64,000 nt of DNA from Centroscyllium fabricii. Its lineage: Eukaryota. A model generated the notes under the pieces. The model was not told the DNA's origin. It did not search any database and saw only the letters and a program-made list of their open reading frames with translations. Positions 1-64,000 of the stretch are shown piece by piece. The stretch lies in contig JBNRSN020000021.1 in the NCBI GenBank assembly GCA_051313645.2, forward strand, positions 35,402,001-35,466,000, written 5' to 3'. Numbering within the stretch: position 1 is the first letter of the stretch; each line of letters starts with the position of its first letter. The position numbers were made by a program, and so were the translations under genes.

Positions 1-1460
1 ACGATCGCCTCTGCCACCCGGGTGTCACCAGACTCGCCCACTTCGTCAAATCCCGTAGCCTCCCCTACTCCATCATGGAGATAAAGGCTATGACCAAAGA
101 GTGCCGTGTCTGCGCCGAGTGCAAACCCCAATTTTACAGGCCAGACACGGCGCACATCATCAAGGCCACCCGCCCCTTTGAACGTCTGAGCGTGGACTTC
201 AAGGGTCCCCTCCCCTCCACTGACCGCAACTCATATTTCCTCACAGTCATAGATGAGTTCTAACGCTTCCCCTTCGCCTTCCCCTGCCCAGACATGACGA
301 GCGCAACGGTGATAAAGCACTTCACCACGCTGTTCATCATTTTCGGTCTCCCCAGCTACATCCATAGCGACCGGGGGTCGTCGTTCATGAGCAATGAACT
401 GCGTCAGTTTCTGATTCAGAAAGGGGTTGCCTCAAGCAGAATGACCAGTTACAACCCCCAGGTGAACGGGCAGGTAGAAAGAGAGAACGGGACTATCTGG
501 AAGGCGGTCAACCTGGGCCTGAAGTCCAGAGGCCTTCCAGTATCCCGTTGGCAGGAGGTCCTCCCAGACGCGCTCCATGCCATTCGCTCTCTGTTGTGTA
601 CTGCTACGAATTCAACACCTCACGACCTGTTATTTTCCTTCCCCAGGAAGTCGACTTCGGGGACAGCACTCCCAATGTGGCTCATGGCGCCGGGGCCGGT
701 CTTGCTTAGAAAACACATCCGCGGCCACAAGACTGACTCCCTGGTGGAACGGGTGCATCTACTACACGCCAACCCGTAGTATGCCTACGTTACATTCCCG
801 GACGGGCGCGAGGACATGGTATCGATCAGGGACCTGGCGCCCGCCGGGAGCACTAAGGCAGAACCCCCGGTCGAGCCTCAGCCCGACCAGCCACCACCCA
901 CCGACTACTGGCCCTCATACACACACAGACACACACCGGGGCCCTCGACAACACCGACCGATGACCCAGGATCGGACACCACGCCGCCGGCACCGTTGGC
1001 GGAGAGCCCGATCCCGGCACTGCAACAGGCACCAGCACCGTTACCGGAACCCCGGCGGTCCTCGAGGCAGACATGACCGCCGGAGAGACTGATAGCGCAG
1101 TGCTAACGGACATTTTAACTTTTTTTTTTCTTGTTACTGCTTCGCTCTCTCGTTCACCCCGCCGGACTTATTTTAAAGAAGGGGTGAATGTGGTAACCGT
1201 TATTACCAACTGTATATAGTTATGGGTTAATCGGCGGGACTTGTACACTGTGGGGTCACATATACCTGTATACTGTATGTAAGGCCAGGTCAGCCACACC
1301 TCTAACTCCTCCCCTCAGGTGGGAGCTTATAGGTGAGGGCCGCCCTGCCCCCGCTCATTCTCGCCTTGAACTCGACTGGAGACTAGCTCCATTATAAGTT
1401 AATAAAAGCCTATAGTTAAGGTAACTACTCGTCTTTCTTGTCTTGATTGACGATACGTCA
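1..1460 (+). mobile_element. Ty3/Gypsy LTR retrotransposon (family A), 3' part: decayed integrase, PPT and 3' LTR
   Basis: Integrase motifs CRVC, DFKG, HSDRG, ERENG in ORFs 75-263 and 294-779 with in-frame stops. PPT aaagaaggggtgaa 1175-1188. LTR TG...CA 1189-1460. Highly similar to 40640-41360. Confidence 0.93.
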
Positions 1461-2156
1461 CTCGCTTTAAGAGGTGTATCCTTGCTTTGAATAGGCCCCG
1501 GGAGTCATGCCGGACAAGAAAATGTATTTTTTGAATATCTGAATGCAAAGAAGAAAAAACCCAAGCAAAAACAGTAAACAATTTAAAGCACAATACACAA
1601 TCAAAACCCCTAAGGCAAGTTAAAGCCAATCAGTAATAAGATTGTACGGGCTAGAAATTTGGATAACGGCGTGCAAAGGACTTATTGCCCGGGGGGCGGG
1701 CAAAAAAAAATGGGGCATTATTGAGCTAGCCGATAATGGTACGCCCCCGCCGGTAATGCGCCAGGCCCCTGCATTGCCGGTGATGATGTCATTACCATGC
1801 GGCGCAATCCCTTAGTGCCCCGCAACAGAAATTCGGCTGCACCCCGCGAGGCTGCCACAGGCGATGTTCACGCCAGCCTGGCAAGTCACGAGTCATCGAC
1901 CTCCGCTCGCTGGGCAGTCTTTAAAGGGGAGCTGCGGCCCTCTGTGCTGGGATGTGGCGTGGTCCTGGCCACCATCGCGTAGCCCGGCACCGCCTCTAGG
2001 AGCTGACTGTGGCTGTGGCATCATGCCGTCCTGGTGGCCTAGTGTGGGTCATCGGAGGCCCTGCAGAGTGTGCAGTGGCCCTTCCATTTAACTGAAAGTG
2101 AGGGGTGTTGAATTGCGGCAGCCCTCCGCAGAGCGTTGCCGATAACGTCCTGACAT

Positions 2157-2595
2157 TAGATTGAGTCGATTGGTCTTATACTCACTGGAGTTCAGACGAT
2201 TGAGAGGGGATCTCATCGAAACCTACAAAATTCTGTCAGGCCTGGACAGACTGGATGCAGGAAGGATGTTTCCGATGAAAGGGGAGTCCAGAACCAGGGG
2301 CCATAGGCTAAGGATAAGGGGAAAGCCATTTAGGACTGAGATGAGGGGGAATTTCTTCACCCAGAGAGTGGTGAACCTGTGGAATACTCTGCCATAGAGG
2401 GTGGTGGAGGCCGGTTCATTAAATATATTCAAGAAGGAGTTGGATATATTTCTTCAGGCTGAAGGGATCAAGGGATATGGTGAGAAATCAGGGACAGGGC
2501 ACTGAATCTGAAAGATCAGTCATGATCTAATTGAATGGCGGAGCAGGCTCGAGGGGCCGAATGGCCTACTCCTGCTCCTATCTTCTATGTTTCTA
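2157..2595 (+). mobile_element. CR1 (HER1-like) LINE 3' fragment
   Basis: ORF2 C-terminus LYSLEFRRLRGDLIETYKI...FFTQRVVNLWN; tail cctactcctgctcctatcttctatgtttcta; tgacat repeated at 2151-2156 and 2596-2601. Confidence 0.9.
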
Positions 2596-2617
2596 TGACA
2601 TCACATCAGTTACCGCC

Positions 2618-2899
2618 TGTGGTAATCATATTACCATTGTATATAGTTGGGTTACACTACAGACCAGCATGTATAGTGGCTGGGTGCACTGTATATAGTA
2701 TTGTATAAGGACACTGTCGCGAGGTCAGGTCAGCCACACCTCTAACTCCTCCCCTCAGGTGAGAACCTTATAGGTGAGGTCTGACCTGCCCCCATTCATT
2801 CTGTACTCGATGTTCGACTGGAGACTAGCTCCATTTTTAAGTAATTAAAAGCCTATAGTTAAGGTAACTACTCGTCTTTGTCTTATTGACGATACGTCA
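2618..2899 (+). mobile_element. Solo LTR, Gypsy family A
   Basis: tgtggtaatc...gatacgtca, similar to 17611-17881; 5-bp TSD ccgcc (2613-2617 / 2900-2904). Confidence 0.93.
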
Positions 2900-3671
2900 C
2901 CGCCCCACCAGGAAGTGGAGTTCCGGGCGCTAACTTTACGGCCTTAACTCGGTTACCGCCCCAAATTGGAGCGTAACCAAATTTCCCTCCCTAAGATCAT
3001 GAAAACTGAGATAAAAATATTGTGGTGAGAGTCTGAGCAAGAACAAAGTCAAGGAGAACCATGAATGCTTAATCATGCTTGGTATGACGTGGATGCCACG
3101 GGCCAGGGCAAATCATGGAGTTTACACTGGGAAAAGTCTTGAGCAGATTTAAGACTTTGAACAATCACTTCAACCAGAGGGATTGGGTATTTGGGGTGGG
3201 CAAATGTTCATCACACAAAGATGAAAATGAGAGGATGATGGGTTTATGCAGGCATTGGAAGGACATGTGCAGCCAGAGCATGCAAGATGCAAACCTTCGC
3301 ATCCCGAGTGCAGAGAAATGGGGGAAAAAACCAAAGCTCATTCCCAAGCACCACTAAATACAATCCTGGAGCACAGCCAATAGTCAACTTCATTGTCATT
3401 AATAATTCAAAATATATAAATAAGTGAAGCTTGAGAAATCAAAGGGAACACATAATTATCCCCAGTTGAGCTAAAATTCCTCCTTAAAATCTGAGCAAGG
3501 CAGGAATGCCACTTGCCTCCAGAGAATTGGAAAGTACCAACATGCTGCAAACAAGAGGAGGTCAATTACATGTACCTTTTCAAAGTCCAATCGGATCGCC
3601 ACAGCAAAACCCAAGGCACAGTGCAATGGGTTGGCTGTGATAGAGATATCTGTGACGTACGTGACCTACAT

Positions 3672-4810
3672 TATCAAAGATGTGGAGATGCCGGTGTTGG
3701 ACTGGGGTGGACAAATGTAAGAAGTCACACAACACCAGGTTATAGTCCAACAGTTTTATTTGAAATCTCAAGCTTTCGGTGCGAACTGCCCTTTATCACA
3801 CATCGGCTGAGAGATAATCACTGCAATCACAGGTGTAAATGGTGTCCAAACATGCTCCGGGGCATCCTTTCCTGCAACGTATGAGGTAGACAACGTTGGC
3901 CGAGTCACATGAGTATGTACCATGTACCTGGTGGGTGGTGTCCTCATGTGTGATGATGGTATCTGTGTTGATGATCTGGCATGTCTTGCAGAGGTTGCTG
4001 TGGCAGGGTTGTGTGGTGTCGTGGTTGCTGTTCTCCTGAAACCTGTGTAATTTGCTGCGAACAATGGTCTGTTTGAGGTTAGGCGGCTGTTTGAAGGCGA
4101 GTCGTGGAGGTGTGGGGATGGCCTTAGCGAGGTGTTTGTCATCATCGATGACATGTTGAAGGCTGTGAAGAACATTGCATAGTTTCTCCGCTACGGGGAA
4201 GTACTAAATGATGAAGGGTACTCTATTGGTTGGGTCCCGTGTTTGTCTTCTGAGGAGGTCTATGCGATTTTTCGTTGTGGCCCATCGGAACTGTCAATTG
4301 ACGAGTCGAGTGTCATATCCTGTTCTTACGAGGGCGTCTTTCAGCATCTGTAGGTGTCCATCACGTTCCTCCTCGTCTGAGCAGATCCTGTGTATTCGCA
4401 GGGCTTGTCCATAGGGGATGGCTTCTTTAACGTGGTTAGGGTGGAAGCTGGAGAAGTGGAGCATCGTGAGGTTGTCCGTGGGCTTGCGGTAGAGTGAAGT
4501 GCTGAGGTGTCCATCTTTGATGGAGATTCGTGTGTCCAAGAATGAAACCGATTCTGAGGAGTAGTCCATGGTGCGTTTGATGGTGGGATGGAACTTGTTG
4601 AACGTGTAGTCTTTTCAGTGATTCTTCGCCGTGGGTCCATAGGAAAATGTCGTCGATGTATCTGGTATATAGCGTTGGTTGGAGTTCCTGTGCAGCAAAG
4701 AAGTCTTGCTCGAACTTGTGCATGAAGATGTTGGTGTATTGGGGTGCAAATTTGGTCCCCATGGCTGTTCCGTGTGTTTGGGTAAGGAACTGGTTGTCAA
4801 ATATGACTAT
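3672..4810 (-). mobile_element. Penelope-like retroelement fragment (RT, GIY-YIG region, 3' pLTR with decayed hammerhead)
   Basis: GTAMGTKFAPQYTNIFM...RYIDDIF and SFLDTRISIKDGHLSTSLYRKPTD are PLE RT motifs. Minus-strand GTGATAA...GAAAGCTT at about 3768-3800. Confidence 0.85.
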
Positions 4811-5029
4811 AACAGGACAAAGAGACAATCCTGAAGATAGCCCTATATCCCAGTTTGCACCATCCATTCTGGCCTAAAGTGTGCTCCTCCTCCCACTATG
4901 AATTGCTTCCTAATTGGTGGCAGAGTCTTCAGCCATCATTGCTCTGCCCTAGAATTTTTTTAAACCCCTCTCCTTTGCTACATCTCTTCCACCTTCAAAA
5001 GTTAATTCAAAAGCAACCTCTGTAAACAT

Positions 5030-6665
5030 GTCTTCAGTTCCTGCGTGCGGAAACCTCCGATCTGGAAATAAATCTATGCCCTTACCTGAGGGCTCCCGGG
5101 GCGCACACACTTCCGCTCTTGAGCCTCTCGAAATCCAAGTGCGCAAGGCCCACGTATCCCAGGGGTGCATGTCGTTCACAGCATCCCTGGGATTACGTGG
5201 GCCATGGGGAGTCAATCAAAGAAGGGAATCTCCCTTCTTACACTTCACAGGAAGACCCGTCAAATATATGAATGGAGATCACCCCCAAAACATAGTGAAA
5301 CTTTAAATAAACTTTTTATCACATTTTAAAAATGACTTGAAATTACCATAAATTAAAGATTTTAAACAAAAAATAAAAAAATTTGAAAAAAATAATTAAA
5401 GTGTTTTACGGGGGTAAAAATAAATTTACCTTTTTTTACAGTATTGTTAAATGATACATCAGTGAAAATGTTTTATTTTAAACTTTTTTCAACTCTTATC
5501 CTGGTAAAATCATGCCTCACTCCTGCTTTTACCAGTCGTAAGAATTGTAAGAGTTTTCTGTGGGCAGAGGGTCTCCAAAAAGCGGAACTATCCGCCCGCA
5601 GCCCAGAAAGAGGCCCTTCGGCCCATCGCGTCCGCGCCGGCCATCAAGCCCTGTCTATTCTAATCCCATTTTCGGGTATTTGGTCCGTAGCCTTGCATGC
5701 TATGGCATCTCAAGTGCTCATCTAAATGCTTCTTGAATGTTGTGAGGGTTCCTGCCTCTACCACCCTTTCAGGCAGTGAGTTCCAGATTCCAGCCACCTT
5801 CTGGGTGAAAAGGTTCTTCCTCAAATCCCCTATAAAGCTCCTGCCCCTTACCTTGAAACTGTGCCCCCTTGTTAGTGACCCCTCTACTAAGGGGAAAAAG
5901 TTCCTTTCTATCTATGTCCCTCATAATTTTGTACACCTCAATCAGTTCCCCCCTCAGCCTTCTCTGCTCCAAGGCAAATAACTCCAGCCTGTCCAGTCTT
6001 TCTTCATAGCTGAAGCGCTCCAGCCCAGGTAACATCCTAGTGAATCTCCTCTGCACCCTCTCCAATGCAATCACATCCTTCCTAGTGTGGCGACCAGAAC
6101 TGCACACAGTACTCCAGCTGTGGCCTTACTAGTGTTTTGTACAGCTCCATCATAACCTCCCTGCTCTTGTATTTCATGCCTCGGCTAATGAAGGCAAGTA
6201 TCCCATATGCCTTTTTAACCACCTTATCCACCTGTCCTGCTGCCTTCAGGGATCTATGTACATGCACACCTAGGTCCCTCTGATCCTCTGTCTTTCCTAG
6301 GGTCTTACCATTCATTGTGTATTCCCTTGCCTCGTTAGTCCTTCCAAAATGCATCACCTCACACTTTTCAGGGTTAAATTCCATTTGCCACTTTCCGCCC
6401 ATCTGACCAACCCATTTATATCGTCCTGCAGACTGAGGCTTCCCTCCTCGCTATTTACCGCCCCACCAATTTTCATGTCATCTGCGAACTTACTGATCAC
6501 ACCTTTTACATTCATATCCAAATCATTAATGTAGACCATTCTTGACAGATCGAAAATGTCGGTTTTCAGCACATGCGCTGTGCATGCCTGAAACCGACAC
6601 TTCCGATGTCCCTATGGGTGGGTACACAGCGCGTACCCACCCGTAGGGATCAGAATATCTGGGCC
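5030..6665. mobile_element. MITE of the ggcccagaa-TIR family, interrupted by CR1 (left end uncertain)
   Basis: Right end gaatatctgggcc; internal similarity to 35642-36480 and 54287-55010. Confidence 0.55.
5595..6530 (-). mobile_element. CR1 LINE 3' fragment (second subfamily)
   Basis: ISKFADDMKIGG, WQMEFNPEKCEVMHFG, LVRPQLEYCVQFWSP, LERVQRRFTRMLPGL across frameshifts. Confidence 0.92.
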
Positions 6666-7367
6666 ATTGATTAACCATCCCAGGCACAGACAGTGCAACT
6701 GTAGTGGTATGTGAGAGATACAATGGACATTTTTCAATTGTACCTCCTGTGGGTAGATGCTAATCAGTAGTCTAGGGAATGTGGACCAAACAGTATTCTG
6801 TCTGAAATTGTACAATTCAGATTGACTACCCACTCCATTTACTTTTTTTAACTTGTTAATTTAGAGAGATTTACAGGTTTAAACCAACAAAAACAAAGAA
6901 TATAGTACGTAATTTCATTTGAAGATGACATTCAAACCTGGTAACAGGAGAACAAACCACCAGAACCCCTCAAGCATGTATGATTTATAATTGATCAGTA
7001 GATTAGCTATGACCAAATCAATTGGGTGGGGTGGGGGAGGGGGGGAGGGATAATCTAGTCTTTCAAAACATAAGAGCATGCAGAATGCCAAAGAAAGCCC
7101 ACAACCAAATTAGCTCTCCAAAATTGATGGAGAACTAGTCTTATCACAGCAATTCCGATACGTAGTATATCAGACAGACTTGCACGTAATACAAGCATAT
7201 CATGCATCTGATTAAAAGATGTTAATTGACTGCTTGGCACGTGATTACATATGAAAGTTTTGGGAATTAACTGGCAAACAGTTTCTCACTCGTCATTTGG
7301 AATATTTCCAGGGAGGTGAGCCTGCCACATCTTCTGAAGCCCAAATAATTTAGTGGCTTGTTTGGAA

Positions 7368-7826
7368 TAGAAACATAGAAAACTAGGAGCAGGAGTAGGC
7401 CATTCGGCCCTTCGAGCCTGCTCCACCATTCAATATGATCATGGCTGATCCTCTATCTCAATACCATATTGCTGCTCACTCCCCATAACCCTTGATGCCT
7501 TTTGTTTCTAGAAATCTGTCTCCTTTTCAAATACATTCAATGACTTGGCCTCCACAGCCTTCTTCTGTGGTAGAGAATTCCACAGGTTCACCACCCTCTG
7601 AGTGAAGAAATTTCTCCTAATCTCAGTCCAAAATGTCCTACCCTGTATCCTGAGACTGTGACCCCTCGTTCTAGACCCCCTCAGCAAGGGGAAACATCCT
7701 CCCTGCATCCAGTCTGTCTAGCCCTGTCAGAATTTTATACGTTTCAATGAGATCCCCTCTCATTCTTCTAAACTCTAGTGAATACAGGCCTAGTCGACCC
7801 AATCTCTCCTCATACGACAGTCCTGC
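7368..7826 (-). mobile_element. CR1 LINE 3' fragment
   Basis: LSYEERLGRLGLYSLEFRRMRGDLIETYKIL; CR1 tail on the minus strand. Confidence 0.9.
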
Positions 7827-8134
7827 AAAATAGTGTCCATCTGTGAGAACAGCGTACTCACAAAAACAGAACCAGATCAAAAGAATTGCATTGCCGAGGA
7901 CAACTGAGATAGTCGAAGCATGCCTTTTGGCATGAAAGGAAAGGAAATGGAATTGGAAATAAAAAAAACAAATTGCGACCGTTGAGAGGATATTTACAGT
8001 TTTCCTCCCTCCCCCCTGCCACCCCCCCCCCACCTGATTTGAACAATGTTGAGGAATAAGTAGGGAAGGGAAGGAAAAAAATGAATAAGAACGCAATATA
8101 TGAGATTCGCTGAAGAAACATGATAACAAGTAGA

Positions 8135-8295
8135 GGAACTCTCCCTCAGTGACTCAGTTGTTAAGTGCACTGCCCAGTGTGGAACTGAGCCATACGGACC
8201 AAGAAGTTTGTGTTGAATTAGCAGATCTCACCCAGAGTGGGTCCATCAACTGGGCTAGTGACTGGAAAAATCAGCCAGGCTTCCCCTTCCTGAAA
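8135..8295 (+). repeat. Old degenerate tRNA-derived SINE head (AmnSINE2-like)
   Basis: gtgactcagttgttaa A-box-like motif; actgagccatacggacc...ttagcagatctca resembles ancient vertebrate SINEs from recall. Confidence 0.35.
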
Positions 8296-8344
8296 GTTAT
8301 TTTCTACAAAGTACTCATAGTGATGATATAAGAACATAATAGCA

Positions 8345-8795
8345 TAATGACATAAGAAATATGAGCAGTAGTAGGCCAATCGGCCCCTCGAGCCTGCTCC
8401 GCCATTCAATGAGATCATGGCTGATCTGATCTTAACCTCAAATCTACTTACACTCTCCATCCCACCGGAACCCATGTGATCTCCCGGGAGAGGCGAAAAA
8501 CCAGATAAAAAACCCAGTGGCCAATTTGGGAGAAGAAATCTGGGAAATTCCTCTCCGACCCATCAAGGCGATCGAAACTCATCCAGGAGATCACGTTGGC
8601 CCGGAATTTCCTGCAGAACCTACCTTCTGTAAGAGGTGACCAGGCCACATGGCCCCTGGGCCCACTCTACCACCCACAGGACCATGGCCGATCGGAACCT
8701 AGACTAACGTCCACTTACCTGCCCGCTCACCGTAACCCCTAATTCCCTTTACTTCCAGGAAACTGTCTATCTCTGTTGTAAATTTAGTCAATGTT
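8345..8795 (-). mobile_element. CR1 3' UTR fragment with a ~250-bp internal segment
   Basis: CR1 tail 8345-8445 and upstream CR1 UTR 8695-8795 flank unassigned sequence. Confidence 0.6.
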
Positions 8796-8934
8796 GTAGC
8801 AGGGCTGGAGTGAGCATTAGAGAAGTCTGTGTTGTCTTACAATCTAAAATATAAATAAAGGCACTTTTTAAGCAGAACATGTTTTTACTGTGACATCCAT
8901 TACCACAATGTTAACCCAATGATAATCTGAAGCT

Positions 8935-9334
8935 GGGCGGCACGGTGGCATAGTGGTTAGCACTGTTGCCTTACAGCACTAGAGACCCGGGTTCAAATCC
9001 AGCCTCGGGTGACTATCTGTGTGGAGTTTGCACATTCTCCCCGTGTCTGCGTGGGTTTCCTCCAGGTTACGGTTTCCTCCCACAGTCCAAAGATGTGCGG
9101 GTTAGGTTGATTGGCCAGTATAAATTGACCCTTAGTGTTAGGGGGATTGAATATGTGGGGTTATGGGGATAGGGTGGGATATGTGTCGGGGCAGGCTCGA
9201 TAGGGATCGAGGGATATGGGGAGAGGGCAGGGACAGGGTGCTGGGTTTGGATGATCAGCCATGATCTCATTGAATGGCGGAGCAGGCTCAAAGGGCCGAA
9301 TGGCCTACTCCTGCTCCTATCTTCTATGTTTCTA
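8935..9334 (+). mobile_element. V-SINE (HE1-like): tRNA head, V core, CR1 tail
   Basis: A box gtggcatagtgg, B box ggttcaaatcc; core tgtgtggagtttgcacattctccccgtgtctgcgtgggtttcctcc; tail shared with CR1. Confidence 0.92.
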
Positions 9335-10151
9335 TTCATTTATTTTCAAATTGATCCAGTTGTCTTTTGACCTTATAAAATGAAAGATATTTTTAAATCT
9401 TATTCCTTGTTACAACAGCATTTTTGACACCAAAATCAAAAATATACAGTAATGAGAGAATTTTTGTAGCTCACAATTAGAATAGGAACATGAGTTAATA
9501 TAGAATTTGAGGTATACATTGCCTATTGATTGCATTGCTTCAGTGAATCATCTACAGTGTACAGTGTCATGGACTATCCCAGTTCATTCTCCAGATAGAG
9601 ATGGAATTGAGCATTGCTGTTTCACATACAGTGATATTCCAAGGAAGAGCAAACTCCGAGTTCAGAGTTTTGAACAGCGACGTGATTGTATTGCCACCAG
9701 TGCAAAGATACAATTAATATAGCACCAACATTTTCAGCAACTGTCTCTTTTCCTCTGCCAGACTGACTAGCTAGAAACCTGACCTCGCATAGCCACACAT
9801 GTCCACATGTGCCTGGCTTCACTGTCTTTAATATACCTATGTATGTGAACTGGCTGCTTTTCTTGATCAAAAGCCCTCCCCCCCCACCCCCCTTGGTTTC
9901 TTTCTTCCAGTTTTGGCCAATTTTCTAACATTTGCCCACATCTCACTGCATTGAGCCTTTCCCAGTCCCCGTTAATGCCTATTCTTCTTGATTGTGGATC
10001 TCCTTTCCTGCTGCTATTCCAGACTTGAATTCCTCCAAGGTGGGACCTACCAAACTCCAACCAACACAAACTACAACTCCTTCGGAATGCGACTACCAAC
10101 TTGTTATCCCATGCGGTCCTGCTCACCCATTAACCTAGTCCTTGCTGACCT

Positions 10152-11032
10152 CATAAGAACATCAGGAGCAGGAGTAGGCCAGTCGGCCCCTCGAGCCTGC
10201 TCCACCATTTAATAAGATCATGGCTGATCCAATCTTAGCCTCAACAACACTTTCCTGCTTTCTCCCCATACCCCTTGACTCCCTAATAGTTCAAATGTCT
10301 GTCAGTCTCCGCCTTGAATATATTCAATGACTTCGCCTCCACAGCTCGCTGGGGTAGAGAATTCCAAAGATTCACGACCCTCTGAGAGAAGAAATTACTC
10401 CTCATCTCCATCTTAAAAGGGAAACCCCTTATTCTGAAACTATGCCCCCTAGTTCTAGATACTGCCACTAGTGGAAATATATAATGCCCCTCAGAGTCTT
10501 ATATGTTTCAATAAGATCACCTCTCATTCTTCGAAACTCCAATGAGTATAGACCCAAAGTGCTCAACCTTTCATCATACATCAACCCCTTCATCCTAGTG
10601 AACCTTCTCTGCACTGCCTCCAATGCAAATATATCCTTCCTTAAATATGGAGACCAAAACTGTACGCAGTACTCCAGGTGCGGTCTCACCAGCGCCCTGT
10701 AAAGTTGCATCAAAACGTCCCTAATTTTATACTCCATACCCCTTACAATAAAGGCCAACATTCCAGTAGCCTTCCTCATTACTTACTGTACCTGCATGCT
10801 AACTTTTTGTGTTTCATGTACTAGGACCCCCAGATCCCTTTGTATCACAGCATTTTGTCATCTCACTCCATTTAAATAATAATTTGCTTTTTCATTCTTC
10901 CTTCCAAAGTGGATAACCTCACATTTTACCACATTATACCCATCTGTCAAATTTTTACTCACTCGCTTAACCTATCTATATCCCTTTGCAGACTCTTTGT
11001 GTCCTCCTCACAACTTGCTAACCCAACTGTCT
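10152..11032 (-). mobile_element. CR1 LINE 3' fragment
   Basis: LYRALVRPHLEYCVQFWSPYLRKD...; CR1 tail at 10152-10250. Confidence 0.9.
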
Positions 11033-11225
11033 TTGGGTACTATCTGTGTGGAGTTTGCACATTCTTCCCGTGTCTGCGTGGGTTTCCTCCGGGTGCTCCG
11101 GTTTCCTCCCACAGTCCACAGATGTGCGGGTTAGGTTGATTGGCCATGATAAATTGACCCTTAGTGTTAGGGGGGTTGAATATGTGGGGGTACGGGGATA
11201 GGGTGGGATACGTGTTGGTGCAGTT
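11033..11225 (+). mobile_element. Partial V-SINE (core only)
   Basis: Same core as 8935-9334, head and tail missing. Confidence 0.85.
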
Positions 11226-11239
11226 TTGCTTTTTTGCAC

Positions 11240-11904
11240 TGAGAAATTCCCATTAGCCTTGCCTGTCAGAGCTCCGTGCGAGTTCTGAACGGCCTAATTA
11301 GTGTGAGATGGCTTTTGAGACCAGCTGATTGGCAGGGAGCCAATCAGTGGAAGCAATTCTCTGTTCAAAACTTCCACAGAGACATCTGTGCGAGTTTTGA
11401 AAAGGGAGAATCTCAAAAGACACCTAAACACAAAAATAAAATTTTACAAACACCACATTTTTTAAACATTACCCCAACTAACACAAATAACCTATTTTAA
11501 AGAAAAAATAAAAATTTGCAGAATTTTTTTTTCACTTCCAACAGGTCTAAAAAAATACTTACCTGTCTTTAAAGTTAGCAACAATTAAAAACCTGAAAAA
11601 ACAACAATTAAAATCAATAAAATATACACTTACCAGATGAAAACGGGTGTTAACGACTGCTTTTTCCCAGCGTTGATTTTTCTCCTCTTGGTCCGTAGAA
11701 AAAGTATAAAAAAACGGTGGAAAGTCTGGGCGGTCCTGTAGTTCGCAGCTTCCTGCAGTGGACCTCGCAGGAAGCACTGACCCCCCCGCTGGGCAGCACA
11801 GGAAGGCCTGAAGCGTGCGCACCGGCAGCTTCCTGCGGGTTTAAGCTCTGGTGCACTCGCACCAGAGCTTAAACCCGATATGCGATGACGGGAATTTCTG
11901 GGCC
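11240..11904. mobile_element. MITE fragment of the ggcccagaa-TIR family
   Basis: Right TIR ggaatttctgggcc 11891-11904; AT-rich centre, GC-rich end. Confidence 0.55.
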
Positions 11905-12002
11905 AACATAAACAATTGCACTCGCATGGAATGAGCTGACATCACGTGGAGGGGTCTACAGTGCCATGTGGAATAACTGCCATCTTTCTAATTTTACCCA
12001 AG

Positions 12003-12061
12003 GACATCTGCAACACTTTCCTGTTCCAAATAGAACCTTACATGCTGTTCTCCCACATTCT
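12003..12061 (+). CDS. Candidate host-gene exon (DICNTFLFQIEPYMLFSHIL), product unknown
   Basis: Acceptor ctaattttacccaag, donor gtaagt; open frame ending in phase 2, compatible with exon 15597-15685. Confidence 0.4.
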
Positions 12062-12919
12062 GTAAGTGCAGTAAATATCTAAACAGCTTTTCACCAAAAC
12101 AGCTGTTCGGTTTGTTTTTTCCGAGGCTGCGGTAAACAGCACGTGTGGTTCTTGACAACGCGTACCATTTTCCAATACACCTGCTTTACTCGGAATTCCG
12201 ACGATCCCTTTTCTGCTTCAATCATTGAGCCATTTGGTCAATAAGTTTTGCCCAGTTTTTAACATGAAATAGGAGGGGAGAAAAAGACAGCTGCGAAAGA
12301 AACAAAGCTAGGAAAGCAATTATATGGATCCATGCAGGAGGCAATGTACTTTTAATTTTGTATAGATTTAAATTGAGCTTTATAAAAAGCCCCAGGAAAA
12401 GAGAGATTATCTGTTTAACTACCCCAGCCTACACCAGCTGTGCTCATGCTAATAGTAAATTCTCTCCATTACTTAACAGTTTGCTTTTAAAGGCAACTCG
12501 TTTGAACTGCTTGACTCTTCTTCCAAATGAGGCTAATCATTAAAAAAAAGTTACACTATGATATCTCATAATTGATGCTAAATTCTATTTGTTACAACAA
12601 AGCGCTACAGCAAGCAGGAGATATTTAATTCCATGGTCTGTTTGCAAAGCAAGGCTATGAAACTAATCGCAAGCCGGCAGTGTTGCAGTAGGGTGCTTGT
12701 CTTACACCTCCACAGTCACAGTTTGAGTCTTGGCAGAGATTGGCGCTCCAAGTTGATGGCCATATGCTGGGTGCATGTATGTCATTTCTTCTTTGAGCTT
12801 CGTCGCAGATTAAGATTGTACGTTGGGAAGGGAAAAGACTCACACTATGGTTATTTGACCAGAACTGACGGATGAATGTTTTCCTGCATAGGTTTTGGGC
12901 TGAAATACTTCTTCGGCGT

Positions 12920-13105
12920 AAAGGCTGACAGTGGTAGCTACAGTCAGACGTGTACACACTGTGTAAAGCTGACACTCAGACATATACGCCCTCTAAAAGC
13001 TGACGACGGTAGCTATACTCAGACATGTGCACACTGTAAAAGCTGACATTCAGACATGTACACACTGTGTGAAGCTGACATTGGTAGCTGCACTCAAACA
13101 TGTAT
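12920..13105. repeat. Degenerate minisatellite (aagctgac...cagacatgtacacactgt, ~30-42 bp units)
   Basis: About five recurrences of gctgac and of tcagac / tcaaac. Confidence 0.7.
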
Positions 13106-14209
13106 GCTAGCAAAATGCCAGCACACACACAATGGGCCAAATGACTTATTTCTGTGCGTAAACCTGTATGGTTCTAAGTGTCCATGGACTATGTGCTATT
13201 CAAACAAGGGAACCTGCACTGTTTATATGGGAAACGTATACCATATATATATGGATGCTAAACATCCTTTGTAGATCATCCCTGCTCTGAAATATCAAAC
13301 GGTTCTGCATCTACAGATTATCCAGCTGATGGCATACTTGTGCAGGTAGCTATCACACACAAGCTTTCCAGTAAAGGATGTAAGTAAGCTATTGTGCTTT
13401 TGCAGGTGTATAGACAGGAGTTGAAACAGATGTGCTCAAGGCACATATACTGTATAACTTTTGAGTGAAGGAACCATTTCCCCTGCTGTGTGCACTTCAG
13501 ATAAGGAGGCTGTCTCAAGGTTGAGCAAAAGCCTCACAGTCCTGAATTAATTTACAACTTTTACATGTAATTGATGCCAAGGAATGCATGAGTGATAATA
13601 CTGGCGTACCAACCGGACCTCGCCATATATTGCCAATAGAATCTCAGGTCGTATATAGCTCTTTAGAGATCTGGCCAATTAGTAGCTTATCTCTAGTCTT
13701 TCAACTACTCAGGATCGACTGCAAATCAATATGGTGGGTATATTGGGGGAGAAATTCGGTTGGTTTGCGCCTCCCGTTAGCGCCGTAAGAGGGTGCTAAT
13801 GGGGCGCAAAGCAACTAGTGCCCATGCGTGGTGATGTTTGCGCCGCTCACGAAATTGACTACACATTTTGCGGCGGTGCTGAGCACTACCACCATGATCT
13901 GCTGCGCCCGCAGATCATGACGTCAGTCGAGCGTGCAACGCCCTGGACTGGATATTGAGTGGCGTCCCCCTGTCTTTCCGCCGCAAGCAACGACAGGTTG
14001 AGGGGAGCATTTTGCAGTCGTGAATGGACTGGGGGAGCGCCATTTAAAGGCGACCGCTTCTTGCCTCTTTTTGTCAGCGACATTTTTGCACCACGCATTC
14101 TGGGTGAGAGACTGCAGGAGATATTCAAAGCTGTGTTGAGGCGTTTTAGGTACTGAGCAGCATTTTGCAGGTTCTTTTTGATTTATCTTCCTTGTATTGA
14201 TTTGGAAGA

Positions 14210-14775
14210 CATGATGTGGAGGTGCCGGTGTTGGACTGGGGTGGGCAAATGTAAGAAGTCACACAACACGGTGGCACAGTGGTTAGCACTGTTGTCTCAC
14301 AGCACTGGAGACCCGGGTTCAAATCCAGCCTCGGGTGATAATCTGTGTGGAGTTTGCACATTCTCCCCGTACTGCGTGGGTTTCCTCCGGGTGCTCCGGT
14401 TTCCTCCCACAGTCCAAAGATGTGCGGGTTAGGTTGATTGGCCAGGATAAATTGACTCATAGTGTTAGGGGGATTGAATATGTGGGGTTACGGGGATAGG
14501 ATGGGATATGTGTCGATGCAGGCTCGATGGGTATCGAGGGATATGGGGACAAGGCAGGGACAGGGTACTGGGTTTGGATGATCAGCCATGATCTCATTGA
14601 ATGGCGGAGCAGGCTCGAAGGGCCGAATGGCCTACTCCTGCTCCTAGTTTCTATGTTTCTATGTTTCTAACACCAGGTTATAGTCCAACAGTTTTATTTG
14701 AAGCAGCGCTCCGAAAGCTTGTGATTTCAAATAAAACTGTTGGACTATAACCTGCTGTTATGTGACTTCTTACAT
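14210..14775. mobile_element. Short inverted Penelope pLTR insertion, split by a V-SINE
   Basis: 14210-14268 plus 14669-14702 match the PLE tail at 3678-3763; 14700-14775 is its reverse complement with hammerhead 3' half ccGAAAGCTT. Flanking duplication ttgattt(g/a)gaaga. Confidence 0.75.
14268..14668 (+). mobile_element. V-SINE (HE1-like)
   Basis: Near-identical to 8935-9334; aacac on both sides. Confidence 0.92.
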
Positions 14776-15218
14776 TTGATTTAGAAGAGACTGTGGGGGC
14801 TGCACTCTGAGCTCTTTCCCTGGGTCTCTCCATTGTTCTTTCCAACAGATTTGATGTGCAGGTCTCTCCAGGCTGAGATTCAAGGCTGCAATGAGCAGGG
14901 TGTGGATGGAGAGCAAGATCGACCCTCCCCTTTAAGAACTGGCCAGCGGCAGTGTGTCTGTGTTCCATTGCTGACTGACAGCACATGAGCTTCGCCAGCG
15001 CTCTGAGATAGCGCCTCGCTCCTCGGCGTTAGCGCCTTAAGAGAGGGGTGTAGCACCTGATGTAGCGCTCCAATCACCTCCAGGCGGGATAGAAGCTAAG
15101 TTTGCAGTCGGAGGTGATAATTAGCACCAGGCGCTAAACTTTGCGCCCAGACGATAATCGCACCCCAAATGGGGCGATATCGAATTCCTCCCCCATTGTG
15201 TTTAATCAGAGTTTAAGA

Positions 15219-15466
15219 CATAGAAACATAGAAGATAGGAGCAGGAGTAGGCCATTCGGCCCTTCGAGCCTGCTCCGCCATACAATGAGATCATGGCTGA
15301 TCATCCAAAACCCAGCACCCCGCCCCTGCCCTCTCCCCATATCCCTCTATCCCTATTACACCTATACCGACACATATCTCACCCTATCCCCGTAACCCCA
15401 CATATTCAATCCCCCTAACACTAAGGGTCAATTTATCATGGCCAATCAACCTAACCCGCACATCTT
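15219..15466 (-). mobile_element. 5'-truncated V-SINE
   Basis: Reverse complement of the SINE 3' half. Confidence 0.88.
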
Positions 15467-15596
15467 AAGACGGAATATAACATGCTAGTTATACAGCAAA
15501 AATACACGACCATGACAAGCCCCGGTAACGGTCCCGATCAGACAGACGGCTGGCATGCGTGAACAGTTGTTTGGCTTCTGGCCTCTCTCTCTCTAG

Positions 15597-15685
15597 GGCC
15601 TTTGATGCTGAGCATGGGATCACTCTCAAAAGTGCGTTCGGCCAGCTCAACTTCTCTTTGGCTCTCCCCTCCACCGTCTATGTGG
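15597..15685 (+). CDS. Candidate host-gene exon (AFDAEHGITLKSAFGQLNFSLALPSTVYV), product unknown
   Basis: Strong acceptor ctctctctctctag, donor G|gtaagc; 89 bp, open frame with coding-like codon usage; non-repetitive. Confidence 0.5.
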
Positions 15686-17882
15686 GTAAGCACTCAGGGT
15701 GTCACTTTTATTCTCTTTTTAGGGGTGGGTCTGAGGCCAAGTTATTGATGAGACCATTTCATCTGTAGAGGTTCCTCTAAAACCTCATCACCCAATGACA
15801 CCTCAAATCCTTTGTCTTGGTGCTTGGATGAAAGCCCTCCCCAAAAAGCTGGGTCCATTACTTCATCCAATTTATCTCATTGTTTAATCTTTCTGAAGGT
15901 TCTTCCTTTGGAATTGGTGTCTTATCACTCTTGTTTCTATCCTCCTTGACCCAGCAAGTACAAGGCCCGACCCTGTCCCTCTTTAATCAGCAGGCCCAAG
16001 CCAGAGTTGTCGCTCATTAGCCAGTTGCTATCTCACCTTCATTTCGCAAATGGCCCATTCTAAGATGGATACCTCAACCTTCTCAAGTTCCTTTCATTCT
16101 ATGTCTTTTCCTAATTAACTTTTAATTATCTTTGCAAGCAGTTCTGCTAAAAATAAACTCCAAATTCTATCTGTAGAGTTTATAATATGGTTATTAGCAC
16201 TAATGGAAGAAACATAGGGGGAGATTTTGATGTCCCCGTCAGGCGGGGTTTTGGGCGACCGTGAGGTGAAAATTGGAAAATTTTGGTTCCCGCCCAAGCC
16301 CGCCCATTCCCCGGCGGTTTTGAATTTTTGGGCGGCCTTTTTCCCTGCCCCGAATCTTTCCCGCCGGCGCCCGGAGGGGATGGTTGTTAAGGTCGTTAAG
16401 GGCCCTTAATTGGCATCTGTAATCCCATTTTAAGGGCCCTTAGCCATTTTCAGGTGTTTCACGGACAAAACCCGCCAAGCTAAACCCCGTCAGGTGAAAC
16501 CCTTGTGCGAACTCACTCGGACTGCTGAGTATCTGTGTCCGGTCACTCAATGAAGGCTCACATTTAATCAGCCATTAATCGCTTCCGCAACCACATTGTT
16601 GTCTCAGTCCTGGGGATACTTGCAACAGGCTTCAGCACACCTGTGGAGGTTGCATCCTCAAACCCTTCTGCAGTGTGACCTGGGAAATCACTCTCACTTC
16701 CCCCGCCTCAGTCAGTGCTTCCTCAGCCACGGCTGCCAGCACAGCCATGGGAAACATTTTCTTCCTTCCCTTCTTGGGATTACATGATCTCCACCAGGAG
16801 CAGATGCGGCTACAGCAGCAACAGCAGCAGCCACACCAGGAGCCACCTCACCAGCAGCAGCCACACCAGGAGCCACCTCACCAGCAGCAGCCACACAAGG
16901 AGCCTGACGCTCCTGTGTTCCCTCCAGGGGCAGCATGGGCCAGAAGTCATCGGTGCATCGAAGGACGTCGCCGCAGAAGATACCCCCCAAATCGGGTCTA
17001 CAGAGTCTGAGCCACGTACCTCAACATGAGTGAACGGCGGTGCCAAAGGCGACTCCGACTTTCCCGAGAGGCAGTCACAGACATCTGCACCATGTTGCAG
17101 CAAGAGCAGGAGCCCAGAACACCAGGTAGACTGGCTCATTCCAGGGATCAGCAGCCGACATCAGCGTAATCTCCCAGTCGGCCGCACACTCCTGCATCAC
17201 CCAGGTAACCGATGCCCTCTTTGCCCGCGCCCACAATTTCATCCATTTTACCACGGATCGCGCAAGTGTGAGGGCCCGAGCGATTGGAATGGCTCGTCTG
17301 GCAGGCTTCCCAAGGGTGCAGGGCATCATTGACTGCACACATATGGCCCTTAGGGCACCCAACGACAACCCAGTAACTTTTCTCAACCGCAAGGGCTTCC
17401 ATTCACTCAATGTTCAACTGGTATGTGACCACAGGAAGGAGATTTTGCATGTGTGTGCCAGGTACCCTGGCAGCTGCCATGACTCCTTTGTCCTGCGCCA
17501 ATCAACCTTGCCTATGCTCTTCACACCGCCGGACCAGCTTCCGGGGTGGCTACTTGGAGACAAGGGCTATCCCCTCAGGACTTGGCTCATGACGCCGGTC
17601 AGGAGGCCAGTGTGGTAATCATATTACCAGTGTATATAGTTAGGTTACACCACAGACCAGTGTGTATAGTGGCTTGGTGTGTTGTACATAGAACACTGTT
17701 GTGAGGTCAGGTCAGCCACACCTCTATCTCCTCCCCTCAGGTGGGAGCCTTATAGGTGAGGTCTGCCCTGCCCCCAGTCATTCTGTACCCGATGTTCAAC
17801 TGGAGACTAGCTCCATCTTTAAGTTAATAAAAGCCTATAGTTAAGGTAACTACTCGTCTTTGTATTATTGACGATACGTCAA

Positions 17883-17896
17883 TTTTATTAACTTAA
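17883..17896 (+). promoter_or_regulatory. Non-tRNA primer-binding site complementary to the element's own LTR (putative self-priming site)
   Basis: ttttattaacttaa is the exact reverse complement of LTR 17819-17832 ttaagttaataaaa; no TGG start. Confidence 0.8.
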
Positions 17897-17904
17897 TTTT
17901 CGAA

Positions 17905-19004
17905 ATGGAGAGCGGCGCTGTGAAACCCGAAATGTTGGATATCAATCCTCAAGAACCAGACGGCGCCAACACTTTTAAACATTGGTTCAGCCTTGTCGAG
18001 GCCTACATGGCGACCGCAAAGGCGACGAGCGACGGGGACAAACTACACGTCCTCTCGTGCAGAATCAGCAGCCGGGTGTACTCCTTCAGCCGCGGCATCA
18101 CAACGTACACGGAGGCCGTGAAGAAACTGAAGGAATGCTACTTGCGCCCGGCCCACTCGGTCTATGCCAAACACGTGCTGGCGACCAGACAACAGCGGCT
18201 CAGTGATTCGAATGAACAATATCTGTTGGCGCTTCAAGCACTCGCTCAGGCCTGTGACTGCCAGCCACGAATGGCGCAGGAGGAGACGAAGCTCCTCGTT
18301 CGAGATGCCTATGTGACTGGAATCAGGTCCAACCAGGCCCGCCAGCGGTTGCTGGAAAAGGACACTCTATCACTGGAGGAGGCGATCTCCATCTCTAACG
18401 CAGTGGACGGAGCGCGCCGCAGGCTAGAGGTGTATGGCGGCCAAGGCCCACACGACACCCTCGATCCCTGGGTGGCCACACGACAGGTCGAGAACCCCAC
18501 AATGGCAGCAGCAGCTGCGAAGACGCCGTCGGAGCGAAGATGCTACATCTGCGGCCAGGGACAGCACCCGCGAGTGAAATGCCCCGCGAGGAACGCGACC
18601 TGTGAGAGATGTGGCAAGAAAGGACACTACGCCAGGGCCTGCAAATCGGCCCCAGCGCCCAGCTCCAGATACAACAGCGCGGCCTGCAAGAGTTCCAATG
18701 TCATCCCATGGCCTAAGGTAAGCTGCTGTTGCAGCGCGACCCAGCAGCAGTCTGGGGGTAGATCACAGGCGCCTCCGTCTCCCATCCCTGTATGGCAGAG
18801 GCCGACCGTGCGCACGGCACGGGCACCGCCACGCCAAAGACGGCCGCGGCCGGCCATGGGCGACCCCCCAACGCCGGCACCTCGCCCAGCGCGGTCCACT
18901 GCGTGTGAATCACGGGCGCCGCCACCGCAGTCCACCGCGTGCAAACCACAGGCACCGCCATCTAATCCACCGCGGTGCGCTGCGTGCGAATCACGGGCGC
19001 CGCC
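17905..19004 (+). CDS. gag: Gag with two zinc knuckles, open until the nested LTR
   Basis: CYICGQGQHPRVKC and CERCGKKGHYARAC; LLVRDAYVTGIRS motif. Confidence 0.9.
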
Positions 19005-19304
19005 TGTGATAAACCACTGTTTCCCACTGTTTCCATTGTATATACCCACCCTATGATGTATCTCTGTAATCATGCTTATATCCATAACCTGTATCACCTG
19101 TTGTAAGATTACCTGGACATGCCCAGGCTGGCTCCGCCCGTGACTCCTCCCTCCCAGGAGGAGGTATATAAGAGGCCGTCTCCCATCCCCCGGCCATTCC
19201 TGGGGACGGTCGACTACCTGGTGCATGTCCACCATTTAGTGAATAAAAGCCGCATTGTTTCACCCTTCTAACTACTCGTCCACGAGGTCGTTATTTCGGT
19301 CACA
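19005..19304 (+). mobile_element. Solo LTR, Gypsy family B, nested in gag
   Basis: tgtgataaacc...ggtcaca; TSD ccgcc (19000-19004 / 19305-19309); TATATAA and AATAAA; similar to 51566-51867. Confidence 0.92.
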
Positions 19305-22242
19305 CCGCCATCTTGTCTTCAGCAGCCAGCCATGTGCGACTCCCTGGTGCCGCCATCTTGTCTTCAGCGGCCAGCCATGTGCGGCTCCCCGGCGCCGCCA
19401 TCTTGTCTTCAACGGCCAGCCATGTGCGACCCTCCGGCGCCTCAAGCAGAACGACCAGTCACAACCCCCGGGGGAACGGCCAGGTAGAAAGGGAGAACGG
19501 GATCATCTGGAAGGCGGTCAGCCTGGCCCTAAAGTCCAGAGGCCTTCCAATGTCCCGTTGGCAGGTAGTCCTCCCAGACGCGCTCAACTCCACCCGCTCT
19601 CTGCTGTGTACGGCTACAAACGCCACACCTCATGATCTATTATTTTCCTTCCCCAGGAAGTCGACACTCCCACCGTGGCTCATGATGCCGGGGCCGGTCT
19701 TACTTAGGAAACATGTCCGCGGCTATAAGACCGACCCCCTGGTGGAAAAGGTGCAGCTGCTGCACGCCAACCCGCAGTATGCCTACGTGCAGTTCCCGGA
19801 CGGGCGCGAGGACACAGTTTCCATCAGAGACCTAGCGCCCGCCGGGAGCACTAGAGCAGAGCCCCTGGTCGAGCCTCAGCCCGTCCAGCCACCGCCTACC
19901 GAACACTGGCCTGCATACCGACCACCATCTACCGAATACTGGCCTACATACACGCACACACCGGGGCCCCCGACTCTATCGGCTGAGGACCCAGGGCCAG
20001 ACGCCACACCACATGCACGGTTGCCGGAGGACCCGACCCCGCCACCACAACTGGAACCAGCGCCACTACCGGAATCCCGGCAGTCTTCACGACAGACTCG
20101 ACCACCGGAGCGACTCATTGAGAACTGCTGATACGGACACATAAAAAATTTTTTTTTTTGCACTGCCCTCACTGATCGGTTCTGTTCCATTCACCCCACC
20201 GGACTCATTTTCAAAGAAGGGGTGAATGTGGTAATCATATTACCAGTGTATATAGTTATGTTACACCACAGACCAGTGTGTATAGTGGCTTGGTGTGTTC
20301 TACATAGAACACTGTCGTGAGGTCAGGTCAGCCACACCTCTAACTCCTCCCCTCAGGTGGGAGCCTTATAGGTGAGGTCTGCCCTGCCTCCAGTCATTCT
20401 GTACCCAATGTTCAACTGGAGACTAGCTCCATCTTTAAGTTAATAAAAGCCTATAGTTAAGGTAACTACTCGTCTTTGTATTATTGACGATACGTCAGCC
20501 AGCCAATGAGGCTGAGGAGAACTACAACTCCGCACACATCTCCACCAGAAGCATTATAGAGCACACCATCAGCTTGCTCAAGATGCGTTTCAGATGCTTG
20601 GACAGATCAGGTGGAGCCCTGCAATACTCCCCAGCCAGGGTCTCCAGAATGGTAGTGGTTTGCTGTCAACTTCACAACATGGCCCAGCGCCGTGGCTTGT
20701 AACATCCTGACCAAGACCTGCCTCCTCACATACCGTCCTCAGATGAGGAGGAGGAGGAAGAGAAGAGGGGAGCTCATCCTTGCAAGATTTTCTTAGCCTA
20801 CTCAAGCCAGCTTGTGCTACTCTCCTCATCCTAACAGCGCATCCTCACTGACACACTCCAATCAGTTCCACAGCTCATACCTGCATGAGTCCCACTACTG
20901 TAACAACATCTGGGTGGGGGAGTGTAATTCTGGGGCTGCCAAGTGCCTGTGACTGCTTTCTGCGCTCGCACATGCACCCATGCCCCTGACGCACCACAGA
21001 TTTCTTTGATGCACATGGTCCCATCCAAACATCCATCCATCCATCACATGCAATAATGAACACAGAAACAATAAAGGTTGCAACTGAAACATGCTGTTTA
21101 ATACCGACATTAAGCAAACATGGCCACATGCATGGTTGTTCAAGTGATGACCAACACTTATGAATCACTGCATTAATGCTGTCCCAGCCATCTCAGCTGC
21201 AGACATGCAGGGTTAAACGGTCAAAATGTCATTATCAGCAATGCTGAACCTCAGCCAGTCCAGTTTTGAGCTTGCAAGCTCATATCCATTGTCAATCATG
21301 TTCCCCCCCTCTCACGTGGTGCCCCTCCCTTTTCAAGAGTGGCACATATTCTGACCAACCATCGACTCTGCTGTGGGGGTCACAGTGAAATCGGGGTCCC
21401 TGATCAGCCAATCAAAACGGACATCCCTCCTGAGGTCGTCAACAGCTTGATTTGAAAAACAGAGAACAACAGCAGCCATGTATAGAAAAATTATGCAGGC
21501 GCTGTCGGGTTTCTTTATGCGGGTGGGGCTGCTGTGTTTCAAACTTTCCTGGAGGTGCTTCAGGGCAGTGTACCCGGACATGAGGCAGGAGCTGTGGAGG
21601 GCACTGAGGGACAATGTCTGGTGGGTCTTCACCCACCTGATCTTGTTTGATGTGTGAGAGCTGAGGCATGCTGGCACCATGGCTCCTTGGCCATTCCATC
21701 AGGGTCAGGTGCTGTGAGGGGCCAGCTGCAGCCAGATGATGTTGGATGCGTGGGTACTTTGGCCAGTTGGCCCATCTTTTCTTTGCCCACCACCATCCCT
21801 TTAAAGTTTTGTTTGTGTTAAAGTTCAGCCCTGAGGCTTGTTTGCTGGTGTTGCGAAAACATCAGGTGGTTTGTTCAGTTAATCTGGTCATCATTTGGAC
21901 CACACATCGTTCATACAGCCCCTCTGTTCTCTGGTGTGCGTCACCATGAAGGTAGGCCGATTTCAAGGACCTTCACTCTTAGCCATTGAGCTACAGTCTG
22001 TTATTGAAACTCATGCGTCTTGCTGTAAGTCCTTCTGCCATGTTGCATCTGCATCCTTGCATATCTGTGAGGCCTGCCCGATTGCTGTCCAGCCTGCATA
22101 AGGCATCAATGTGGAAGGGCCATTCGCAAGATGTCAGACATGACAACTGCATCAGGTGCCACCTGGAGTAGTCTGCTGTCTGACCAGTGCTATAGACACC
22201 TGAATGTCTGTTACACTAACACCCAAGTGACTCTCGTTGTGC

Positions 22243-24272
22243 CTAAGGGTGCTTAAGTTTTCTTTTGCGAGTGCTCATACGTGGTGGTGGCCCTGTGGTG
22301 TCAGCAGATGTGGAGGCCCCCTGCTGAGTGCCCTGCTGCTCCTGTCTAGGCACCTTCGGCGGTCGTCCTCTAGGGCGGCGAGCCTGTGGGGGCTCACCAC
22401 CAGTCTGCTGCTCCTGCGGCTGGGCAGGGTATGATACTTCCATCTCAGGTGCATGGGGACTCCGGCAGGCCTCTGACCGAGGGCTCTGTAGTTGTGCGGA
22501 CGTGGGAGCGCTTGGAGAGGAGCTCACATTTCTTTCAGCTGCACCACCAACCTCCCTCTCATGGGTCACCTCCCCCTCAGCGCCAGCAGGTGGCTGGACA
22601 GCACCTTGCTGCACTTCAGGGGGGCCATGGGGACCCGTTTCTGCAGTGGAAGTTCTACTGAGAGGGACTTCCACGAAGGTCTGGTTCCTCTGCTCAATAG
22701 ATGCCACTCGCTGCTCAAGAGATGTGAATCTGTTGTGGACAGTGCCCATGTCTTCGAATGACTGGCGACTTATGTGCTCGATGGCCATGGCCATCCTCTC
22801 GTCCATGGTCGCTATCCTTTCCATGGTGGTTGCCATCCTTGCCATGGTGATGCGATCATGCGCCACTGACTCCGCAAAGTTGCTTCTCATGCTTGTGACA
22901 GACTCCTCCATTCGCATGACACTCGCAGCTACCTGGGAGACAAAACCTGTCCGAGACACCTACATCTGTGTCTGGAGTCCCATCATGTGTCCTCTGCCTG
23001 ATGGATCCAGAGGCACTGGGTCGACATGCAGCTCAGCTATGCTGGCAGAGTCCTGCGCCCTACGACTAAAACTCTGCAATGCTGTCCACAATCTGCTGAG
23101 GCTCACTTGTGTTGTCTGAATCACCCGGTGACAAATCAGATGTAGCTCTAGGGGGGCCCACCGAGATGCTAGTATCTGCGCTGGTGCCGGGTGGAGTCTG
23201 TGGTGCTGACGGTGTGCCCTCAGAGGTGGCAGGTTCCTCTGAGGACTGAACAGGGGCGGCCTCATCGTCAGCTGTGCTTGGGCATCCAGCTGCGGATGGG
23301 CCTGTGGGGCAGTAAAGGAAAAGGTTAGAGATATGTCAGCAAGGTTACATACAGACAGCATTCAGGAGCTGAGCAGAGCTGCCTCTGCAGTGCTTTTACG
23401 TTCATTTTGCCAGTCTCATGTGTTAGTTCTTAGAGAAAAAATGAAACCATGCTGTCACCAGCTTGAGATTGCATGCCTACCTCGCCGTCACCCACTCCCG
23501 GGGCTTGCCCCTCCCCAACGAGATCCAGAACAGCCTTCTCCCGGGTGGTGAGCTGCTGGATGGTGGTGGGTCCTCCTCCGGTCCTGGCGATGTGCCGCTT
23601 GTTGGCGGCTGTCTTTTCCTGCAATGAGGGAGAGAAGTGGAGGTTGAGTGAGAAGGAAGGAGTTGGTGCAGCGAGTGACCAGCAAAGTTTGTTGGAGGGT
23701 GACAAAGATGCAGTGAGCCTGTAAGAGCAAAGGCTCTCCGTGTGTGGTGCCAGATGTGCTGCAAGCATGAGAGTGAGAGGGAGTGTGAAGGCTGAATGGA
23801 GGGGAAGGACTGTGATTGTGAGCATAGATAGAGAGGGAATGGGTGAGGTTGCTTGGATGTGATGGGGAAGTGGGATGTGGAGGAAGGGAGTGGTGAAGAT
23901 AAGTTGTGGTGAGGGGGATGAGATTGAGGGTGAGGGGAAATGAATACTTACTTTTGCCATGCGGTGAATGTCATGCCATCTCTTGCGATACTGGAGCCAG
24001 GACCGGGGTGTTGTGCCCAAGGAGCTGACCCCCTCAGCCACCTGCTGCCATTCAGCCCTGGTCTGTGAGGGAGGTCTCTTCCTCCCTGAGGAGGGGAAGT
24101 GAACCTCCCTATGGGTCGTTGCCCCCTCAACTAATGCATCGAGGGAGGCGTCATCAAATTTGGGGGCGGGTCGTCCCCTCACGCTCTGCCATCCTACTGA
24201 AGGGTTGTACAATGATAAGCAGTGCGGTAGGCGAGCCGTGTTCCTTAAAAGAAAGCCGAATTCTGACGGCAT
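22243..24272 (-). pseudogene. Harbinger ORF2, Myb/SANT-like DNA-binding protein; predicted exons ~24272-23952, 23618-23459, 23301-22243
   Basis: RPAPKFDDASLDALVE...AEWQQVAEGV...RSWLQYRKRWHDI; donor AAA|gtaagt, acceptors ttgcag and ccacag; RTGGGP motif; coiled-coil heptads; C-terminal RKRKLK; probable frameshift in exon 3. Confidence 0.8.
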
Positions 24273-24716
24273 ATTCTGTAACTTTCTGACTGGAAATCGG
24301 TGATTGAGAAGGCGTCCCACAGGTGGGGAATTAATTGGGTACTAAAATCTCGTGGGAAACGCAGGCACTTTATCGGGCGGGCCAAAAACCCGCCCCGACC
24401 AATCCCCGACAGTTCCCCGCCATTCTGGAAAACTTCCGGTTATAGGTTGGGCCTTCACTGGCCAAATTAAAGATATATTAACAAAGTCAAAACCCGAACT
24501 AACAAACAACAGATAACTAACATTAAAAGCTTTGGAACAGTAATTGGGCAAGTGCTAAAATAAAAGTTTAACGCAGAGCCTTGGAAAGTGTGCAAAAGTC
24601 ACTACGATTTGGAGTTCAAAGCCAATGTCAGATAAAAACTACATTTCAAAAAGTTATATGGGGATGAAAAAAATGAAAATTTTTGCAAGCCAATATTGAA
24701 GGTTTCATTGTACGAT

Positions 24717-25346
24717 AGCAAAATACTGCAGATGCTGGAAATCCAAAATAACAACAGAAAATACTGGAAAAACTCAGCAGGCCAGGCAACATCAGTGGAG
24801 AGAAATATAGAGTTGACGTTTTGGGTTGGGACCCTTTATCGAGACTAAAGCTGGGGAATGAAACAAGCAGGAAGGCGGGGGGGGAGGTGGGAGGGAACAA
24901 AGAGAAGAGAGCAGAAAGAGAAAAGACTTTGCGAGGTATTCAAAATGAGACGAGATGCTGTGGGCAGGAGACAGCTATAGGTTAGGTGTGAAGAACTCTG
25001 GCAGGATGGGAGGCGGCTGCCATGATAGAGAAAAGAAAGGCCAAATAAAAGGTGTGGATAAAAAGAGGTAAAAATATAATGGGGGCCGAAGTTCTGATCT
25101 GAAATTGTTGAACTCGATATTGAGTCCGGAGGGCTGTAAAGTGCCTAATCGGAAGATGAGGTGTTGTTCCTCGAGTTTACGTTGAGCTTCCGAGGAACAA
25201 TGTAACAGGCAGAGGACAGAGAGGTCAGAGTGGGAGTGAAACAGAGAATTAAAGTGAAAGGCGACCAGGAGCTCGGGGTCCCCCTTGCGGACTGAAGGGA
25301 GATGCTCCGCAAAGCGGTCACCCAATCTGCGTTTGGTCTCCCCAAC
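24717..25346 (-). mobile_element. Penelope-like 3' fragment (GIY-YIG C-terminus and pLTR with decayed hammerhead)
   Basis: GDRFAEHL...HFNS...RKLEEQHLIFRLGTLQPSGLN; minus-strand ctcgataaagggtcccaacccaaaacgtc. Confidence 0.85.
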
Positions 25347-25529
25347 TAGCCTGGCAGGGCCATCCTATGGGCCCCCGTGTGGAATGTTTATGCTTCACCT
25401 AAACTAACTGATTAAAAAGGCTGTCTCAAATTCTGATGCAAGTTTTCCAGAAAAACAAAACTTATCATTTAAAGATATTATTCGTGTAGCCATATACATT
25501 TTTAGGCGCCCCTAGTTTCTAACAGCTCT

Positions 25530-25897
25530 GGTCGCAGTGGTTAGCACTGCTGCCTCGCAATAAGGAGCTCCTGGGTTCGAATCCTGCTTGGCCCGGGACA
25601 CCTCTGCGTGGAGTTTTCATGTTCTCCCCGTGTTCGTGTGAGTTTCCTCCGGGTACTCCGGTTTCCTCCCACCACCCAAAGACATGCAGGTTAGGCGAAT
25701 TGGAGATACTAAAAAAAATTGCCCATGAGTATGTGAGTGAGATATAGTTCTTAGAGTTGGGGGTGTCGGGCGATATGGGGAGAGGGTAGGAGGGGGGGTG
25801 CTGGGTTTGGATGATCAGCCATGATCTCATCAAAATGGTGGAGCAGGCTCGAAGGGCCGAATGGGCTACTCCTGCTCCTATCTTCTGTGTTTCTGTG
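25530..25897 (+). mobile_element. Divergent V-SINE
   Basis: gcagtggttagcactgctgcc, ggttcgaatcc, V core and CR1 tail. Confidence 0.85.
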
Positions 25898-25959
25898 TCG
25901 TGCATTTAACTGCTGAGCCACTGTCTGTGGAGGGAGACTGCTTAGTTTATAGGGAGAAC

Positions 25960-28900
25960 TGTAGCGCCAGCAAGGCCTAGGAACCACGCGTGAGCCAGAG
26001 AGACAGAAAAAACACTTGTTTAATGCATCACAGTAACACAAGAAGAGAGTGAACCACTCGAAGCAGGCTTATTTAAACTGCCCGCCGTTGGTGACGTCAT
26101 CACGCCGCAAGTCGTGGTTACATCATCGTGTCACCCGATGATCGGGGCCATGCCCCGCAGTGTTCCCGAGTCGGATTCGGTGTCCTAGTGGGCGTGCCGC
26201 CACACAGCTCCCCCCCAGAATCTGTCCGGGAGAATAAAAAGAGTCTATGTGAGCCGTTGGGGTGGCCGGATGATGCGGCCGGCACGTGTTGTGCGTTGTT
26301 CCTGGTTCTGCGGTGGAGTGTGGGCGGGTGTTGTTGCGGGAGGGCGTCCGCGTTGCGGTGGTTGTGCGGGGACTGTCGTCTCGCCCGCTATAATGTGTGC
26401 CGGTTTGAGCCGGTCTACTGAAACAGTTTCTGTTCTGTTGCCCATTTGAAGCTGGAAAGCTTTAGCTCCCGCCCGAAGCACTCTATAAGGGCCATCGTAT
26501 GGTGGCTGTAGTGGTGATCGGTGTCCGTCGCGCCGGACGAACACAAATTTCGAATTTTTAATGCCGTCCGATACTCGTGCTGCCGGCTCTCCGTGCCGGG
26601 CCACTGGTAGTGGTTGGAACGCTCGTGCCGGGTTGGCAAAGTCCTTTAGGTACTGGTCGGCTGACCAGGGAGCGTTTGGCTCGGCTAGGAACTCGCCCGG
26701 CACTGTTAGGGCTTGGCCGTAGACGAGTTCTGCTGCCAAGGCGTTTAGGTCCTCTTTGACTGCCGAGCGCAGCCCGAGGAGGACCCATGGGAGACGGTCG
26801 GTCCATGACGCATCTTTGAGGGTGGCCCGCAGTGATGTGTTCATAGAGCGGTGGAACCGTTCGCATAGCCCGTTAGATTGTGGGTGGTATGCGGTGGTTC
26901 GATGTAAGGTTACCCCGAGGTCGCGGGCGATGGCCGCCCATAGTGCTGACGTAAACTGGGGTCCTCTGTCGGAGGTGATATCGGTGGGCACGCCGAAGCG
27001 GGCGAACCAGGTGGCGATGAACGCCCTGGCCAAGTCCGTGGTGCCGGTGGCAGCGAGGGGGACCGCTTCTGGTCAGCGAGTGTTGCGGTCGACCATGGTC
27101 ATTACATGCGTGTGGCCCCGGGATGGCGGTAGTGGCCCGACGAGGTCGATATGGACGTGGTCAAAGCGTCTGGCCGGCACTGTAAACGTTTCCAGCGGTG
27201 CCCTGATGTGCTTATGCACTTTGGAGCGCTGACAGGCGATACAGGAGTTGGCCCAGGCGCGGACGTCTTTGCGCAGGCCGCGCCATATGAACCGGGCCGA
27301 GATTAGTTTAATCGACGCGCAGGTGCCGGGGTGGGACAGGTCATGGAGGGTCTTGAAAATGTGTCGCCTCCATGCGTGGGGGACGACGGGCCTGGGCTGC
27401 GGCAGGGACACGTCGCAGCAGACGACGGTGGCAGCGGGGCCGTGCGCGATTTTGGCCAAGTGGAGGCCGGGGAGGTTTGCTGCGGGGTTGAGCAGGTCAG
27501 GGTCAGCCAGCTGGTCTGCTGCCAACTGGGCGTAATCGACCGCCATTTGGGCGGCGTTAATAGTGGGGCGTGAGAGGCAGTCAGCGACCACGTTGTCGCG
27601 GCCGGAGATGTGTTGAATGTCGGTCGTAAATTCCGACACGGCGGCGAGCTGGCGCTGCTGCCTGGCCGACCAGGGTTCGGCGACCTTAGCCATCGCAAAG
27701 GTGAGTGGATTATGGTCGACGAAGGCTGTAAAGTGGCGGCCCTCCAGGAGGAAGTGAAAATGTCGCACTGCAAGATGGAGAGCGAGGAGCTCCCTATCGA
27801 AGGCGCTGTACTTGACCTCTGGGGGCCGGAGCTGCCGGCTAAAGAAGGCCAGAGGCTGCCACGAGTTGCCGGTCCACTGCTCAAATACGGCCCCGACCGC
27901 GTGGTCGGAGGCGTCAGTGGTGAGGGCTACTCTGGCGTTGGGCCTAGGGTGGGCTAGGAGGGTGGCGTTAGCCAGGGTGGTTTTGGTTGCGGTGAAGGCG
28001 GTGTCGGCGTCGGCCGTCCACTCTACCGCAGTCTGCCGGGTTGCCCGCGTGTGGCCTGGTATAAGAGGGCCATGACTGCGGCTGCTCCCGGGATAAAGCG
28101 GTTGTAAAAATTGACCATCCCCAGAAATTCCTGCAGCCCGTTAATGGAGTGCGGGCGGGGAAATTCCTGGACCGCCTGCACCTTGGAGGGCACGGGTATG
28201 GCCCCGGTTTGGGAAATGCGGTGGCCGAGGAAGTCAATGGTTTGGAGGCCGAATTTACACTTAGTGGGGCTTAATATTAGGCCGTGTTCGACCAGGCACT
28301 GGAACAGGGTCCTGAGGTGCAGGAGGAGTTCCTGGGGGGAGGTGCTGGCCACGAGGATGTCGTCCAGGTAGACGAAAATGAATGTCAAGTCCCGTAGGAC
28401 TGAGTCCATGAGGCGCTGGAAGGCCTGGGCCGCGTTTTTAAGGCCGAAGGGCATCCTGAGAAACTCGAAGAGTCCAAAGGGAGTGATGATGGCCGTTTTA
28501 GGAATGTCCGCCGAGTGCACCGGGACCTGGTGGTAGCCACGCACCAGGTCGATCTTGGAGAAGATCGTGCAGCCCGCTAGTCTGGCGGAAAAATCCTGGA
28601 TGTGGGGTACGGGGTACCTATCCGGGGTGGTGGCATTGTTAAGACGGCGGTAGTCGCCGCAGGGGCGCCAACCCCCGCCCGGCTTGGGGGCTATGTGGAG
28701 AGGAGAGGCCCAGGGGCTGTTGGAGCAGCGGATAATAACGAGTTGCTCCATGGTGCGGAACTCGGTGCGCGCGATCTCCTGTTTGGCCGGGTCGAGCCTG
28801 CGGGCGTGGGCATGGTCGGGAGGGCCGGTGGTTGTTATAAAATGCTCTACCCCGTGTTTGGCCCGGCGGGCGGTGAACGTGGGGTTGGTTAGGGTGGGGA

Positions 28901-30420
28901 ACTCTGCTAAGAGTGTGCCGTAGGCTTCGGAGTTCCGAGAGCGGCATTGGGCGGCCGCGTGGGCCAGGAGTGCGGGCCCTGTGGAGCATGGGATGGTCGA
29001 CATGTTATTGATGTCGACCAAGCGGCGCCGGGTCATATCGACCAGCAGGCCGTGGGTGCAGAGGAAATCTGCCCCGAGGAGGGGTGAAGTGACCTGGGCT
29101 GTAACAAAGTCCCAGTTATACGTGTGGCCTGCAAGTCTAATAGTGAGCTTGCGGGTGCCGTACGTTTTAATATTGGAGCCGTTGGCCGCTGCGAGTGGCG
29201 GGCCCCGGGTGCCTTGTTTGGCTTCTGCTGGGGAGGCTGGCACGATGCTGTGCTGTGCGCCTGTGTCGCAGAGGAACCGGAGGCCTGTGCCGCTGTCTGT
29301 GACAAAGAGCAGTGCTCCTGTGTGTCCTACAGACATAGTGGGGGCTGGGGTGGGCCGTGGCTTAAATGCGCATGGCTGGACGCAGCGGTGCGCTTTATTA
29401 TCGAACCGCGTGTGGTAGTAGCACCAGCCGGTGCTAGAGGGACGCGGTTGCCTGGGTGGGCGCGGGGCCCTAGGTTCAGGCATGAGGTTGGGCCTGGGGG
29501 GCGAGTGGTTGCGCTCGATAGATGCGGCGTTAGGGTCGCACGTGGTTGAGCGGGTGCGCTCTGCCGCCATGAGCCTGTCGGCTTCCTCAGCGAGCTCGTC
29601 GCCGCTCCGCTGGCCAAGGGCCGCCAAGGCCGGCCTGATGGAGCGGGGTAGTTTGAGGAGGAAAACGGTGCGGAACAGGGAGACGGGATCGGCGGTGAGC
29701 GCTTGCATCTGACCCCACAGGTCTCATGGGTCGGTATCCCCGAGCTCGGGGAGGTTAAGGAGCTGGCAGTCGCGCTCAAATGGAGAGGGGGTAAAAAAAA
29801 TTATGAGCGCGGCCTTGAGGAACTCGTACCTGCCTGTAGTGGGCACACGCTGTAGTTTGGACCACATCCGATCGATCGTCGATTGCGGTAGGGCTGAGAA
29901 GACCAGGTCGTAGCGGTCGTCCCCCTGGACGCCATGTGTGCGGCAGCTGGTTTTAATACACATAAACCAGGCCGCTGGCCGTTGCTCCCAGAACTCTGGC
30001 AGGGTGAGTCTGTGCCCGAAGTTCTGGCCAAGTCCTTGGGTTCGTGGAGCTTGGTTCCTTGCTCTTGAAGCCATGTTTTCCCTTTTTAAGTGTCCTTAGG
30101 CTGGTGATCCTTGATCCTGCGGCAGCTTTTTTTTCTTTGGAAGTCGTTCCAATTCGGGGTCACCACTGTAGCGCCAGCAAGGCCTAGGAACCACGCGTGA
30201 GCCAGAGAGACAGAAAAAACACTTGTTTAATGCATCACAGTAACACAAGAAGAGAGTGAACCACTCGAAGCAGGCTTATGATGACGTCACCAACTGCCCG
30301 CCGTTGGTGACGTCATCACGCCGGAAGTCGTGGTGATGTCATCGCGTCACCCGATGAGCGGTGCCATGACCCGCAGTGTTCCCGAGTCGGATTCGGTGTC
30401 CTAGTGGGCGTGCCGCTACA
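25960..30420 (-). mobile_element. Near full-length CsRN1-like Ty3/Gypsy LTR retrotransposon
   Basis: LTRs 30167-30420 (5') and 25960-26204 (3'); 4-bp TSD gaac; PBS TGGTGACCCCG (tRNA-Trp type) at 30165-30155; PPT at 26205-26216. Confidence 0.95.
26245..30074 (-). pseudogene. gag-pol (Gag, protease, RT, RNase H, integrase) with a few frameshifts and stops
   Basis: [37 protein letters not shown]...CIAC, ITSDRGPQF, ERFHR, GPY. Confidence 0.93.
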
Positions 30421-31351
30421 GAACAATGTTGATAAAAGATATGGGAGTGAAATATTGAAGATAGCATTGCTAAAATGTGTTTCACATTTTGTCAGTGGGA
30501 TTGGAAGATTGTTGGTCTATAAATAGCTTGCGCTAATTACTAAATTATTAGGAGTGCACTGTAACCGGTATTGTTTTTATGCAGGTCTCTCAAAATTAGA
30601 ATCAAAATAATCCTTTTTTTTTGTCTGTTTTCACTTTTTTAAAGCAAACAGCATTTTCTACACAGGCTTCCTTTGGGACTGCTGCTGGCTGCAGGCTATT
30701 AAATAGAACAGGCACAAAGTCCGTTAACCAAGATAAATGCTGAAATGTCGTCTTAATATACCAACTGGTGTGTAAACTAACAGATTGTTACTAATTGAAA
30801 AGAAAATATCTTGTTTGGCGACTCTCAACGGATTTCATTATGTCCCTAATCTAAAGATTACCATTCTCACTGTCTCATAATGTATGACTTTAGAAAGGAA
30901 GAAATTCAACCCTATTTCAGAAAACAATCAATTGTTCACTCATGAATCGCATCCCACGAGTTCAGTTCTGGTAGAATCTGGCTTCTCAGAACTCTGCAGG
31001 CTGACAAAACTGTGGGAATCATTTCTGCCTTGTAGTGGAATGGTATCATTTGGTGGCTGGTATTACTGAATGTGATTAACAGAATTCTCATACGAAATAG
31101 GTATTTTTGCTTCTCGCAACCCGTGGAGCTGACGACAGCTCATTCGTGATTTCATCGCACTTGAGCTATATGGTTAGCCTTGCACGTGAAAACAAAGCTC
31201 GTATTTCATGACTATATTTTTTGAACTAAGGAGTTTAATTTCCTCTTGTATCCAAGTGATTAACGTGCTCACGCTAAATTCCTTGAGCACAATTTTAACT
31301 GAGGCGCACAGCCATGTATTTTAATTTGTTTATTCACGGTTATGAAAATAT

Positions 31352-32266
31352 GTCCTCTACTCCCTCTTCACTCACGACTGTGCGGCTGTCCATGGCTCCA
31401 ACACGATCATCAAGTTCGCGGATGACACCACGGTGGTTGGCCAGATCACCAACAATGACGAGTCAGCCTACAGGGATGAGATCCAGCGCCTTGTGGGTTG
31501 GTGTGCCGACAACAACCTGGCACTGAACACCAAGAAAACCAAGGAGATCATAGTGGACTTCCGGAGGACTGGAAGCAGAAGACACCCACCCGTCTTCATC
31601 CAAGGGGCTGAGGTGGAAAGGGTGTCCAGCTTCAAGTTCCTCGGGGTCCACATCTCGGAAGATCTCTCCTGGTCACTAAACACCTCCTCTCTGGTTAAGA
31701 AGGCCCAACAGCGCCTGTACTTCCTAAGGAAGCTGAAGAAAGCCAGGCTGTCATCCGGCATCCTCTCCAACTTCTACCGCTGCACAATAGAAAGCATACT
31801 GACAAGCTGCATCACTGTCTGGTATGGGAATTGCACTATCTCGGACCGGAAAACCCTGCAGCGGGTAGTCAAAACTGCCCAACGAATCACCGGTACACAG
31901 CTACCGTCAATGGAAAGCATCTACCTCAAACGCTGCTTACGGAGGTCTATGAACATTATTAAAGACCCCACACACCCCAGCTACAGTCTGTTCGCCCCCC
32001 TGCCCTCCGGGAGACGCTACAGAGCAATTTGCACCCGCACGACTAGATTTCAGAACAGCTTCTTCCTCAGGGCTGTCAGCCTTCTATACTCTAAAAAGAA
32101 ACTCCGGTACCTGCACGCCTGATAATGTACTCTACTGTATGCATTTTGCATGTAATTTATTTATTTTATTTGCACTACTCTCAGGAGAGTCGAGTCTTCA
32201 TCTCGTTGTATTGTACTAGTACTCTGCAATGACAATAAAACTTGAATTGAATTGAATTGAATTGAA
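31352..32266 (+). mobile_element. Rex1/Babar LINE 3' fragment
   Basis: IIKFADDTTVVG...KTKEIIVDFRR...AQQRLYFLRKL...FYRCTIESIL; tail aataaa plus (ttgaa)n. Confidence 0.92.
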
Positions 32267-33399
32267 TGTCAGGGAATTTTTTGCAAATGCTTTAACCAGC
32301 ATCTTAACAGAGACAATTAAACCTCTACGTGTTCATAGCTGTTCTGGTTCTTTTTGCTGTCTGGTGCAAACCGAGTCCAGTACAAATTCCATCTGACCAG
32401 CATGTTGCATGATGTCTGAGGATGTACTCCTGTGTCCTTCGTTGTTTATGTTTGATGCATAAAAAATAGATAAAGTTTAAATAATGCATTTGTTTTTGCG
32501 TGCATGTGGGTTTTTTTTCAGATTGTGAACTGAAATGCACAATTAATTCAATACCCAGGGAGGACATACCTAAGACAATGTTTGCTATTTTCTCCCCTCT
32601 TTTACGCCCTACCCTCATGCCACGTACCATTGCTCCATGGTCTTAACCACCATTTAAGCACGGTTTCACGATCCCGCCACTGAGTGACTTCCCCGAAACC
32701 AAAGGTGAGGTAAAAATGATAGAATCATATTATAGAATCACGGAATAGTACAGCGCAGAAGGAGGCCATTTGGCTCATTGAGTCATCATTACCTGTTGTA
32801 AATCTCTGCACAGATGAGACTGATGTAAAGGACTGAGAACAATTTGACCAATGCGGCTGGCACATCTCTGAAGACCTTGCGCCTGCCAACCTGAGGAAGT
32901 TGGTGCCTCATGCCACTATTGTTGAATTTTCCTTACCTGGCACTGTATTTGTATGTCTTCAAGTTCCAGTGCAAGCTTACCAATCTGCTTACAAACTACA
33001 CAATAAAAAATCCACGTGAAAATTGTTAAACCATTAGCAGCTCAGCGGGGACCCTTGAGCTCACTGCACAAGCAGTGATTGCCGTACAGCATCTACTATT
33101 CACATAGTTCTATTCAAACCTCTATATGCTGAAAATCATTTCCTGCCCAGCAACCCCTCTAAAACATTCTTATAATTTCTAGTAGTACATGGCAGGCAGT
33201 CCTGAACACGGAAACACAAAACTACAATTTTGAGAGACTCAAACGTGAAAAAGTCACGGACAAAGAAACGATAGGAGACAAGTAAAGAAATGCTCTCTGG
33301 AGTTTGCTTTAACATGTTCTCTGGTACCCTGAGTCTTTAGCCAATTAAATCGTACTCGCAAGATGAAATTTATGTTGTTGTAATCAAATATGTTTGCAG

Positions 33400-33573
33400 T
33401 GCACTTCCAAGTGTAATAAGATGACCCCACGCTTATTTAAGAAGGCTATCATCAACGAGTCCAATCTTCCCCTCACTCTTTGGCAATGCTACAGGGCATC
33501 ATTAAATAGCGGGCATCTGGCCCTCTGTTTGCCAGCTGTCAATATTTTGACACTTGTTTATGTGCACAAAAAG
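33400..33573 (+). CDS. Candidate exon, 174 bp, phase 0-0, product unknown
   Basis: tttgcag acceptor, AAG|gtaagt donor; only one frame is open. Confidence 0.28.
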
Positions 33574-33699
33574 GTAAGTAATGGCTTACAATGCAGGGCT
33601 CCAGCAAGACAGTGAGAATTGACATTTCCTCACAACATAAAACTTGTAACATTAATCGGGGGAGCAAGGGCTCATGATTGCGGTATTCACGAAGAAAGA

Positions 33700-34170
33700 C
33701 TAAAAGAAAGAAGGACTTGCATTTATATAGCGCCTTTCACATCCACCGGACGTCTCAAAGCACTTTACAGCTAATGAAGTACTTTTTGAAGTGGAGTCAC
33801 TGTTGTAATGTGGGAAATGCGGCAGCCAATTTGCGCACAGCAAGCTCCCACAAACAGCAATGTGATAATGACCGGATAACCTGTTTTTGTTATGTTGGTT
33901 GAGGGATAAATATTGGCCAGGACACCAGGGATAACTCCCCTGCGCTTCTTCGAAATAGTGCCGCGGGATCTTTTATGTCCACCTGAGAGAGCAGACGGGG
34001 CCTCGGTTTAACGTCTCATCCGAAAGACGGCACCTCCGACAGTGCAGCGCTCCCTCAGTACTGCACTGTCAGCCTAGACTTTTGTGCTCAAGTCTCTGGA
34101 GTGGGACTATGAACCCACAACCTTCTGACTCAAAGGCGAGTGTGCTGCCCACTGAGCCACAGCTGACACA
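33700..34170 (-). mobile_element. DeuSINE (SacSINE1/AmnSINE1-like)
   Basis: Deu-domain-like gtcggaggtgccgtctttcggatgagacgttaaaccgaggccccgtctgc on minus; tRNA head; L2-type tail gcgctatataaatgcaagt. Confidence 0.82.
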
Positions 34171-34951
34171 AGCCATAGGTCCGGTTATTGTGACTGTTTG
34201 ATTTTGGTTTACCTACTTGCCTCCCCTCTCCCTCCTCCAATGCCCAACCTAAAAATGCACTTCTATCAATAAACTTGTCACAACCTAATTAACCAGAAAA
34301 AATTCTATTTGTTCAATTAAAAGACATTGGAAATTATTCTTTTATGTTGGGTTCAAATTTGTTACCTTCATATTTATTCCATTTTGTTGATTTAAACACT
34401 TTTAATGATTATTTTTCTAAATGATGTATACTTGCCTGAAAACCTTTCAGAAGTATCCCCTCAAGCAAAATTATATTCCTGCGAGTCTGTCAGTAATTGA
34501 CCACTCTGAGTTCTTGGACGAGACACAAACAGGCAGCAGCCAGTGTGTTTGAGCAATAGATCAGATTTTTTAAGCTTACAATGTAATCAATACTTAATAT
34601 GAGGCTATAGTGACGAATAGCTCGCAACCCTTGGTTTCTGGAGCCCTTCGGACACGGGCAACGTCGTCGCAGGTCTGTTCCTGATCTTCACAGCAAAACT
34701 CTGTGTGAAACTGTTCATTGAATCTCGAGGTTTTAACCCATTCCTCATCAACAGCTTGGCTTGGCCAGTGTCCATCTATGATCTTTAACAAACTCACCTT
34801 TTGAATTGGTTCTAATGATCAAAATACCATTGTCATTCAGGTTAAGGCTAGTAACTTGGCCACCCCTTTTGCAGTACATTTCCATTAACCCTGTTCTGCT
34901 GTCATGTTATCTTGTTTATAACTTTTCACCCCATTGGAATTTACCTTGGAG

Positions 34952-35401
34952 GGGCCAGAACTTCCTCTGTGCAGCGATTTGAAACAGGTAAATTAACTTA
35001 AAATCGGATTTGTAAATTTAAAAAAAAAACTTTAACTTAAAAATTTAACGCTACCGATCTGGCCACATTACTCCCCAAAACTGTAAAAAATTTAAATTAA
35101 AGTTAAAAAATTAACTTACCTGCTTTAGTAACTAAATCTTGTCCCTCACGCACGAGTTTACTACTGGTTTTCCCGGGTGCAGCTTGTTGGCCAGTTGCCC
35201 ACAGAATCACTCACCAAAAATCACCCTTTTGGATTGCAAATTCTGGGTGCAACTCATTCCTGCGTTTGATGCTGAGGGCCCTTCTCCCTCAGCAGAGGAA
35301 ATTCCCGTTCGTGGGCATCCCCCGTGCGTTCATCGCACGGGGCATTTCGGACACCCCTCCGTGCGTGTGCAGCTCCTCTGGAGCAGAGGAAATTCTGGCC
35401 C
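34952..35401. mobile_element. MITE
   Basis: TIRs gggccagaacttcctctg / cagaggaaattctggccc (17/18); no clear TSD. Confidence 0.8.
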
Positions 35402-35641
35402 ATGCATATCTCTTTCATTTCATGCCTCAAGCAGTACAAGGCCTTTACAGCAAGGGCCCAGATCATTTCAGCACTGTTTCACTTGTCTTGATGTATCCAG
35501 ACTATCTCACTTTAATCCACCAGATTAATACCTTAACTTCCATGCTCTCTCTCATTTTATCTCCTTATACTAATTATTGGTTCTAATTATTGTTGCAATT
35601 AGTTTTGTCAAGCGAATTCTAAGTTCTAACAGCGTTATAAT

Positions 35642-36480
35642 GGCCCAGAACTTCGGGTCGGAGGCCTACCGCGGGCGCAGGCCTCCGACCTGCACTTACC
35701 TTGCGCGCCGGCCGTTGAGCTGTGGGCCCACATGGAATTGCAATCCTGGGCCTCCTCCAACTGCCGACGTGCAGCGCTTGCGCATCCCAGGGGTGCAGTT
35801 AGTTCGATGCGTCCCCTGGCATCACGTGGGCCATGGAGAGCCAATGGTAGCACGGAAGTGCCCATTCATAGAATTGACAGAAAGAGCTGTCAAAACTCGA
35901 AATACTATAAGCCCCAAAACATCCCTCAAACTTCAAATAATTTTTTTTTTAAATCACAATTTTAAAATAACTATAAATTGCATGAAATAACTATTTTAAA
36001 CAATAATTTACATTAAAAAAAAAATTACATTTTCTAAAGGGGCTAAAAATACACTTCTCTTTCCTTAAAGTATTTAAAAATAATAAACCTTTGGAAAAAA
36101 TATTTTAATTTTAATTAATTCACCACTTACCTTGTTAAAAGCAGACCTTACGACTGCTTTTTACATGTGTAACTTTTGGAGACTTACCCTCCCGGTAAAA
36201 CCTGGAAAAAAAAGCTACATTCGATGCGCACGCGCTGTCTCACCCGCGCACGTGTTCGACTCATCTCGTCTTCGTCTCGTTGTATTGTACTAGTACTCTG
36301 CAATGACAATAAAACTTGAATTGAATTGAATTGAATTGACCTCTGAACACCTTCTTTCAGGGGAACGGAAGTTGCGGTTTCCCACGCATGCGCAGTGCAT
36401 GCACGAAACCGGCACTTTTGTTGGGCCTACGCATGAGTACCCAGCACGTAATCACGCGTTGGGACCTGAATTTCTGAGGA
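35642..36480. mobile_element. MITE of the ggcccagaa-TIR family with a nested Rex1 3' tail (36260-36339)
   Basis: TIRs ggcccagaacttcgggtc / gacctgaatttctgagg; colinear with 54287-55010; nested tail matches 32195-32266. Confidence 0.78.
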
Positions 36481-36689
36481 ATATGTTTTTCTTCGCAATT
36501 TAATGATTTGACCCTCACTTGCAGTCTGTGGCTGTTGGTTATCAAAACTTTGTCAAAACTGCTTTTGAACTGTCTGCAGCTACATTTTGAACAGGTTCTA
36601 GTTACCCAGGAGTAATTATGGGTAATATTATTTGGTCAATTGCTACACTTGAATTTATATGTGTATGATTATCATCTACTAAATATCTT

Positions 36690-37018
36690 ACAGTCCTCTC
36701 TGATCTGTACTGTACCTCGGCGACCAAGGCCCCAGCGCTCCAACCACGCAGGGCCCGGCGCTCCGACCTCAGCGACCACGCAGGCTCCGGCTCCAAACAC
36801 TCCAAACACTCGGACCTCAAGGCCTCGGCGCTCCGACCATGCCGGCCTCGGTGCGCCCCCGATGCTCCGATCGCAGACATCCCGGTGCTCCGACAACTCC
36901 GTTGCGCCGACCCCGGTACACTACCTCGCCGACCATGCCGTCTCCTCCGAGCGAACAGACCCAGAACTACCAGCGGACAGCGTTATCTCAGGAGACGCAA
37001 AGCCGCTGCGTGTACACT
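36690..37018. repeat. CpG-rich internally repetitive segment, unclassified
   Basis: Recurrent gcgctccgacc / gctccga units; possibly a LINE 5' UTR on the minus strand. Confidence 0.35.
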
Positions 37019-37164
37019 GGCCAATTCCTGGCCAATTAACAGGAAGCAGGTTTGATGACGTCATTTGATAACACGTCATCAGCCGGTTTCCTTAAAGGGA
37101 CCATGGCCACATTGAATTTATTCGTTGAGCTGTCAGTGTTCTGCAGCATTAATGTGCTGCAAAC

Positions 37165-37338
37165 ACTGACAAGCACTGGACAAAGGTGCATGTCTGCACC
37201 CAGGCTCTCCCCTGACTCCCTCCATATGGTTCTCCAGGAAATCAGCGCAGCCTGGTTGCATATTGCACAAGGGGACACGAGCAGGGATGTCGTCAGGAGT
37301 CCCTGGCTGCAGTGGCGCAAACCTTTCAATGATCTCAG
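37165..37338 (+). pseudogene. Remnant of a Harbinger Myb/SANT-like ORF
   Basis: APRLSPDSL...AAWLHIA...WLQWRKPFNDL resembles the domain at 23952-24190. Confidence 0.6.
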
Positions 37339-37577
37339 TGTGGTAATCATGTATATAACCACTGTATATAGTTGCCGGTTACCTGTGTAATGCTGTAGGC
37401 TAGGTCAACCACACCCCTGACTCCTCCACTCAGGTCGGAGTATATCGGTGTGTGCTGACCTGCCCCCACGTATTCTTCACCTTGACCTCATCAGGAGACC
37501 AGCTCCATTCTTAGTTAATAAAAGCCTGTAGTTTAGGTAACTACTCGTCTTTGTGTGATTAATTGACGATACGTCAA

Positions 37578-37590
37578 TTTTGTTAACTAA
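37578..37590 (+). promoter_or_regulatory. Non-tRNA PBS complementary to its own LTR
   Basis: ttttgttaactaa pairs with 37511-37523 ttagttaataaaa (12 Watson-Crick pairs plus one G-U). Confidence 0.78.
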
Positions 37591-38568
37591 ATTTTTAAAC
37601 ATGGAGAGCAATGCAGTGAAACTGGATCGCCTCGATGTCAATCCTCAGGTGCCCGAAGCTGCTAACGACTTTGAACACTGGTTTGGCCTGGTCGAGGCCT
37701 ACATGAAGGCCATAAAGGCAATGAGTGATGAGGACAAACTCCAGGTACTCTCATCACGGATCAGCGGCCGGGTGTACTCCTTTATCCGCGGCCTTAAGAT
37801 TTACGAGGAAGCGGTCAAGAAACTAAAGGACAGCTACATGCGTCTGGTCCACTCAGTCTACGCCAGGCATGCACTGGTGACCAGTAGACAATGACTCGGT
37901 GAGTCTAATGGACAATTCCTGCTAGCGCTCCAAGCCCTCGTACGGGCCTGCGACTGCAAGGCAAGGACAGCGGAGGAAGAGGCAAAACTTCTAGTCCGCG
38001 ATGCCTACGTTGCAGGATTCAGATCCAGCCAGGCCCGCCAGTGGCTGCTGGAGCAGGAGACACTATCGCTCGAGTCCGCTGTAACTCTTTCAAATGCGGT
38101 GGACGGGGCGCTAAGAAGATGGACGCATACAGGGATCACGACTCCCACGCAAGTACACCTGACCCCTGGGCGACACAGAGGTGGGCCAAGGCCCCCACGG
38201 CGGCAGCGGCGGCTGCGAAGGCGCCGACAGGGCACAGATGCTTCTTCTGCGGCTAAGGAAAGCACCCACGGGCGCAGTGCCCCGCGAAGAATACGACCTG
38301 CGTGCGGTGCACGAAGAAGGGGCACTACGCTAAGGCGTGCAAATCCAGCCCAGCTTCCACCTCCAGACGCAACAGCGCGGCCTGTGAGAGCAGCGACGCA
38401 ACTCCGTGGCTACAGGTACGGTGTTGTATCGCGACCCAGCAACGGTCAGCCGGGGGTAAATCGCGGGCGCCTCCATCACCTTTAAATGTACGGCGGAGGC
38501 CGGCCGGCCGCGCGGCACAGGCGCTGCCATCCCAATCGCGACTGCGAACAGCCATGTGTGACCCCCGG

Positions 38569-38820
38569 CACCGCCATCTTGTCCACAGCGGTCGGCCGCG
38601 TGCGAACCACGGGCGCCACCATCTTGTCCACAGCAGCCAGCTGCGTGCGAACCACGGGCACCGCCATCTTGTCCACAGCGGCCAGCCACGTGCGAACCAT
38701 GGGCGCCGCCATCTTGTCCACAGCGGTCAGCCGCATGCGAACCACGGGTGCCGCCATCTTGTCCACAGCAGCCGGACACGTGCGGATCACCAGCGCCGCC
38801 ATCTTGTGAGCAGCCATCTT
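38569..38820 (+). repeat. 45-bp tandem repeat (6 units) between gag and protease, each with a CCGCCATCTT-type motif
   Basis: Motif at 38571, 38616 (ccacc variant), 38661, 38706, 38751, 38796; homologous array at 19305, 19350, 19395. Confidence 0.9.
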
Positions 38821-41356
38821 GCTAACTGCCCGGGCCGGGACCCCAGCTGGCGGAGGGCCCCCACACACACACATACACTTTGGCCTCAGCCACCGTCGAT
38901 CAGGCTAGGCCGCACACCTTGTCCAACTCCATGATGGGGATAAAGGTGGACAGGCAAGTCACAAACTGCCTGTTCGACACCGGTAGCACAGAGACTTCAT
39001 ACACCCTGACACAGTGCAGCGCTACGCACTACAGACCCAGCCCATGCACTACCAAATCTCCCTTTCCTCAAAGTCCCACACAGCGGACATCACCGGCTAC
39101 TGCAACGTCACGCTCACGATCAGGGACCGCATTTACCGCAACTTTAAGTTGTACGTACTCCAACAGCTGTGCGCCCCAGTATTACTGGGACTGGATTTCC
39201 AGTGTCACCTGAAGAGCGGGACGATGGATTTCGGAGGAACCCTGGCCCCCCTCACCGTCAGTAGCCGGGACAATCCCAAATTAACGCGGAGCTCGACTTG
39301 CGGCCTGTCCACATTAAAAGTCGACTCCCCCTCACAGTTTACCAATCTCAACCCCAAATGCAAGCCATGTTGCTACCAAAGGTCGGCGATACAGTGCAGG
39401 GGACCGGGCGTTTATCAGGTCGGAGGTCGAGCGCAAGCTGAAAGAAGGGATCATTGAGGCCAGCACCAGCCCCTGGCGGGCCCAGATCATGGTGGTTAAG
39501 ACAGGCGAGAAACTGTGCATGGTCATTGACTATAGCCAGATGATTAACCGCAACACCGGGCTCGACGCCTACCCCCTCCCCCACATCTCTGATATGGTGA
39601 ACCAGATCGGCCAGTACAAGGTCTTTTCCACAATCGACCTCAAGTCGGCGTATCACCAACTCCCCATCCGGAGCTCCGACCGCTGGTACACTGCCTTCGA
39701 GGCGAACGGCAGGCTCTACCACTTCCTCTGGGTCCCCTTCGGTGAAACCAACAGGGTGTCGGTGTTCCAGAGGGAGATGGACCGCATGGTTGACCAGAAC
39801 GGGTTGCAGGCCACTGTCCACTACCTGGACAACGTGACCATCTGCGGCCATGACCGGCAGGACGACGATGCCAACCTCGCCAAATTCCTGCACACGGCGA
39901 AACGGCTGGACCTAACATACAATAAAGACAAGTGTGTCTTTAGTACTGACCGGCTCGCTATCATCGGATACGTGGTGGAAAACGGGGTCCTCAACCCTGA
40001 TCCACAGCGTATGCGCCCCTTGCAAGAGCTGCCCTTACCTCACAACCCCAAAGCCCTGAGGAGATGTCTAGAGTTCTTTTCTTATTACGCGCAATGGGTC
40101 CCCCAGTACGTGGATAAGGCCAGACCCCTCCTCAAGGCCGATGTCTTCCCCTCTCGGCAGAGGCCTAAATGGCATTCGCTCGGATCAAGGAAGACATCAT
40201 CAAGGCGAACATGCATGCCGTTGATGAGTCCATCCCTTTCCAGGTGCAGAGTGACACTTCGGACTTCGAACTTGCCGCCACCCTGAACCAGGCAGGCAGG
40301 CCCGTAGCGTTCTTCTCCCGGACCCTACAGGGACACAAAACTCACCACTTAGCAGTGGAAAAGGAGGCCCAGGCCATCGTGGAGGCTGTGTGCTACTGGC
40401 GTCATTACCTGGCCGGTAAGCGTTTTACCCTGCTCACTGACCAACGGTCGGTAGCGTTTATGTTTAACAATAAACAACGGGGTAAAATCAAGAATGATAT
40501 GATCCTTCGGTGGCGGATTGAACTCTCGACTTACGAGTATGACATTCTTTACCGTCCAGGCAAGCTTAACGAACGCCCGGACGCACTGTCCAGGGGAACG
40601 TGTGCCATCGCCCAGCTTGACCGGCTGAAGGCCCTCCACGATCGCCTCTGCCACCCGTGTGTCACCAGACTCGCCCACTTCGTCAAATCCTGTAGCCTCC
40701 CCTACTCCATCATGGAGATTAAGGCTATGACCAAAGAGTGCCCTGTCTGTGCTGAGTGCAAACTCCAATTCTACAGGCCAGACACGGCGCACGTCATCAA
40801 GGCCACCCGCCCCTTTGAACGCCTGAACGTGGACTTCAAAGGCACCCTCCCCTCCACTGACCGCAACTCGTATTTCCTTACGGTCATAGACGAGTTGTTA
40901 CGTTTCCCCTTTGCCTTCCCCTGCCCAGATATGATGAGCGCAACAGTGATCAAACACTTCACCATGCTATTCGCCATTTTCGGTCTCCCCAGCTACATCC
41001 ATAGCGACCGGGGGTTGTCGTTCATGAGCGACGAACTGCGTCAGTTCCTGCTTCAGAAAGGGGTTGCCTCAATCAGGATGACCAGTTTCAACCCCCGGGG
41101 GAATGGCCAGGTAGAAAGGGAGAACGGGACCATCTGGAAAGTGGTCAACCAGGGCCTGAAGTCCAGAGGCCTTCCAGTCTCCCGTTGGCAGGAGGTCCTC
41201 CCAGACGCGCTCCATGCCATCTGCTCTCTGTTGTGTACCGCCACTAACGCCACACCTCATGACCTGTTGTTTTCCTTTCCTAGGAATTCGACTTCGGTGA
41301 CAGCACTCCCGCTGTGGCTGACAGCGCAGGGGCCAGTATTGCTTAGAAAGCATATC

Positions 41357-41432
41357 TGTGGCTGACCTGGCCTACAATACAGTACAGGTGAACCAGCAAC
41401 TATTTACAGTGGTATATTACACGATTACCACA
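41357..41432 (-). mobile_element. Inverted family A LTR U3 fragment
   Basis: Reverse complement tgtggtaatcgtg...ggtcagccaca matches the start of LTR 37339. Confidence 0.85.
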
Positions 41433-42378
41433 GGTGCGAGGCAAAAGCGGGGTGATAATGGGACAAGTAAAGAAACAAAAAGGTGGGTCTAGAGGAGCTG
41501 TAAATGGCAACAGCAGAATCGCCGGGATGGTGCCTGGAGGAGAGCTAGACCCCAGGCCTTGGGACGCTGCTCCGAAGTTTGGAACTCCGTGGATTCAGGG
41601 GAGCCGGCATGGTGTTGGGGCGAAAGGAGTCAACATAGAAACATAGAAACAAGGAGCAGGAGTAGGCCATTCAGCCCTTCGAGCCTGCTCCGCCATTCAA
41701 TGAGATCACGGCTGATCATCCAAACCCAGTACCCCGCCCCTGCCCTCTCCCCATATGCCTCGATCCCTATCGAGCCTGCATCAACACATATCCCACCCTA
41801 TCCCCGTAACCCCACATATTCAATCCCCCTAACACTAAGGGTCAATTTATCCTGGCCAATCAACCTAACCCGCACATCTTTGGACTGTGGGAGGAAACCA
41901 GAGCACCCGGAGGAAACCCACGCAGACACGGGGAGAATGTGCAAACTCCACACAGATAGTACCCGAGGCTGGAGTTGAACCCGGGTCTCCAGTGCTGTGA
42001 GGCAACAATGCTAACCACTGTGCCACCGTGCCGCTCAAGTCAAGAGAAACAGCAGCAGAACAAGTTAACAGAGCGGCAGAGGACAATTAACATCGAAGGA
42101 TCGGGACCCATGATGATGGTGCCGGAGAATGGCTGACGTCTTGCGGGCTCCGTGCGTGCTGGGCAGATTAATGTCCTTGTTGCGCGGTGCATTCGGATCG
42201 CAAATAAGCATTTCACTGTCTAGATTGTATTTAGTACATGTGACAATAAAATTCAACTTGAACTTGATTATCAACAGTTGCTGTCCAAAAAAATGGGAGC
42301 AATGGTTATGATCTAAAATTGTTGAACCCAGTGTTGAGTCTGAAAGGTTATAAAGTGCCTTATCGAAAAATGAAGCAC
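41433..42378. repeat. Penelope remnant (41433-41520, 42270-42378) split by a Rex-tailed insert and a V-SINE
   Basis: Similar to 55655-55850; insert ends aataaaattcaacttgaacttga. Confidence 0.55.
41633..42033 (-). mobile_element. V-SINE (HE1-like)
   Basis: Full-length reverse-complement copy. Confidence 0.92.
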
Positions 42379-42756
42379 TTTAGTATCAGGCAGGTGATTC
42401 TAAACCTTGCCATTCCACTGAATCTGTGGCCTCAGTGATCAGCGGAATGGCTGGTCTAATGGATTCTGAAAGCCTTCAAGCCAGTCGTTACCTTGGACTG
42501 GAAGCCACAATTAATGCTGCGCTCCACTTTGCGCTCGAATGCCTCAAGAGCTGTTTTTGTGGAGGTGGAGACACTAACTGGTCCCTGCCTGGGAATCTGC
42601 TGCAGATTCCAGTGGAGCTGACGCCTCACTCCACTGTTGCCCTGCTGTCCTCTGGGTCCAGACGGTGTCTGTGTAGTAGTCAGAATTCAGCACAAGTACA
42701 ATAAAAATATTGGTCAGACATACGGTGCAGTTAGGTGAACGTGAAGTGAGAGAGCC

Positions 42757-43378
42757 ATAGAAACATAGAAGATAGGAGCAGGAGTAGGCCATTCGGCCCC
42801 TCAAGCCTGCTCCGCCATTCAATGAGATCATGGCTGATCATCCAAATTCAGTACCCTGTCCCTGCCTTCTCCCCATATCCCTTGATTCTTTTAGTCTTCA
42901 GAAATATATGCACTCCTTCTTGAATATATTTCATGAATTGGCCTCTACTGCTTTCTGTGGTAGAGAATTCCACAGGTTCACGACTCTCTGGATGAAGAAA
43001 TCCCTCCTCATCTCTGTCCTAAATGGCTTACCCCTTATCCTTTGACTGTGATCCCTGGTTCTGGACTCCCCCGCCATCGGGAACATCCTTCCTGCATCTA
43101 GTCTGTCCAGTCCTGTTAGAATTTTATAAGTTTCAATGAGATCTCCTCTCATTCTTCTAAACTCCAGCGAGTATAAGCCCAATCGACCTAATCTCTCTTC
43201 ATACGTCATTCCTGCCATCCCAGGTATCAGCCTGGTGAATCTTCGCTGCACTCCTCCCATGGCAAGAATATCCTTCCTCAGATAAGGCGACCCAAACTGC
43301 ACACAATACTCGAGGTGTGGTCTCAGCAAGGCCCTGTACAGCTGCAGCAAGACATCCTTGTCCCTGTACTCGAATCCT
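42757..43378 (-). mobile_element. CR1 LINE 3' fragment
   Basis: LLRPHLEYCVQF...FFIQRVVNLWNSLP; CR1 tail. Confidence 0.92.
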
Positions 43379-44160
43379 CGCGTGCTGTTTATCCCCCAGT
43401 ATGCTGTTGAAGAGTGCAAGCTGAGCTGTCTTTTTGAAGGCTGCAGAAGAAGTTGCCAGGTAATTCAGCCATTTTACACAGGTTTTCTACCAATGCCTGC
43501 TGTTATGAGAATACACGAGTAGACCCCGGAAACCCGCATGTATCGCCCTCTACAGGCCACCGGCAGATGCAGTTTACTTTCGAAAGGAGGAGCAGCAGCA
43601 GCATATCTCCCTTTGGAGAAACTCTAGGTCCCCCATGTGTAAGTTTTATATTATGGGCACTGGTTCAGGCTTACCATTAGTAAGCAAAGATTTCCGTTGT
43701 TCAATATTTTTGTACTTGAGATCTAAGTTAGAAATTCTGTAACTGAGTGAAACCTGCGGGACTGACTTATGTTGCTGTTTAACCTCTAATTTTAATAAAT
43801 CTGCTCCGTAGTTTATAGATTAGGTCAAAGGTCTCATGGAGTATTTTTCTTCCACTCTCTGAACACAAGGGGTTTTCTGGCAGTTCATTTAGCTTTAACA
43901 GTAATGAGGGTGCTTGCCTGACCCCAAAACAACACATCATTACCAGCTATTGTGCTTGTACTTTGGTTCCAATCATTGGGAATGCAGCATTGTAGGAGTA
44001 CTTTATTTAATGCAAGTGAAATATCTAAATAAAGCCGACAAACGTAATGGCAAATTCACAATAATGGTATCCCCCCCCAATCCCAATCCGTCTGAGGTGA
44101 GTTTACCAATCTTCATTGTGGTGTCGGATTGAAACCGACTGTAGAAGAGGGGGAACGTAC

Positions 44161-47100
44161 TGTAATGTTATTTAAAGATCAGACGGGAGGCCAACACAAA
44201 GTTTCAACGGAGCTTCTTTAATCAGGTCTTATACACTGCCACTCCAAGCCTCAACTGAAGCATGGCTAAGATGGCGTCGGCTCCCGCCACTCAGGCGTGA
44301 CGTCAGACGTAGTCAAGCCTGTACTGTCTTTACGCCAGTCACAGCTATCCTTACATCTCCCCCCTTCAGGGAGTACATTGTACATAACACTTAATTGTAA
44401 TAACTCAATGAACACAACATATTTACAATAATATACATAGTCATTGTGACTTTCCATAGGAGCCCTTTTCCGGTACCCCTATAACTATTTACAGTTCCTG
44501 TTTTTTATTACAAGTCCATTCTAATCACAAGTCCATTCTAATGACCGGCCTTCTCGTCCTTTGTGACCTTCTTAGTGGGACCAGTATTTGTGGGGTATTT
44601 CCCATTCTGTCTCTTGTGTCCATCTCTGGACCACTCAGGTCCCTTGTTTCATGATCTGTCTGTTATGTTTCCCTCATCTCTTCCTCTTCTTCTCCCCCGT
44701 CTTGAGGGCAAAATGTCTCATTTGTTTTCAGAAGGTGCCTCTTGTTCCTGCGGTACGCCTCTCCTGTCTCAGTTATAACATTGTAGGATCTGGGAGCAAC
44801 CTACTGCAAGACTGTGGCCTTCTTTGACCATGACTCTGGTCCTTGAATCCGAACCATATCCCTTTCCTGTAATGGTGCTAACCTTGTAGCAGTCCTGACA
44901 TGGTATGCCTTTTAATTTAATTGCAGCATATGGTTCTGTCCGCCCACCCATAATTTCTTTGGTCTGGTGCAGCATAGCAAGGTATTCTTGTTCTTATTTT
45001 CATGCCCATTAAAAGCTCAGCTGGCCACTTGCCAATCATGCCGCCCCGTATGACATTATTGCCAGATACGGATCTGCATTCCTGCTTTCTGCTTTTTCAG
45101 TAGTCTTTTGACTATTTGCACCCCCTTTTCAGCCTTTCCATTTGCCTGTGGATAGTGTGGGCTGGAAGTTATATGTTTGAATTCATATTCGGAGGCAAAT
45201 GCCCGGAACTCCTGGCTGGCATATGGGAGTCCATTATCTGATACCAGAGTCAAGGGGATGCCCTGTCTGTAAAAAAACAATTTCAAATGTGTGATCACAC
45301 CTCTTGACGCAGTGCTAGACAACAGGGCTATCTCTGGGTAATTTGAATAGTAATCGATGACTAACAAATAGTCCTTTCCCCCAAAATGGAACATATCTGT
45401 TCTCACCTTTTCCCAAGGGTGGTTTGGAATTTCTGTGGTGATGAGGGGCTCCTGAATCTGTTTGTATTGATATTCCTGGCACGTGGCACACTCACTTATT
45501 AATTGATCAATGTCCGTATTCATATTTGGCCAGTACAGTGCCTCTCGTGCCCGCCTTTTGGATTTTTCTGCCCCCAGGTGCCCTTCGTGTAACCTCCCCA
45601 GCATCTCTGGTCTCATGGAGGTGGGCACCACTGATCTGTCCCCCTTGAGTAGGATTCCGTTTACTACAGATAGTTCCCCTGGTATCTGATAGTATTGCTT
45701 GCAGGACCTTCTTTTCCAGCCCTCTTGCAGTTTTTTCATTACATTTTTTAGTACTGGATCCATTGCTGTTTAATTTATTATCACTGCCAACTGCTGTGGT
45801 GAAGCTGGCAGTGCTGCGTAGACCATGTCTACGTGGAGATTCACGTCCTCCTCTGTCTCACTATTTTGTGTGGCACATAGTGCAGCTCTCGGCAGTGCAT
45901 CTGCAATGTACATTTGTGTCCCTGGCACATATGTCAGGTCTAAATCATAACGCTGAAGTCTCATCATCAAGTATTGTATTCTTGTATTCTTCATTGTATA
46001 AAGTTTTCTTTATAATTCCTAACAGTGGCTTATGGTCTGTTTCCAGTATAAATTTCGGTAGTCCATAGACATATGTGTGGAATTTTTCGCACCCAAATGC
46101 CAAACCCAGACATTCTTTTTCAATCTGTGCATAGCTGCACTCTGTGGCCATCATAGAACGTGACGCATATGCCACCGGCCTCCATTCTCCGTCGTCTTTT
46201 GTAGTAGGACCGCCCCGCGCCCATTCTTGGATGCATCGGTCGACACGTTGGTCCTTTTTTTTGGACAAAAGAATTTTAATAGGGGATTACTTGCTAAGAT
46301 CTGTAATAACCCCTTACATTCCTGCTCATGTCCGTGTCCCCATTGGAACTCTGTTTCTTGGTGCAGCAGCTTTCTCAGATGCTCAGTTTTTGTGGCTAGA
46401 TTCGGGTTAAATTTCCCTAGAAAGTTCACCATACCAAGGGCCCTCTGCACCACTTTTTTGTCTTCAGGCTTTTCCATGTCCTGAATTGCTTTAATCTTAG
46501 TCTTGTCTGGCTGTACTCCCTCTCTTGAGATCTTGTCTCCCAAGAAAGTTATCTCCTTTACTCTAAATTGGCATTTATCTTTATTTGATTTCAGTCCGTA
46601 TTGCTGTATCCTCTGGAGCATTTTTTCCAGCCTGCTGTCGTGCTCCTTTGTGTGGAGCCCCATACCACCATGTCATCCACATAGACCCGCACCCCTTCCA
46701 AGCCCTCTATAATTGTCTCCATCGCTCTGTGGAATATTTCTGAGGCTGAGCTTATGCCAAATGGCAGATGCTAATATGAGTATCTACCAAACGGGGTGTT
46801 AAATGTACACAGCTTGGCACTTTCGTCATCCAATTTCAGTTGCCAAAATCCATGGGAGGCCACCATTTTTGAAAATAATTTTGCCTCTGTCATCTCATTC
46901 ACTATGTCTTCTCTTTTGGGAATTTGATAGTGTTCCCTCTTTATATTGGTGTTAAGGTCCTTGGGGTCCATGCATACCCTCAATTTATCATTGCTTTTTG
47001 AGTTGATGCAGACCATTGAATTCACCCAATCTGTTGACTGCTCAATTTTTTTTTATCACAGCCCGAATTTCCATCCGATCCAGCTCTTTCCTCAGCTTCT

Positions 47101-47885
47101 CGCGGAGGGTCACTGGCACTCTCCAGGGTGCATGTATAACCGGTTGTGTATTGTCTCTTAATTTATTAGAGTACGTGAAGGGCAGCGCTCCAAACCCTTG
47201 AAATACATCCGCGTATCTCTGCGCAATATTGTATGAATTCATGTCCGAATTTTCTCGCAGGTCATTTCGTGATTCATTTCCTCCATTGACTGTGTAAACT
47301 CTTTTTACTGGACCTAAATCCATGCAGGCCTTATCTCGTAATAGTGATTTGTGCCCTTCTGGCACTATAACAAAAGTGAGGAAGTGCCTATGCAGTTTTA
47401 CTATCGGCCTCAATCTGCACATTCCTCTTGTCTCGATGTTTTGGCCATTCTAAGCCTTTAAGGACACAGTCTTGTTCATCATCTTAGGTTTCACTTTGAG
47501 TTTTTTTACATCACTGCAACTTATCAATTTCGCTTTTGCCCCTGTATCTAGCTTAAAGGAGATTACCATTCCATTTACTTGCAGGGGAGCTATCCTGGCC
47601 TCCTTGTTCGGCCCTCTGGGCTGTGCATCTTGCTGCATCATTCCCACATACCATGATTGAGCTCCCACTTCTTCAGTCTCCACTGCGTGCACCGCCTTTT
47701 TACTTTCACCTCTTTGCTCCCAAAAGCACATTTGCGCAAAGTGATTTCTGCCTTTGCATTTTGCGCAGCACTTCCCAAATGCCGGACACTGCCTGGCCCC
47801 TTGTTTGATTCAGCACCATTTGCTTTTGAATGCTGCCATTTTGTTGTACTCACTGGGCCCTCTGGGCTCTCTGAAATCATACACT
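44161..47885 (-). mobile_element. Decayed Ty3/Gypsy element (Mag/SURL-like): protease, RT, RNase H, integrase, PPT, 3' LTR
   Basis: FKLDTGA, LRVCMDPKDLN, YAQIEKECL, LHEGHLG...CATC, LVSDNG, AEKGVQ; PPT 44356-44367; LTR ~44161-44355. Confidence 0.9.
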
Positions 47886-47889
47886 GCCA

Positions 47890-50580
47890 TTAAACATACC
47901 AGGTTATTTAACGATCAGGAAGGACAGGCAGGAAGGAAGGGGCGGTGGGGTGGCTATGTTAATAAAGGAAGGAATCACTGTAATACAGAGAAATGATATT
48001 GGGTCAAAAGATCAGGATAATGAAACAGTTTGGGTGGAGAAAAGGAATAATAAGGGAAAAAAAACACTAGTGGGCGTAGTCTATAGGCCTTCAAACAGTT
48101 GCAACTCTGTTGGACGGAGTAGCAATCAATAAATAGTTGAGGCTTGTAATAAGGGAACATCTATAATTATGGGGCATTTTAACTATCATATAAATTGGAC
48201 AAATCAAATTGGGCAGGGCTGCCTTGAGGAGGAGTTCATTGAGTGTATTAGGGATGGGTTTCTTCAGCAATATGCAACTGAACCGACCAGGGGGCAAACA
48301 ACTTTAGATCTGGTTCTGTGTAACGAGACAGGATTAATTAATAATGTCCTAGTAAAGGATCCCCTTGGAATGAGTGACCATAACATGGTTGAATTCCATA
48401 TTCAATTAGAGGGTGAGAAGGTTGGATCTCAAACAAGCGTGCTAAGCTTGAATAAAGGAGACTATGAAGGTATGAGAGAGGAATTGATTAGAGTGGATTG
48501 GGAAAACAGATTAAAGGGTAAGATGATACATGATCAGTGGTGTACATTTAAGGAGTTACTTTACAACTTCCAAAAAATATATATTCCACTGAGAAGAAAA
48601 GGGTGTAAAAGAAAAGATAGCCATCCGTGGCTAAGCAAAGAAATTAAGGATAGTATTCAACAAAAAACAAGGGCATATAAGGTAGCCAAATCTAGTGGAA
48701 GGATAGAGGATTGGGAAAACTTTAAAAGACAGTAAAAAACAACAAAAAGATTGATTAAGAAAGGGAAGATAGATTATGAAAGTAAATTAGCAAAAAATAT
48801 AAAAACAGATAGTAAGAGTTTCTATAGTTATATAAAAAGAAAAAGGGTGGCTAATGTAAATGTTGGTCCCTTCGAGGATGAGACCAGGAAATTAACCAAC
48901 ACTTGAGAAACAGGGGGCTATAGGGGGGGAGGAGCTAAACACAATAAAAATCACTAAGGAAGTGGTACTCGATAAATTAATGGGGCTCAAGGCGGATAAA
49001 TCACCAGGACCTGATGGGTTACATCCCAGGATCTTGAGGGAAGTGGTGGTAGGGATTGTGGATGCATAGGTAATAATTTTCCAAAACTCCCTGGACTCAG
49101 CAAAGGTCCCAGCAGACTGGAAAACTGCTAATGTAACACCCTTATTTAAAAAGGGCAGTAGACAGAAGGCTGGAAACTATAGACCAGTTAGCCTAACATC
49201 TGTCGTGGATAACATTTTGGAGTCCATTATTAAGGAGACAGTAACAGAACATTTGGATAAACATAATTTAATAGGACAAAGTCAGCATGGTTTTATGAAG
49301 GGGAAGTCTTGTTTGACAAATTTGTTGGAGTTCTTTGAGGAAGTAACATATAGGGTGGATAAAGGGGAACCAGTGGACGTAGTGTATTTAGACTTTCAAA
49401 AGGCATTTGACAAGATGCCACACAAAAGATTGCTGATTAAAATTTTAAAAATCATGGAATTGGGGGTAATATTCTGGCATGGATAGAGGATTGGCTATCT
49501 AACAGAAGCCAGAGAGTTGGGATAAATGGTTCATTCTCAGACTGGCAATCGGTAACTAGCGGTGTTCCGCAGGGTTCAGTGCTGGGACCCCAACTCTTTA
49601 CAATCTATATTAACGATTTGGAGGAGGGGACCGAGTGTAACATATCAAAGTTTGCAGATGATACTAAGATGGGAGGGAAAGTAGTGAGGGAGGAGGACAT
49701 AAAAAACCTGCAAGGGGACATAGACAGGCTAAGTAAGTGGGCAGAGATTTGGCAGATGGAATACAATACTGGAAAGTGTGAGATTATGCACTTTGGCAGG
49801 AAAAATCGTAGAGCAAGGTATTATCTTAATGGCAAGAAACTGGAAAGTACTGTAGTACAAAGGGATCTGGGGGTCCTGGTGCACGAAACTCAAAAGGTTT
49901 GTATGCAGGTGCAGCAAGTGATTAAGGCAGCCAATGGAATGTTGGCTTTCATTGCTAGGGGGATAGAATATAAAAATAGGGAGGTATTGCTTCAGTTGTG
50001 CAAGGTATTGGTGAGACCGCACCTGGAATAATGCATACAGTTTTGGTGTCCATACCTAAGAAAGGACATAATCGCTCTCGAGTCAGTACCAAGAAGGTTC
50101 ACTCGGTTAATCCCAGGGATGAGGGGTTGAACATATGAGGAGAGGTTGAGTAGATTGGGACTCTACTCATTGGAGTTCAGAAGAATGAGGGGCGATCTTA
50201 TTGAAACATATAAGATTGTGAAGGGGTTAGATTGGGTGGATGCGGGGAAGATGTTCCCAATGATGGGTGAAACTAGAACTAGGGGGCATAATCTTAGAAT
50301 AAGGGGCTGCTCTTTCAAAACTGAGATGAGGAGAAACTACTTCACTCAGAGGGTAGTCGGTCCATGGAACATGCTGCCCCAAAAAAGCTGTAGAAGCTGC
50401 ATCATTACATAATTTTAAAACAGAAATAGACAGCTTCCTAGAAGTAAAAGGGATTAAGTGTTACGGGGAGCGGGCAGGAATTTGGACATGAGTCTAGGTT
50501 CAGATCGGTCATGGCCCTGTGGGTAGTGGAGCAGGCCCAGGGACCATGTAGCCTGATCCTGCTCCTATTTTGTGTGTCTA
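47890..50580 (+). mobile_element. Long CR1 LINE fragment (APE endonuclease and RT, decayed ORF2)
   Basis: LVGVVYRP, MGHFN, TLDLVL, SDH; QHGFMKGKSCLTNL, YLDFQKAFD, ISKFADDTK; 3' tail. Confidence 0.93.
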
Positions 50581-50619
50581 ATTCTGTTAGATTCAGGAGA
50601 TGGTTCTGTGATAGTAGAC

Positions 50620-50724
50620 TGGTGGTTAGGATCAGATCAGCCATGATCTTATTGAATGGCGGAGCAGGCTCGAGGGGCCGATTGGCCTACTCCTGCTCCT
50701 ATTTCTTATGTTCTTATGTTCTTA
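50620..50724 (+). mobile_element. CR1 3' tail fragment
   Basis: gatcagccatgatcttattgaatggcggagcagg...(ttcttatg)n. Confidence 0.8.
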
Positions 50725-51485
50725 TCCTGCAGGTTAGGGAGTGCACCCCCGGTGGTACGTTCTGCCGACTGTACTACCCTCTGCCAGGCCCTACGGTCTT
50801 GTTTAATGCTGTTACCATACCAGGCGGTGATGCTCCCCGACAGGATACTCTCAATAGTACATTTGTAAAAGTTGTTTAGTATTTGGGGGGACATTCTAAA
50901 TTTCCTCAGGCTTATGAGATGGTAAAGACGCTGCCGCGCCTTCTTCACCAAGGTGTCTATATGAAGAGACCATGTCAGGTCATCAGAAATATGGACCCTG
51001 ATGTATCTGAATTTACTCACCCTCTCTACTGGGGTTCCATCAATCGTGAGAGAGTTATAGTACCTCTCCTGCTTCCTCGCAAAGTCTACTATCAGCTCCT
51101 TAGTCTTGCTGACATTCAGGAAGAGGTTGTTGTCCTGGCACCACAGTGACCGGTTCTCCACTTCCTTCAGGTAGGCCTTCTCGTCGTTGTTGGTGATCAG
51201 GCCCACTACAACTGTATCGTCAGCAAACTTGACGATGGTGTTGGAGTCATGCGTGGCCACACAGTCGTGTGTGTACAGGGAGTACAGGAGGGGACTCAGG
51301 ACACAGCCTTGGGGGAGGCCCCCGTATTGAGGATGATGGTCGATGAGGTGTAGCTGCCTACCCTCACCACCTGGGGTCTACCCGTCAAGAAGTCGAGGAT
51401 CCAGTTGCACAGGGAGCTGTGCAGTCCTAGGTCCCTGAGCTTGGTGCCGAGCTTGGAGGGGACTATGGTGTTGAAAGCTGAGTGA
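50725..51485 (-). mobile_element. Rex1/Babar LINE RT fragment
   Basis: [46 protein letters not shown]. Confidence 0.9.
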
Positions 51486-51565
51486 TAGTGGGGATCCCAC
51501 CCATTTCCCACATCTTCAGGAAAATTGACCCCGTTGAGTTTTTGATGCCCTTTGTGTGACACTTA

Positions 51566-51920
51566 TGTGGTAAACCACTCTTTCTTGTATATATATCCAC
51601 CCCATTATGTATATATTTGTATTATTGTAATCGTACTATTCACCATGTTGTGCCATAGTTCATTGTGTGCGATTACCTGGACATGCCCATGCTGGCTCCG
51701 CCTGCAACTCCTCCCTCCCGGGACCAGGTACATAAGCGGCCGTCTCCCATCCCCCTGCCATTCCTGGGGATGGTCGACTAGCTGGTGCATGTCCACCTTT
51801 AGTGAATAAAAGCCGAATTGTTTTATCCTCTTAACTACTCGTCCACAAGGTCGTTATTTCGGTCACAATTTTATTCACTAAAGGTGGACATGCACCAGCT
51901 AGTCGACCGTCCCCAGGAAT
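51566..51920 (+). mobile_element. Family B LTR (51566-51867) followed by a 52-nt inverted copy of its own R region
   Basis: 51869-51920 is the reverse complement of 51760-51811 (51/52); no TSD. Confidence 0.92.
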
Positions 51921-53094
51921 AATTGCCCCATCTCTTTCAATTTTATTTGCACACAATTTTCTTCTCCTGCCACCAAAACTTTTCTAGATCTGTCTGTGCT
52001 TGCACCTTCAGTTGTGAATAAACATTCAAATTAAGCTAGGTCAGAGAACTGAGTGATTTGTCCTTGAGATTCAGACAGCATTTGGACCAATTCTAAACGA
52101 GTTCGAACTGACTTGCACCTGATGAGGAGAATTTGCCTGTCAATTATCCCCCAGCCAATGAAGAAACAGATTGATTGGTCATTTGTAGCATCATCTGTTT
52201 GTGAGATGTCATTGGTGGACAATCATTGATACATTTGCCAACATATAAAGACACTACATTCCAAAAATAATTAATTGTGCAAGCGCTTTGGGATGTTTCA
52301 GCATGACAATGTGCTCTGTAAATGTGGAACAGTACTGAAAAACAACTTTTGACAGTTATAGATGCCAGACCATTTGGTATCTGCCGATCTTTGTTTCAGC
52401 AGTGCCCAACCTTCTCTCCCATATTTACCCAGACAGTGCGTTTTAATGCCAATTTGAGAAAATGAAACAGTATGATGTCTTAATTTCCCATCGCTATGGG
52501 ATCTCTAGATGAGATTGTTGAGTCAATGCCAGTTGTTGCAGCTGAATTTGAGGATGGTATTGTACTGTGGGCATGTGTCCCATGTCTACTGGATTGAGAC
52601 TGGCCAAGCTCAAAGCTGTCATGCCATCTGCCTGCAAGGGGTTCCTACGTTCATTCTTATTTTTCGTTTTGTTGTTATTTTTCCCAAGTGCAAGCACATC
52701 CGCCTGTCTGTACTAACCTCTTTAGTCAGGAGAGTGTGATCCATCTCTATCTATAATCAATTCTTGGCTTATTGACTTACCAGGAGGGTAACATCTGAGC
52801 AGTGTTTGACCATCCGGTCCCACAAATTCTAGAATTGCCTCGAATTGATGTGCTTGGTACCAGCCCCTGAACTTGACCGCTCAACCACATTTTGATCATT
52901 ATTGTCTAGTAACTCCTCAGTGATGAAGCTTTTGGTATGTCTCTGTGCTGGAGGTGATTTCTTCCCCTGGACAGTTTTTGCTCCCTTTATACAAGCACAG
53001 AGTGAACCCCCTTGAATAGGGTAGGCCAATCTAAGTCAAAATTGCATCTGCCAGTCAAAAGTCCTATGTTTCCAGTACTGCAGCTCCCCTAAAC

Positions 53095-53424
53095 CAGGGG
53101 TCCCCAATTACCGGGCCGCGGACCGGTACCGGGCTGCGGACCGGTACCGGGCCGTGGATCATTTGGTACCGGGCTGCACAGAAAGAATAAAAACGTTTTA
53201 ATTTTTATTTTATTTCCATTTTATTGACTATCGCAGTCTGCAGGGTGTTTTATTTTGAAAAATGACCACTTCCGTCTGTGCCTCTTTTCCGCACTTGTCT
53301 CAGTCGCAGTTTTTTTCCATGCACCGATAAATTAAGCCCACAAGCTAATTCTTCCCCCCCGGTCCGTGGAAAAATTGTCCTGCATGAAACTGGTCCGTGG
53401 TGCAAAAAAGGTTGGGGACCGCTG
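53095..53424. mobile_element. hAT-Charlie MITE (MER1-like)
   Basis: TIRs caggggtccccaa / ttggggaccgctg; perfect 8-bp TSD ccctaaac. Confidence 0.92.
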
Positions 53425-53692
53425 CCCTAAACCACACCAGATTGATCTTGTTTTGGGCCATCAAAAAACAGTGTGTGTTTGTCAAGCAGTGGCATCACTT
53501 CTAAAAATTGATCTAGCCATCAAGTTTCAAGTCAGTTTCATAAACTTGGAATCAACTGAGTACTAATTGCTGCATACAAGAATAGCATTTAAGAGAGGGC
53601 AGATTTAGTAAGCAGTCACATTTTAGATAATTGTATTTGAGTAATAAGGCTGCAATTTATTCAATAAAAAGGAAACCAGGTTGATGAGAGCA

Positions 53693-54163
53693 GGGAGAGG
53701 CGGTGGCAAAGTGGTTATGTCACTAGACTAGTGAGCCAGAGGCTCAGTAATACTCTGACGATATGAGTTCAAATCCCACCACAGCAGCTGGTGGAATTTA
53801 AATTCAATTCAATTTAATTCTGGAATTAAATGTTAGTCTTCGTAATGGCAACCATGGTACCATTGTCGATTGTTGATAAAACCCATCTGGTTCACTAATG
53901 TCCTGAAGGGAAGGAAATCTCCTGTCCTTACCTGGTCTGGCCGACATGTGACTCCAGACCCACAGCAATGTGGTTGACTCTTAATGCCCTCTGAAATGGC
54001 CCAGCAAGCCACTCAGTTGTAAACAACCGCTACAAAAAACAATAAGACTGCAGCAGTTCAAGAAGGCGGCTCATCACCATCTTCTCAAGGGCAATTAGGG
54101 ATGGGCACTAAATGCAGGCCTAGCCAGCCAGCGATGCCCGCATGCCATCAATGAATTTTTAAA
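53693..54163 (+). mobile_element. tRNA-derived SINE of a third family with a LINE-type tail
   Basis: A box gtggcaaagtgg, B box gagttcaaatccc; tail gttcaagaaggcggctcatcaccatcttctcaagggcaattagggatggg. Confidence 0.75.
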
Positions 54164-54286
54164 AAGGCCATTATACTGAATGAAGATTATAAGAGTATTT
54201 TGATACCATCACTGCAGAATAATAATATCCAACAATTCACAGGCGGGTGTAATAAAGAGAATAGCAGATATCTGAAATAACATAAT

Positions 54287-55010
54287 GGCCCAGAAATTCG
54301 GGTTGGAGGCTTCCCACGGGTGTAAGCCTCCAACCTGCACTTATCTAGCGCACCAGCCGTTGAGCTGCTGGACCGCTTGGAATTGCGATACTGGGTCTCC
54401 TCCAACTAACGGCGCGCAGTGCTTGCGTGTCCCAGTGTCGCAGTTAGTGCGATGCGTCCCCAGGGGTCATGTGGGCCATGGAGAACCAATCGGAGCAGAG
54501 AATGCTCCATTCATAAGTTTGACAGGAAATGCGGTCAAATCTATAAATACTATAAGCCCCCCCAAAAAAACTAAAACTAAAAATAAATGTTAAAAAAACA
54601 TCGCATTTTTAAAATAGCTATAATTACATAACTATTTAAACAATTATTTAAATTGTTGAAAAAATTAATTCTATTTTCTGACGGGGCTAGAAATAAACTT
54701 ACTTTCCCTTACAGGATTTAAAAATAATAAACTTGTGGAAAAAATGTTTTAATTTGAATTAATTCACCACTTACCTTCTTAAAAGCAGGCCTGACGCCTG
54801 CTTTTTAAAAGTGTAAAATCTGCAGACTTACATGCACAGAAAAATCTCTAAAAAGAAATCTAAGTGCAATGCGCATGCGCTGCTGCTCCCGCGCATACGC
54901 TTCACCTCTTAACCCCTTAGTTCAGGGGAAGGGAAGTGTCGGTTTCCCGCGCATTCGTAGTGCATGCACGAAACCGGCACTTTCATGGGGCCTACAGGTG
55001 AGTACTCCCT
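54287..55010. mobile_element. MITE of the ggcccagaa-TIR family (right end lost)
   Basis: Left TIR ggcccagaaattcggg; colinear with 35642-36480. Confidence 0.75.
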
Positions 55011-55038
55011 GTGTATATCATAACTAACAACAGAAAAT

Positions 55039-55438
55039 GCGACACGGTGGCATAGTGGTTAGCACTGTTGCCTCACAGCTCTGGAGACCCGGGTTCAAAT
55101 CCAGCCTCGGGTACTATCTGTGTGGAGTTTGCACATTCTCCCCGTGTCTGCGTGGGTTTCCTCCGGGTGCTCCGGTTTCCTCCCACAGTCCAAAGATGTG
55201 CGGGTTAGGTTGATTGGCCATGATAAATTGACCCTTAGTGTTAGGGGGATTGAATATGTGGGGTTGCGGGGATAGGGTGGGATATGTGTCGGTTCAGGCT
55301 CGATAGGGATCAAGGGATATGGGGAGAGGGCAGGGATGGGGTACTGGGTTTGGATGATCAGCCATGATCGCATTGAATGGCGGAGCAGGCTCGAGGGGCC
55401 GGGTGGCCCACTCCTTCTCCTATCTTCTATGTTTCTAT
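55039..55438 (+). mobile_element. V-SINE (HE1-like)
   Basis: Full-length copy. Confidence 0.92.
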
Positions 55439-55940
55439 GCTGGAAATACTCAACAGGTCAGGCAGCATCTGTGGAGTGAGAAAGAGTGTTTATGTTTCAG
55501 GTGGATGGTTTTTCATCTGACCTGGAAAAAGTTAGTGATGTAACAAGTTTTAAGCAAGTACAGAGATGAGGAAAAAGGGGAGGGGAAAAAGATAACAAAA
55601 GGAAGGTCTGTGATAGGGTGGAAGGCAGGCGAGATTAAATGACAAGAGGGATGATGGTGTGAGGCAAAAGCGGGTGGTAATGGGACAAGTACAGAAACAA
55701 ACAATGGGTCTGGAGGAGTTGTCAGTGACAACAGCAGACTCATTACCAGCATCTGCTGTCGGAAAAACATGGGGAGCAGTGGTTATGATCTGAAATTGTT
55801 GAAGTCAGTGTTGAATCTGGATGGCTGTAAAGTGCCTAATCGAAAGATGAGGTGCTGTTGCTGGAGCTTCCATGGAGCTTCATTAGAACAGTGCAGGAGG
55901 CCGAAGACAGAGAGGTCAGAGTGGAGTGGAGATTTAAAAT
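55439..55940 (-). mobile_element. Penelope-like 3' fragment
   Basis: QQHLIFRLGTLQPSRFN; pLTR similar to 24717-24846. Confidence 0.8.
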
Positions 55941-56193
55941 GACAAACAAAAATGACAGACTCAACATTAAGTGCTCCTCCGAGATCAACAAAGAAACCTT
56001 GGGCCTCCTCTGCCTCAGACTTCCCTTCCCCTCCCTCAATTGTGATTGCCTCTGGACCCCTTCTCTTCACCCACCTTTTGCCAGGCACCATTCCCGAGGG
56101 TTCATGCCAGTGGCCACTTGTGGGCCAAATTCTCGCTGCTACCTGCCAGCCTTCTCATCATTCCCATCGGGTTCAGGTGGGCATCTGTTAAAG

Positions 56194-56588
56194 AAACATA
56201 GAAACATAGAAACATAGAAGACAGGAGCAGGAGTAGGCCATTCGGCCCTTCAATGAGATCATGGCTGATCATCCAAACCCAGTACCCTGTCCCTGCCTTG
56301 TCCCCATATCCCTCGATCCCTATCGAGCCTGCACCGACACACATCCCACCCTATCCCCGTAACCCCACATATTCAATCCCCCTAACACTAAGGGTCAATT
56401 AGGCATGGTCAATCAACCTAACCCGCACATCTTTGGACTGTGGGAGGAAACCGGAGCACCCGGAGGAAACCCACGCAGACACGGGGAGAATGTGCAAACT
56501 CCACACAGATAGTCACCCGAGGCTGGATTTGAACCCGGGTCTCCAGAGCTGTGAGGCAACAGTGCTAACCACTGTGCCACCGTGCTGT
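56194..56588 (-). mobile_element. V-SINE (HE1-like)
   Basis: Reverse-complement copy. Confidence 0.92.
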
Positions 56589-57380
56589 CCCTGAAGATAA
56601 TAATGAGGCACAGGAGTTGAAATTGCTTGGGCCTCGTGCCGATGACTTTATGGAGGTATCCATCCTGGCCCAGCCCCTGCCCTGAGTGAAAATTGGGGGC
56701 TTTAGTCCTCAGGGATAGAAACAGTATATATTCAGAGCAGTATTTTTCTCTAATGCAACAAGACTTGTAAGAGAATTTACAGCCTTTTGTTTATCTCTCT
56801 TATTTCATTGCTTTAAAATAAATCGCTGCATTGTTACCGTCACAGCAAATATCCCTGAGAAAAGTAAAGATTTCAGATTTAAAAGACAGAGAGTAACACC
56901 TCACTTGCCATGGTTCTCACCTCACTGGTACCAGCAATAGCAGTGATCAATGTACCACCTTCTGAACCCAAGTATTATTTGTGACAGAAGATTTTCCAGA
57001 TACAAACATTAGAAACATAGGAGTTCACAGGACAGCAAAATACCATCTGGCCAGCCTCAAACTGCATAAACAGAATACACAGATTCCTGCCAATCTTCCT
57101 CAATTGTATGTCTTGCCAAATACATATCCAATTCTCACTTGAAATTACTGCTGTTACTCTCCACAATCACCTTCCAGAGAAGTCCATGTCAAGCATTCAC
57201 CACTCGCTGCATGAAAGAGCATATCTGATCTCTCTAATCGCCTTACAAAAACAAAATACTGCAGATGCTGGAAATCTGAAATAAAAACAGAAAATGCTGG
57301 AGAAACTCAGCAGGCCAGGCAGCATCTGTGAAGAGGGAAACAGAGTTGACGTTTCAGGTCGATGACCTTTCGGCAAAACT

Positions 57381-57415
57381 GGGGTTCTGACGAAAGGTCA
57401 TCAACCTGAAACGTT
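57381..57415 (+). ncRNA. Minimal hammerhead ribozyme core (Penelope type), interrupted at its cleavage site
   Basis: CTGACGA 57387-57393, helix II aggt/acct, GAAAC-GTT; helix I ggggtt pairs with aactct, now displaced to 58062-58067. Confidence 0.75.
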
Positions 57416-58058
57416 GGGGGGGATTTCGCCGGAAGGGCGGGAACCTGGCGGGGATTGGTCTGGGCCACTTCCGGTCCCGCCCGCCCAAACAGCTGGGAAG
57501 GCCACGCAATTTTAATTTAATTGAGTTGTTAAATCCACGCCGGCGGCAGCGAGAGGTAATTGCCTCAATCGAGTCAGGCTGCAACGTGGCTGCGAGGAGT
57601 TTGATTGACAGTTCCAGCACTGGTTGTTGACAGTTTCCATGGAAACACTCCACTGTGACATCACAGTCAAGTGGAACCAATGGGAATGGTCAAGTGCTGG
57701 TGACTGACAGGTGGGCGGGCAGGCTCCGAATCCTTGACAGCTCGCACCGGCTGTGAGCAAATGTTCAGAGCTGAGTTTTCTCAGTTTTTGCTCACAGCTG
57801 GTGCAGACAGAACGGAGTAACATACTCCTCTAAGGTGCTGGAGGCATGCCAAGCATTTGGCAGCATGTCCTTCACACCTTGAAGGAGAAAGTAATAACCA
57901 GCGCTGTGCTCCCGCTGGGTGAAACCCAGCAGGGTTTAAGGTGACGGGGTTAGGGCGGGAAACCGGGCAAAATGGCTGAGGACCCTTAAACTGGTCCTGC
58001 TATTTTGCCGGCCGGGCCGCCCAAAACCCCGCCTCATGGCCAGATGAAATTCACCCCC
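57416..58058. mobile_element. Harbinger-like MITE
   Basis: TIRs gggggggatttc / gaaattcaccccc; 3-bp TSD gtt; subterminal motifs (ccaaaaccccgcc, ttaag) like Harbinger copies 1 and 2. Confidence 0.85.
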
Positions 58059-58917
58059 GTTAACTCTGTTTCTCTCTTCACAGATGCTGCCTGACCTGCT
58101 GAGTTTCTTCAGCATTTTCTATTTTTATCTCTAATCGCCTTCCCTGTTCTGAGCTTCATGAAAAGTATGACATGGATTAGTTTGTAACTTTATGTATATT
58201 TTGTCCAACTAGGTGGAAAATGAAATGAAGCGTGATGGATATTCTCAAAGAGCAAAACAAATTCACACTTGGATCAAAACATGTTTTTGTTGTTTCGGAT
58301 AGACTGTTGGCACTCCGATATAATTACCTTGAGGGTTGGTGCATCTGTTTCCTCAAACGATTCAAGGTGTTGTGTGAGTCATGTAGAAAGTAGATTATTT
58401 CTCAGCATCATTTTATGTTCACCTGAATTTGATTCAGAAAAATTGATCTGTTCTTTCCTTTATTTACGCCGCCACCTATTAATGATTTTTATTTTCTTTC
58501 ACTGCCCATCTTCAATCAATTTATCTCCTCCCTTTTTAGGTCTCCTCACACGTATGTGTAGCATCTCAAAGATGTGTCTGCACTCGCATTCCAGGTTTCT
58601 GCCAGTGTCACTCACTCTGTAAGTTCACCACTTGAGAGGTAATGACAAGAGACAAGGATGAATCAATTATTTTTCCCATTAAATTTGAAATTTTTCTTTA
58701 CGATTCTCCTTGTATTCTCAGGTGAGAGACTGATACTTAAACTTGGCAAAACCTCTTTGAACAGTCAGTCTCACTTACAAGCTTGTTATCTTAAGTGCTG
58801 GCAGCTGGTCTATTAGTTGGGCATAAGACTCATTGGCATAAAGTATGCAGAACAGCTAAGAATAGGCAAGACCATTCCGTTACTTTATATTCTTTCCGCC
58901 AAACTGAAAACAGTATA

Positions 58918-59263
58918 TAGGTTGAGCACCGTTAATCCGGCACCCTCGGGATCAGGCTGGTGCCGGACCACCGAAAATTCTGAACCACTGAAGGTTCCGG
59001 GGGAGCGCACGGAAGAACACTCCCCGGAGCTCGGACCGTGCGGTAGAACACTCCCCGGGAGGAAGCCCGGGGATAGAACACTTACAAAACCTTAAAAAAC
59101 AGAAGCCCAAATGCCCGACGCCTTTGGCGCTCGCTCACCCTTTGTGGGAAACGGTGGCGCCGCCGAGCGGCTGCTCTGCAAAATGAAGAGCGCCGGTTTC
59201 CAATCGTGCCGGACCACTGAAGTTGCTGGACCATCAGGTGCTGGATTACCGGTGCTCAACCTG
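58918..59263. mobile_element. Tc1/mariner (Tigger-like) MITE
   Basis: TIRs taggttgagcaccgttaatcc / ggattaccggtgctcaacctg; TA flanks. Confidence 0.85.
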
Positions 59264-59275
59264 TATATGCCTACA

Positions 59276-60365
59276 GGGGTGGAGTTTCTGCTAGGTTGTG
59301 CAGTTTTCCCAAAGTCAGCCAAATCAGCGGAAACGATCACGGAATTTCAAGCGCAAGTTACGTCCAGCGCATATCGAGTTTCCGCGATCTTTTGCGCTGG
59401 TTTGAAAAGTATTGCACTGTTAGCCAGCCCTGCCCCCAAAACTAGCCACTCCCCCAGATCGAATCAATGAGCATGGCGAGTTTACAACAATTGCGACTGT
59501 TTACAGCCCTTCGAGGAGGCTCTTCACCTTAAACAGTTTTAATTTAGGCGCAAAGGCACTACAGGTACACAATCCTTTATCCGAAAACCTTGGTTTTTGG
59601 ATTTCGGATAATTTCGGTTTTCGGAATGGGCGCCGAGATCAGCGGTCAGACACTGGCGCCTCCGATCTGCGTGGGTCACGTCGGTCACGTCGGGTCATTT
59701 TTCCCACGCAACTCGGGTCATTACTGACGCCTCTGATCTGCGTGGGTGAGTCTGCTGCTTTTTTATGCCGTTTATGCAGAGAAATAGCGGAGATCAGCGG
59801 TCAGAACGGCGCAAAATATCAGAAATAGCCGAGATCGGGTCATTTTTCACGCGCAACTCGGGTCATTTTGAAATGTCGGTTTTTGGAGCTTTTCAGTTTT
59901 TGGAGTTGTGGATAAAGAATTGTGCACCTGTAGTGGGTACCTTTTAAAAGTTAATTTACTAAGAAACTGACTACTGCACTCCAATAAAACTAATACAGGG
60001 TACATGGTTCTGTGGTTTTTTTTAAGACATTCTCAGTGACTTAAAGTCAGGTTAATCACAGGTGGGGGACTAGACACTGATTAAAAAATGCTTATTTTTT
60101 GTGATAAACCCATTTTCAGCTGTATTAATAAAACTGCACCATGTTACCAATCATAAATACATCAATTAATATTTTTTAATGCAAGTGGGAAGAAAATAAA
60201 CAATTATGTTTTAAAATGCTGCCCGGTTGTGCTGGTTCATGGAAGATTTTACATTTGTGGTTATGCAAATGAGTTTGAGTGTAAACTTGAGCCATAACTT
60301 CACTTCGGAAAAACAGAGCAATTTATGCCCAGATTGCCGATTACTCCCAAAGCAGAGACTCTCTG
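59276..60365. mobile_element. Old Harbinger-like MITE hosting a mariner MITE (right end uncertain)
   Basis: Left ggggtggagtttctgct; decayed right agcagagactctc. Confidence 0.4.
59562..59930. mobile_element. Tc1/mariner (pogo/Tigger-like) MITE
   Basis: TIRs caggtacacaatcctttatcc / ggataaagaattgtgcacctg; TA TSD. Confidence 0.88.
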
Positions 60366-60387
60366 AGATAAGGTTCAACTAATCATA

Positions 60388-60810
60388 AATTTACATTTAT
60401 ATAGCATTTTATCACATCTACTAAAAATATTTCCAAGCACTTCACAGGCAACAATTGCTGTTATCATGGAGACAGATTCAACAGCCATTTTGTGCATACC
60501 AAGATCGCATAAACAGCAAAGGGATGAATGTTGGTCTCTTTTGTTGGTGTTTGATGAGGGAGAATTGTCGACCAGGCCACTGGGTGAACTCTGGCTATTT
60601 GAATAATATCATGGGATCTTTAACGTCTATACAAACCACTGGAATGGACAGGAAAGACCACAGTTTAATAACTGATCTAAGAGATGGCATCTCAACAATG
60701 CAACACTCCCTGAGGAAGACACTGAAGTGTGTTCAAGTGCTGGAGGGGAGCTTGAACCCACAACCTTCTGGCTGTGAAGTGAAAATATTACCAACCGAGT
60801 TAGAATGACA
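60388..60810 (-). mobile_element. Highly diverged DeuSINE copy
   Basis: Colinear with 33715-34170 (catttatatagc...gaacccacaaccttctg). Confidence 0.7.
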
Positions 60811-61413
60811 GAGATTGCATAGTTAATTGATGTACATGCTGGGTCTGATTAAAATTGAGAAAGAGAGACACTAGTGGGGGGAATTTTCATGTCCCCGTGA
60901 GGCAGGGTTTTGGGCGGGCGGGAGATGAAAATTAGAAAATTTTGGTTCCCGCCCATTCCCCGCCGGATTTGAGTTTTTGGGCGGCCTTTTTTCCCGCCCC
61001 GAATCTTTCCCGCCGGCGCCCGGCGATAATGCTTGTTAAGGTCGTTAAGGGCCTTTAATTAGCATCTGTAATCCCATTTTAAGGGCCCTTAGCAATTTTC
61101 AGGTGTTTCACGCACAAAACCCGCCAAGATAAAACCCGTCAGGTGAAACCCTTGTGTGAACTCAGTGGGAAAGCTGAGTATCTGTGTCCGGTCACTCAAT
61201 GAAGGCTCACATTTAATCAGCCATCATTCGCTTCCGCAAACACATTGTTCTCTCAGTCCTGGGGATATTTGCAACATGCTTCAGCACACCTGTGGAAGGT
61301 TGAATCCTCAAACACTTCTGCAGTGTGACCTGGGAAAGCCCTCTCACTTCCCCCCCCCCCCCCCCCCCCCGCCCTCAGTCAGTGCTTCCTCAGCCGAGGC
61401 TGCCAGCACAGCC

Positions 61414-62567
61414 ATGGGAGCCATTTTCTTCCTTCCCTTCTTGGGATTGCATGATCTCTACCAGGAGCAGATGCGGCTACAGCAGCAACAGCAGCAGCCA
61501 CACCAGGAGTCTGACGGTCCTGCGGACCCTCCGGGGGAAGCATGGGCAAGAAGGCATCGGTACATCCAAGGCCGTCGCCGCAGAAAATACCCCCAAACAA
61601 GGTCTACAGAGTCCAAGCCACCTACCTCAACATGAGTGAGCGGCGGTGCCAAAGGCGACTCCGACTTTCCCGAGAGGCAGTCACAGACATCTGCGCCATG
61701 CTGCAGCCAGAGTTGGAGCCCAGGACACCATGTAGACATGCCTTACCAATGGCCCTCAAAGTCACCACCGCACTCAACTTCTTTGCCTCGGGCTTATACC
61801 AGGAATCAGCAGCCGACATCAGCGGAATCTCCCAGTCAGCCGCACACTCCTGCATCACCCAGGTAACCGATGCCCTCTTTGCCCGTGCCCACAATTTCAT
61901 CCATTTTACCACGGATCGCGCAAGTGTGAGGGCCCGAGCGATTGGAATGTCTCGTCTGGCAGGCTTCCCAAGGGTACAGGGCATCATTGACTGCACACAT
62001 GTGGCCCTTAGGGCACCCAACGACAACCCAGTAGCTTTTCTCAACCGCAAGGGCTTCCATTCACTCAATGTTCAACTGGTGTGTGACCACAACAAGGAGA
62101 TTTTGCATGTGTGTGCCAGGTACCCTGGCAGCTGCCATGACTACTTTGTCCTGCGCCAATCAATCTTGCCTACGCTATTCACACCGCCGGACCAGCTTCC
62201 GGGGTGTCTACTTGGAGACAAGGGCTATCCCCTCAGGACTTGGCTCATGACGCCGGTCAGGAGGCCAGCCAATGAGGCTGAGGAGAACTACAACTCCAGA
62301 CACATCTCCACCAGAAGCATTATAGAGCACACCATCGGCTTGCTCAAGATGCGTTTCAGATGCTTGGACAGATCAGGTGGAGCCCTGCAATACACCCCAG
62401 CCAGGGTCTCCAGAATGGTAGTGGTTTGCTGTCAACTTCACAACATGGCACAGCGCCATAGCTTGCAACCTCCTGATCAGTTGGCCCATCTTTTCTTTGC
62501 CCACCTCCATCCTTTTAAAGTTTTGTTTGTGTTAAAGTTCAGCCCTGAGGCGTATTTGCTGGTGTAG
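61414..62567 (+). pseudogene. Harbinger DDE transposase: one frameshift near 61595, C-terminus replaced by the deletion
   Basis: Continuous [12 protein letters not shown]...TALNFFASG...IDCTH...GDKGY...IEHTIG...CCQLHN. Confidence 0.92.
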
Positions 62568-62927
62568 CGAAAACATCAGGTGGTTTGTTCAGTTAACCTG
62601 GTCATCCTTTGGACCACACATCGGTCATACAGTCCCTCTGTTCGCTGGTGTGCATCACCATGAAGGTAGGCCGATATCAAGGACCTTCACTGTTAACCAT
62701 TGAGCTGCATTCTGTTATTGAACCTCATGCATCTTGCTGTAAGTCCTTCTGCCATGTTGCGTCTGCATCCTTGCATATCTGTGAGGCCTGCCCGATTGCT
62801 GTCCAGCTTCGCAAGATGTCAGACATGACAACTGCATCAGGTGGCACCTGCAGTGGTCTGCTGTCTGACCACTGCTTTGGAGACCTAACTGACTGTTGCA
62901 CTACCACCCAAGTGACTCCCGTTGTGC

Positions 62928-64000
62928 CTAAGTGTGCTTAAGTTTTCTTTTGCGAGTGCTCCTATGTGGTGCTATCCCTGTGGTGTCAGCAGATGTGGAG
63001 GCCCCCTGCTGAGTGCCCTGCTGCTCCTGTTTGGACATCTTTGGCGGTCATCCTCTGGGGCGGCGAGACTGTGGGGGTTCGCTACCAGTCTGCTGCTCCT
63101 GCGGCTGGGCAGGGTATGAGACTTCCATCTCAGGTGCATGGGGACTCCGGCAGGCCTCTGACCGAGGACTCTGCAGTAGTGTGGATGTGGGAGCGCTTGG
63201 AGAGGAGCCCCCACTTCCTTCAGCTGCACCACCAACCTCCCTCTCATGGGTCACCTCCCCCTCAGCGCCAGCAGGTGGCTGTACAGCACCTTGCTGAACT
63301 TCAGGGGGGCCATGGGGACGCGTTTCTGCAGTGGAAGTCCTACTGAGAGGGACTTCCATGAAGGTCTGGTTCCTGTGCTCAACAGATACCACTCGCTGCT
63401 CAAGAGATGTGTATCTATTGTGGACAGTGCCCATGTCTTCGAAAGACTGGCGACTTATGTGTTCGATGGCCGTGGCCATCCTCTCGTCCATGGTCGCTAT
63501 CCTTTCCATGGTGGTCGCCATCCTTACCATGGTGGTCGCCATCCTTTCCATGGTGGTTGTCATCCTTTCCATGGTGATGCGATCATGCGCCACTGACTCC
63601 GCAAGGTCGCTTCTCATGCTTGCGACAGACTCCACCATTCGCATGACACTCGCAGCTACCTGGGAGACAAAACCTGTCAGAGACGCCTGCATCTGTATCT
63701 GGAGTCCCATCATGTGTCCTCTGCCTGATGGATCCAAAGGCGCTGGGTCGACATGCAGCTCAGCTAAGCTGGCAGAGTCCTGCGCCCTCCGACTAGGACT
63801 CTGCACTGCTGTCCCTGTCTCCACAATCTCCTGAGGTTCACTATTGCTGTCTGAATCACCTGGTGACAAGTCATATGTAGCTCTAGGGGGGCCCACCAGG
63901 TTCTAGTATCTGCGCTGGTGCCGGGTGGAATCTGTGGTGCTGACGGTGCACCCTCAGAGGTGGCAGGTTCCTCTGAGGAATGAACAGGGGCGGCCTGGTG
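62928..64000 (-). pseudogene. Last exon of the Harbinger Myb/SANT gene, copy 2
   Basis: Homologous to 22243-23270; expanded 21-bp MERMATT repeat 63490-63580; premature stop at 63048. Confidence 0.82.

Follow-up and report, generated by a model that had tools for sequence, protein, structure and literature searches.

An LTR followed by an inverted copy of its own RNA 5' region in Centroscyllium fabricii, a likely fossil of self-primed reverse transcription

Here we describe an insertion in the genome of Centroscyllium fabricii in which the LTR of a Ty3/gypsy retrotransposon is followed by an inverted copy of the first 52 nt of its predicted RNA. The insertion lies in a 64,000-nt stretch of contig JBNRSN020000021.1 (the window, to whose first base all positions refer). 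We consider it probable that this copy represents plus-strand strong-stop DNA that copied its self-primer as far as the primer's 5' end and subsequently entered the chromosome at a break, with no help from integrase.

The focal LTR, compared with 23 intact 5' LTRs of family B, occupies 302 bp of the forward strand (51566-51867, TG...CA), ends in CGGTCACA at 51867, and shows 5-7 differences from the intact copies, suggesting a recent insertion. One spacer base, an A at 51868 that is likewise present in intact elements and in a second family (family A), separates it from a tail at 51869-51920. Read as its reverse complement, this tail agrees with 51760-51811 at 51 of 52 bases, and the agreement extends on neither side. 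These features, together with the absence of a TSD, confirm what had been reported in an earlier reading of the letters (the sequence-only reading). The first 14 nt of the tail (51869-51882) are the PBS of intact elements, while the following 38 nt (51883-51920) are the reverse complement of RNA nt 1-38 and are absent from intact elements. The putative self-primer, RNA nt 1-52, would correspond to 51760-51811, and its last 14 nt (51798-51811) form the arm that pairs with the PBS of intact elements and ends in AATAAAA (51805-51811). The tail stops on the A of an initiator-like CCATTCC (51758-51764), 31 nt behind a TATA-like box TACATAA (51729-51735) that reads TATATAA in a sister LTR, again as previously noted; its end lies at nt 51 or 52, the final T being equally attributable to the target. 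The single mismatch falls at 51771, which is T in the LTR and C in both the tail and the sister LTR.

The target is an old repeat, whose left half lies at 51552-51564 (relatives L131 and L133) and whose right half lies at 51921-51968. Relatives of this repeat read GTGACACTT-TCCTTT-AATTG, whereas the focal site retains GTGACACTT, gains an A at 51565 and resumes at (T)AATTG, leaving colinear target halves with 1 nt of microhomology and about 5 nt lost, a size that is approximate given relatives 68-90% alike. The extra A is absent from the aligned relatives and is possibly a remnant of an unprocessed cDNA end. Features of break-captured cDNA (no TSD, a small deletion, microhomology and cDNA-only bases) are present in the focal copy, and the earlier suggestion that it was captured without two-ended integration agrees with the presence of end-joining marks and the lack of integrase marks. 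For comparison, the sister LTR is a solo family B LTR at 19005-19304 (forward strand) flanked by a 5-bp TSD, CCGCC, as expected of a normal integrase product. It lies within a 45-bp tandem repeat inside a family A element (17611-20497; 5-bp TSD GCCAG) that is deleted from gag to the end of integrase. The 5' end of this element (17611-17896, forward strand) comprises the LTR (17611-17881), the spacer A and a 14-nt PBS that pairs with a stretch of its own LTR ending in AATAAAA (17819-17832), with a predicted +1 at 17780.

Elements of family B retain the machinery expected of the Ty3/gypsy group. A near-intact copy (L122) of 4,624 bp carries 302-bp LTRs that agree at 300 of 302 positions and have TG...CA ends, a polypurine tract and a 5-bp TSD, and encodes gag followed by protease, RT, RNase H and integrase in Ty3/gypsy order (L121 and L124 were checked likewise). 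The best solved match is Ty3 (7e-58), and no chromo family was matched at E <= 1 in five proteins. Using the sister family in L121 as query, RT-RNase H sequences 72-83% identical were found in the sharks and rays Scyliorhinus, Hypanus, Narcine and Mobula, which hold the closest named RT relatives, and sequences 57-66% identical in a cnidarian, a mussel, a tunicate, a sea cucumber, a nematode and unnamed records. In all 24 loci read (L007-L030), the intact leader consists of the 5' LTR, one A, a 14-nt PBS and the gag start; the PBS pairs over 14 nt with the LTR stretch ending in AATAAAA, at RNA nt 39-52, and does not start with TGG. The expectation that intact family B elements carry only about 14 nt of complementarity therefore holds, also across the 7,499 normal junctions found genome-wide. 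Both arms of the duplex covary across four LTR families in the genome, with single mutated copies breaking one pair in 3 of 14 rows. Judged by the duplex, its covariation and the lack of TGG, the PBS appears to pair with the element's own 5' LTR and not with the 3' end of a tRNA. Leaders of families A and B both fold with the PBS duplex, while their inner helices differ and the fold overall is no more stable than that of shuffled sequences (z about -1.2). This layout is shared by a relative with 60% protein identity (L253), whose duplex spans 13 bp and likewise ends in AATAAAA; the sequence (L253:1-4023) is a circularly permuted, eukaryote-type retrotransposon with an LTR of about 120 bp and comes from a record labelled as a bacterial genome, where it is probably misbinned host DNA. 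No LTR pair was found in 21 metagenome loci examined for further relatives, a search of viral contigs returned nothing, and genome contigs yielded one relative.

To place the focal copy in context, the whole 7.2-Gb genome was searched with a 27-nt pattern representing an LTR, the spacer A and an extended tail, a pattern blind to tails under about 20 nt. The extended junction gave 155 matches and a control pattern none, such that about 2% of LTR-PBS junctions are tailed (155 vs 7,499). Tail ends were read in 100 of the 155 junctions, namely the exact matches that come first in contig order. Twenty of these tails end before nt 48, 38 end at 48-54 (27 of the 100 at 51-53), seven end at 55-245 and 35 run to the start of the LTR, a class that includes ends at 198-207, where the alignment stops at a U3 indel. 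One duplicate (L034, of L002) and five copies with shared landing sites (L098, L100, L116, L060 and L127) were dropped; with the latter removed, the collapsed set holds 60 non-full tails, of which 34 end at 48-54, 19 below and 7 above. Against uniform ends this pile-up has p = 1.6e-35, and the density of ends falls from 0.68 per nt below the wall to 0.037 above it. Ends scored at 53-54 gain a G or GG, which the landing template supplies in 11 of the 12 that map to the element, suggesting that the true limit is nt 52. Independent copies do share a common end, an outcome that the sequence-only reading had called decisive, although this applies to the 38 tails at 48-54, and the 62 ending elsewhere count against a 52-nt primer; the 35 that run through U3 would in any case require a second step beyond such a primer alone.

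The same wall recurs in family A, whose LTR sequence is different. Among 30 of 89 loci read (29 exact matches and one match with one mismatch), two independent tails end at nt 53 and eight are shorter, while none ends at 54-102, three end at 103-124 and 14 are full. By their matched letters, one-mismatch matches in this family look like mostly normal gag starts of other subfamilies. Nt 53 of family A is the A of a TCATTCT initiator with a TATA-like box about 30 nt upstream, and the halt of a plus-sense template at an initiator A in both families most plausibly marks the 5' end of an RNA. Such a template, beginning at +1, would be best explained as RNA, most likely the 52-nt self-primer copied to its 5' end, and the tail ends point to 51760 as the base at which transcription probably starts. 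The sequence-only reading had taken the focal copy to fix the start site; ends do pile up at 51760, but the start is deduced from tail ends. Its further claim that the copy fixes a primer cut after AATAAAA goes too far, because the first 14 nt of the tail are identical to the PBS in the genome. The same DNA would result wherever the 14-bp duplex was cut, so that the tail sets bounds on the cut site. A cap-derived C after nt 52 was also considered and rejected, there being no excess (3 of 11 exact-52 ends). One copy whose tail rejoins U5 (L104) has a single extra C at +1, possibly a copied cap.

It is very unlikely that the tails arose by DNA fold-back or as inverted LTR duplications, with an RT pause or a later deletion falling at 51760 by chance. 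Some tails do reflect fold-back or annealing to plus-strand DNA, since long ones agree with their own LTR in U3 length class, and palindromes are unstable; but the end points are not random, contrary to the counter-case named in the sequence-only reading, two families of different sequence both have the wall at an initiator A with a TATA-like box about 30 nt upstream, and several exact-52 junctions show no microhomology. The focal mismatch, which lies at a CpG, had been offered as further evidence, and does not serve as such: positions 40/41 differ from the copy's own LTR in both directions and in all tail classes. The idea that it reflects a different template was rejected, short and full tails being equally different from their own LTR (1.9% and 1.3%, p = 0.30, which does not separate the classes). 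In one copy (L050), which has a TSD, the tail breaks off at nt 51 and resumes some 43 nt further on, past the TATA box, from where it follows U3 in antisense as far as the start of the LTR; this suggests that long tails pass through a 52-nt stage.

We regard as extremely unlikely the combined alternatives that the 14-bp duplex only hides the 5' copy of the poly(A) signal while another RNA primes, or that the focal junction is an assembly error. Retroviruses are known to hide a 5' poly(A) signal, every shark family seen has AATAAAA at the end of its upstream arm, and such hiding may well be a second role of the duplex. As a sole role it accords poorly with a PBS that adjoins the LTR and lacks TGG, with tails that continue the PBS in register into R, and with two more distant relatives (L145:2688-2755 and L161:689-752; LTR ends not defined) in which a 14-bp duplex precedes a gag-like start and AATAAA lies on the other, downstream arm. 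With respect to assembly, none of the contigs listed formally bridges the focal junction; contigs of two samples, possibly the source of the assembly, nevertheless agree with it over 29 nt of tail into unique flank without a difference, under a bridging rule of 31 nt, and an error would have to account for 155 copies, many with TSDs.

A rather unlikely alternative, which would still map the start, is that the primer is trimmed to about 14 nt, and that the copied PBS overhang anneals to the uncut 5' end of a second packaged RNA and is extended to +1. Such a scheme yields the same wall, accounts for the 98% of normal junctions, and finds a parallel in the 35 full and 7 intermediate tails, in which overhangs re-prime on plus-sense templates. 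It also predicts bare 14-nt tails on genomic DNA, and none was found when 30 of the 33 candidate loci were read (they comprised 23 normal gag starts, 2 jumps into gag and 5 long tails belonging to another subfamily), a test of moderate power as only tails with A or C next are visible; among longer tails, in contrast, 9 of 100 are genomic captures. Furthermore, a second cut at nt 38/39 would be required, of which there is no sign, and in uncut RNA nt 39-52 would already be paired with their own PBS.

What the tails were joined to indicates which strand carried them. In 33 of the 38 copies at the peak the tail was joined to element sequence, in sense orientation in 31 of the 33 (27 of 29 in the collapsed set, p = 1.6e-6), so that the jumping strand would be the plus strand, landing on minus-strand DNA and several times near the gag start. 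Deletion elements formed in this way often integrated normally: a 5-bp TSD surrounds 11 of the 20 with extended tails, equivalent to 11 of the 13 with a recognisable 3' LTR, while 7 of the 20 lack a recognisable 3' LTR and 2 have one but no TSD; shorter tailed deletion elements add further TSD cases. Similarly, among full tails with a complete left LTR, which form palindromes, 11 of 19 show a perfect TSD around the LTR, the A and the inverted U3/R, indicating that integrase accepted two U3 ends. Tails are found in addition behind 3' LTRs. L195 is a full-length element whose right end is an inverted U3/R behind the 3' LTR, with a TSD around the whole, and L197 and L199 are full-length, TSD-flanked elements with three LTRs, where pol is the landing site of the tail that follows the 3' LTR; strong-stop DNA is thus one origin of tails, and the right end of full-length cDNA another.

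These three elements favour a reading in which the same 52-nt primer was used, but the focal copy represents the right end of full-length cDNA; this cDNA would have kept its primer, been inserted abnormally and later been reduced to one LTR by LTR-LTR recombination. Solo LTRs are common in the genome, such recombination can give the same end structure, and about half of Tf1 cDNAs keep a 3' copy of the PBS (PMC11042837). We nevertheless consider this origin unlikely for the focal copy. Only 3 of 30 collapsed sense-landing copies (p = 4e-5; 3 of 34 uncollapsed) lie behind a polypurine tract, compared with a share of about 45% for two-LTR insertions among all insertions (62 LTR ends were paired among the first 100 of one contig, sister subfamilies included), which favours strong-stop DNA as the source of most. 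Moreover, 9 of the 100 read tails are captures without TSD and with genomic DNA on both sides, and none of the nine has element sequence upstream of its LTR (0.55^9 = 0.005). Five of these nine have AA before the LTR, compared with 1 of 24 normal LTRs (p = 0.003), AA being the two bases that come after the polypurine tract. AA ends, the lack of upstream element sequence and target deletion together fit unprocessed short cDNA captured by end joining. The proposal that the focal copy derives from strong-stop DNA accordingly stands as the likelier one, though strong-stop DNA is not the only source of tails, since tails also end full-length cDNAs.

Several individual copies extend this picture of what tails can become. 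Landing sites are shared among copies at different insertion sites (L072, L098 and L100; L099 and L116; L053 and L060; in family A, L167, L171, L186 and L187, the last two of which have a flank in common and may have arisen by duplication), and it seems that tailed deletion elements, with a leader hairpin of 52 bp, went through further transposition as non-autonomous elements. In L104, L110, L049, L092 and the family A copy L191, the tail rejoins U5 within its final 8-70 nt and so regains a normal right end and a TSD; a jump of this type is also seen as a joint from 51920 to 51849 in sequencing runs X1 and X3. The palindrome L061 has flanks that are mutually reverse complementary and lacks a direct TSD, the inversion reaching into host DNA, possibly through hairpin opening or as an assembly artefact. 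Large inverted duplications are present in L074, L075 and L200 (= L033), whose tails extend by up to 2.7 kb in antisense orientation across the polypurine tract or gag-pol. L102, inserted in a LINE, has an apparent 7-bp target duplication with AA before its LTR, and the left end of L032 still carries some 6 nt of the polypurine tract.

In the mechanism that we propose, the RNA would start at 51760 and fold such that nt 39-52 pair with the PBS. It would be cut once, at or just before nt 52 or within the end of the duplex, and the 52-nt piece would prime minus-strand DNA while its 38 unpaired nt hang off. A self-primer would carry no block of the kind provided by a modified tRNA base, and with nothing of that kind to stop RT, plus-strand synthesis would copy all 52 nt and run off at the 5' end. 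The resulting 38-nt overhang would prevent normal second strand transfer and could meet one of three fates: a jump onto minus-strand DNA, giving deleted elements with TSDs; annealing to R and extension to a second U3 end, giving palindromes with TSDs; or end-joining capture, giving the focal copy. The other 98% might escape the overhang through a second strong-stop round after primer removal, as in the Ty1 model, which is a guess by analogy.

To our knowledge, experimental proof of self-priming exists only in fission yeast, self-priming elsewhere being predicted from complementarity, mostly in chromoviruses. The Tf1 self-primer consists of the RNA's first 11 bases and is cut by RNase H (PMC7175516), self-primers lie at RNA 5' ends in Tf1/sushi chromoviruses (bioRxiv 10.1101/2022.12.06.519325; PMC4600332; PMC5341516), and the plant elements Tcn1 and TAR are predicted to self-prime (PMC6317226). 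As in these systems, the shark PBS lies beside the 5' LTR and pairs with the element's own R instead of a tRNA, the primer would be cut from the RNA 5' end, and, as in Tf1, its copy can stay at the cDNA's 3' end, here in L195, L197 and L199. Unlike the fully paired 11-base primer of Tf1, only nt 39-52 pair here, over the poly(A) signal, with 38 nt left unpaired; the paired stretch would thus not be the extreme RNA 5' end, given a start deduced from tail ends, and the integrase C-terminus carries no chromodomain, in contrast to Tf1/sushi chromoviruses. With respect to the three-duplex 'pretzel' leader of Tf1/sushi, the leaders of families A and B are predicted to form the central duplex, with inner helices that differ, and the evidence is of another kind, genomic fossils here and biochemistry for Tf1.

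The exit routes of the tails likewise have parallels. Tf1 insertion is possible without integrase, and cDNA ends with single-stranded primer copies can enter the genome without integrase or TSD, as proposed here; that route uses Rad52 annealing at PBS-like sites, mostly old Tf2 copies, whereas the focal copy, with its microhomology and small deletion, is more end-joining-like (PMC11042837). In Ty1, strong-stop DNA in which the primer is over-copied is regarded as a dead end (PMC2939329), and LTR-region cDNA with extra cDNA-only bases is captured at breaks, as in 40 of 56 3' LTR inserts (PMC11372161). The focal copy resembles these products in both respects, but the extra bases of Ty1 are 12 nt of tRNA seen in laboratory assays, while here they copy 52 nt from the RNA of the element itself and are fixed at more than 100 sites in the germline of a vertebrate. 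As regards classification, Cigr-1, Mag and MolGy are named clades (PMC6238403), and in contrast to Gmr1-like gypsy elements, in which integrase lies upstream of RT, integrase here follows RNase H.

Each step of the proposed mechanism appears to have a precedent, and the element is well explained as one that works like Tf1 while differing in primer position and chromodomain, which would make it a new variant of self-priming. Our literature search returned no paper on self-priming at a poly(A) signal, on self-priming in sharks or on genomic primer fossils, with most subscription papers, Repbase notes and supplements outside its scope. More tentatively, and with slightly less than even confidence, we suggest that a non-chromoviral gypsy clade extending from sharks to marine invertebrates evolved self-priming apart from Tf1/sushi, with a capped primer of about 52 nt cut at the poly(A) signal and one helix that both primes and hides the 5' poly(A) site, and that its fossils record failed second strand transfers, palindromes included, and map the transcription start without RNA.

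Together, more than 100 germline fossils offer direct sequence evidence of which RNA was attached to the cDNA, in a vertebrate element without a chromodomain and with a geometry, a long unpaired 5' tail and a cut at the poly(A) signal, that differs from known self-primers. The read-out could be applied to any assembled genome by locating an LTR end followed by a PBS and inverted R and counting where tails stop, and would yield the base at which transcription starts, a maximum for primer length and the spectrum of errors in second strand transfer (about 2% here), making start site and primer length testable. The fossils further show how such elements form deleted derivatives that spread and palindromes with two U3 ends. 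If the proposal is true, failed second strand transfers have left a record in the genome that can be counted, with palindromes that integrase accepted among them.
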